Part shown: positions 1 through 35,584 of the stretch, one piece after another
How the letters are laid out: each line of letters starts with the position of its first letter
Numbering within the stretch: position 1 is the first letter of the stretch
DNA from: Anaerolineales bacterium
Lineage (GTDB): Bacteria; Chloroflexota; Anaerolineae; Anaerolineales; UBA6663
Length of the DNA: 35,584 nt
Direction: 5' to 3'
Assembly (NCBI GenBank): GCA_025057205.1
Contig: JANWXR010000003.1
Location: 1 to 35,584, forward strand
Translations under genes and position numbers: made by a program
Notes under the pieces: model-generated
Seen by the model: only the letters and a program-made list of their open reading frames with translations
Database searches by the model: none
Told to the model about the DNA's origin: nothing

Positions 1-1056
1 TACCGTCATCACGCTCCAACGGAATCCCGCCGGGCCATCCGGCAAGAACGTCTCCGGCAAGACGAAGCGGGTGTCGGTCACGAACTCGCGCAGCGGCCGG
101 CCATCGTTGGCGGTAACGTTGATGACGGTCACCTGATAGGCTTCGCCAGAACGCAACTGTGCAGTGGAGGCCCATTGCAAAATGATGTTGTCGCCGCTGC
201 GAAACACTGCGCCATCGGCCGGGCTAAGCAACTGCGGCGCAGGCTGCGGTGGCGGCACGGTGGGCGTACGTGTTGGCCCGGGCAACTGCACCAACTCCAG
301 CGGAATGATGAGCACCTGGCCGGCGCGAATGCGATTGGGGTCACTTAGGCCATTGGCCTGCAGGATGTCGTTAATCGTCAGGCCGTAATAGCGAGCGATG
401 GCCTGAAGCTGGTCGCCCGGCTGCACCACGTAGGTGGCGCGCGGCACGGGCGTCACATCCACGCCCTGGCGCAGAGTGGCAGTCGGCAGCGGCGACGGAG
501 TCGGCGTGGGCTGCGGAACTTTGATGACTTCGCCGGGATTGATGTTGGTGCACTCGCGGTTGATGACGCCGGAGTTGGCCTCAATGATGCTCAGAACGGA
601 GACGTTGTACTTGAGCGCGATTTTGATGCAGGTATCGCCGGCCTGCACACGGTATTCAAGCGGAGGCAGCGGCGTGGCGGTCGGCTCTGGCGTCTCGGTC
701 GGCGTTGGGGTAAAGGTAAGTGTGGGCAGCGGCGTATCGGTGGGAGTGGTCGTAGCCGTAGGCGGGTTGAGCAGCTGCCGGCCCTGTTCGGTCGAAGCGA
801 AAATCAGGCCGCCGCCCAGCGTGAGCAGGAGGACGACGCCCAGGAGGATGAGCACCGTGGTCAGGCTGATGGGCCGGCGGCCCAGCACCGTGCCCGCACC
901 CGGTTGCGCAACAGGCGCCGGGCCGGTCTTGCCGGTGACCCGGCCGAGGTCTGAGCCGCAGACCAGACACTTGGTGGCCGCCGAGCCGACGCGCGTGCCA
1001 CAGGTCGGACATAGCCGATAAGCCGGGCTGGAAGATGTTTTTGAAGGGGTTGACAT
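1..1056 (-). CDS. Zinc-ribbon / LysM-repeat membrane protein (3' end runs off the window start)
   Basis: Absent from the ORF track because there is no stop inside the window. Hand translation from the ATG at 1056..1054 gives MSTPSKTSSSPAYRLCPTCGTRVGSAATKCLVCGSDL (CxxC..CxxC zinc ribbon). A TM stretch follows (ISLTTVLILLGVVLLLTLGGGLIF), then TP-rich linkers and two LysM-like modules (YRVQAGDTCIKIALKYNVSVLSIIEAN; YVVQPGDQLQAIARYYGLTINDILQANGL). The frame stays open to base 1 (1056 nt = 352 codons). Confidence 0.8.
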   Translation of the reverse strand, partial: MSTPSKTSSSPAYRLCPTCGTRVGSAATKCLVCGSDLGRVTGKTGPAPVAQPGAGTVLGRRPISLTTVLILLGVVLLLTLGGGLIFASTEQGRQLLNPPTATTTPTDTPLPTLTFTPTPTETPEPTATPLPPLEYRVQAGDTCIKIALKYNVSVLSIIEANSGVINRECTNINPGEVIKVPQPTPTPSPLPTATLRQGVDVTPVPRATYVVQPGDQLQAIARYYGLTINDILQANGLSDPNRIRAGQVLIIPLELVQLPGPTRTPTVPPPQPAPQLLSPADGAVFRSGDNIILQWASTAQLRSGEAYQVTVINVTANDGRPLREFVTDTRFVLPETFLPDGPAGFRWSVMTV

Positions 1057-1157
1057 GGCTCGGAAATTATACGGGGCTGCGCAGAAAAGCGGCGGCGAGG
1101 TGTTATGTCATTGCCAAATCTGCCGGAGCGATGCTTCCGAACGAAACGGCGTTGCTG

Positions 1158-1730
1158 CTATGCCTTTGCGTCGTTGCCATCAAGTCCGAGCGTCGGTGCG
1201 ATGCTGCGCATGGCCTCGATGACGAAGGTGATGTGTTCGGTCAAATCTACGCCCAGCTCCCGAACTCCCTGCTCGATGTCGGCGCGGTTGACACCTGCGG
1301 CAAAGGCCTTGTCTTTCCATTTGGCTTTGACCGACTTGGCCGTGAGGTCATACAGGCTGCGCGAGGGGCGCACCAGCGCACAGGCTGTAATCAGGCCGGT
1401 CAGTTCATCCGCAGCGAACAGCGCCTTGTCCATCAACTTCTCGCGCGGGACGCCACTGCGCGGCGCATGGCTCTGGATACAGCGGATAATATCTTCGGGC
1501 ACGCCGCGCGCACGCAGAATGGCGGCGCCCTTCATCGGATGCTCGTCGAGCGAGGGATGAATCTCCCAATCGAAGTCATGCAGCAGGCCGGCCAGGCCCC
1601 ACTCGTCGGCATTCTCACCGTACTTGACGGCATAGGCGCGCATAGCGGCCTCCACCGCCAACATGTGGTTGATGAGATTTCGACTCTTCACGTGCTCGAC
1701 GACGATGGCGTAAGCCGCTTCACGGTCCAT
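1158..1730 (-). CDS. HD-domain metal-dependent phosphohydrolase
   Basis: 190-aa ORF with an H...HD signature (NHMLAVE ... LAGLLHDFDWE). Size and layout are typical of small HD/HDIG proteins. Confidence 0.8.
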   Translation of the reverse strand: MDREAAYAIVVEHVKSRNLINHMLAVEAAMRAYAVKYGENADEWGLAGLLHDFDWEIHPSLDEHPMKGAAILRARGVPEDIIRCIQSHAPRSGVPREKLMDKALFAADELTGLITACALVRPSRSLYDLTAKSVKAKWKDKAFAAGVNRADIEQGVRELGVDLTEHITFVIEAMRSIAPTLGLDGNDAKA

Positions 1731-1754
1731 AAAACCTTTCCCTGCTTTCCCTCG

Positions 1755-2435
1755 TTACTGAATGGGCACCGGCTCTCCCAGCACCGGCGTAGGCCGGGCC
1801 ACAACGACATCCCAAACGGCAGCGACGGTCGCCAGCACCTCGCGCAGATTCCAAAAGATGAGCGAACTGCGCCGATACTCGCGGCGGTCGGCGGCCACGC
1901 CGGTAGCGGACAGGCCCAGCGCCTCACAGAGAAACAGCGCGCGCGGCAGATGAAAGGCCTGCGTCACCAGCGTCGCTTCAGTGACGCCGAAGATGGCCCG
2001 AGCGCGGTAACACGAGTCATAGGTGCGCCGCCCGGCATAGTCGAGTACGATGTCGGAGTCCGGCACGCCCAGCTCAAGTGCAACGGCGCGCATCGCGCCC
2101 GGCTCATTGTAATACTCAAAGCGATTGTCACCGCTGAACAGAAGCTTCTTCACTTTGCCGGCGCGGTACAACTCCACTGCGGTGAGGACACGATCATACA
2201 ACACCGCCGCCGGCCGCCCGTCTCGCCGTAAGCCAGCCCCAAAGACAATCGCCACGCGCGTAGGCGGCACGTCCGCCACCGCATGAATGTGCGGCTGATA
2301 GCGAAGCACCATGTAAAGGCGCGGCAGGGCCAGCCCCAGCCCAGCCAAAGTTAGGCCACCGATGACTCGCCAGAAAAGCTGCATGCAGAGAGAGTAACAC
2401 CGGAAGATGAGCCGTCCATAAATGCGTTTTGCCAC
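1755..2435 (-). CDS. SanA/YdcF (DUF218) family membrane protein
   Basis: 226-aa ORF with an N-terminal TM segment followed by a DUF218-like core (VAIVFGAGLRRDGRPAAVLYDRVLTAVELYRAGKVKKLLFSGDN ... LVTQAFHLPRA). The start is uncertain; an alternative ATG lies at 2384. Confidence 0.75.
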   Translation of the reverse strand: MAKRIYGRLIFRCYSLCMQLFWRVIGGLTLAGLGLALPRLYMVLRYQPHIHAVADVPPTRVAIVFGAGLRRDGRPAAVLYDRVLTAVELYRAGKVKKLLFSGDNRFEYYNEPGAMRAVALELGVPDSDIVLDYAGRRTYDSCYRARAIFGVTEATLVTQAFHLPRALFLCEALGLSATGVAADRREYRRSSLIFWNLREVLATVAAVWDVVVARPTPVLGEPVPIQ

Positions 2436-2726
2436 TCCATAATGTCGGCGGTTCCCGGCTTTGAACTTCTACGCCGACAAAAAATTAATTCTCCCGGTTC
2501 GTGTGTGCACGCAGAACATGTCAGCCGCACCCCGAGCGGACGGCGAGCGAATCCGAAGCAGCAGTCAAAGGGGCGGCGCATTCCCTGAAAACCTTTGCGT
2601 GCACACGGGTCTTAGGTCTTGATCCCCAGTGGCACGATTCAGTTTTACAAGTTAAGATTCGGTGTAGCTTGTCGAGTCTCGTGAGGTCGTATTCATCGAA
2701 CCTTAACAAGGTCTCATAAAGTCGTG

Positions 2727-3047
2727 TCAGGGTAAGCCCAAGGAAGCGCCAGTGGGTAGAGGATGAAACCCGGTGATGAAAGATACCTTGCCTAAACCGG
2801 CGATGGTGGTCGCACCCTGTGCGTCCATGTCCCATTCTTGATGGGGGCGTTGCGCCGGCTTTGCCTTCGCCCCGGATAAGTCGTGATGACGCTCATACTT
2901 GCGAACTTTTTTCTTCCAGTCACTTTGTCGCCATTTGTGGATCGTTGACAACGAACGTTTTAGTTCTTCTGCAATTTCACAACTGCTTCGCCCGCTTGCT
3001 ACCCGCTCAGCAATCGTGACGCATTCTGCCGGTGTAGTGGTTTGCAC
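2727..3047 (-). pseudogene. Helix-turn-helix transposase N-terminal remnant (truncated IS fragment)
   Basis: The ORF begins with an HTH typical of transposase N-termini (ECVTIAERVASGRSSCEIAEELKRSLSTIHKWRQ) and then degenerates. No catalytic domain follows. The flanking 2436-3182 region is lower-GC non-coding DNA. Confidence 0.4.
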
Positions 3048-3182
3048 TTGGAGCGCTCATCGTATCCATCTCGCGTTTGTTTTTGCTTCACAGGTATGTG
3101 ATGCGACTTTTTGAGACCTTGGTTAAGGGTAATACGACTTTTTGAGATTTCAAGCAACTACTTATCCTCGGTAGGCCGCTAT

Positions 3183-4217
3183 ATGCACTTGGATGAAACC
3201 CAACGTCGCTGGCTGGTTATCGGCCTGGTCGCGCTGACGTTGACTATCTGTGGAGCCGGTGCGATCTTTGCCCTCGGCCCATTGTTCATCAACGCCGCGC
3301 TCGACCTGGAGCCAGTGCCAACGCTGGTCGGTGCGCTGCCCACTCCCACCTTCACCCATACGCTGCCCCCGCCCACTCCAGTCACCACCGGCACACTTGC
3401 GGGGCACGTCTGGCTGGATCGTTGCCCGCCCGGGCAGGAAGCCACTGCCCGCTGTCTAACCGACCCGAATGGCCGCGCGCGCGGCAACGGCCAGCTGGAG
3501 CCAGACGAGGTTGGGATCGGCGGCATTACGCTCAAACTCGGCGCCGGCCTGTGCCCGGCTACTGGCCTGGCTCAGGCCACCACCGCGCCCGACGGTGCCT
3601 TCCGCTTTGACAATCTGGTCCCTGGCGTGTACTGCGTGTTGATTGACCCGACAGAGAACGGCACGCTCACCACCGGCGACTGGACAGCTCCACTCCCCGA
3701 CGCTCGCAAGCGCGCTCTCCAGCAGGTTGAGGTCAAACTGGGCGAAACGACCATCGTCAACTTCGGCTGGGACGACACCGTGCCGCCGACGCCCACCATC
3801 ACCCCGACGCCGACCATTACGCCCACGCCCACCATCACGCCGACGTTCACGCGCACGCCGCGCCCGACGAGCACGCGCACACCGATCACACCGACCATCA
3901 CAAACACACCGACGGCCACGTTGACACATACGCCGACGCCCACCGGCAGCGTCACCGTTACGCCAACGCCGTCGCGCACCCTGACGCCTACGCCGGTGAC
4001 CGCAACAGCGACGGCCACAAGTTCGGCGACGACAACACTTACACCATCCGCCACCGGTACACCCACACCGACCTCTACTGCTTCGATGACGCCCACCACC
4101 ACCAATACGCCGACAGCAACGCCGACCCCAACAAATACGGCCTTGCCAACCGACACTCCAACTCCAACGGCCACAGCCACACCGACTGAGACTCCGACTC
4201 CCTCACCCACTCCGTAA
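3183..4217 (+). CDS. Membrane-anchored/secreted protein: SdrD B-like (Cna-B type) domain plus about 150-aa Thr/Pro-rich tail
   Basis: The internal ATG at 3183 precedes a TM/signal anchor ([25 protein letters not shown]). An SdrD-B-like pattern follows ([25 protein letters not shown]...[24 protein letters not shown]). The C-terminus is pure TP repeats ([18 protein letters not shown]...) that end the protein. Confidence 0.8.
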
Positions 4218-4269
4218 GCCGAACTTCGCGCAGGGTGTATTCCAGATTACTGGCCGCTCCTCTGACTGC

Positions 4270-4297
4270 GGCCGACCGTCTTCTGTCGGCCTTCGCT
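4270..4297 (+). terminator. Weak hairpin terminator candidate after the TP-rich gene
   Basis: GGCCGAC-cgtcttct-GTCGGCC (4270-4291) followed by a TTCGCTC tail. The U-tract is poor. Confidence 0.3.
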
Positions 4298-4364
4298 CAA
4301 GATGCGAGCACAGCCACAAAATAGAAATTCACTCTTCGCGTACGACAGCGCCTGTGACCGAAAC

Positions 4365-4395
4365 AAAAAAACGCTCCGGACCTCCGGCCCGGAGC
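4365..4395 (-). terminator. Rho-independent terminator downstream of guaB
   Basis: On the minus strand, GCTCCGG ... CCGGAGC (4395-4373) is followed by a run of 7 T (4371-4365). It lies 14 nt after the guaB stop. Confidence 0.7.
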
Positions 4396-4408
4396 ATTCT
4401 ACTCTCCC

Positions 4409-5890
4409 TCACCCACCCCGCTGATAGTTCGGCGCTTCGCGTGTGATCATCACACTATGCGGGTGGCTCTCGATCAGCCCGGCATGGGTGATGCGCGTCA
4501 GGCGCGTCTTCGTCCGCAGGTCTTCGAGCGTAGCCGCACCGGCGTAGCCCATGCCGGAGCGCAGCCCACCGACGAGTTGATAGATGGCGTCGCGCAGCGG
4601 GCCTTTGTACGGCACCAGCCCCTCCACTCCCTCCGGCACGAGTTTGTTGCCCCGGCCCTGCCCGCTCGCATAGCGGTCCTTGCCCAGGCCCTGCATCGCA
4701 CCCAGGCTGCCCATACCGCGATACTCCTTGTAGCGCTTGCCTTCGTATAGCACCACGTCGCCCGGCGCTTCGTCCAGGCCGGCCAGCAAGCCGCCGAGCA
4801 TCACCACCTCGGCGCCGGCCACAATTGCCTTGACGATGTCGCCGCTGTACTTGATGCCGCCGTCTGCCACTATCGGCACGCCACGCTTGCGCGCCGCGCG
4901 GGCGCACTCGAAGATGGCCGTCATCTGCGGCATGCCCGCGCCGGCGACGACGCGCGTGGTGCAGATGGAGCCGGCCCCCACGCCCACCTTGACCACGTCT
5001 GCGCCGGCCTCGATCAAGGCTTCGGTCCCTTCGGCGGTGACGACGTTGCCGGCGATGACCGGCAGCTTAGGCCAGGCGGTCTTGATGCGACGGAGGGCGC
5101 GCAGGACGCCAGCCGTATGCCCGTGCGCGGTATCCACGGCCACGGCGTCCACGCCGCGTTCCACCAGCAACTCCACACGCTGCTCAAGGTCGGCGCCCAC
5201 GCCCACCGCCGCCGCTACCAGCAGTCGCCCGCGCGCGTCGGTGGCCGCGTTCGGATAATCGCGCTTCTTTTGAATGTCCTTGACCGTAATCAGCCCCTTG
5301 AGCACGCCAGCCCCGTCCACCAGCGGCAGCTTCTCGATGCGATGCTGCTGTAGCAGGCTTTGCGCTTCTTCCAGCGTGGTGCCGACGGGCGCAGTGATGA
5401 GCGAGCCGTTGGTCATGAACTCGACCACCGGACGGTCAAGGTCCGACTGGGCGATGAAGCGGATATCGCGATTGGTGAGGATGCCCAGCAATTTTCCGGT
5501 GCCGCGTTCAGTGATGGGCACGCCGCTGATGTGATACTTCTCCATAATCTCCTCCGCCTCGCGCAAAGTGGCGGTCGGCGGCAAGGTCACCGGGTCTACG
5601 ATCATGCCGCTCTCGGAGCGTTTGACCTTTTCCACCTCGGCGGCCTGCTGTTCGGGGGTCAGGTTGCGATGAATGACGCCTAGCCCGCCCTCGCGCGCCA
5701 ACGCAATGGCCAACCGCGCCTCGGTCACGGTATCCATCGCCGCCGAGAGCACGGGGATGTTGAGGCGGATGTCGTCGGTCAGCCGGGCGCGCACGTCCAC
5801 GGCGTCGGGCAGCACTTCGCTGTAGCCGGGCACCACCAGCACATCGTCGAAGGTGAGCGATTCGAAGGTGTCAAAGAGTTTTTCATTCAT
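4409..5890 (-). CDS. guaB: IMP dehydrogenase
   Basis: 493 aa. It has the canonical N-terminus ([17 protein letters not shown]), a CBS pair and the catalytic loop [20 protein letters not shown]. Confidence 0.97.
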
Positions 5891-5900
5891 TGCCTGTCAC

Positions 5901-6482
5901 TCATTTCAAATAGGCATTTAGGGTCTCGACCAGGCGCCGGAAATAGGGTAGGTGTTGTTGCAACGTTGCCGGACTCAGACCTGCCAATACCTGAAAGGAG
6001 CGCTTACCCTTTCGATACTGCTGACCTGTTGCACGCTCCAGCGCCTCTTGCACCTCGTCGCGTTGTCGTCGTTCCAAATCGTTCAACGGGAGAAGTGCTC
6101 CCTCATTCAGTGCGCTTCCGAAAAACTCCCGCAACGCGGCGCGATCAGCCATCATCCACGTTTCCATGCAGGTGACCATGAACTGTGCCTGGTCATCAAC
6201 GGCGGCGGCGGGTCGCTCCCAGCCGTCATGCACCTGTAGGTGCTCCCAAGGCGTCCGCGTCACAGGAACTTCGCTGTCCACCAACAAAATAGCGGTCTTG
6301 CCGGAGTCCAGCAGGGCCGTTTTGAATCGGTCGAATGTCGCACGACGCCCACCGCCGGCCACAATACGCGGCATCCGCCCGCTGAAACCGGCCTTTTCCA
6401 GAAGTTTGCGGAAGCCCTCGCGGCAACGGCTATGTTCTTCGCTGCTATCCCCGCCGCCTTCCACGTAAAGATAAACGCTCAC
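5901..6482 (-). CDS. DUF4276-like protein with TOPRIM-like acidic motifs (candidate nuclease partner of the upstream ATPase)
   Basis: Preferred start is the GTG at 6482..6480, which overlaps the ATPase TGA (6481..6479) in the tetranucleotide GTGA. Motifs are VYLYVEGGGDS, AILLVDSE and CMETWMMAD. The family name is recalled from memory, not searched. It ends 10 nt before the guaB ATG. Confidence 0.7.
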   Translation of the reverse strand: MSVYLYVEGGGDSSEEHSRCREGFRKLLEKAGFSGRMPRIVAGGGRRATFDRFKTALLDSGKTAILLVDSEVPVTRTPWEHLQVHDGWERPAAAVDDQAQFMVTCMETWMMADRAALREFFGSALNEGALLPLNDLERRQRDEVQEALERATGQQYRKGKRSFQVLAGLSPATLQQHLPYFRRLVETLNAYLK

Positions 6483-7711
6483 CAGCGCGTGCCCCCTAAT
6501 TCGCCCCGCGTCCACAGCTCGCCCAACCGATAGTCTTTCAACCAGTGCGCCAGTTGTTCACTCTCAAGCCGTTTCATCACCGTCTGGCCACCGTGTTTTT
6601 CACAAACGACAACGGTTTCGGGATGCTCGGTGAGCGCGTCCACCAGCACATCGGAATGGGTCGTAACAATAAGCTGAGAGCGCTCGGAAGCCGCCAGCAT
6701 CAGGTCGGCCAATTTGGGAAGGATATCCGGATGCAGGCCGAGTTCCGGTTCTTCGATGCCGATGAGGGGCGGCGGCTCGGGGTCGCACAAAATGGCTAAC
6801 AGACACAGATAGCGCAAGGCGCCATCCGAAAGGCGCGTGGCGGGAATGATGTAATCGCTCTCGGTGAAAAAGACCTGTACCGTGCCGGCCTCCACGCTCA
6901 CGTCAAAATCGGTCAGGCCGTCGTAGAGGTCACGCAGCGCATCGAGCAACTCGCCTTTGGCTTTGGGATGGCGGCGCAAACGGTTGAGAAACAGCCCCAG
7001 ATTGGAAAAATCTTCCTCCAGCCGGTCGGTGCGCAGGTCGGCTTTCTGCGGTTCGCGAAAGACGGTGTTGCGGCCAAACGCCCACTCGCGGTACAAACGG
7101 ATATCGTCATAGGCGTCGGCTAGTTCCGTAATGACCGGATAGGTTTCGGGGTCACGGCGCTGGGCCAGGATAGACACATCCGGTTCTACGCTCTCGCGCG
7201 CCAGTTTCCGTTCGCCGCTGACAGGCGCGATGACGGGCTGACCCTGTTGGTAACGATAGTAAAAATAGGGTGTGGATTGGCCGGGGTACGGACGCTCATT
7301 TTCGATACGCTCATCTTCCAGCCGGAAGGTCTGTTGTTCGGAGCGAAAGGCCAGCACGTGGCGCAAAGGCTGGCGTCCGTGCGGGTTATCCACAATGACC
7401 TCGAGCGTCGCCACACCTTTGGGGTCGCCTTTCCAAATCCACTCACTGACCCCGCCTCCTCGTCCGATGACCGTACGCAGATCCTTAGGAGAGGCACGGT
7501 TGGGTGTGGCCTGCAAGAGCGCAATAGCTTCCAGGAGGTTCGATTTCCCGGAGCCGTTCGGGCCGATGAGGACATTGAGACCCTGTAATTCCAGCGGCGC
7601 AGTGTCCGGGCCGAACGAGAGCAGGCGCCTCATCGTGATGGCGTGCAGGAGGCGCCGGCCAGACCCGGTTGATTGCGGCAGGACTTTGCTGGAAAAAGGA
7701 AGTGTGGTCAT
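6479..7711 (-). CDS. ABC/SMC-like AAA ATPase (AAA_21/AAA_15 type)
   Basis: Walker A is LIGPNGSGKSNLLEA and the ABC-signature-like motif is LSDGALRYLCLL. Walker B/D-loop is PLIGIEEPELGLHPD and the H-loop is IVTTHSD. There is no transmembrane or substrate-binding partner. Confidence 0.85.
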   Translation of the reverse strand: MTTLPFSSKVLPQSTGSGRRLLHAITMRRLLSFGPDTAPLELQGLNVLIGPNGSGKSNLLEAIALLQATPNRASPKDLRTVIGRGGGVSEWIWKGDPKGVATLEVIVDNPHGRQPLRHVLAFRSEQQTFRLEDERIENERPYPGQSTPYFYYRYQQGQPVIAPVSGERKLARESVEPDVSILAQRRDPETYPVITELADAYDDIRLYREWAFGRNTVFREPQKADLRTDRLEEDFSNLGLFLNRLRRHPKAKGELLDALRDLYDGLTDFDVSVEAGTVQVFFTESDYIIPATRLSDGALRYLCLLAILCDPEPPPLIGIEEPELGLHPDILPKLADLMLAASERSQLIVTTHSDVLVDALTEHPETVVVCEKHGGQTVMKRLESEQLAHWLKDYRLGELWTRGELGGTRW

Positions 7712-7753
7712 TGAGTACCTGTCCGCTTGTGTTCTTCCAACTTTGTCACAGCA

Positions 7754-8422
7754 TCAACGGTTTCTTCGGGCGCGCAGCTGCGCCAGGATTTCCGCCGGCA
7801 GGTTGAGGATCTCCCCGACCGTGAGCAGCGCATCCGGCTTCTCCCATAGCCACTCCACTTTGAGCCAGAAGCCGGGGATCAGGCGCGAATGGTAGATGCC
7901 GGCTTCCGGCTTGATCAGCTCGAACCGGCCCTGCGCATCGCGCTGATAGAAGAAGGCCCGCCGGCGGTCGGGGCGCGGGTCAATCACCCAATACTCCGGC
8001 ACGCCGCACTCCTGATACTCGACGAACTTCTCGTCGAGGTCGCGCGCGACGCTGTCGGCGGAGACGACCTCGATCACCACATCCGCCGGGCCTTCGATCC
8101 GCCGGTCGTTGGCCACGCGCGCCAGGTGCTCCGTAGCAACGAACACCACGTCCGGCTCGCGCGAGTTGCCATCCGGCCGGCAGCGCATCTCAATAGGCGC
8201 AGACCAAACCTGGCCCAATCCCAAGAAATCCGTGAACAACCCCAACAGCTTGGTCAAATAGGCGACCAGTGATTGATGTGTGATTGTCGGAGGCATATGC
8301 TCGATGATCTCCCCCTCCACCCATTCGACGAGGTGCGAGGACTGAGGCAGGGCCTGGTACTCTTCGTACGTTGCGCGCCGCCGCGCAAGCTCGGTCGGGA
8401 TTTCGATCACCTGCTCCGTCAT
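7754..8422 (-). CDS. Uma2 (DUF820) family PD-(D/E)xK endonuclease
   Basis: 222 aa. It shows the characteristic YEEY...EWVEGEII, PDVVFV and ADVVIEVVS motifs, plus YQECGVPEYWVIDP. Confidence 0.85.
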   Translation of the reverse strand: MTEQVIEIPTELARRRATYEEYQALPQSSHLVEWVEGEIIEHMPPTITHQSLVAYLTKLLGLFTDFLGLGQVWSAPIEMRCRPDGNSREPDVVFVATEHLARVANDRRIEGPADVVIEVVSADSVARDLDEKFVEYQECGVPEYWVIDPRPDRRRAFFYQRDAQGRFELIKPEAGIYHSRLIPGFWLKVEWLWEKPDALLTVGEILNLPAEILAQLRARRNR

Positions 8423-8471
8423 GGCGAACTCTCCTGTGCTGATTATAGCGCCTCCGCGCTGCTCGCAATCG

Positions 8472-9986
<1,515 letters not shown>

Positions 9987-9990
9987 TGGG

Positions 9991-11055
9991 TTATTGTGTG
10001 ATTGAGCAATTGGGTAATTGAGTCAGTGGTCGCGCAGAGCGAGTTTTGAGCAAATGCAAGTTGATGTCATGAACCAACCCCGGCCCAGAGTACACCAGGC
10101 CGGTATAAAGCTGCACCAACGTCGCGCCGGCGTCGAGCTTTTCGAGCGCGTCATCGGGGCACAGGATGCCGCCCACGCCGATGATGGGCAGGTCGGTGCG
10201 GCGGGCGAGATAGCGGACGACGGCGGTGGACCGCGCGCGCAGCGGCTCGCCGCTCAGCCCACCCGACAGCGAGCGGGCGCGCGCCGGCAGCCCGTCGCGG
10301 CTGAGCGTGGTGTTGGTGGCGATCAGGCCGTCAACCCCGCAGGCGGTCGCGGCGGCCAGCGCGTCGTCGAGTTCGGCCTCGGTCAAATCCGGCGCGAGCT
10401 TCACAAGGAGGGGCGTGCGCCGCGGCAACCGGTCGCGCACCGCCGTCACGGCGCGCAGCAGGTCCTCGAGGAAGGCGCGCAGCTGCAACTGCCTCAGGCC
10501 CGGCGTGTTCGGGCTGCTGAGGTTGAGCGCCACGTAATCGGCGCATTCGTGGACTCGTTCGAGCAGCGCGCAGTAATCCTCGGCGGCGCGCTCAAGCGGC
10601 GTGTCGCGGCCTTTGCCGATGTTCACTCCGATACGTAGAAAGTAGCGAGTAGAAAGTAGGACTTTCCACTTTCTACTTTCTACCATCAACGCTTCAACCC
10701 CGTTGTTCGGAAACCCCATGGCATTCACCAGCGCCTGCGCTTCAGGCACGCGATGAACGCGCGGCTTCGGGTTGCCGGCCTGCGGCAGAAGCGTCACTGT
10801 GCCCACTTCGATGTGGCCAAAGCCGAGGGCCGCCAGCCCGCTCACCGCTACGCCGTTTTTGTCGTAGCCCGCCGCCAGCCCAACCCGATTCCTGAACCGC
10901 AGCCCGAAGGCCTCCACCTCCAGCCGCGGGTCGTTCACCTCGAACAGGGCGCGCAGCACCACGTCCGCAAACGGCAGACGCAGCGCGGCCAGCGTGAGCG
11001 CATGGGCGCGTTCAGGGTCGAGGCGGAAGAGGAGGGGACGCAGGGCGTGATACAT
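9991..11055 (-). CDS. pyrD: Dihydroorotate dehydrogenase (quinone), class 2
   Basis: The start is taken at the internal ATG 11055 (MYHALRPLLFRLDPERAH). Motifs include GFPNNG, NLSSPNTPGLRQLQ and IIGVGGI. The stop lies 4 nt before the purH ATG. Confidence 0.93.
   Translation of the reverse strand: MYHALRPLLFRLDPERAHALTLAALRLPFADVVLRALFEVNDPRLEVEAFGLRFRNRVGLAAGYDKNGVAVSGLAALGFGHIEVGTVTLLPQAGNPKPRVHRVPEAQALVNAMGFPNNGVEALMVESRKWKVLLSTRYFLRIGVNIGKGRDTPLERAAEDYCALLERVHECADYVALNLSSPNTPGLRQLQLRAFLEDLLRAVTAVRDRLPRRTPLLVKLAPDLTEAELDDALAAATACGVDGLIATNTTLSRDGLPARARSLSGGLSGEPLRARSTAVVRYLARRTDLPIIGVGGILCPDDALEKLDAGATLVQLYTGLVYSGPGLVHDINLHLLKTRSARPLTQLPNCSITQ
10635..10683. repeat. AT-rich nested palindrome (GTAGAAAGT / ACTTTCTAC) lying in-frame inside pyrD
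   Basis: The sequence is gtagaaagtagcgagtagaaagtaggactttccactttctactttctac. The 9-bp arms GTAGAAAGT/ACTTTCTAC sit inside outer GTAGAAA/TTTCTAC arms. It encodes the SRKWKVLLSTRYFL loop segment. A related GTGGAAAGTAGCGA motif is present at 19921-19934. Confidence 0.8.
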
Positions 11056-11098
11056 GACTCGGTGACGGGGTGACAGGGTGACGATTGTAATCACCCTC

Positions 11099-12553
11099 TC
11101 ACCCTGCCAGAAACGCCATGACTTCATCATACTGCGCCGCCGTCACCGCCCCGCTCTCGCGCCAGAGCGCCAGCAGCTCGCGCAGCGTGGTGACCGCGTG
11201 AAGCGTGTAACCCGCCGCCGCCAGCGCCTCGCGCGCGCCCTGTTCCCGGTCAATGAGCACGACGATGTCGCGCACCTTCAGACCGGCGGCCTCCAGCTTC
11301 TGAATGGCCTCGAGCTTCGTGTCGCCGGTGGTCGCCAGGTCGTCGAGCACGACGACGGTTTCACCCGCCGCGTAGTCGCCCTCGATGGCGGCCTTCGTCC
11401 CGTAGTCCTTCACCTCGCGGCGCGGGTAGAGGAGCGGGCGGTTCATCTCCAGCGCCACCGCCGTGCCGATAGGCAGCGCGGCGTACGGCAGGCCGGCCAG
11501 GCGGTCGAACCGCAGCCCGGCGAGCACGCCGGCGTAGGCGCGCGCGGCCAGTTTGAGGATGGGAGGATGAGAGATGAGACGGCGCAGATCGAGATAGATG
11601 GGCGATTGCAGGCCGGACTTGAGCGTGAAGCTGCCGAAGCGCACGCATTGCGAGTCGACCAGGGCCTGAGCGAGCCCGACGACGGCGGAACGCGGGCGGC
11701 TGACCGCCGTCTGCGGTCGGCGGCCTGCGGTCATCGCGTGGCGCATGCGCTCGATGGCATCGCGCCACTCCGCCGCCGCCCTGTTCCAGTTCGCGGCGCG
11801 GGAGATGGCGCGCGAGACCGGGATGAGCATCCCCGCGCCGTCGGCCCGCAGGCCCGCGCGCAGCGCCGTCTCCAGGTCGCCGCCCTGCGCGCCAATACCG
11901 GGAGCGAGGAGCCACACATCGGGCGAAAGGGCGCGCACGTGGCTCAATGCCTCCGGCTGCGTCGCGCCGACCACCAGGCCGACGTTGCCGTTGCGGTTCC
12001 ACTGCTGCGCCAGCAGGGCTACTTGCTCATACACCGTCCGCCCGTCTGCGAGCTTCAGGTCTTGCACGTCGCCCGCGCCGGGGTTCGACGTTTTGCACAG
12101 CAGAAAGACTCCGCGCTCGCGGTCGGCGAGGAACGGGGCGAGCGAATCCTCGCCGAGGTAGGGCGAGAGCGTGATGGCGTGCGCGCCGAGCTTCTCGAAG
12201 GCGGAGCGGGCGTAGGCCTCGGCGGTGGAAGCGATGTCGCCGCGCTTTGCGTCGAGGATGACGGGGGTGAGGGAGCCGGTGCGGTGCGACTCTTCCTGAA
12301 CGACCTCGATCACCCGCTTGAGCGCCGCCCACCCCTCCGGCCCATACAACTCGAAGAAGGCGGCGTTGGGCTTGTAGGCGGCGGCGTAGCGCGAGGTCTC
12401 GCGCACCAGGCGCACGCAGAAGTCGAGCGCGGCGTCTGCGTTGGCCTGCGGCAGGTCGTTGGGGTGCGGGTCGAGGCCAACGCACAGCAGCGAGTGCGTG
12501 ATGTGAACGCGGCGTTCCAAAAGAGAGAAGAACGTTTCCACTCGAAACCGCAA
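11099..12553 (-). CDS. pyrF-pyrE: Fused OMP decarboxylase (N-terminal, type 2) / orotate phosphoribosyltransferase (C-terminal)
   Basis: The N-terminal half has LLCVGLDPHP and ILDAKRGDIASTAEAYA. The C-terminal half has FGSFTLKSGLQSPIYLDLR and the PRPP loop VVVLDDLATTGDT. The track start at 12553 is TTG; the GTG at 12541 (METFFSLLERR) is an equally plausible start. Confidence 0.9.
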   Translation of the reverse strand: MRFRVETFFSLLERRVHITHSLLCVGLDPHPNDLPQANADAALDFCVRLVRETSRYAAAYKPNAAFFELYGPEGWAALKRVIEVVQEESHRTGSLTPVILDAKRGDIASTAEAYARSAFEKLGAHAITLSPYLGEDSLAPFLADRERGVFLLCKTSNPGAGDVQDLKLADGRTVYEQVALLAQQWNRNGNVGLVVGATQPEALSHVRALSPDVWLLAPGIGAQGGDLETALRAGLRADGAGMLIPVSRAISRAANWNRAAAEWRDAIERMRHAMTAGRRPQTAVSRPRSAVVGLAQALVDSQCVRFGSFTLKSGLQSPIYLDLRRLISHPPILKLAARAYAGVLAGLRFDRLAGLPYAALPIGTAVALEMNRPLLYPRREVKDYGTKAAIEGDYAAGETVVVLDDLATTGDTKLEAIQKLEAAGLKVRDIVVLIDREQGAREALAAAGYTLHAVTTLRELLALWRESGAVTAAQYDEVMAFLAG

Positions 12554-12597
12554 GAAAGGAAACGAGAAAAGGAGGGAAACCCGTTTCCCTCTTTTCC
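12550..12597 (-). terminator. Terminator-like hairpin between pyrB and pyrF-pyrE
   Basis: On the minus strand, GGAAAAGAGGGAAA-cggg-UUUCCCUC(C)CUUUUC forms an approximately 13-bp stem with one bulge (12597-12566). It is followed by CUCGUUUCCUUUCUUG and starts directly after the pyrB TAG. Confidence 0.35.
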
Positions 12598-13581
12598 CTA
12601 TGCCTTTCCAAGCACCATCGCCAGCAGCGCCATGCGCACGTACAGGCCGTACTCCATCTGGCGGAAGTAGGCGGCGCGCGGGTCGTCGTCTACTTCGGGC
12701 GAGATTTCGCCAACGCGCGGCAGTGGGTGCATCAGCACGAAGTTCGGCTTGGCGCGCTTCATCGTCTCGGCGGTGATGATGTACGAGCCTTTGACCGACT
12801 CGTACTCTTCCATGTTTTCGAAGCGTTCTTTCTGCACGCGGGTGACGTAGAGCACGTCGGTTTCGGGCAGCACGGCGTCGAGCGTGGTGTGTTCGGTCTG
12901 CGGCAGGCCGCGCTTGCGCAGCTGGGCGACCAGCTCCGGCGGCATCCGCAGGATTTCCGGCGAGACGTAGTTGACCTTGACGCGATAGAGCGCCAGCAGC
13001 TTGGCCAGCGAGTGCACGGTGCGCCCGTACTTCAGGTCGCCGAGCATGGTCACGGTCAGGCCGTCAATGCTGCCCAGCTCCTCGCGGATGGTGAACAGGT
13101 CGAGCAGGGCCTGTGTGGGGTGCTCGCCGATGCCGTCGCCGGCGTTGATGATGGGCTTGCGGGCGGCGTTGGCGGCGATGGCCGCCGAGCCGGTCTCCGG
13201 ATGGCGCAGCACGATGACGTCGGCGTAGCATTCCAGCGTGCGCACCGTATCGGTCAGCGATTCGCCCTTGGTCACCGACGAGTAGCGGACCTCGTTGATG
13301 GGGATGACGCTTCCGCCCAGCCGCTCCATCGCCGCCAGGAACGACGATGAGGTGCGCGTGCTCGGCTCGTAAAACAGGTTGGCGAGGATTTTGCCCTTGA
13401 GCAGGTCGAACGTGCCGATATGGGCGACCATGGTGCGCATGGCCTCGGCCACACCGAAGATGTACTCCAGGTCGTCACGGCTGAACTGCGACACGGACAA
13501 AATGTCCTTGCCGTAGAAACGCCCCGTGCGCTGATCGCCGAGGGGGAGATGGGTGTTGAGGAGGTGGGTTGGGAGAGTCAT
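12598..13581 (-). CDS. pyrB: Aspartate carbamoyltransferase catalytic chain
   Basis: The start is taken at ATG 13581 (MTLPTHLL). Motifs include [20 protein letters not shown] and LMHPLPRV. The upstream 33 codons of the ORF are encoded by heptamer repeats and were discarded. Confidence 0.95.
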
Positions 13582-13583
13582 AG

Positions 13584-13625
13584 GATTTGAGATTTGAGAT
13601 TTGAGATTTGAGATTTTGGATTGGT
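13584..13625. repeat. Heptamer tandem array (GATTTGA)x4 plus two degenerate units, abutting the pyrB ATG
   Basis: The plus strand reads gatttga gatttga gatttga gatttga gattttg gattggt. On the mRNA strand this is (CAAAUCU)n-CAAAUCCU-AUG. Confidence 0.9.
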
Positions 13626-13627
13626 TC

Positions 13628-13711
13628 GTATTGCGTATTACGTATTGCGTAGCGCCCGGCGCTTTTCCGCAATTACGCAATACGCAATATGCTATACGCT
13701 ATACGCTATAC
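13628..13711. repeat. Heptamer-derived palindrome and (GCTATAC)x3 array overlapping the pyrC stop
   Basis: CGTATTGCGTA ... TACGCAATACG are 11-bp inverted arms around an inner GCGCC-c-GGCGC hairpin. They are followed by gctatac gctatac gctatac (13691-13711), which contains the pyrC TAG. Confidence 0.8.
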
Positions 13712-14772
13712 GAACTATTCATCACATCTCTGCCCGTCCCCGGTTGCGCCAGCACGCGTTCGCCGTCGTAGGCGAGCTGGCCGCGCAGGGTCACGGCGAT
13801 CACCCTGCCGCGCAGCCGCCAGCCAACGAACGGCGTCCAGCCGGCGCGCGAATACATCCGCGAGGCATCCGGTTGCCATTCGCAATCGGCATCCACCTCA
13901 ATCCACGTGTCCGGCTGCTCCGGCAGGTTGAAGATGCGGCGCGGGTTGGTGTGCATGCGGGCAAGGAGGTCTTCCAGCGTAAGCCGGCCCTGATGGGCGG
14001 CGGTGAGCCAGAGCGCCAGCGCGGTCTCCAAGCCGGGGAAGCCGGGCGGCGGCTTCTCGCTCTCCTTCTCGGCGCGGGTGTGCGGGGCATGGTCGGTGGC
14101 GAAGCAGTCAATGTCCGCGAGATGCGCCCAGAGCGCAGCCACGTCGGCCGGGGTCGCCAGGCGCGGGCGCACTTCGAGGTAGCCGGGCGCAAGGCCGCAG
14201 TCGTCCAGCGTCATGAACATGTGGTGCGGGCAGACCTCGCAGGTGACGGCGTAGCCCTTGTCCCTCGCGCGCGCAATCAGCTCGATCTCGTCCTTGCGGC
14301 TGACGTGGCAGATGTGGATGGAGCGCCCGGCCAGGTGCGCGGCCAGGATGGCCGAGGCGACGTGATGGCCCTCGGCGTGGGCAAGCAGCGGCGACTCTTT
14401 CGGCCAGCGCGCGCAGTGCTCGACGAGCAGACTGAGCGCGTCCATCTTCAAATCGCCGAAGGTCGAATCGAGGTACATCTTCATCCCCGCAACCTGCGGC
14501 GCAAAGCGTGCGGCGCTCTCCACGTTGCCCGGCCCGGCGCCGAAGTAGAGGCCGTAATCGCAACGGGCGCGGGCCTGCGCTGCGGCCTGATACTGCGCCA
14601 GCGCCGCGCCGTCGGTGATGGGCGGCTGGGTGTTCGGCATCGCCAGGATGGTGGTGATGCCGCCGGCCAGCGCAGCGGCGGTAGCCGAGTCCCAGTCTTC
14701 CTTGTGAGACTGGTTGAGGTCGCGCACATGCACATGTGGGTCTATCAGTCCGGGCAGGCGCAGGCGGGTCAT
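13699..14772 (-). CDS. pyrC: Dihydroorotase
   Basis: The start is taken at ATG 14772 (MTRLRLPGLIDPHVHVRD). Metal ligands are present: HxH, K in MKMYLD, HAEG, HICHVS and ATDHAPH. Confidence 0.9.
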   Translation of the reverse strand: MTRLRLPGLIDPHVHVRDLNQSHKEDWDSATAAALAGGITTILAMPNTQPPITDGAALAQYQAAAQARARCDYGLYFGAGPGNVESAARFAPQVAGMKMYLDSTFGDLKMDALSLLVEHCARWPKESPLLAHAEGHHVASAILAAHLAGRSIHICHVSRKDEIELIARARDKGYAVTCEVCPHHMFMTLDDCGLAPGYLEVRPRLATPADVAALWAHLADIDCFATDHAPHTRAEKESEKPPPGFPGLETALALWLTAAHQGRLTLEDLLARMHTNPRRIFNLPEQPDTWIEVDADCEWQPDASRMYSRAGWTPFVGWRLRGRVIAVTLRGQLAYDGERVLAQPGTGRDVMNSSYSV

Positions 14773-14776
14773 GGGC

Positions 14777-14804
14777 AAAAAAAGAGCCGACTCATCGTCG
14801 GCTC
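14777..14804 (-). terminator. Intrinsic terminator / attenuator immediately upstream of the pyrC ATG
   Basis: On the minus strand, GAGCCGAC-gauga-GUCGGCUC (14804-14784) is followed by U7 (14783-14777). The pyrC ATG lies 4 nt further on. Confidence 0.7.
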
Positions 14805-14866
14805 CGGGCAATCGGGGAAAGGGCGCTGCGGCGCAGCGCAGGGCAAAGGGTGTGACCTCGGTTCAT
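14792..14866 (-). promoter_or_regulatory. Candidate 24-codon leader ORF ending inside the attenuator loop
   Basis: The ORF atg aac cga ggt ... cgg agc cga cga tga translates to MNRGHTLCPALRRSALSPIARSRR*. Its TGA (14794-14792) sits in the terminator loop. The ATG lies 9 nt after the -10 box. Confidence 0.3.
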
Positions 14867-14875
14867 CGGCGCGGG

Positions 14876-14904
14876 ATTGTACGCGGAGCAAGGCGCGGAG
14901 TCAA
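14876..14904 (-). promoter_or_regulatory. Near-consensus sigma70-type promoter for the pyr array
   Basis: The minus strand reads TTGACT-17 nt-TACAAT (ttgactccgcgccttgctccgcgtacaat). It starts 1 nt after the TAA of the upstream DsbA-like gene. Confidence 0.5.
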
Positions 14905-14905
14905 G

Positions 14906-15628
14906 TTACGGGCCGAGCAGCGCGTCAATCCGCGTCTTGTACTCCTCGAAGTCAATCGGGTTAGTCACGCGCTGACCATTAATGAAGACGGTCGGCGTCC
15001 GGTCAACGCCCAGGCTGCGCGCCAGGGCTTCATCCTCCCTGACGGCTGCAGCATAGCGCCCGGAGTCCAGGCAGCTGTTGAACTGCCCCTGGTCCAGACC
15101 CAGCCGCTCGGCAAAAGCCTTCAATCGCGCATCGCGAAAATTGCCAGCGCCTTCGCCTCCGGCATTGGCAAACAGAATGGCATGATATTGCCAAAACCGG
15201 CCCTGCTCTCGCGCGCACTCGCTGGCCTCCGCCGCCCGGCGAGACTCGTTGCCGCCGCGATTGCCATCAATCACGATGAAATGCCGGAACTCGAGGCGCA
15301 CGCTCTTGCCGGCGTTGATGTACTCTTCCTTGATCCGGCGACCCGCGCCGGTAGCCAGAACGGCGCAGAACGGTCACTGGAAGTCGGAGAACTCCTGGAT
15401 GACCACGCGCGCATCGCGCGGGCCGAGCGCCTTTCCGTCTGCCAGAGAATAATCGGCCTCAGGCGGCGTGATGATCTCGCCCACCGGCTGCATGTCCTGG
15501 ATCAGGCGCGGCCCGATCAACACCGCCACCACCAATAGGACAACAACCGTCACTGCGCCGACTGCGACCATCTGGCGGCGGCGCTGTTGCTGTTGCCGCC
15601 GTTTACGAAGTTCTTCTCGTTTGCTCAT
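14906..15628 (-). CDS. Membrane-anchored DsbA-family thiol:disulfide oxidoreductase with in-frame TGA at the first CxxC position (candidate selenoprotein, U-P-F-C)
   Basis: Track ORFs 15374..15628 and 14906..15301 are in the same frame (468 nt apart). Read-through gives ...VVIQEFSDFQ-[TGA]-PFCAVLA...RLEFRHF...ECAREQGRFWQYHAILF...GVDRTPTVFINGQ. This is a complete DsbA/Thioredoxin_4 pattern, with the TGA (15376-15374) exactly where the nucleophilic Cys belongs. Confidence 0.75.
15335..15369 (-). promoter_or_regulatory. Candidate bacterial SECIS hairpin(s) downstream of the TGA
   Basis: Hairpin A spans +5 to +32 after UGA: UCUGCGCCG / CGGCGCGGG, about 9 bp including G-U pairs, with loop UUCUGGCUAC. 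Hairpin B spans +23 to +39: CCGGCG-cgggu-CGCCGG. The two are mutually exclusive, and both place G-rich apical loops about 15-35 nt from the UGA. Confidence 0.4.
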
Positions 15629-15636
15629 AGGCCAGG

Positions 15637-15642
15637 ATTATA
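15637..15642 (-). promoter_or_regulatory. Perfect TATAAT box 8 nt upstream of the DsbA-like ATG (leaderless-type arrangement)
   Basis: The minus strand reads gagTATAATcctggcctATG. No convincing -35 was found. Confidence 0.35.
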
Positions 15643-15840
15643 CTCAATCCATCGCAGAGTGCACTGAAAGAACTCACCACTCAAGACGTGCGCCTTTAAC
15701 TCGACCGACGAAAAAGCCTCCCTCTCCTATTCCCCGATTCTGGAGCCGCTAAGCCGCGTCGCCCATCGCGGCGGAGCAACCATTGAGCACGAGCGCAACG
15801 ACGATCTGAAGCACGGCGCTGCTGAAACGTTGCTGCGTTT

Positions 15841-15868
15841 GAAAACAAAAAGCGCCTTGCCGCGCTTG
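15841..15868 (-). terminator. Rho-independent terminator after the TPR gene
   Basis: On the minus strand, AAGCGC-ggcaag-GCGCUU is followed by UUUGUUUUC. It begins 8 nt after the stop at 15876. Confidence 0.6.
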
Positions 15869-15875
15869 CACGCCA

Positions 15876-18800
15876 TCAAATCTTGACCAGCGCTTCGCGA
15901 TAGGCATCCAGCGCCTTCTGCAAGCGACCGGCGCGCATGTAGGCATCGCCGAGCAATCGCAGGAAAATCAGCGAGTCCGGGTTGCGGGCAAGGTAGGCTT
16001 CCAGTTCAACAATCACTTCGTCGAGCTTATGGCCCGACCGGATGAGGTGCTCAAAGCGCGCCTGCGCCTCAGCCAGTTCGTTGCTTTGTAGCGCTGCCTG
16101 CGCCTGACCAAGCACTGCGGTGTGGGTCTGGCCGGCGAAGGCTGACTTGCGCGGCTTGCGTGGTCGGCGCGTCAGGCGCACGCCGGTTGGGAGGCGTACC
16201 GCCGGCGTGCGGGCAACGACAGGCTCCGGCTGCTCTGGCAGCACGGAAGCAGGTGATGGCGTTGAGGCAGGCTCGGTCGCAGCAGTGGGGGGCGTGTCGG
16301 TGCGGCGGCGTGGGGTGCCGGTTCCGACTTCGGCGCGGCGCGCGCGGCGCTCTTCCATGCGTTGTTGGATCTCGCGCTGGGCGGCTTCCCGTTCGGCGCG
16401 TTCCCGCTCGAGGCGTTCGGCTATTTCCTGTTCCTTGGCGCGGCGACTGGCGGATAGGCGCTCGGCCAGGCGTACCAGCCGTTCATCGCGGCTCAGGGTT
16501 GAGGTGGCCGATGGTTCGGGGGGGGTCGGCACAGAGGCGATCGGCGGCGCTTTGACCCAGTCCGGCGGCTCGATGACCGGCTCAGGCACAGGCTCTTCCG
16601 GAAGGGGCGGCTCCGGCTCGGCCACCAGGTTGCGCAACTCTTCGGCGATCGGGGCTGGGCGCGCGGCCAAGCTCTCCAACCAACGCATGGCTGCGTCTTC
16701 ATCAATCATGGGTGGAGCAGCAGACGGCTCGGCGGGAGGAACCGCAGCTTCGGCTGGCAACTCTGCTTTTATAGCGGCTGACCAGTCTGACACGGTGGGT
16801 GCAGACGGCGCCGTAATCGGGGGAGGCTCTTCTTCCACCGGCACAGCCGTTTCACTCTCGGCGGTGATCCAAATGGGCGGGCGGTCGGTGCGGTCTTCGG
16901 GACGGGTCGTCAGTTCAGCAGGGTCTACGCCCTGACGCACAGCGAGGCTCTCCAGCCAGCGCATAGCCTCGTCATCACTCAACGTGCTGAAATCGGGCAC
17001 GGGGGCGGCAGCAGCGGGCGTCTTCGCTTCAATCGCCTCGGTCATTTCGAAGATATCGGGCAGTGTGCCGGTCGGCGGCATGAGAGGACTGGACGGCTCT
17101 TCCAAGTTGGCGGACTTTTCGATGGATTGCGGCGCCTCAACCGCCGAGGCCGGCTCCTCCGGCAATGTCCACTGGGGCGGTGCGCTCTCCGCTTCGGGCG
17201 GCGGGGTGAAGGCGGCCCGTTCCTCGGCAGTGGTCGTCAGCTCAGCAGGGTCAACGCCCTGACGCGCGGCGAGGCTCTCCAGCCAGCGCAGGGCGTCTTC
17301 CGTGCTCATCTCACCCACGTTGTGCACGGCAGAGGCGGGAGGCGTGGGCGCTTGGGCGAGGACAGGCTCAACCGGTGGTGCGCTCTCCGCTTCGGGCGGT
17401 GGGGTGAAGGCGGCCCGTTCCTCGGCAGTGGTCGTCAGCTCAGCAGGGTCAACGCCCTGACGCGCGGCGAGGCTCTCCAGCCAGCGCAGGGCATCGTCTT
17501 CACTTAGCGCGCTAACATCCGGCACAGCCGAGACCGAAGCAGCGGGTCGTTCGGGCGCACCGGCGGCCCATTCCGGCAAAGTCGGCTCGGCCGGGAGTTG
17601 CTCGAGGCTGGCTGCCGGTTGTTCAATCGGCGCAGGCTCGGCGGTCTGTTCTTCGGCGCGCGCCTGCGCACGCATTTTGCGCAACCAGTCGGGCACGTCC
17701 TTAGAGCGGAGCCACCCCACGATGGTTTCCGAAGCGCCGGGCGGGGCCGGCTCAGCCCAGGCCGGAACTTCCAGAGCAGGCGGCGCCGAGGTTTCTTCGG
17801 CGGCAGGCGGCGCTGCTTCACCGGCGGGCTCGGCTGAGGGTTGCGTAGCTTCGGGCGGGGTACGTAGCCAGTCTGGCACTTCTTCGAGAGCGATGGGCGG
17901 CAAGTCTGCGTCAGAGACTGCCGGCGGCGCGGAGTCAACAGGTGCCATTGCCTTCACCCAGTCCGGCACTTCGCCGACTTCAATCGCCGCTTCTTCTTCG
18001 CCGAGCGGCGTAGGCGAAGAGTCCCAATCCACCGGGGCGTTGGCGCGCGCAATAGCTTCTGGTGAGGCAGGCTGGAGGAAATCGGGCAATTCAACGGCAG
18101 GCGGAGAGACAGGCGCCTCTGCAGCAGCCGTTGCGGGCGGCGGCTCCGGCTCTTCGGGCGGTGCAGCCGATTTTTCGGGCGGCACGGCTTGCAACCATTC
18201 GGGCAAGGGGAGGGCTTCGGCGTCGGAGGCTGCGGCGGCAGTTCCACCGGCAGCAGTTCCGCCGACGGTTGCCAGCCAAGGCGGAAGTTCGTCAAGGTCG
18301 GTCGGGGCCGCCGGCTCGAGCCAGTCCGGCATGTCTGCTGCGGGTGTGGCGCTGGTTGCCGGTGGGATGTTTCTGAGCCAGGCGGGGAGTTCATCTTCAT
18401 CCAACATCTGGGTCGGCTCGTCCGGCCCCAGACGGCGTGTCAGCTCTCCTTCAGCAGAGTGCAAGGGTGCGGAAACATCCAACCCGCCAGTCTTCAGCCA
18501 GTCGGGCAGGTCATCCGCCAAGCGCGCCGTAGGGCCTTCGCCCGCAATGGGAGCAGTTGGCCGCCAATCGCCCAGCATTTCGGTGAGGGATGGCTCCACG
18601 GGCTTGGAAGGCGGCGGCGGGGCGATGTCCTTCAGCCAATCGGGGATTTCTCCTTCCGCGAGGGATGTAGTCATCGGCTTTCCGAGCGCTGTGACTGCCG
18701 GCTCCTGAGTCAGCCAGCCAGTTGGCTTGGTAGGATCTTTCGGCTGTTCTTCGGTTTCGTACGAGGGGCTGGCTATCACACCGGTGGTGGCCTTCATCCA

Positions 18801-19844
18801 GTCAGGCAACTCGGCGGTGACCGGGGCGCTGATCGGCTCCACGTCGCGCATCCAGTCGGGCACCTCCCCTGGCTCGGGCAATTCAGTGGTGAGGGCTTCG
18901 GCCAGGTCGTCGGTCAGTGCGCCGGTTCCGAGGGTGAGCGCGCCGGTCTGCCCGGCAAGCAGATCGGTGCCCAGACGCAACCACTCAGGCTCATCGGCGC
19001 TCACCGCCGGCGTCGCCGCTTCAAGATCGGCACCGAGCGATTCGGCCCAATCCGGTGCAGCAGCAGCCGAACGATCGGGGTCGTACACGAGCAGAGGCAC
19101 GCGGACGGCGTCATCGCGCACGGGGGCAGCCAGCGGGTCATCGGTGAAACGCTCATAGGGATCGAGCGCTTGCAGACGTTGTTGATAGGGCCGCGCTTCA
19201 TCGGCGCGGTTCTGGGCAATGAGTAGGCTGGCCAGCAGGCGGTTGGCTTCCTGGTTGTAAGGCAGCTTCTGAAGCACAGCGGCGGCCACTTCGGCGGCTT
19301 CGGCGCGCCGGCCGTTTTCGGCCAGCACCCGCGCCAGCAGGGCGCGCAGGTCTAAGCGCTCCGGGTCTTCGGCCAGAGCCGCGCGCAATTCGACCTCGGC
19401 CTGCGTGAACAGGTCGCCACGCGCATACAGGCGAGCCAGCCCGCCGCGGGTCAGGCGCGCCCGCGGCGGCACTACGCCGTCGCGGCGCCCATACAGCCGG
19501 CGCAATTCTTCCTGCACGGCGACGTTCGACGGGTTGCTCTCGAAGGCGCGCTCCATATGCCAAAGCGCGGCCTCCAGGTTGGATTCGTCCTCGCGCACGA
19601 TGGCCATGCCGACGTGGGAGACGAAGTCATCGGGCACAGCAGAGAGCACACGCTGAAAGATGTCGGCGGCGTCTCCATGGCGGCCCTTTTCTAGCAGCGC
19701 CTTACCCAGCAGGCGATAGGTCTCGATATTTTTGGGATAGTGGGTAAGGATGTGTTTACAGTGGGAGATCGCTTCATCGAACTGCTTCTGCTCGATGTGC
19801 TGATCAATCTGCCGGAGGTACGTGCGCAATGCGATGTCGGCCAT
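15876..19844 (-). CDS. Giant TPR-flanked protein with acidic/Pro-rich repeat core
   Basis: The start is taken at ATG 19844 (MADIALRTYLRQIDQHIEQ), preceded by a GAGGA SD; the track start at 19895 is TTG. TPR-like helices occupy both ends. The core carries about 15 copies of [ED][LVI]P[DEAP]W[LMV][KRQ] and 4 copies of RWLESLA. Confidence 0.85.
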   Translation of the reverse strand: MADIALRTYLRQIDQHIEQKQFDEAISHCKHILTHYPKNIETYRLLGKALLEKGRHGDAADIFQRVLSAVPDDFVSHVGMAIVREDESNLEAALWHMERAFESNPSNVAVQEELRRLYGRRDGVVPPRARLTRGGLARLYARGDLFTQAEVELRAALAEDPERLDLRALLARVLAENGRRAEAAEVAAAVLQKLPYNQEANRLLASLLIAQNRADEARPYQQRLQALDPYERFTDDPLAAPVRDDAVRVPLLVYDPDRSAAAAPDWAESLGADLEAATPAVSADEPEWLRLGTDLLAGQTGALTLGTGALTDDLAEALTTELPEPGEVPDWMRDVEPISAPVTAELPDWMKATTGVIASPSYETEEQPKDPTKPTGWLTQEPAVTALGKPMTTSLAEGEIPDWLKDIAPPPPSKPVEPSLTEMLGDWRPTAPIAGEGPTARLADDLPDWLKTGGLDVSAPLHSAEGELTRRLGPDEPTQMLDEDELPAWLRNIPPATSATPAADMPDWLEPAAPTDLDELPPWLATVGGTAAGGTAAAASDAEALPLPEWLQAVPPEKSAAPPEEPEPPPATAAAEAPVSPPAVELPDFLQPASPEAIARANAPVDWDSSPTPLGEEEAAIEVGEVPDWVKAMAPVDSAPPAVSDADLPPIALEEVPDWLRTPPEATQPSAEPAGEAAPPAAEETSAPPALEVPAWAEPAPPGASETIVGWLRSKDVPDWLRKMRAQARAEEQTAEPAPIEQPAASLEQLPAEPTLPEWAAGAPERPAASVSAVPDVSALSEDDALRWLESLAARQGVDPAELTTTAEERAAFTPPPEAESAPPVEPVLAQAPTPPASAVHNVGEMSTEDALRWLESLAARQGVDPAELTTTAEERAAFTPPPEAESAPPQWTLPEEPASAVEAPQSIEKSANLEEPSSPLMPPTGTLPDIFEMTEAIEAKTPAAAAPVPDFSTLSDDEAMRWLESLAVRQGVDPAELTTRPEDRTDRPPIWITAESETAVPVEEEPPPITAPSAPTVSDWSAAIKAELPAEAAVPPAEPSAAPPMIDEDAAMRWLESLAARPAPIAEELRNLVAEPEPPLPEEPVPEPVIEPPDWVKAPPIASVPTPPEPSATSTLSRDERLVRLAERLSASRRAKEQEIAERLERERAEREAAQREIQQRMEERRARRAEVGTGTPRRRTDTPPTAATEPASTPSPASVLPEQPEPVVARTPAVRLPTGVRLTRRPRKPRKSAFAGQTHTAVLGQAQAALQSNELAEAQARFEHLIRSGHKLDEVIVELEAYLARNPDSLIFLRLLGDAYMRAGRLQKALDAYREALVKI
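17179..17492. repeat. Near-identical 116-bp direct repeat pair, 198-bp period, inside the TPR gene
   Basis: 17179-17294 and 17377-17492 differ at a single base (gcggcgggg versus gcggtgggg). They encode DALRWLESLAARQGVDPAELTTTAEERAAFTPPPEAESAPP twice. More diverged copies lie near 16900-16975 and 16660-16700. Confidence 0.9.
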
Positions 19845-19932
19845 AGGCGTATCCTCGTCGCTGAGGAGTATCCTACGTTTTAAGGCATTTTGCAACCGGG
19901 AGGGAGGTAGAAAGAGGAGAGTGGAAAGTAGC

Positions 19933-19981
19933 GATTGGAGATTGGAGATTGGAGATTAAAGACTGAAGACTGAAGATTAGA
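19933..19981. repeat. Heptamer tandem array (GATTGGA)x3-GATTAAA-(GACTGAA)x2-GATTAGA
   Basis: Seven consecutive 7-mers between the HDAC and TPR genes. The last unit contains the HDAC stop codon (19977-19979). Confidence 0.9.
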
Positions 19982-21005
19982 GGTGGTGGAGGGATTTGAG
20001 GTGGGCGAGGCGGCGTCCTAGGTCCGGCTCGCGATAGGGCGCGGGGCCGAGTGGGTCGGGCGCGGAGTCGTAGCCGAGCAGGGCGTGCAGCGAGGCGAGG
20101 ACGCCGGCCGCCAGGGCTTCGCGGTCATAGCCGCCCTCCAACACCAGCACGAGTTTGCCGCCACAGTGCCGTTGGGCAATAGAGCGCAGAGCCTGCACCT
20201 GCCGGAAGAAGCCGGTCGTGGTGAACTGGAGCGAGGCCAGCGGGTCGCGCCAGTGGCCGTCGTAGCCGGCGGAGACGAGAAGGAACTCGGGCCGGAAACG
20301 TTCCGCCGCCGGGCCGATGATTTCCGCATAGACGCGCTCCGCCGCCGCATCGCCGGCGTGGGCCGGGAGCGGCACGTTGAGTGTGTAGCCCCGCCCCGCC
20401 CCCTCGCCGATCTCATCCACGTCGCCGGTTCCGGGATAGATACCCTCCTGATGCGTGCTGATGAACAGCACCGACGGGTCGGCATAGAAGACGGTCTGCG
20501 TGCCGTTGCCGTGGTGCACGTCGAAGTCCACGATCATCACTTTGCCGCAGCCGCGCGCCTGAGCATGCCGGGCGGCGATGGCCACGTTGCTGAACAGACA
20601 AAAGCCCATCGCTTGCGTGGGCGTAGCGTGATGGCCGGGCGGGCGCACCAGCGCGAAGGCGCTCTCGGCCTCGCCGTCGAGCACGGCGTCCACGGCGCGC
20701 AACACGCCGCCCGCCGAAAGCCGCGCGCACTCGAACGATGCCGGCGTGATATATGTCGGCGCGTAATCAATGAAGCCGGGCGCTTCAGCCATCAGGCGCT
20801 CCAGCGTCTCGATAAAGCGCGGTGGGTGGACGCGGGTGAGTTGTTCGAGGGTGGCGGGCTGGGGTTCAAGACTGATGATGGATGACTGAAGATTGGAGAC
20901 TAGAGATTGAACGGCGCGTTGGATGGCGGGCAGGCGCGCGGCGTTCTCCGGATGGTCGGGCAGGTCGTGCGCAAGCGAGGGGACGTAGGTGAGGGCGAGG
21001 GGCAT
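19977..21005 (-). CDS. Histone deacetylase-family (acetoin utilisation/acetylpolyamine amidohydrolase-like) protein
   Basis: 342 aa. Motifs include RPPGHHA, DFDVHHGNGTQ and SAGYDGH. Confidence 0.92.
   Translation of the reverse strand: MPLALTYVPSLAHDLPDHPENAARLPAIQRAVQSLVSNLQSSIISLEPQPATLEQLTRVHPPRFIETLERLMAEAPGFIDYAPTYITPASFECARLSAGGVLRAVDAVLDGEAESAFALVRPPGHHATPTQAMGFCLFSNVAIAARHAQARGCGKVMIVDFDVHHGNGTQTVFYADPSVLFISTHQEGIYPGTGDVDEIGEGAGRGYTLNVPLPAHAGDAAAERVYAEIIGPAAERFRPEFLLVSAGYDGHWRDPLASLQFTTTGFFRQVQALRSIAQRHCGGKLVLVLEGGYDREALAAGVLASLHALLGYDSAPDPLGPAPYREPDLGRRLAHLKSLHHL
20870..20911. repeat. Six heptamers of the GAYTGRA family lying in-frame within the HDAC gene
   Basis: The plus strand reads gactgat gatggat gactgaa gattgga gactaga gattgaa. 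That is 42 bp, or 14 codons, translated as QSLVSNLQSSIISL. Confidence 0.85.
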
Positions 21006-21040
21006 TGAATGGCGGGTGATGGATGGCGAATGGTGGATGG
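21006..21040. repeat. Five heptamers (TGAATGG CGGGTGA TGGATGG CGAATGG TGGATGG) abutting the HDAC ATG
   Basis: On the mRNA strand this reads CCAUCCA CCAUUCG CCAUCCA UCACCCG CCAUUCA AUG. Confidence 0.85.
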
Positions 21041-21065
21041 CTGACCGTTAGTTCCAAAATTCCCA

Positions 21066-22065
21066 CTACTTTTTCTGGGCCAGGTTCTGCCACTCCGCCA
21101 GTTGGTGGCGCACTTTCTTGGCTCACGGGTCTTCGATGGCTTCTCTGATTTTGAGCGAGTCCTGCGCATGGGCGATGGCCTCGGCGCGCCGGCCAAGCGA
21201 GTCGAGTGCGAGGGCCATGTTCCACAGCGCGTTGCCCTCGCCGCGCCAGTCGCCGATCTCGTGAGCGATGTTGCGATACTGCTCGCAGAACTCAATCGCC
21301 TTGCGCGTCTCGCCCAGGGCGACATAGGTCAGGCCAAAATTGCCGAGGTGGTTGCCTTCCATGCTGCGGTTCTTCAACTGTCGCGTCGCCTTCAGCCCGT
21401 CTTCCAGCCAGCGGATGCGCTCGGGCGGGTGCAGGCGCAGGGCTAGCACGTACGCACCGGCATTCAGGTAGTCATTGCACAAATGCACAGCGGCTTCGCT
21501 GAGACCTGTTGGGTCATGCAACGCTTCGCTTTGCCCAAGACCCCGCAGGTCTGGACTCGCCGCCCACTTTTGCCCTGCTTCGATGTGCGCGCGCTCAAGG
21601 TCGAACAGCGCCAGCCCGCGCAGAACGTTCTCATTACCTTGCAGGTACAACTCAGTAGCGGCGCTCAGTACGCCTTTATAGTGTTCAGCGTGGCGCAGTT
21701 GGGCCTGCGCCACTTCTTCTTCGGCGCTGCACTGCGCGCAGGCAAAGCACGGCTCAGGTCATACAGGACGTAGCGGCCCGCGCAGAAGTTGAGCATCGAA
21801 ACTCTCACCAACTCGCCCAGCGCGTCCTGCTCCACCTCATTATCTCTCCTCTCCCATACCGCGCGCGCCGCCGTCCGGTCGAAGGGTTCAGGGAAGACAG
21901 CCAGCGCCCGCCAGCGCCGTTGCAGCTCGGCGCTTAACAGGTCATAGCCTCAAACGCAGTACGGCAGCTTCGTTAATAAATGGCGATCGCACCCGCGCCG
22001 ATCGCAATTGCTCTGACATCGATGATGTCGCCGACTTCGAGTTTGTCGTTTGCGCTGTCGGCCAT
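21066..22065 (-). pseudogene. Decayed STAND (NB-ARC-like) NTPase remnant: N-terminal stub, winged-helix piece and TPR tail
   Basis: A 30-aa stub (22065-21973, MADSANDKLEVGDIIDVRAIAIGAGAIAIY*) comes first, and there is no P-loop. The winged-helix-like piece YDLLSAELQRRWRALAVFPEPFDRTAARAVWE...RYVLYDLSRA lies in another frame, implying at least 2 frameshifts. The TPR ORF 21713-21126 follows, then an in-frame TGA (21125-21123) where relatives would have Arg (EDP*AKKVRHQLAEWQNLAQKK, TAG at 21068-21066). Confidence 0.55.
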
Positions 22066-22169
22066 AAGCCCTCGCCCGTATGTGGGCGGGAGTATAACTC
22101 AGGCCGGGGCGAAGAATCACCGAAGCTGTCTCCTAGAAATTACCCATATCCTACCGCCAGGCACACCTT

Positions 22170-22175
22170 TATAAT
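22170..22175 (+). promoter_or_regulatory. TATAAT box 28 nt upstream of the metalloprotease ATG
   Basis: The sequence is cctttTATAATcccgg, with a GGATAAGG SD-like sequence before the ATG at 22204. The -35 is weak. Confidence 0.3.
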
Positions 22176-22203
22176 CCCGGTTACTGTGACCGAAGGATAA
22201 GGT

Positions 22204-23700
22204 ATGCCGGCCTGGCAGATGCGAATGGGAGTGATGGCGTTGCTCATGGTTGTGGGCGCGGCGCTGGCCGTGGCCCTAGCCACGCCGACCGTGTGGGGTA
22301 AGGAGAGCGGGCCGCTGTTCGGCGAGCCGGCTGGGCCGGTAGCGCTGGTGGCGCAGGCGGGGCCAGAGGTCGTGCGTCGCCGGCTGGCCAGCATCCATTT
22401 CGATACACTGGAGCAGGCTCGCCCTGGCAGTCGCCTAGAACTCAACTTGTTCGAGACGGTGACGCTTACAGCGCGGATTGAGTCGGTGCAGACCGTGTGG
22501 GCCGAGACCACTGCCTGGGTAGGCCACCTAGAGAACGAGCCGCTGGGCCACATCACGCTGGTCAAGCGGGGCCGGCGGCTGGACGGTCTGATTGCGTCGC
22601 TGGCCGGCGTCTACGAGATCCGCGGCGATGGCAACGGCCTGGCCATGATTGCGCAGCTAGACCAGTCCGCCTATCCCCCGGAGGGTGAGCCAATCCCCAT
22701 CAACCTGCCTGCCGCTCCAGCCGCAGCCGCGCATCCGCAGGCCGACGACGGCTCGATAATTGATGTGCTGGTGCTCTACACGCCGGCGGCGCGCACGGCG
22801 GCGGGCGGGACTGCGGCCATCGAGAACATCATCAATCTGGCCGTCGCCGGCACGAACCAGTCTTACGCCAACAGCAACGTCACGCAGCGACTCAACCTGG
22901 TCGGCATGAGCGAGGTGAGTTACACCGAGTCCGGCGACATGGGCCTCGACCTCGACCGGCTGCGCCTCACGAACGACGGCTTTATGGATAACGCCCATAC
23001 GCTACGCAACAGCCTGTATGCAGATGAAGTGGTATTGCTGGTAGAGAGCGGGCAGTACTGCGGCATCGCCTACCTGATGACGACGGTCTCGGCCGGCTTT
23101 GCCAATTACGCCTTCGCTGTGGTCGCGCGCGAGTGCGCCGTCGGCAACTACACTTTCGCTCACGAACTTGGCCACAACATGGGCGCGCGCCATGACTGGT
23201 TCGTGGACACGGGGACGACGCCGTTCACCCATGCGCACGGCTACGTCAACACGGCACAGGGCGCGCGCTGGCGCACCATCATGGCCTATAACACCCATTG
23301 CCAGGCGATGGGCTTCAATTGCAGCCGGCTGAATTACTGGTCGAACCCTAATGTGCTGTACAACGGCGCGCCGATGGGCGTCCCGGCCGGCTCCTCCACC
23401 GCCTGCACCCTGAACAACATCAACAACCCGCCCTGCGACGCCAACGATCAGCTGACGCTGAACAACACCGCCCTCACGGTAGCCAACTTCCGAGTCCGGC
23501 CCGCTGGCGGTACGGCCACGGTTACACCCAGCCTTGCTCCCACTCAAACAGGGACGACTACGCTAACAGCCATCCTTACTACCACACCCACTCGCACCCC
23601 GACATGGACTCCCACGCCGACAGGCACACGTACCCCTACGCCCACCCACACCGGCACGCCGCTGCCCAACCTCATCTTTATGCCGCTTATCTGGCGTTGA
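22204..23700 (+). CDS. Secreted zinc metalloprotease, metzincin/reprolysin-like
   Basis: It has a signal peptide (MGVMALLMVVGAALAVALA). The extended zinc motif FAHELGHNMGARHDW (HExxGHxxGxxHD) is present. A TP-rich linker and a short hydrophobic tail (PLPNLIFMPLIWR) end the protein. Confidence 0.88.
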   Translation: MPAWQMRMGVMALLMVVGAALAVALATPTVWGKESGPLFGEPAGPVALVAQAGPEVVRRRLASIHFDTLEQARPGSRLELNLFETVTLTARIESVQTVWAETTAWVGHLENEPLGHITLVKRGRRLDGLIASLAGVYEIRGDGNGLAMIAQLDQSAYPPEGEPIPINLPAAPAAAAHPQADDGSIIDVLVLYTPAARTAAGGTAAIENIINLAVAGTNQSYANSNVTQRLNLVGMSEVSYTESGDMGLDLDRLRLTNDGFMDNAHTLRNSLYADEVVLLVESGQYCGIAYLMTTVSAGFANYAFAVVARECAVGNYTFAHELGHNMGARHDWFVDTGTTPFTHAHGYVNTAQGARWRTIMAYNTHCQAMGFNCSRLNYWSNPNVLYNGAPMGVPAGSSTACTLNNINNPPCDANDQLTLNNTALTVANFRVRPAGGTATVTPSLAPTQTGTTTLTAILTTTPTRTPTWTPTPTGTRTPTPTHTGTPLPNLIFMPLIWR

Positions 23701-23718
23701 CGCTTTGCGCACGGACGC

Positions 23719-24219
23719 TCAGCGACTGGGATTGCCAGCAGCGCGCTCGACGCTCACCTTCACGGTCACTGTGCCTTCGTTGTCGCCAAGCAGGTCGTCG
23801 TTGATGCGGAAGTAGAGCATGCCCTCCGCATCGGCCCGCAGGCTCGTGCCACGACCGACGACGAAGGGCGGGCCATCCTCGCCAATACGTCCCAGCAGCG
23901 TGCCACCGAACGCGCCGTAGGTGGACAGCGGGTAGGTATTCACCGTCACCGGCTTGCCGCCTCCCTCTGGGCCGTGCAGCCCCACCAGCGGCGAGTACTG
24001 CCACTGCCCGCTCGCCGTCAGGCGCAGCACGTCACCGCGCTCCACTCGGATGCCCACCGACTGCCACTGGCGGTAGGCATAGATGGTATACGAGCCGGCG
24101 TCCTCAAATGCCTGGGGTCGCCAGTCGAGCGGGCGTAGCACTGTCGTGGCTGCGCACACCACCGCAGGCGTGAGCAGCAACAACAACCAGCCCCAAAGCG
24201 TGGAAGATTTTGAAGACAT
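23719..24219 (-). CDS. Secreted PA-IL (LecA)-like lectin-fold protein
   Basis: The start is taken at ATG 24219 (MSSKSSTLWGWLLLLLTPAVVCA signal). A LecA-like pattern follows: RGDVLRLTASGQWQYSP..GPEG...GGTLLGRIGEDGPPFVVG...GMLYFRINDDLLGDNEGTVTVKV. Confidence 0.65.
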   Translation of the reverse strand: MSSKSSTLWGWLLLLLTPAVVCAATTVLRPLDWRPQAFEDAGSYTIYAYRQWQSVGIRVERGDVLRLTASGQWQYSPLVGLHGPEGGGKPVTVNTYPLSTYGAFGGTLLGRIGEDGPPFVVGRGTSLRADAEGMLYFRINDDLLGDNEGTVTVKVSVERAAGNPSR

Positions 24220-24221
24220 GG

Positions 24222-24341
24222 GAGGGCATCCACAGATGACACAGATTTTTACAGATGAATCCACTGCAAGAATGAACCGCTGAGGGCATCCACAGATGAC
24301 ACAGATTGTCACAGATGAGTCCACTGCAAGAATAAACCGCT
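24222..24341. repeat. 60-bp tandem repeat, 2 copies, carrying the ATCCACAGATG...CAGATT..ACAGAT motif
   Basis: 24222-24281 and 24282-24341 differ at about 5 positions. The repeat directly abuts the lectin ATG. A related inverted motif, catctgtgttcatctgtgccatctgtgg, lies at about 24440-24468. Confidence 0.9.
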
Positions 24342-24474
24342 GAGAATGAAACGCCGAAAACGCACAAAGAGTGCAGAGTTCTTCATCGGTTATGTCTCCG
24401 CGTGCTCAGCGCGCTCCGCGGTAAAAATGAAGGCGAGCCATCTGTGTTCATCTGTGCCATCTGTGGAACAACAA

Positions 24475-25398
24475 TCATGGGACGTTGGCCTCGCCCGGGT
24501 TCTCGCGCAGCTCGATCACCGGTGCTGCGCCGCTGCCCGCGCTGATGATCCACTTGCTGTTGTTCTTGAGCTCCTGCGCCGTCAGGTATTCGAGGTACTG
24601 CGCGGCGATCTCCGGATGCCGGCTCAGCTCACCAAGCAGCAGGCGCACCGACTCCCGTTGCGCTTGAGCGCGCTGCTGAATCTGATAGGCCTCGGCGTCG
24701 GCCTGTTTCTGCGCGGCGTAGAACTCGGCATCGGCCAGCGTGCGCTGCCGGGCGGCCTCGGCCTCGGCCTGCTCCTGCCGTTGCACGGCCACCATCCGGT
24801 CTTCGATGGCCTGCACGACGTTGGCCGGCGGCTCGGCGCTCTGAATCTGCACGGTGATGAATCGGACGCCGTATTGTTGCTCCTTCGCCCGCAGCTCGGC
24901 CAGCATGGTCTCGTTGAAGTCGGCGCGGGCGCCCATCATATCGGCCATGGTGCGGGTGTTGGTCACGTCGCGCAGCTTGCCCTGCACGAACTCGAAGAGG
25001 ATGCGTTCGGGGTCAGCCACGTTGAGGGCGTAGGTACGCGGGTCGGTGACGCGGTAGGTGTATTGGAGCGAGACCACCATCGAGAGGTTGTCGGCGGTGA
25101 CGGCATTGATGCGCTCGACGTAGCCCAAACGCTCGCGCACCTCGACAATGATGACGGTATCCACCAGCGGAATTCGGACGTGCCAACCCGGCTCGTTGAC
25201 AGCCAGGAAGCGCCCGCCGCGCAGGTGCAGGCCGCGCTCGTACTCATGAACCTTGTAGATGGCGCTCTGCCCAACGACAAGCAGCACAGCCAGCAACACC
25301 ACGGCGGCAAGGAAAACGACGGCTAACCGGAAAAGCAAATTGATGGTGGAAACGAAGGAGCGGCGTGGAGCCGCTGCGGGAGGGGTAGCAGTGGTCAT
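24475..25398 (-). CDS. SPFH/band-7 (prohibitin/HflC-like) membrane protein
   Basis: The start is taken at ATG 25398 (MTTATPP). A TM anchor is followed by an SPFH core (YERGLHLRGGRFLAVNEPGWHVRIPLVDTVIIVEVRE...) and a coiled-coil AEAEAARQ region. Confidence 0.9.
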   Translation of the reverse strand: MTTATPPAAAPRRSFVSTINLLFRLAVVFLAAVVLLAVLLVVGQSAIYKVHEYERGLHLRGGRFLAVNEPGWHVRIPLVDTVIIVEVRERLGYVERINAVTADNLSMVVSLQYTYRVTDPRTYALNVADPERILFEFVQGKLRDVTNTRTMADMMGARADFNETMLAELRAKEQQYGVRFITVQIQSAEPPANVVQAIEDRMVAVQRQEQAEAEAARQRTLADAEFYAAQKQADAEAYQIQQRAQAQRESVRLLLGELSRHPEIAAQYLEYLTAQELKNNSKWIISAGSGAAPVIELRENPGEANVP

Positions 25399-25655
25399 AT
25401 CAGTGACTCTCCTGAGAATGAGGCTCATGTACAGCCCAAGTGCAAAAGCCAGACGCGCCAAGCACGCGGCACACTTGTCCTGGACACAAACCGAGAATGA
25501 TTTGACCGGTATGACGAAGGATCAGGCGGAAGGGTGACTCAAACCAGCGACGCCGGTGGAGTCAGAACAATCCCTTACACTTTACGAAATATCGTCCAGT
25601 TGTTTCTTCAAGGCTCTGAGCGTGTCCCAGGCTGATAACCTGCTGAAGGCCGTAG

Positions 25656-25778
25656 GTAACTGCTCAGGTCATAATCGCCGATAGGCTGGGGAATCCACAG
25701 ATGTCGCAGATTGTCACGGATTCTTTTCTGCGAAAATCTGCGTAATCTGTGGATCAATCAGACAAGCTGAGCAGTTAC
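25656..25778 (+). mobile_element. 123-bp MITE, copy A, with 12-bp perfect terminal inverted repeats and an 8-bp target-site duplication
   Basis: The TIRs are GTAACTGCTCAG (25656-25667) and CTGAGCAGTTAC (25767-25778). GGCCGTAG flanks both ends (25648-25655 and 25779-25786). The internal palindrome is ATCCACAGAT...ATCTGTGGAT. Confidence 0.75.
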
Positions 25779-25995
25779 GGCCGTAGAAGTAAATCAAGAC
25801 TCCGAAGAACCCGACCGGCAGCAGCAACAGCACCGATGACAGGACATAGCCGCCCAACCCGACCAGCGTCAGAATTTTGCCTATCAATATCCCACTTCTG
25901 GCCGAATCCTGCCGAGCCTTCAAGCCCCTGATTTCTTCCTCGAGAGTCTTCGCCGCCGAAGCGATCTTGCACCGATCAATTGGAAAGTTTTCCAT
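25714..25995 (-). CDS. Small membrane protein with its C-terminus replaced by MITE-derived sequence
   Basis: The start is taken at ATG 25995 (MENFPIDRCKIASAAKTLEEEIRGLKARQ), followed by two hydrophobic segments. After ...IYFYGR the reading frame enters MITE copy A. Removing the MITE and one TSD restores an ORF ending at 25562 (..FYGLQQVISLGHAQSLEETTGRYFVKCKGLF*). Confidence 0.4.
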   Translation of the reverse strand: MENFPIDRCKIASAAKTLEEEIRGLKARQDSARSGILIGKILTLVGLGGYVLSSVLLLLPVGFFGVLIYFYGRNCSACLIDPQITQIFAEKNP

Positions 25996-26097
25996 TGTGC
26001 CCCCACCTCTCACAAAGGATAGTCTGCGCTTCAGAAGTGCCCACGATTGACCTCGATATACGCGCAATGGCCGGTGGTGTCAATCTCTCAACGGTCA

Positions 26098-28053
26098 TCA
26101 CCTGAAGATGACGTCCACAATCCAGTAATCACCGCGCCCGTTGTTGAGCAGCAGCGAACGCCCATCCGGCATTAGGGCGAAGTAGGCGTCCCAGTGCTCC
26201 TGGCTCAGGTCCACCACCTGCCCGCCGACCACGTCCACAGCGATGATGCGCCGCCCGTCCTGCGGGTACGTCTGCACGAAAATCGCGCGACCATCCGGCG
26301 TCCACTGCGGCGGGTCGGTCACATCACGAGGCGCGACGGCAACGATCAGCTGCTCCGTTCCATCGGCGGCGAACACATGCAGCCACACCGAGCGCAGGTT
26401 GTTTGGGTCGCGGTCAATCACCGCCAGCCGGTCACCGCTGACCGACCAGGCCATCTCCGCCGGTTGCAACCCATCGATTCGGGTCACAGCCTCGGTGCTC
26501 AGGTCGAGCAAGCACAACGCGTTATCGCAGACGAAGGCCACGCGCTCGCCGCCGGGCGCGGGCCGGGGCGCGAAGCCGGGCAGCGCCACGCCAGAAAGGT
26601 CGGCTATAAGCTTCGAGTCGCCGCCGGCGTAGGGCGCGCGCCACAGCCGACCGTCCGAAAAGAACCAGACGCCGTCTGCCGTCAGGCCGGGCAGTTGCGG
26701 CGAGGCCAGGCCGGTCGCCAGATTGTTGGGCAGGAAGTGCTCGACTTCCACGTAAGACGAAACGGAAGGGACGCTATCTCGCGTGACGACGGTGATGGCG
26801 AACGGGCTGGCAGGGTCTGCGGCGAGTGCGTCCGGGTCAACCCGCGTGTAGACGATGTACCGGCCATCAGGCGAGAAGCCGTACTCGCGGATGTCTCCCG
26901 GCGCGCCGACGGCCACCGGCGCTGCGCCGTTGAAAGGGACGAGCCAAAGCTGCCGGCGCACCGCGTCCGTCTCAATCGCCACCAAGAAGGCGCTGCCGTC
27001 CGGCGCAACCGTCAGCCGCTCCACGCGCACGCTCTCCCAGAGCCAGTGTGCAGGGTTGGCTTCATCGAGGCGATTGGCGTCCGGGTGCAGCTGCGCCTGC
27101 CGCACCGCGCCCAGACGGATGGGCGAGGCTTCCGTGGCGAACGGCTGGCCTGGGAAGGCGAGGTGCTCGCTGCGCAATCGTTGCAGGCCGTCCTCCGTCC
27201 ACGCGCTCTGCCAGAACCCGCCGAAGTTGATGAGCGGGCGCAGCAGCGGGACGGGGTAGACGCGCGAGGAACCGTCGGCGTAGATGAAGCGCGTGGTGAC
27301 CAGCGCCACGTTGTTCTGGGTCGGGTGCAGGCCGACGCGCAGGATTTCATAGCGCTCCAGCGGCGAGTTCGGGTCGAGCGGCGACAGGCCACGCTCGCCG
27401 ATGAGCCGATCCAGATAGGGCCGGAGCGTGGCCGCCGGGTCGCCGGCAATAAGAAAGCCGTTCTTGAACGGAAGGCGCGGGTCGTAGCTGTAGCCGCCGA
27501 CCACTCGGTAATACAGACCGACCGGGTTGGGCAGCAAGGAGAACGGCATGATGAAGCTGACGAGCAGCAGCGTCGCCAGCGCTGCACCGAGGAGCGTGGG
27601 CAGCAAGCCCTTGCGCGTAAAGATAAAGAGCGCGCCGACGACGAACAACGAGCCGGCCAGCCAGGGCAGCGCCGGCAGCCAGGGCGAGGGCGGCGACAGG
27701 CGGGTCGGCGGGAGGGTGAGGCCCGGCTCCAGCGCGGCGGGCGCCAGCGTCCCCCCACCCTGTGCCAGCGCCTGCACTTGCAACCCGAACAGCCAGATGA
27801 GCGCGCCCAGCCCGGCCAGCGTCACCTCGCCCAGACGCGCCAGCCCAGCGCGTGGGATGGGGAACCGGTCGAAGTGCAACGCACGGCGCGGTCGGATATC
27901 GCAGATGGCGGTCAGCGCAGCATCCTGCCGGTCGAAGGCGGCCAGCGTCGCGCGGCACTCAGCGCAAACGTCGAGGTGCGCGTCCACCTGTCGGCGCTCC
28001 CCGGGCGTCAGGTCGCGGTAGCAGGCCAGTTGCTCGTGAACGTGCTCAGTCAT
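26098..28053 (-). CDS. Anti-sigma factor: zf-HC2, TM region and large extracytoplasmic beta-propeller-like domain
   Basis: The N-terminus carries HLDVCAECR (H-x3-C-x2-C), followed by TM segments. The C-terminal region has TolB/WD40-like repeats (SPDGRYIVYTR, TPDGRAIFVQ, MPDGRSLLLNN). Confidence 0.85.
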   Translation of the reverse strand: MTEHVHEQLACYRDLTPGERRQVDAHLDVCAECRATLAAFDRQDAALTAICDIRPRRALHFDRFPIPRAGLARLGEVTLAGLGALIWLFGLQVQALAQGGGTLAPAALEPGLTLPPTRLSPPSPWLPALPWLAGSLFVVGALFIFTRKGLLPTLLGAALATLLLVSFIMPFSLLPNPVGLYYRVVGGYSYDPRLPFKNGFLIAGDPAATLRPYLDRLIGERGLSPLDPNSPLERYEILRVGLHPTQNNVALVTTRFIYADGSSRVYPVPLLRPLINFGGFWQSAWTEDGLQRLRSEHLAFPGQPFATEASPIRLGAVRQAQLHPDANRLDEANPAHWLWESVRVERLTVAPDGSAFLVAIETDAVRRQLWLVPFNGAAPVAVGAPGDIREYGFSPDGRYIVYTRVDPDALAADPASPFAITVVTRDSVPSVSSYVEVEHFLPNNLATGLASPQLPGLTADGVWFFSDGRLWRAPYAGGDSKLIADLSGVALPGFAPRPAPGGERVAFVCDNALCLLDLSTEAVTRIDGLQPAEMAWSVSGDRLAVIDRDPNNLRSVWLHVFAADGTEQLIVAVAPRDVTDPPQWTPDGRAIFVQTYPQDGRRIIAVDVVGGQVVDLSQEHWDAYFALMPDGRSLLLNNGRGDYWIVDVIFR

Positions 28054-28090
28054 CGGGACTCATCACGGGTGTTTAGGAACACGCACGGGT

Positions 28091-28144
28091 AACACGAATG
28101 AACACGAATAAAGGCGAATGAACACGAATAAGCGCGAATGAATG
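28091..28144. repeat. Five exact 10-bp-phased units NNCGAATRAA
   Basis: The plus strand reads aacacgaatg aacacgaata aaggcgaatg aacacgaata agcgcgaatg aatg. Confidence 0.9.
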
Positions 28145-28279
28145 TTGTAAGCGTTTAGATGATCGTATGCTTCCAGCGGATGCGAAGCGGAAACGCGGAT
28201 AGGCGCGGCGCCATCTCCGTTTTTGCGCTTGAAAATCTACCGGAAAGCAGGCGCCGGATGCCACCAACTTTCGATTTCC

Positions 28280-28478
28280 CATTCGTGACCATTCGCATTC
28301 ATTCGTGACCATTCGTGCTCTCATTCAATCGCGTCTATTCACATTCACATTCCCATTCGTTACCATTCGTATCCATTCGTGACCATTCGTGTTCCCATTC
28401 ACGCACGTCTCTCATTCGCATTTGTGGCCATTCGCTTTCATTCATGGCCATTCATGTTCCCAGCCGTGAGCATTCGTG
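28280..28478. repeat. About 18 copies of CATTC(G/A), mostly at 10-bp spacing, the reverse complement of the 28091-28144 units
   Basis: The plus strand reads ccattcgtga ccattcgcat tcattcgtga ccattcgtgc ... cattcgtgtt. It fills the space between the sigma-factor stop (28480) and a unique core of about 135 bp. Confidence 0.9.
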
Positions 28479-28479
28479 T

Positions 28480-29076
28480 TTACAGCCTCTCATACGCCTC
28501 CCGCAGCTGCCGCCGGGCGCGCACCGGACGCTGCTTCACCGCATCCGTCGAAAGATTCAGGGTCGCAGCAATCTCAGCCACGCTGAACGACTGGCAGATG
28601 TACAGCACCAGCAGCGCACGGTATTCTTCGGAGAGTTTGAGCAGGGCACGGCGCATCTTCTGCGCTTCGATCGGATCGCCCTCGGGCGCTTTGGCCAACA
28701 GTGCCGGCTCGTGGTCTTCGTCGGCGAAGAAGGGCAACCAGGCCAACAGCCGGGCGCGGCGGATGTGGTCACGGGCCAGGTTGGTGGCGATGCGGTACAG
28801 CCAGGCGCGTGGGTTCCGCACGTCGAACAGGCGATGGCGCGCGTGCCAAGCGCGGGTGAAGGTCTCCTGCGTCAGGTCCTCGGCCAGCGACGGGTCGCCC
28901 AACAAACGATAGAGATAGTTCAGGAGAGGCCGCTCGTACTCGGTAAAGAGCCGCTCGCACAAGGCCTGCACGGCGCGCGCATCCGGCTCGGTGGAGGCAT
29001 TCACGACGTGGACGCTCCGGAGTGGCAGCTTCGTGGGGTGTAACCGGGCCGGCGACCCATCCAAGCTCAGCGTCAT
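28480..29076 (-). CDS. ECF (group IV) RNA polymerase sigma factor
   Basis: The start is taken at ATG 29076. Region 2 is LLNYLYRLLGDPSLAEDLTQETFTRAW...AWLYRIATNLARDHIR. Region 4 is EEYRALLVLYICQSFSVAEIAATLNLSTDAVKQRPVRARRQLR. Confidence 0.9.
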   Translation of the reverse strand: MTLSLDGSPARLHPTKLPLRSVHVVNASTEPDARAVQALCERLFTEYERPLLNYLYRLLGDPSLAEDLTQETFTRAWHARHRLFDVRNPRAWLYRIATNLARDHIRRARLLAWLPFFADEDHEPALLAKAPEGDPIEAQKMRRALLKLSEEYRALLVLYICQSFSVAEIAATLNLSTDAVKQRPVRARRQLREAYERL

Positions 29077-29529
29077 CTCTATACAAGTATGACGCGCCGG
29101 CCCCGGCCTCAGTGACGAGATCATACCAAATACCAAACGCTCCGCCGGTAAATTCATGTAAAATGGCGGCACTCCAACGCCGAAAGGAAAGACCATGACA
29201 AAACAATATGCCACGCCTCCGGCGCTCACGATTGACCCAACGAAGAAGTAGGTGCGTAGCGCCGCCCTGGTCGTACTCACTGCGCCCTTACTGTGACCCC
29301 GCCCTCCTGCCCGCATTGGCCGAGTTGGTGCACGACCCCGAACTGGAGGTACGCTACTCAGAGGCGCGAACCATTGGCTGGTGCTGGGAAATGCTGCAAG
29401 TGATTTACTGGACTCTGGCAAATGGAACTTTTGGTGCCAGACATAGCGGCTTGATGCTTTGCCTGACCGCCATATCTTGTGTCCGAGCCGGGATTTGCCA
29501 GACTCCAGTCAGTTATCTATCTCCCCCTT

Positions 29530-31509
29530 ATGCCCCACCGCTCCGTCCTCTATGAACTCATCGTGCACCTCGATACCGGCCAGTGGGGCGTCAGCGTCCC
29601 GTTGGATCAATCGCTCATTGGCCCGGTGAGCTACGGCTGGGATCGGTATCAGAAAGACCCCGAGTCGCTGACCTTCGGCGGCGGGCTGCTGGCCGGCTCA
29701 CCCCTGCCCGGCACACGACGGATGATCTTCTGCGGTTACTCGCCGCAGTGGGAGGACTTCTACGTCTCGGCTCTTGGCGGCGCCATGTATGTCATGCGCC
29801 GTCTCGGCGTGAACTATGTCTGGCTGCGTGGACGTGCGCCGGTGGACTCGGTGCTCCTCCTGAACTTGAAGAACGGCGAGTACAGCGTTCGCCTTGAGCC
29901 AATTGACGCGGACGCACTCTGGCGCGGCTATACTGATGCCACCGGGCGCACCTGGGAGGGCTTCTACGCACTGCAACAGGCGGTCTTTGAGAAATACAAG
30001 AGCAACTACGAAGGCGACTGGCTGCGCGTGCTGGCCGTCGGCCCGGCGGCACGCTACACCAAAGAAGGCGCCATCGGCAGCAGCCAGGTCAAGCGCGGCG
30101 TGCTCTCACACATTGACGACTGGGCCGGGCGCGGCGGCCTCGGCTCGCGGCTGCTGCAGCATCACCGCATCGCAGCCATCGTCTTCGGCGGCGACTGGCA
30201 AGACCCGGCGATGAGGGAAGGGAAGGAGCTGGACCAATACTTCCTCGAGCGCTTCGGCATGAAGGCTATTCAGGCCGACCTGATGCTGGCGGAGAAGTAC
30301 CGTTACGTTCCCAAGTTCCAGACCGGCGGCACTTTCGGCGTAAACATGCACACCGCCAACGACCGGCTGCTGGCCTTCAACTACCGTTCAATCTACGCGT
30401 CAGAAAAGGCGCGGCTTGACCTGCATGATAACTTTATCCTCGATCACTACCTCCGGCAATTCAACGAGGAGACCATCAGACCCAGGAACTTCGACCATTG
30501 CGGCGAACCATGTGCAGTAGCGTGTAAGAAGTTCTTTGGCGAGTACAAGAAGGACTACGAGCCATACGCCGCGCTGGGGCCGTTGTGCGGCGTCTTCGAC
30601 CAGCGCGCCGCCGAGCGGCTGAACAAGTATGTGGACACCATGGGCCTCGACGCAATCCAGGCGGGCGGCATGGTGGCTTGGATCATGGAATTGATTGCTG
30701 AGGGCCTGATCCCACCGGGAGACTTCGGGCTACCGGAGGACGGGCCAAGAGGGTTCACGTCCATCCGTGATAGAGGAACCGGGGGAGAGGGCCGACTGCC
30801 AACCCCTGCCGACTTCGATGTCGTCCGCGACTCTGCCCACAACGCCGATTACGCGATCGCCATCGTGAAGATGATTCTCTTCGACGAGCGCGGCGCTGTA
30901 TTCCGCCAGGGGATACGCGCTGCCGCCAAAACCCTCGACAGGCTTTACGGTATCAACAGCATAAACCGCACAGCCTATACCGCCCACGGCGCAACAGGCT
31001 GCATGGTTCCCAACCAGTACTGGACCCCGGGCATGCTCGCACCCATGCCGCTGATGGGCAAATACTTCTCCTTCTACGAAAACAAGTTCTACCCGCCGCG
31101 CGCGCTAGGGCGGAAGAACGTCGAGCGCTTCGTCTACGAATTGTATTCGGAGAACACCGGCGCTTGCCGCTTCCATCGCAAGTGGACGGAGGAGCTGATT
31201 GCTGAAATTGTGACTGCCCACTTCCTGCTGCCCGACCTCGACTACTGGCAGATGAACTTCAACCTGGCCAAAGCTATTCATGACCATCAGTCGGCGCGCG
31301 GCGTGATGTGGGAGAGCGAGCGGGTGGTAGACATGGTTTACGGGTTCCTGCAGAACTGGGAAATAGATGGCTTAAAGGAGCCGGAGTTGCTAGACTGGCT
31401 GGCCCGCTTCCGCCATGACAAATGGCAAGCCGCCCGCGACTTCTGGCAGGAGATGTATGCCGGTATGAGCGAGGCTTTCGCCGAAGGCTTCCCGGAGCCG
31501 AAACCCTGA
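29530..31509 (+). CDS. Divergent aldehyde:ferredoxin oxidoreductase (AOR) family paralogue
   Basis: The start is taken at ATG 29530 (MPHRSVLYELIVHLD). It is alignable with the canonical AOR at 32225-34048: GTRRMIF, SALGGAMYVMRRLG, WAGRGGLGS, DYEPYAALGP, DTMGLDAIQAG and TGACRF. The cluster motif is HCGEPCAVAC (C-x3-C-x3-C) instead of C-x2-C-x3-C, and SPLTG is replaced by SPQWE. Confidence 0.85.
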   Translation: MPHRSVLYELIVHLDTGQWGVSVPLDQSLIGPVSYGWDRYQKDPESLTFGGGLLAGSPLPGTRRMIFCGYSPQWEDFYVSALGGAMYVMRRLGVNYVWLRGRAPVDSVLLLNLKNGEYSVRLEPIDADALWRGYTDATGRTWEGFYALQQAVFEKYKSNYEGDWLRVLAVGPAARYTKEGAIGSSQVKRGVLSHIDDWAGRGGLGSRLLQHHRIAAIVFGGDWQDPAMREGKELDQYFLERFGMKAIQADLMLAEKYRYVPKFQTGGTFGVNMHTANDRLLAFNYRSIYASEKARLDLHDNFILDHYLRQFNEETIRPRNFDHCGEPCAVACKKFFGEYKKDYEPYAALGPLCGVFDQRAAERLNKYVDTMGLDAIQAGGMVAWIMELIAEGLIPPGDFGLPEDGPRGFTSIRDRGTGGEGRLPTPADFDVVRDSAHNADYAIAIVKMILFDERGAVFRQGIRAAAKTLDRLYGINSINRTAYTAHGATGCMVPNQYWTPGMLAPMPLMGKYFSFYENKFYPPRALGRKNVERFVYELYSENTGACRFHRKWTEELIAEIVTAHFLLPDLDYWQMNFNLAKAIHDHQSARGVMWESERVVDMVYGFLQNWEIDGLKEPELLDWLARFRHDKWQAARDFWQEMYAGMSEAFAEGFPEPKP

Positions 31510-31599
31510 GCCCCATCAAACCCGGACGTTCACGGTGCCACGAAATGCCGCTACAAGGCCTTGAACCGGTTACGGCTACGACTACAATTTTTAAAAGCC

Positions 31600-31878
31600 A
31601 TGAGGATCAACTTCTACGCCACCCTGCGCCCCATCGTCGGCGGCAAGAGCATTGAGTTCCCGGAGGCCGTCGGCCTAACCGTGCTTCAGACGTTGGAAGC
31701 GCTGGTCGCGCGTTATCCCGGCCTGAAGGAAGAACTCTATCGCAGCGACGGGACGCTCTACCCCCACATCCACTTTTTCATCAACGGGCGGGACGCTGAG
31801 TTTCTGGAAGAGGGCCTGAACTACGTCATTCAGCCCAACGACACCATCAACATCTTCCCGCCGGTCGGTGGTGGTTGA
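31600..31878 (+). CDS. MoaD/ThiS-family ubiquitin-like sulfur-carrier protein (C-terminal GG)
   Basis: 92 aa. The sequence runs MRINFYATLRPIVGGK...YPHIHFFINGRD...IQPNDTINIFPPVGGG* and ends in Gly-Gly. Confidence 0.8.
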   Translation: MRINFYATLRPIVGGKSIEFPEAVGLTVLQTLEALVARYPGLKEELYRSDGTLYPHIHFFINGRDAEFLEEGLNYVIQPNDTINIFPPVGGG

Positions 31879-32137
31879 CGTGCCGCTAATCGTGCACGAC
31901 ATACGCGACATCCCGCTCTGGCTGCTGCGCGAGGATCTGCTGGAGATGGGCGGCACCGCGACCGTTGAGGACGAGATCACCGGCAAGGGCTGGCGTGTAC
32001 GCCCGACGCCGCTGGAACCGTTCCGCCTCGGCTTACTGGAGGTCGGCCAGGTGCGGCTGGAGATCGAAGTGGACGACAACCGCGAGGCGGAATTTCGCGA
32101 GCGCTTCGCCAAGAAGACATTTCGCGCCCGCGGCTGA
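31868..32137 (+). CDS. Small hypothetical protein, start overlapping the MoaD-like stop
   Basis: An 89-codon ORF with GTG starts at 31868 or 31877, overlapping the TGA at 31876-31878. I recognise no family. Codon usage looks genuine, and it is followed by a strong hairpin. Confidence 0.45.
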   Translation: MVVDVPLIVHDIRDIPLWLLREDLLEMGGTATVEDEITGKGWRVRPTPLEPFRLGLLEVGQVRLEIEVDDNREAEFRERFAKKTFRARG

Positions 32138-32162
32138 GCACGCTGGGCGTGACAGACAAACG

Positions 32163-32189
32163 ACGACGCGCCCCGCTGGGGCGCGTCGT
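32163..32189. terminator. Bidirectional hairpin terminator between convergent genes
   Basis: ACGACGCGCCCC-gct-GGGGCGCGTCGT is a 12-bp perfect stem, followed by TTTCAATT on the plus strand and CGTTTGTC on the minus strand. Confidence 0.6.
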
Positions 32190-32224
32190 TTCAATTCGCC
32201 GGCAGCGACAGCCTATTCAGCGTA

Positions 32225-34048
32225 TTACGGGATGTCGAGTTCCTTCAGCTTGCTCTCCGGAACGACGCCGTTCTCCCAGCCGCGCGCCTTGTAGTACTCT
32301 TCCAACATCAGGTCGAGTTCGCAGACGTGGCCCTTTGAACCGGCCATGGTCGAAGGCTCGGTGGTAAAGCGCTTGGGCAGATAGTCCGAGCCTTCACGGA
32401 AGCCAGCCAGATTGTTGTAGTAGCGCTCCAGGTTGTAGATGCGCTCGCCGCTCTTCAGCACATCATCCGCCGTGAAGGGCACGCCGACAATGGCGGAGTA
32501 TTGCTGCGCATACTCCTCGGCGCCCTCGGCGAAGGCGCTGAACTTACACAGGTCGAGGCTGTCCGAGAAGGCGTGCACGTCCTGGAAGACCTTGGTCAGC
32601 TCGCCCTTGCCCTTCCAGGCCAGCGGGTCCACTTTGAGCGAGCCGAAGGGCATCACGCCCAGTTCCGCTGCTGGGGTGTAGGCGCGCAGGTGACAGGCGC
32701 CGCGGTTGCTGGTGGCGTAGGCGATGCCCATGCCCTTCAGCCCGCGCGGATCGTAGGCGGGGACGCCCTGGCCCTTGACCGTCATGGCGATCTCCGGATG
32801 GCCGAAGTATTTGGCAACCGCGTCCGCGCCATCCGCCAGGATGTTGCCGAAGCCTTCGCGTAGCGCGATCTTGCGCACGGCTTCCACCATGCCGAAAATA
32901 TCGCCCCACCTCAGACTGCCGGAGCCGTCGGTCCAGCCCTTCTCGGTGGCCTCCATCCACACCCCGAGCGGGTGGCCGGTCTCGATGGCATCCAGACCGT
33001 AATCGTTGCACAGGTCAATCATCTTGGCGACCGTGGCCACATCGTTATTGCCCAGGTTCGCGCCCAACGACCAGGCCGGCTCATACTCCACGCTCTCCAT
33101 GCGCAGGCCCTTCCATGGCCCTTCTTTGATCTCGACCTCCTTCTTGCAAGCCACCGGGCAGGCGTGACAAGTCGGGTCATCCACGAGGAGATGCTCCTTG
33201 ACGTACTCGCCGCTGATCTTCTCGGCGTCCGCGCCGAAGGAGGTCAGCATGCTGTTCTTGGTCGGCAGGGCACCCATGTTGCTGGTGATGTTCATGAGCA
33301 CATTGGTGCCGTAAACCGAGAGGCCGCCCTTGCGCGGGCTGGTGATGTTTTCCGGCGCCATGATCGCCTTGAGGGCGCGCTCGTGCGCTGCCTTCCAGGC
33401 ATCCTTGTCGGCGGGCTTGGGCATCTTCTTCTCGGCCTTAATGACAATGGCCTTGAGCTTCTTGCTGCCGCCCACGCAGCCGGTGCCACCGCGGCCCGAG
33501 GCGCGGTCGTTCTCGTTCACCCAGCAGGCGAACTTCACCAGGTTCTCGCCGGCCGGGCCGATGGCGATGACGGTCAGATCCTTCTCGCCGTACTTCTGCT
33601 GGAAGTGCTTGACCGTGTCGTGCACACCTTTGCCCCAGACCTCGGAAGCATCGTGTAATTCAACGACTCCGTCATGGACATAGGCATACACTGGCTTTTC
33701 CGACTTGCCCTTGAAGATGAGGCCATCGAAGCCTGCCCAGCGCAGGCGCGCCGCGCTCCAGCCGCCATGATGGCTGTCGGTGACGGTGCCGGTGAGCGGT
33801 GACTTGGTGACGATGGCCATGCGGCCGCTCAGATTAGCTTCGGTGCCGGTGAGCGGCCCGTTCATGAAACACAACAGGTTGTCCGGGCCAAGCGGGTCTA
33901 CCTGCGGCCCAGCCTCGAAGACATAGCGGACTCCCAGACCGCGCCCGCCGATGTACTTCCGCTTCCAGTCTTCTGGAATGGGCTTGTATTCCACCGTTCC
34001 GGCGGACAGGTCAATGTGGCCAATTCGATCAGCGTAACCTCCAAGCAT
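32225..34048 (-). CDS. aor: Aldehyde:ferredoxin oxidoreductase (tungstopterin enzyme family)
   Basis: The start is taken at ATG 34048 (MLGGYADRIGHIDLS), preceded by a GAGGAGG SD. Motifs include SPLTG, ASGRGGTG, DPTCHACPVAC (4Fe-4S Cys), EYEPAWSLG, CNDYGLDAIETG and DSLDLCKF. Confidence 0.93.
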   Translation of the reverse strand: MLGGYADRIGHIDLSAGTVEYKPIPEDWKRKYIGGRGLGVRYVFEAGPQVDPLGPDNLLCFMNGPLTGTEANLSGRMAIVTKSPLTGTVTDSHHGGWSAARLRWAGFDGLIFKGKSEKPVYAYVHDGVVELHDASEVWGKGVHDTVKHFQQKYGEKDLTVIAIGPAGENLVKFACWVNENDRASGRGGTGCVGGSKKLKAIVIKAEKKMPKPADKDAWKAAHERALKAIMAPENITSPRKGGLSVYGTNVLMNITSNMGALPTKNSMLTSFGADAEKISGEYVKEHLLVDDPTCHACPVACKKEVEIKEGPWKGLRMESVEYEPAWSLGANLGNNDVATVAKMIDLCNDYGLDAIETGHPLGVWMEATEKGWTDGSGSLRWGDIFGMVEAVRKIALREGFGNILADGADAVAKYFGHPEIAMTVKGQGVPAYDPRGLKGMGIAYATSNRGACHLRAYTPAAELGVMPFGSLKVDPLAWKGKGELTKVFQDVHAFSDSLDLCKFSAFAEGAEEYAQQYSAIVGVPFTADDVLKSGERIYNLERYYNNLAGFREGSDYLPKRFTTEPSTMAGSKGHVCELDLMLEEYYKARGWENGVVPESKLKELDIP

Positions 34049-34092
34049 AGAAGCCTCCTCTAAGGTGTGGAGTGTGGGGTGAATTAAACACA

Positions 34093-34125
34093 ACAGGCGT
34101 TATGCTCACAGTGCGCAACGCCTGT
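34093..34125 (-). promoter_or_regulatory. Hairpin in the AOR 5' leader (attenuator candidate)
   Basis: ACAGGCGTT-15 nt-AACGCCTGT is a 9-bp stem. On the minus strand it is followed by UGUGUUUAAUUC, about 30 nt upstream of the SD. Confidence 0.3.
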
Positions 34126-34258
34126 CTTGTTTTCGCTCGAGCCGAGCAGGCTCCCTTCAGGATTGTCTGGTGGGTAGACTTGAAGGACACGACACACCTA
34201 TGTTAGTGTCTTACCGGGTTATGATGCGATGCTGTTTGCCGCAAATGTACCATGATTT

Positions 34259-34381
34259 GTAACTGCTCAGCCTGTCTGATTGATCCACAGATTACGCAGA
34301 TTTTCGCAGAAAAGAATCTGTGACAATCTGCGACATCTGTGGATTCCCCAGCCTATCGGCGATTATGACCTGAGCAGTTAC
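34259..34381 (-). mobile_element. 123-bp MITE, copy B (inverted relative to copy A, 121/123 identical)
   Basis: The reverse complement matches copy A except at 2 positions. It has the same 12-bp TIRs. There is no matching flanking duplication (catgattt / caatagtc). Confidence 0.75.
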
Positions 34382-34496
34382 CAATAGTCAACTGAGCGAA
34401 GTCGTCGTTGTGCGAACGGATGAGACTGGCGGCTCCCAACTGCAACTCTGGGTCAGGCCGGATAGCGGAGCCGCTAGCTGAGGCCGCCCCGTCTTT

Positions 34497-35015
34497 GTGC
34501 TGCGCGACCGGGCCAATACAGCCCATCGAATTTGCCAGGGACGGAGTGCCCAACAAGTGGGCAAAAAAGGCCGCGACAAGGGGCGGTGGAGCGTTGGCGT
34601 CAAGCTCTGTTGGCTCCTAAACCAGGCGGGGCGCGTGGTGGCTTGGGACTGGAATACCCTGAACGTGCACGACCAATGCTTTAACCCACTCGTCCGGCCG
34701 TTCAGCGGTCAAACCATCGTCCCGGCAGATGAAGGGTTCCGCGACAAAGACGGCATTCCGGAGAACATGAAGCTTTGCAAGCGGAGAACCTGGAATGAGC
34801 GGATGTGCCTGGAAACCGCTTTTTCGTTGCTGACGGTAGTCTGCGGCCTGAAGAAAATCCGGCATCGCTTGGTGAGATACAATCAATCCCGTTTGGCCTT
34901 CATCTTGGCGATGTTCAATGTGCTCTGGATTTATTTCACTTTCTCCACCCAGACGCCATGCCTCACCCGATGTCCATTGCCGAGTTCGCTCTCTAAAACT
35001 AGCACCAAAGGTTAA
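34497..35015 (+). pseudogene. C-terminal fragment of a DDE transposase (IS4/IS5-like superfamily)
   Basis: The sequence is GKKGRDKGRWSVGVKLCWLLNQAGRVVAWDWNTLNVHD...ADEGF...LKLCKRRTWNERMCLETAFSLLTVVCGLKKIRHR...RLAFILAMFNVL. It lacks the N-terminal two thirds and begins just after MITE copy B. Confidence 0.6.
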
Positions 35016-35037
35016 TTAGAGCGCCATGCGAGTTGGT

Positions 35038-35584
35038 TTACGACAGAGCATAGCCGCAATGAGCGAACCATCCCCGGATGTCTTGGCGCGAGATCGAGCG
35101 GAAAGCATCGGCCAGGGCATCCAGCAGCGCGTCGAGCGTGCGGGCCTTGGCCGCCCGCAGCGCCGCCTTGACCTTCGACCAGCACTGCTCGATCGGGTTC
35201 AGGTCGGGCGAGTAGGGTGGCAAGAACTCCAGCCGTGCCCCCCGCGCTTCAATCAACTCGACCACGCGTGGGCTCTTGTGCGCCTTCAAGTTATCCAGCA
35301 CGACAATGTCGCCTGCGCGCAAGGTCGGGGCCAAGATGTGTTCGACGTACCCTTCGAAGGTGGCCGTATTCATCGCGCCTTCGATCACCCACGGGGCCGT
35401 CAATCCGCGCCCGCCCAGGGCGGCCACGACGGTGTAGTGCGCGCCGGAGACCCCCGGCGTCCCTTCGACCACGCGCTCGCCCGGGGCGGCCCGGCCGTAC
35501 AGGCGCGTCAGCCCCAGATTCACCCCGAATTCATCGAGAAAGCGCAAGCGAGGCTGCCGCTTGGCCCATTCGTTTTTCACCTTT
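35038..35584 (-). mobile_element. IS630/Tc1-mariner family transposase, DDE_3 domain (5' part beyond the window end)
   Basis: The sequence is FLDEFGVNLGLTRLYGRAPGERV...IVVLDNLKAHKSPRVVELIEARGARLEFLPPYSPDLNPIEQCWSKVK. The ORF is open to the window edge. Confidence 0.85.

Follow-up and report, generated by a model that had tools for sequence, protein, structure and literature searches.

A stand-alone ABC ATPase–DUF4276 gene pair matching the HEC-01 candidate defence family at the purH–guaB junction of an Anaerolineales genome

HEC-01 (Hma-embedded candidate 01) was found within Hma systems and has already been described as an ABC ATPase combined with a TOPRIM protein that carries a conserved metal site (Payne et al., bioRxiv 10.1101/2024.01.29.577857). 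Phage data on the family conflict, since one representative gave no phenotype against the BASEL and classic coliphages (bioRxiv 10.1101/2024.01.29.577857) and another, from a cold seep, protected E. coli B from at least one of T7, T5 and T4, with the magnitude not given in the text (PMC12881386); neither is the pair described here. The latter report also ranks HEC-01 with the candidate systems that occur most often in environmental genomes (PMC12881386). DUF4276 and RloB have been jointly placed in the Toprim superfamily (PMC12065111), and MADS3-4 has been counted as one of the systems that combine an ABC ATPase with TOPRIM, DUF4276 being one of the domains that served for annotation (PMC11464382). 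Defence by MADS is impaired by deletion of mad3 and by deletion of mad4, and mad5 can be deleted only when mad2 or mad3 is deleted as well. An earlier reading of the locus described below (the original prediction) had taken the effector family to be experimentally uncharacterised; this has been overtaken by the published work on HEC-01, MADS3-4 and the DUF4276–Toprim relation, which includes the mad3 and mad4 deletions and one positive HEC-01 test.

We analyzed a stretch of 35,584 nucleotides from an Anaerolineales bacterium (contig JANWXR010000003.1), referred to as the window. Judged by its profile matches, the gene pair at the center of this analysis belongs to HEC-01, a PADLOC family of candidate defence systems, and is not a new system. 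The features concerned are:

6479–7711, minus strand: HEC-01A-type ABC ATPase, predicted SMC/Rad50-head fold, 410 aa (Pfam AAA_21, PADLOC HEC-01A, AF2/Foldseek)
5901–6482, minus strand: HEC-01B-type DUF4276 protein, predicted Toprim-fold metal-dependent nuclease, 193 aa (Pfam, PADLOC, AF2/Foldseek)
6479–6482, minus strand: GTGA, in which the DUF4276 gene starts (GTG) within the TGA stop of the ATPase gene (overlap read from the sequence)
7754–8422, minus strand: Uma2-family gene for a putative PD-(D/E)xK endonuclease, directly upstream of the pair (Pfam Uma2, 5.6e-31)
8472–9986, minus strand: purH, upstream boundary of the insertion site (the homologue at sister locus L001 matches AICARFT_IMPCHas)
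4409–5890, minus strand: guaB, downstream boundary of the insertion site, starting 10 nt after the DUF4276 stop

The PADLOC HEC-01A profile (PDLC04177) matched the ATPase at 5.8e-170 and 563 bits, aligning residues 20–410 with model positions 3–393 of 393. The HEC-01B profile (PDLC04201) matched the small protein at 6.1e-65 over model positions 2–198 of 202, and all eight PADLOC matches of the small protein were to HEC-01B. PADLOC thereby assigns independently the defence candidacy put forward in the original prediction.

The 410-aa protein has a complete set of ABC motifs, which were read from its translation: Walker A GPNGSGKSN (residues 50–58), signature LSDGALRY (294–301), Walker B/D-loop IGIEEPELGLHP (317–328) and H-loop TTHSD (350–354). 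Q222 is probably the Q-loop Gln. Pfam AAA_21, the text for which reads "putative AbiEii toxin, Type IV TA system", matched at 6e-38. The best Foldseek matches of the AF2 model (pLDDT 79.7) were SMC heads, Rad50, Septu/retron PtuA and Thermus OLD 6p74, with E values of ~1e-12. Residues 210–238, including the probable Q-loop, are almost invariant, yet disordered in the model. An ABC-transporter ATP-binding subunit was considered and rejected: ABC_tran reached 18.7 bits, below the cutoff of 25, the neighbors are purH, Uma2 and guaB, and no transporter genes were found near the ATPase in the window. In an NCBIfam search every match of the ATPase fell far below cutoff, and no housekeeping family was matched. 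We conclude that the protein is a non-transporter ABC ATPase, in agreement with the ABC/SMC-type motifs and missing transporter context noted originally. The ATG at 7711 is its likely start, because strand 1 of the modeled fold comprises residues 22–28 and no alternative start codon occurs between residues 1 and 27. A start at M27, as in the database gene call (384 aa), was ruled out; it would cut this strand.

The small protein matched Pfam DUF4276 at 1.8e-11 (45 bits; cutoff 30.2), which establishes the DUF4276 likeness originally proposed; NCBIfam offered no model for it. The motifs VYLYVEGGGDS, AILLVDSE and CMETWMMAD are present in its translation. The AF2 model (pLDDT 96, pTM 0.91) has the strand and helix order b1-a1-b2-a2-b3-a3-b4-a4, which fits Toprim. 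In it, b1 (residues 2–7) is followed by E8, b3 (62–69) ends in D69-S70-E71, E107 and D113 are positioned after strand 4, and K158 is located in the C-terminal helical part. The top three Foldseek matches in the PDB were to class 2 OLD proteins, over their C-terminal Toprim regions (6njv, 6nk8 and 6njw; ~217 aligned columns), with probabilities of 0.90–0.98 and TM values up to 0.53, but E values of only 0.01–0.05. Among viral structures (BFVD), the top match was a phage RloB-like protein. When the DUF4276 alignment was run as a sequence profile against the PDB, nothing significant came up (best E 0.16, unrelated proteins); the Toprim relation was exposed by fold comparison only.

In an alignment of 106 diverse DUF4276 homologues (33–58% identity), E8, G9 and D69 never vary, and conservation is 90% or higher at S70, E71, E107, W109, D113 and K158. 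E8, D69-S70-E71, E107 and D113 are thus among the most conserved columns, and we regard them as candidate active-site residues. The model and this conservation support a Toprim/OLD-like fold with acidic residues at the canonical Toprim positions, the order of metal-site motifs from which a TOPRIM-type site had been proposed. The acidic motif after strand 3 is D-x-E, not D-x-D. A 5-residue loop that bears a near-invariant Cys is missing from the window protein.

The two genes are joined by an exact GTGA overlap, as originally read. The last codon of the ATPase, W410, is TGG at 6484–6482, its TGA stop lies at 6481–6479, and the GTG at 6482–6480 opens the small protein V-S-V-Y-L-Y-V-E-G-G-G-D. 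A stop/start overlap of this kind is an arrangement typical of translational coupling. The ATPase stop overlaps the DUF4276 start in all 78 assessable loci of other organisms, which come from many bacterial and archaeal phyla (4-nt NTGA in 62, 7 nt in 15, 1 nt in one), and because it has been kept in every one of them the overlap goes beyond chance. Of 86 loci, 84 have the ATPase gene directly upstream of the DUF4276 gene; a contig end accounts for one of the other two and an IS insertion for the second. The conservation of the two genes as neighbors, on which the prediction had hinged, is therefore observed, and ATPase and DUF4276 form an obligate pair, always one unit. An upstream GTG at 6515, which would give a 204-aa ORF, was rejected as the start of the small gene; the extension is the ATPase C terminus read in another frame. 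We take the 193-aa GTGA start as real because the HEC-01B profile begins at residue 12 of the 204-aa ORF and DUF4276 homologues begin 1–3 residues ahead of the VxxYVEGGGD strand.

The pair has the same orientation as the surrounding pyr/pur cluster, is separated from its neighbors by gaps of 10–42 nt, and is probably co-transcribed with them. A strong terminator-like hairpin follows guaB (4400–4368) and is the sole strong hairpin in the scan; no strong-stem terminator-like site was found between purH and guaB. Promoter and terminator scans within the cassette gave nothing exceeding shuffled expectation, and an Rfam scan of the window returned no RNA family. GC content is 58.4% and 59.5% in the two genes and 63–69% in guaB, purH, Uma2 and pyrD. 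The lower GC put forward originally is thus correct in direction, but the contrast had been overstated; the clearer signal is GC3, which is 0.63 and 0.69 in the pair, 0.80–0.88 in the flanking genes and 0.78 ± 0.07 over 24 window genes.

None of 80 guaB-related metagenome loci carried the pair, which is thus far from uniform at this site in relatives. Where enough upstream sequence was available, purH directly preceded guaB in 23 of 53 guaB-related loci, mostly with a gap below 120 nt. Because of these empty sites and the GC3 deviation, the data support the insertion of two genes at the purH–guaB junction in an Anaerolineae (Chloroflexota) lineage, and the idea that just these two genes had been acquired has held up. 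A search for flanking direct or inverted repeats marking the insertion yielded only short matches of a kind that often arises by chance. The Uma2 gene, which also matches PADLOC candidate PDC-S03 (3e-26), is missing from the pair-bearing sister loci L001 and L002 and occurs upstream of guaB without the pair in locus L088; Uma2 was not found beside the pair in 80 genome loci. This gene entered the junction as a small insertion of its own and is no conserved companion of the pair.

Sister loci L001 and L002 hold the pair at the same site. Between the window and L001, dN/dS is 0.13 for the ATPase and 0.16 for DUF4276, with dS resembling that of the flanks; the sister lineage has retained the pair under purifying selection, and the pair has been inherited vertically since its insertion. 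In the closest genome (L074, guaB 96–97% identical) an IS1595-like transposase splits the DUF4276 gene. Purifying selection in the sister lineage, empty sites and the IS-disrupted allele together mark the stand-alone pair as functional yet dispensable.

The pair is patchily distributed over bacterial and archaeal phyla, with at least 526 loci in a set of 185,579 species genomes. No tblastn match to the subfamily was obtained among 72,556 plasmids or among 50,697 phage records; of 2.9 million IMG/VR contigs a single one carries it, and that contig is a BREX operon. About 85–90% of homologous pairs lie beside housekeeping genes, RecJ and aminoacyl-tRNA synthetases among them, and not in defence islands; the window, too, contains no defence island, its neighbors being pyr/pur genes with Uma2 as the only other candidate. 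Type I R-M operons enclose about 10% of the homologous pairs (5 of 71 have HsdS upstream, 3–4 of 70 have HsdR downstream), and in locus L167 the pair sits within a BREX operon in the order BrxC-[pair]-PglX-[HEC-02]-BrxH. Association with known defence genes is thus seen in the R-M and BREX contexts; most pairs stand elsewhere.

We favor, with a probability of roughly 0.7, the view that the pair is an HEC-01 defence module in which a translationally coupled ATPase sensor or regulator and a Toprim nuclease act in the manner of PARIS, OLD and MADS3-4. For the window pair we infer a defence role, an ATPase–nuclease complex, a trigger and a substrate along the following lines. The SMC-head-like ABC ATPase would serve as a nucleotide-dependent sensor or regulator and the DUF4276 Toprim protein as a metal-dependent nuclease effector, which the ATPase, by analogy with PARIS, OLD and MADS3-4, may hold or gate. 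On an infection-related or foreign-DNA cue the ATPase would change state, and the Toprim site (E8, D69/E71, E107/D113) would then cleave DNA or tRNA, halting the invader or the cell that it has infected. Against this view stands the conservation of the putative sensor: over the 78 loci, mean identity is 65% for the ATPase vs 56% for DUF4276, with the ATPase higher in 70, which is not the pattern of a sensor that races against phage proteins. The negative coliphage test, the absence of a defence island from the window, the housekeeping setting of most pairs, the near-absence from plasmid and phage records, the modest Foldseek E values of the Toprim match and the missing Cys loop also count against it. 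A rather speculative extension of the defence reading, to which we give a small chance, is that the HEC-01 ATPase senses a universal cellular cue (nucleotide-pool collapse, free DNA ends or loss of methylation immunity) and not a fast-evolving phage protein; this would explain an ATPase conserved above its nuclease, the almost invariant 210–238 segment that is modeled as disordered, and long stand-alone survival in housekeeping operons.

A compact two-gene cassette with an obligate stop/start overlap, spread over bacterial and archaeal phyla and sited for the most part in housekeeping surroundings that contain no other defence genes, could also be a selfish, toxin–antitoxin-like addiction element, with a Toprim toxin restrained by the ATPase, loss being harmful and no dedicated anti-phage role. 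The negative HEC-01 phage test (bioRxiv 10.1101/2024.01.29.577857), the AbiEii toxin description of AAA_21 in Pfam and the naming of AriA as an "antitoxin" in one PDB entry fit such an element, which we nevertheless hold to be unlikely: the pair was not found on plasmids, where addiction modules thrive, and both the R-M and BREX embedding and the positive phage test (PMC12881386) favor defence. The IS in L074 disrupts the putative toxin gene and so says nothing on addiction. Toxin–antitoxin-like behavior and abortive-infection defence are in any case compatible with each other. The same negative test of a stand-alone HEC-01 (bioRxiv 10.1101/2024.01.29.577857) can be read to mean that the pair is an accessory unable to act without a methylation-based immune system (R-M, BREX or Hma), with the window copy an orphan of little or no activity of its own. 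HEC-01 was indeed first found embedded in Hma, Type I R-M embedding is seen in ~10% of loci and BREX embedding in L167, and in MADS mad3 and mad4 are required for defence and the deletion of mad5 needs that of mad2 or mad3. Such dependence is quite improbable given that ~85–90% of pairs are stand-alone, that the stand-alone window copy has been under purifying selection since its split from L001, that a lone HEC-01 cluster protected E. coli B (PMC12881386) and that the MADS profiles fit poorly (MAD3 at 79 bits against a cutoff of 420, no mad4 match).

The setting of the pair invites a further explanation, namely a housekeeping role in nucleic-acid maintenance (DNA repair or RNA processing, cf. 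RecF/Rad50-type ATPases and the Toprim RNase M5), expressed with the nucleotide-biosynthesis genes. It draws on the same-orientation embedding in the pyr/pur cluster, with gaps of 10–42 nt and no strong-stem terminator-like site from purH to guaB, on purifying selection equal to that on the flanks, on an ATPase highly conserved across domains and on RecJ and aminoacyl-tRNA synthetase neighbors elsewhere. We consider it very improbable. The same site lacks the pair in 80 relatives and the pair is IS-disrupted in the closest genome; it occurs patchily (526 loci or more in 185,579 species genomes), its GC3 differs from that of the flanks, some homologues lie inside Type I R-M or BREX operons, and no NCBIfam housekeeping family was matched.

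The window locus adds no new kind of system. It is a natural experiment with four states: a dated insertion at the purH–guaB junction, empty sites, a retained sister pair and an IS-disrupted allele. It also offers defined constructs and mutants for probing a minimal module of an ABC ATPase and a 193-aa Toprim protein.

Of the known ATPase–Toprim systems, PARIS likewise has separate genes for an AAA_15/21-type ABC ATPase (AriA) and a Toprim effector (AriB), but AriB is a DUF4435 protein of ~35 kDa, whereas the window effector is a DUF4276 protein of ~193 aa. PARIS is typically carried in viral genomes, whereas the window subfamily is all but missing from the phage and plasmid collections, and the trigger Ocr and the substrate tRNA-Lys are known for PARIS. 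The PADLOC AriA profile (PDLC02980) matched the ATPase at 3e-40 (residues 45–358); this looks generic, because the same residues and the same 304 model positions are matched by Pfam AAA_21 and HEC-01A scores far higher. AriA also appeared among weak PDB sequence matches. Assignment to PARIS was rejected, PADLOC giving no AriB match and Pfam DUF4276 alone. In OLD and Gabija GajA the ATPase and Toprim parts are fused, whereas here they are two genes, and no UvrD/GajB partner is present; the likeness lies in the models, that of DUF4276 being nearest to class 2 OLD Toprim and that of the ATPase matching Thermus OLD 6p74. With two ORFs, no Pfam Toprim_OLD match and a PADLOC Old match (2e-14) confined to the C-terminal part of the ATPase, OLD/GajA was likewise set aside.

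AbiL (AbiLi with AbiLii/RloB) and Menshen (NsnB with DUF4276-type NsnC variants) also combine an ABC ATPase with a small Toprim-superfamily protein; they were rejected on weak ATPase matches only (AbiLi 5e-20, NsnB 3.5e-15), with no match to AbiLii or to NsnA/NsnC. In MADS, the Mad3 ABC ATPase is paired with the DUF4276-family protein Mad4 (PMC12065111, PMC11464382), and genetics there show that the Mad3–Mad4 pair contributes to defence and link mad3 to self-toxicity. MADS itself was rejected, NCBIfam MAD3 scoring 79.4 bits against a cutoff of 420 and no mad4 profile matching; mad1, mad2 and mad5-8 (of which mad6-8 are mandatory and mad5 is a methylase) were not found in the window. The closest fit is HEC-01, in which an ABC ATPase precedes a small Toprim-like protein: the window proteins match both profiles over nearly their full length, and homologues occur inside R-M and BREX operons, which agrees with how the family is defined. 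The same-strand adjacency of HEC-01 takes the form here of a 4-nt GTGA overlap. We see no structural difference between HEC-01 and the window pair, which stands alone in a pyr/pur cluster and is not Hma-embedded.

The original prediction had described an ATPase gene coupled translationally to a small DUF4276/Toprim-like gene and had read the two as a split candidate defence module, possibly acquired horizontally. The genes concerned, and a third one lying between purH and the pair, are as follows:

6479-7711, minus strand: ABC ATPase, 410 aa (ORF from translation)
5901-6482, minus strand: DUF4276 protein, 193 aa (ORF with a GTG start that overlaps the ATPase stop)
7754-8422, minus strand: Uma2-family gene (PADLOC candidate PDC-S03; profile matches)

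Base-by-base reading places the last ATPase codon, TGG (W410), at 6484-6482, its TGA stop at 6481-6479 and the GTG of the small gene at 6482-6480; the claimed GTGA overlap at 6479-6482 is thus exact, and every quoted motif was found in the two translated ORFs. In a mechanical ORF list the small ORF has 204 aa and begins at an upstream GTG at 6515. This start was rejected: the PADLOC HEC-01B profile aligns only from residue 12 of the 204-aa ORF, and homologues start 1-3 residues ahead of the VxxYVEGGGD strand, which favours the 193-aa product. In the database the ATPase is called from M27 (P0121, 384 aa); such a start would cut away the initial beta-strand of the fold (predicted residues 22-28). 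Since residues 1-27 contain no start codon besides residue 1 and M27, the ATG at 7711 is the likely start, and the 410-aa ORF is preferable to the 384-aa model. A 17-residue disordered tail then precedes the fold.

The small protein is indeed a DUF4276 protein (Pfam, 1.8e-11; 45 bits vs a cutoff of 30.2). The ATPase matched AAA_21 (6e-38), AAA_15 and SMC_N, and its ABC_tran score was under the Pfam cutoff. PADLOC assigned both proteins to candidate system HEC-01 (Hma-embedded candidate 01; 5.8e-170 for the ATPase, HEC-01A, and 6.1e-65 for the DUF4276 protein, HEC-01B). In its original definition HEC-01 is an ABC ATPase that lies together with a TOPRIM protein inside Hma systems; a conserved OLD-like metal site was noted, and E. 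coli assays showed no protection (Payne et al., bioRxiv 10.1101/2024.01.29.577857). Protection of E. coli B has been reported for a single HEC-01 of cold-seep origin, effective on at least one of the phages T7, T5 and T4 (Han et al., Nat Commun 2026, PMC12881386). We conclude that the two genes add a member to this known candidate family and are no new kind of system.

The model of the DUF4276 protein is of very high confidence (pLDDT 96, pTM 0.91). It has the order b1(2-7)-a1-b2(39-42)-a2-b3(62-69)-a3-b4(99-102)-a4 and ends in a helical C-terminal part. Its top three PDB fold matches were C-terminal Toprim regions of the Xanthomonas and Burkholderia class 2 OLD nucleases (probability 0.90-0.98, TM no higher than 0.53 over ~217 aligned columns, E-values only 0.01-0.05), with Thermus OLD farther down the list. 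Among viral models, one good match was obtained, to an RloB-like protein (probability 0.96). No significant hit came from searching the PDB by sequence profile, so the relation to Toprim is detectable at the fold level only. In 46 close homologues E8, G9-G11, D69, S70, E71, E107, W109 and D113 are invariant; in 106 representatives (33-58% identity) E8, G9 and D69 are, and S70, E71, E107, W109, D113, R21, R46, W79, H81 and K158 reach at least 90% conservation. They correspond to the Glu that follows strand 1 in Toprim proteins, the acidic motif behind strand 3 (D-x-E in this protein) and more acidic residues after strand 4. The three motifs singled out beforehand coincide with them and were therefore the correct ones. 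A five-residue 'RxCGR' loop around residue 152, whose Cys is shared by at least 90% of close homologues, is absent from the proteins of the window and of the related hot-spring loci L001 and L074; C20 and C105 are still present. In other members the three cysteines might form a metal or redox site.

The ATPase model (pLDDT 79.7) matched SMC heads, Rad50, Septu/retron PtuA and Thermus OLD (E ~1e-12), and the protein is an SMC-type ABC ATPase rather than a transporter subunit. Residues 210-238 are almost invariant and include the probable Q-loop Gln222. Within them, residues 210-235 (window 7007-7084, minus strand; EWAFGRNTVFREPQKADLRTDRLEEDFSNLGL), near-invariant across phyla, were modelled as disordered and form the sole internal stretch of the AF2 model with pLDDT <50. 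This segment could be a partner- or ligand-binding element, ordered only in a complex.

Conservation of the two genes as neighbours, which the original prediction implied, is borne out across the family. A 90%-clustered database gave 1,535 DUF4276 and >8,000 ATPase hits, and 50% clustering gave 2,256 DUF4276 cluster representatives (E up to 0.001). When the genomes of 185,579 species were scanned with narrow peptide patterns, at least 526 loci emerged, covering Chloroflexota, Planctomycetota, Acidobacteriota, Syntrophobacteraceae, Bacteroidota, Actinomycetota, Bacillota, one cyanobacterium and, among the archaea, the genera Methanothrix, Methanoregula and Methanoculleus; the subfamily was not found in plasmid and phage collections. 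The ATPase lies directly upstream of DUF4276 in 84/86 fetched loci (the other two involve a contig end and an IS insertion), and stop and start overlap in all 78 assessable non-redundant loci, by a 4-nt NTGA in 62, by 7 nt in 15 and by 1 nt in one. The ATPase and the DUF4276 protein are an obligate unit. Identity to the window proteins averages 65% for the ATPase vs 56% for DUF4276, the ATPase being higher in 70 of the 78 loci.

In the window the pair sits in a minus-strand nucleotide biosynthesis cluster (DHOase-like, pyrB, pyrF/pyrE fusion, pyrD, purH, Uma2, pair, guaB), with gaps of 10-42 nt flanking the cassette and the only strong terminator-like hairpin 3' of guaB. A metagenome scan with guaB gave 80 related loci (guaB 64-84% identical), none with the pair. 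Full-length purH is directly upstream of guaB in 23 of the 53 loci with at least 1.5 kb of upstream sequence, at a distance of 12-657 nt (mostly <120 nt), and this group takes in almost all loci with guaB at least 78% identical; the direct purH-guaB arrangement is the empty site. The hot-spring contigs L001 and L002 carry purH-ATPase-DUF4276-guaB without Uma2, their proteins being 78-88% identical to those of the window. Comparison of the window with L001 gives a dN/dS of 0.13 for the ATPase and 0.16 for DUF4276 (guaB, purH and pyrD, 0.12-0.22), with similar dS for the pair and flanking genes (0.57-0.77). From the shared site and purifying dN/dS we conclude that the pair was acquired before these lineages diverged and was retained under selection. 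GC3 of the pair (0.63 and 0.69 vs 0.80-0.88 in the flanks) is consistent with foreign origin. Together with the empty site, it fits the proposed horizontal gain of only these two genes; the direction of the GC contrast was also right (58-60% vs 63-69%), but its size had been overstated. Neither flanking repeats nor an integrase or tRNA marking insertion was found at the window locus. In the metagenome contig L088 (478-1140) a Uma2 gene, 64% identical to that of the window, stands alone directly upstream of guaB; given the absence of Uma2 from L001 and L002, the purH|guaB junction gained small accessory genes on more than one independent occasion.

In the closest genome, the hot-spring MAG Anaerolineales SKYGB_hs_bin36 (L074; guaB 96-97% identical), an IS1595-like transposase breaks the DUF4276 gene at about residue 86; the pair is dispensable. 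The transposase (L074 1-1157; zinc-ribbon N-terminus and ISXO2-like domain) forms one reading frame with the final 108 DUF4276 codons; the contig stops within the IS, so that coverage ends short of the ATPase part.

Elsewhere in the window, the ORF at 3111-4217 (plus strand) probably encodes a secreted or cell-surface protein: its long C-terminal half is of low complexity and rich in Thr and Pro (TPTPT... repeats), and it matches an SdrD_B-like domain weakly; a spurious Gly/Val-rich ORF lies opposite. Two nearby genes of the aldehyde:ferredoxin oxidoreductase family (29479-31509, plus; 32225-34093, minus) comprise one canonical (AFOR_C 7e-127) and one divergent member (AFOR_C 2.6e-17). The only mobile-element gene seen is a DDE_3 transposase ORF (35038-35580, minus, 2.5e-33), which starts 4 bases from the window end, ~27 kb from the pair.

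Association with defence genes was assessed for 71 homologous pairs from the gene next to each pair on either side. Housekeeping genes make up the majority (GluRS/GlnRS 6, RecJ 4, inositol monophosphatase 6, UbiA 5, PEPCK 4), but ~10% of the pairs lie within Type I R-M operons. Defence-related neighbours were Type I specificity subunits (5) and SNF2/DpdE-like helicases (3) upstream, and Type I restriction subunits (3-4) and AbiEi (1) downstream. Argued from the rarity of hsdS rather than from a formal background rate, embedding in Type I R-M appears far above random placement. The sole IMG/VR match (L167 1793-14452) is a BREX type 1-like operon, BrxC-[HEC-01A-HEC-01B]-PglX-[HEC-02A-HEC-02B]-BrxH (BrxHI), a clear double embedding of two candidate systems.

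Overall, the observation is confirmed and its interpretation supported. The most likely mechanism would be a Toprim nuclease gated by ATP: the translational coupling of the two genes suits a defined complex in which the ATPase would sense a cue and release or activate the nuclease, whose substrate may be DNA or tRNA. The ATPase is unusually well conserved, which weakly favours a cue that is itself conserved over a variable phage protein. Compared with this nuclease module, readings of the pair as an addiction cassette, as a housekeeping enzyme acting on nucleic acids or as an accessory that depends on methylation systems are each less well supported. The locus is of value for its well-documented insertion history and as part of this abundant candidate family.

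The proposed ABC ATPase and TOPRIM logic is correct, but it had been recognized in print before. The PARIS paper added AbiL and MADS3-4 to such systems and used DUF4276 as one of its annotation domains (PMC11464382), and the Menshen study placed DUF4276 and RloB in the Toprim superfamily, with Mad4 as a DUF4276 homologue (PMC12065111). In MADS, the methylation-associated defence system of Pseudomonas aeruginosa, deletion of mad3 or mad4 impairs defence, and the mad5 methylase can be deleted only when mad2 or mad3 is also removed. The pair itself does not qualify as PARIS, OLD/Gabija or MADS in the membership tests applied. For control of the nuclease the parallels are AriA, which releases or activates AriB in PARIS, and the ATPase domain of OLD and GajA; the separate ATPase would play this role here.

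Follow-up and report, generated by a model that had tools for sequence, protein, structure and literature searches.

The question raised by this locus is whether a TGA codon standing in the middle of an otherwise intact reading frame is a lesion or a codon for selenocysteine (Sec). The locus is located on the minus strand of the 35.6-kb stretch of Anaerolineales DNA analyzed here (referred to below as the window), where the standard list of open reading frames splits it into two separate items, at positions 15374 to 15628 (84 aa) and 14906 to 15301 (131 aa, with a GTG start at 15301). Both this list and the translation of 15628..14906 confirm the claim, made in an earlier note on this DNA, that the two belong to a single complete gene of 240 codons (ATG at 15628–15626, TAA at 14908–14906) cut by a single TGA at 15376–15374. 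This TGA is codon 85 and the sole internal stop; it occurs in the context EFSDFQ-[stop]-PFC, or more extensively ...VVIQEFSDFQ-[stop]-PFCAVLATGAGRRIKEEYI.... The note had also stated that the gene carries no other lesion, and neither a further stop nor a frameshift was detected within 15628..14906. The start of the protein, MSKREELRK..., is common to the window protein and to the full-length homologs carrying Cys at this position, which are 235–243 aa long. The reading we prefer, with a probability of about 0.9, is that 15628..14906 is a genuine selenoprotein gene encoding a 240-residue membrane-anchored thiol-disulfide oxidoreductase of the DsbA/BdbD/MdbA type, the nucleophile of which would be Sec.

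When Cys was written at codon 85, the read-through product matched the Pfam families PF13462 (Thioredoxin_4; 3e-30, 106 bits) and PF01323 (DSBA; 3.4e-18, 66.6 bits), the gathering cut-offs of which (23.2 and 25.6 bits, respectively) were both exceeded. Since the motifs quoted in the earlier note were all found as well, its proposal that read-through yields a DsbA/Thioredoxin_4 protein holds. The catalytic domain recognized by these two families covers residues 67–236 (14921–15430, minus strand). The redox motif U-P-F-C, the equivalent of CxxC, is located at 15365–15376, with the proposed Sec codon (residue 85, 15374–15376) at the nucleophilic position; C85, P86, and C88 are invariant in the alignment. 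The T211-P212 pair (14993–14998) is likewise invariant in the homolog alignment (A1), where its position is that of the cis-proline loop. The closest relatives in the PDB are the actinobacterial DsbA structures 4PWP and 4PWO and Bacillus subtilis BdbD (3EU3), with E values ranging from 1e-14 to 1e-7, and the U-P-F-C tetrad of the window protein aligns exactly with the CPFC active site of the solved DsbA/MdbA/BdbD structures. In the N-terminal part (15509–15628, minus strand), a basic segment (residues 1–19) is followed by a hydrophobic helix of 21 residues (residues 20–40), and the homologs are alike in this respect. Since residues 1–84 do not include any Cys, there is no lipobox, and the helix would serve as a signal anchor, not as the signal of a lipoprotein. 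Judging from the positive-inside rule, this anchor is presumably uncleaved and would place the catalytic domain outside the cytoplasm, so that the window protein is probably extracytoplasmic.

The alternation between Cys and Sec at column 85 was checked in the orthologs obtained in one scan of the GTDB species-representative genomes, which yielded 80 loci with 87 homologous sites: the codon is TGA at 29 of these sites and TGY at the other 58 (TGC at 43 and TGT at 15). The four closest genomes (L125, L126, L127, and L133; 57–62% identity) are Anaerolineales MAGs, all four of which carry TGA, and the gene order dsbA-DHOase (dihydroorotase)-pyrB-pyrF/E is common to the window, L125, and L126. In metagenome contigs, the pattern D-F-Q-TGA-P-F-C occurs in at least 120 stretches, and 116 of the 123 matches listed are DsbA homologs in which the alignment with the window protein crosses the TGA. 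The contig used in the pairwise comparisons below (L001) is an independent 3.7-kb contig retrieved from Logan and originating from another sample; it shows 78% nucleotide identity with the window, which it matches in gene order as well as in the TGA, found in the context ...gatttccagTGAccgttctgc....

The decoding of UGA as Sec in bacteria relies on a hairpin in the mRNA, and the earlier note had pointed to two such hairpins downstream of the TGA. Both of them do exist, but only one is conserved. This is the SECIS-like hairpin CCGGCG-CGGGU-CGCCGG at 15335–15351 (minus strand), consisting of a 6-bp stem and a 5-nt loop (CGGGU), the stem of which begins 22 nt and the apical loop 28 nt past the UGA. 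Numbering from the U of the UGA, its positions 26–31 pair with positions 37–42. In an alignment of 32 Sec forms, which were picked by protein homology and not by structure, this helix was found to be paired in 91% of the cells. Compensatory double changes occur at three of the six pairs (U-A 21/C-G 7; G-C 11/A-U 10/G-U 7; C-G 26/U-G 4/U-A 2), and some of the changes keep the pairing intact even though an amino acid is replaced (Gly to Asp, Gln to Arg). When the main helix was taken together with the 3-bp mini-helix described below, not one of 500 column shuffles attained the covariation score, and when the partner was slid by 1–3 columns the pairing fell from 82% to 27–54%. The alternative hairpin (positions 8–16/27–35) was rejected: in the same 32 Sec forms it is paired in 61.5% of the cells, 176 of 500 shuffles were as good, and it shows no covariation.

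The conserved hairpin follows the state of codon 85. All six pairs are present in 24 of the 29 GTDB Sec forms versus none of the 58 Cys forms, in which the mean pairing amounts to 35%. The mean minimum free energy (MFE) of the 42 nt past the motif is -13.8 kcal/mol in the Sec forms versus -8.1 kcal/mol in the Cys forms (p = 2e-7), a difference to which the GC content contributes. The four Sec forms lacking the helix (L156, L165, L180, and L198) constitute a single protein clade, and they carry another hairpin, CGCCCUCGGGCCAGGGCG, a few nucleotides upstream of the usual position of the helix. A covariance model (R1) was built from 26 relatives, the window and L001 being left out. When it was run against the whole 35.6-kb window, the sole significant match was 15376–15317 (62.6 bits, E = 6.3e-15), the next one having an E value of 0.13; most of the loci carrying Cys forms scored between 14 and 31 bits. 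Between the window and L001, no substitutions at all occur at positions 25–60, and dS is 0.24 in codons 86–104 versus 0.88 over the remaining C-terminal codons, which indicates that synonymous change is suppressed over the predicted hairpin element.

The bSECIS model published in 2026 specifies a loop of 3–9 nt, a stem of 4–16 bp, a G within the first two loop positions, a UGA-to-loop distance of 16–37 nt, and an MFE of at most -7.5 kcal/mol (PMC13188914). The window hairpin falls within every one of these constraints, with its 5-nt loop, 6 bp, 28 nt, and -9.6 kcal/mol for the hairpin alone. The CGGGU loop has a G at position 2, followed by another G, and the N1-N2 pair closing the loop in the consensus is C.U in the window hairpin, i.e., unpaired. 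The single-sequence fold of 15310–15380 is unexceptional in comparison with shuffled sequences (z = 0.07), a measure that says little where the GC content is so high, and the helix included in the MFE fold of the window sequence is the competing, non-conserved one (positions 8–16/27–35); in view of this z score, the case for the hairpin is comparative and not thermodynamic. A possible 3-bp mini-helix, GCC-GUUCU-GGC (15354–15364, minus strand), occurs directly 5' of the main hairpin, but the signal is weak: in most of the relatives it is formed at positions 14–16/22–24 (65% of the cells paired, with GC, CG, and AU variants), while in the window and L001 it can be formed only one nucleotide out of register. 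No Rfam family was matched by the window at the gathering thresholds, and a match with a bacterial SECIS family was not to be expected.

On these grounds, the following mechanism can be proposed. The UGA at 15376–15374 would be decoded rather than being read as a stop, the mRNA hairpin present 22–39 nt past it (15351–15335, loop CGGGU) serving as a bacterial SECIS element. This hairpin would recruit SelB-GTP and Sec-tRNA(Sec) to the ribosome, whereupon Sec would be inserted; both the binding of SelB and the actual insertion of Sec at this UGA are inferred. The mature enzyme would alternate between the selenolate/thiol form and a U85-C88 selenenylsulfide, swapping disulfides with exported substrate proteins. 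Depending on the direction of the redox reaction, its role may be one in oxidation, reduction, or isomerization. Selenols have a lower pKa than thiols and are both better nucleophiles and better leaving groups, and a selenenylsulfide surpasses a disulfide in stability. Given this chemistry, the Sec enzyme would be expected to show a quicker exchange and to form a less oxidizing couple than its Cys counterpart.

The window itself does not carry any visible part of the Sec-insertion machinery: no tRNA gene, including tRNA-Sec, was found by ARAGORN in the 35.6 kb, and no selA, selB, or selD gene was detected by Pfam scans among the 20 flanking ORFs. The relatives suggest that the organism is nevertheless likely to be competent for Sec. 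In a metagenome contig (L029), a tRNA-Sec gene (1143–1239) is located between trxB (TIGR01292, 359 bits) and a Sec-form homolog, directly upstream of this member of the family. A tRNA-Sec is also present in an Anaerolineaceae MAG (L129), and in a Chloroflexota MAG (L202) there is a SelD gene whose active-site codon is itself the classical in-frame TGA. The latter gene was identified by running tBLASTn on 1.7 Mb of fetched loci with E. coli SelA, SelB, and SelD as queries, the matches being taken as leads only. A SelB lead obtained with tBLASTn in another locus (L055) turned out to be false, since NCBIfam assigns the protein to TypA/BipA. Chloroflexi are already included in the list of phyla using Sec (PMC1794560).

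The absence of Sec machinery from the window may also be cited in favor of a selenium-free recoding of the UGA. The codon might be read by a suppressor or a near-cognate tRNA (Trp, Cys, or Gly) or through a reassigned code, the hairpin merely stimulating read-through, and downstream RNA structures are able to boost stop-codon read-through in other systems. We consider this explanation very unlikely. TGA is the commonest stop in the window, where it ends 10 of the 19 ordinary genes, and it is internal in no other gene, which means that the code has not been reassigned; a genome-wide reassignment of TGA was rejected on the basis of this stop-codon usage. When the 35.6-kb window was scanned for further genes with one internal TGA, no convincing second selenoprotein emerged. 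The position concerned is that of the catalytic Cys, at which only Cys or Sec would preserve the function. The tRNA-Sec gene adjoining a member of the family, along with the tRNA-Sec and the Sec-containing SelD of related Chloroflexota MAGs, also speaks against a selenium-free process, as does the fact that the hairpin matches the consensus of the SelB-type bSECIS (PMC13188914).

The selenoprotein reading has also to be weighed against the possibility that a nonsense mutation from TGC or TGT to TGA killed an ordinary DsbA-like gene. Only a single mutation separates TGA from either of these codons, Cys is present in most of the homologs (at the 58 of the 87 GTDB sites mentioned above and in nearly all of the 120 protein matches listed), and the gene has been split or truncated in the gene predictions of the protein database (P0001 and P0054, both of 150 aa). 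A pseudogene would nevertheless be hard to reconcile with the pattern of substitutions between the window and L001, where dN and dS are 0.148 and 0.832 in codons 1–84 (ratio 0.18) and 0.147 and 0.760 in codons 86–240 (ratio 0.19). With dN/dS values of about 0.18 on both sides and a dS of about 0.8, both halves of the gene have been under purifying selection while the TGA was retained, and this rules out a decaying pseudogene, in agreement with what the earlier note had argued from the lack of a second lesion. In addition, TGA occurs at the same column in many diverged lineages, and the TGA forms are accompanied by a covarying hairpin (six pairs out of six in 24 of 29) which is missing from the Cys forms. 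We therefore attach hardly any credence to the nonsense mutation.

It is equally hard to believe that the locus gives two separate products, namely a membrane peptide of 84 aa and a C-terminal piece of the thioredoxin fold translated from an internal start, either at the GTG at 15301 or as in the 150-aa gene call. Both ORFs are indeed present, and the 150-aa product is what gene callers predict. However, the C-terminal fragment would be devoid of the nucleophilic residue, the first beta-strand, and an export signal, and if it started from the GTG at 15301 it would lack the entire xxC motif; there is no homolog with a natural break here that does not carry a TGA, and the conservation is unbroken across the junction.

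The least credible explanation of all is a sequencing or assembly artefact that put a false TGA into the contig: the window does appear to be a metagenome-type contig, and a 150-nt patch upstream of the TGA that is nearly identical to a Cys form (L003) could hint at a chimeric assembly, but the TGA and its context recur in independent assemblies and pipelines (L001 from Logan, the GTDB MAGs L125–L133, and JGI contigs), and even if the upstream part were chimeric, the segment carrying the TGA and the hairpin matches the Sec-form lineage.

The selenoprotein reading places the window protein next to several known families. DsbA-like selenoproteins with a UxxC motif have been known since 2005: they were first predicted in the Sargasso Sea metagenome, where nine sequences were found (PMC1088965), then in the genomes of Anaeromyxobacter, Desulfovibrio, and Desulfotomaculum (PMC1794560), and a subsequent survey counted 41 organisms possessing them (PMC5029168). 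A catalogue dating from 2026 lists both a DsbA-like family ("DsbA-like protein form 1," PF01323) and a "DsbG-like protein, UxxC," the latter of which is tied to NF041057 (PMC13188914). The window protein has in common with the published DsbA-like family the DSBA/thioredoxin fold, the Sec at the first position of CxxC, the widespread Cys homologs, and the bSECIS hairpin 3' of the UGA with a G in a small apical loop. The published examples differ, however, in that they were assigned to COG2761 (FrnE-type DsbA) and originate mainly from marine bacteria, Deltaproteobacteria, and Firmicutes, a distinction which is drawn from their description, whereas the window protein is of the Thioredoxin_4/BdbD-MdbA type, has an N-terminal membrane anchor, and comes from Anaerolineales.

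The best NCBIfam match of the window protein is NF041057 (Rcas_1661 family thioredoxin-like (seleno)lipoprotein), with 108 bits, and this is also the best match of six other Chloroflexota Sec forms (115–170 bits); the equivalog cut-off of 190 bits was missed by the window protein and by all six relatives. The domain and the UxxC chemistry are shared with NF041057, which is named after a gene from Chloroflexi (Roseiflexus). In contrast to these lipoproteins, no lipobox Cys is found in the window protein, which instead begins with a predicted signal-anchor helix. Since its score is below 190 bits and it has no lipobox, the window protein is not a member of the NF041057 equivalog. BdbD (3EU3) and the actinobacterial DsbA/MdbA proteins (4PWP, 4PWO, and 5C00) have their CPFC or CPSC site at the same place and are likewise membrane-tethered or secreted, but they use Cys where the window protein would have Sec.

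As regards the RNA element, the window gene resembles the SECIS/SelB system of E. coli fdhF in having an in-frame UGA followed by a hairpin within the coding region, with conserved G residues in the apical loop. The minimal hairpin of fdhF begins about 11 nt past the UGA and carries a bulged U, whereas the 17-nt hairpin in the window begins 22 nt past the UGA, has no bulge, and is perhaps preceded by a small second helix. The window gene is thus a divergent, membrane-anchored addition to the known UxxC selenoproteins, and since both the family and the mechanism have already been established, no new question is opened by it.

In a neighbor-joining tree, the Sec forms of Chloroflexota intermingle with the Cys forms. 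The sister lineage of the Sec pair consisting of the window and L001 is made up of two Cys forms, L002 and L003, inside a clade composed mostly of Sec forms. L002, a syntenic ortholog with TGT at the site, has kept five of the six hairpin pairs and scores 45 bits with R1, and two other Cys forms also score well with this model (L175, 45 bits; L187, 54 bits). From their sequences, the hairpins of L002, L175, and L187 look like fossil SECIS elements left behind by a conversion from Sec to Cys. In the catalytic domain, dN/dS is about 0.40 between Sec and Cys forms, as compared with 0.18 in the Sec-Sec pair at a similar dS, and it is back to 0.14 within the Cys pair.

The patch shared with L003 corresponds to codons 35–84 of the window gene (150 nt, ending at the UGA), where dS is 0.22; outside it, dS between the window and L003 is 1.15 in codons 1–34 and 1.58 in codons 105–240. 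This pattern suggests either a recombination that broke the gene at its active site or a chimera produced during assembly. A tentative and rather doubtful extension of the former possibility, which also draws on the fossil-like hairpins and on the raised dN/dS, is that Sec and Cys toggle at this conserved Anaerolineales locus (TPR protein, dsbA, DHOase, pyrB), partly by recombination in which the redox motif marks the breakpoint. If this were true, an exchange of Sec and Cys catalytic modules would be taking place in natural populations.

As far as annotation is concerned, the finding points to a gap. Gene callers have cut the window gene and many of its relatives down to fragments of 150 aa (as in P0001 and P0054) or 84 aa, and roughly one in three of the homologous sites from the GTDB genomes carries the Sec form. 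The truncated gene calls, together with NF041057 scores below the cut-off, mean that a common Chloroflexota selenoprotein may be overlooked or miscalled in routine gene calling, and R1 provides a well-supported SECIS model specific to this clade. The selenoproteome of Anaerolineales would gain a membrane-anchored, probably extracytoplasmic Sec enzyme of the DsbA/BdbD type, and the closely related Sec and Cys orthologs carrying what look like fossil hairpins could serve for studying how the exchange between Sec and Cys reshapes a redox enzyme.

The gene for the DsbA-like protein (dsbA; 14906-15628, minus strand) is preceded by a TATAAT box (15637-15642, minus strand), which ends only 8 nt 5' of the ATG and is kept in the related contig L001, where the homologue likewise carries TGA at codon 85 (Sec form). 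Since this conserved box lies so close to the start codon, the dsbA mRNA is suggested to be leaderless or to have a very short leader. A near-consensus promoter-like site (TTGACT-17-TACAAT; 14876-14904, minus strand) is located in the interval from the dsbA stop codon to the start of the dihydroorotase gene; L001 has one too. In L002, a relative carrying cysteine at codon 85 (Cys form), the dihydroorotase gene (L002:10846-11834) falls into two reading frames, predicted as separate genes of 163 and 190 aa, owing to either a frameshift or a sequencing error.

The gene upstream of dsbA (15876-19895, minus strand), which keeps this position in L001, L002 and locus L128, encodes a TPR-containing protein of 1339 aa with about four internal repeats (unit 40-60 aa; ...[AM]LRWLESLAARQGVDPAELTT...) and numerous P/E/A-rich PDWL/PEWL motifs. 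Elsewhere in the window, genes for DUF4276, an AAA_21 ATPase and a Uma2-family endonuclease (5901-8422, minus strand) are flanked by guaB (IMPDH) and purH; the DUF4276/AAA_21 pair occurs at the same place in L002, and the group possibly forms a module of the defence or toxin type inside a nucleotide-biosynthesis gene cluster. The two genes of the aldehyde:ferredoxin oxidoreductase family (29479-31509, plus strand, and 32225-34093, minus strand) comprise a canonical member (AFOR_C, 7e-127) and a highly divergent one (AFOR_C, 3e-17).

The metagenome contig L029 carries a compact three-gene cluster (L029:87-2105) composed of thioredoxin reductase (87-1073), tRNA-Sec (selC; 1143-1239) and, immediately adjoining the latter, a Sec-form member of the DsbA-like family (1377-2105; TGA at 1656-1658). 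In an Anaerolineaceae MAG (isolate H61_600), tRNA-Sec (L129:18130-18224, minus strand) and a Cys-form DsbA homologue are about 8 kb apart. The SelD homologue of a Chloroflexota MAG (L202:2155-3204, minus strand) has an in-frame TGA within LSHGAG-*-ACK, the classical SelD Sec position, and its standard ORF stops short there. Both forms occur together in the Anaerolineales MAG CALFZO01: its syntenic pyr locus holds the Sec form (L125), and a separate contig the Cys paralogue (L132).

The window gene shares with the Cys-form lineage L003 a patch of about 150 nt running up to the UGA (15377-15526, codons 35-84; 92-100% identity to L003:551-700), in which dS is 0.22, versus 1.15 and 1.58 in the strongly diverged flanking parts of the gene. 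This pattern is due either to a recombination event whose breakpoint fell at the active site or to chimeric assembly.

Three Cys forms (TGT/TGC) keep most of the SECIS hairpin (L002:10196-10255, L175:10049-10108 and L187:632-691): that of L002, which is orthologous to the window gene and syntenic with it, retains 5/6 pairs, and the three score 45-54 bits with the covariance model versus 14-31 for other Cys forms. The hairpins look like fossil SECIS elements left by Sec-to-Cys conversion.
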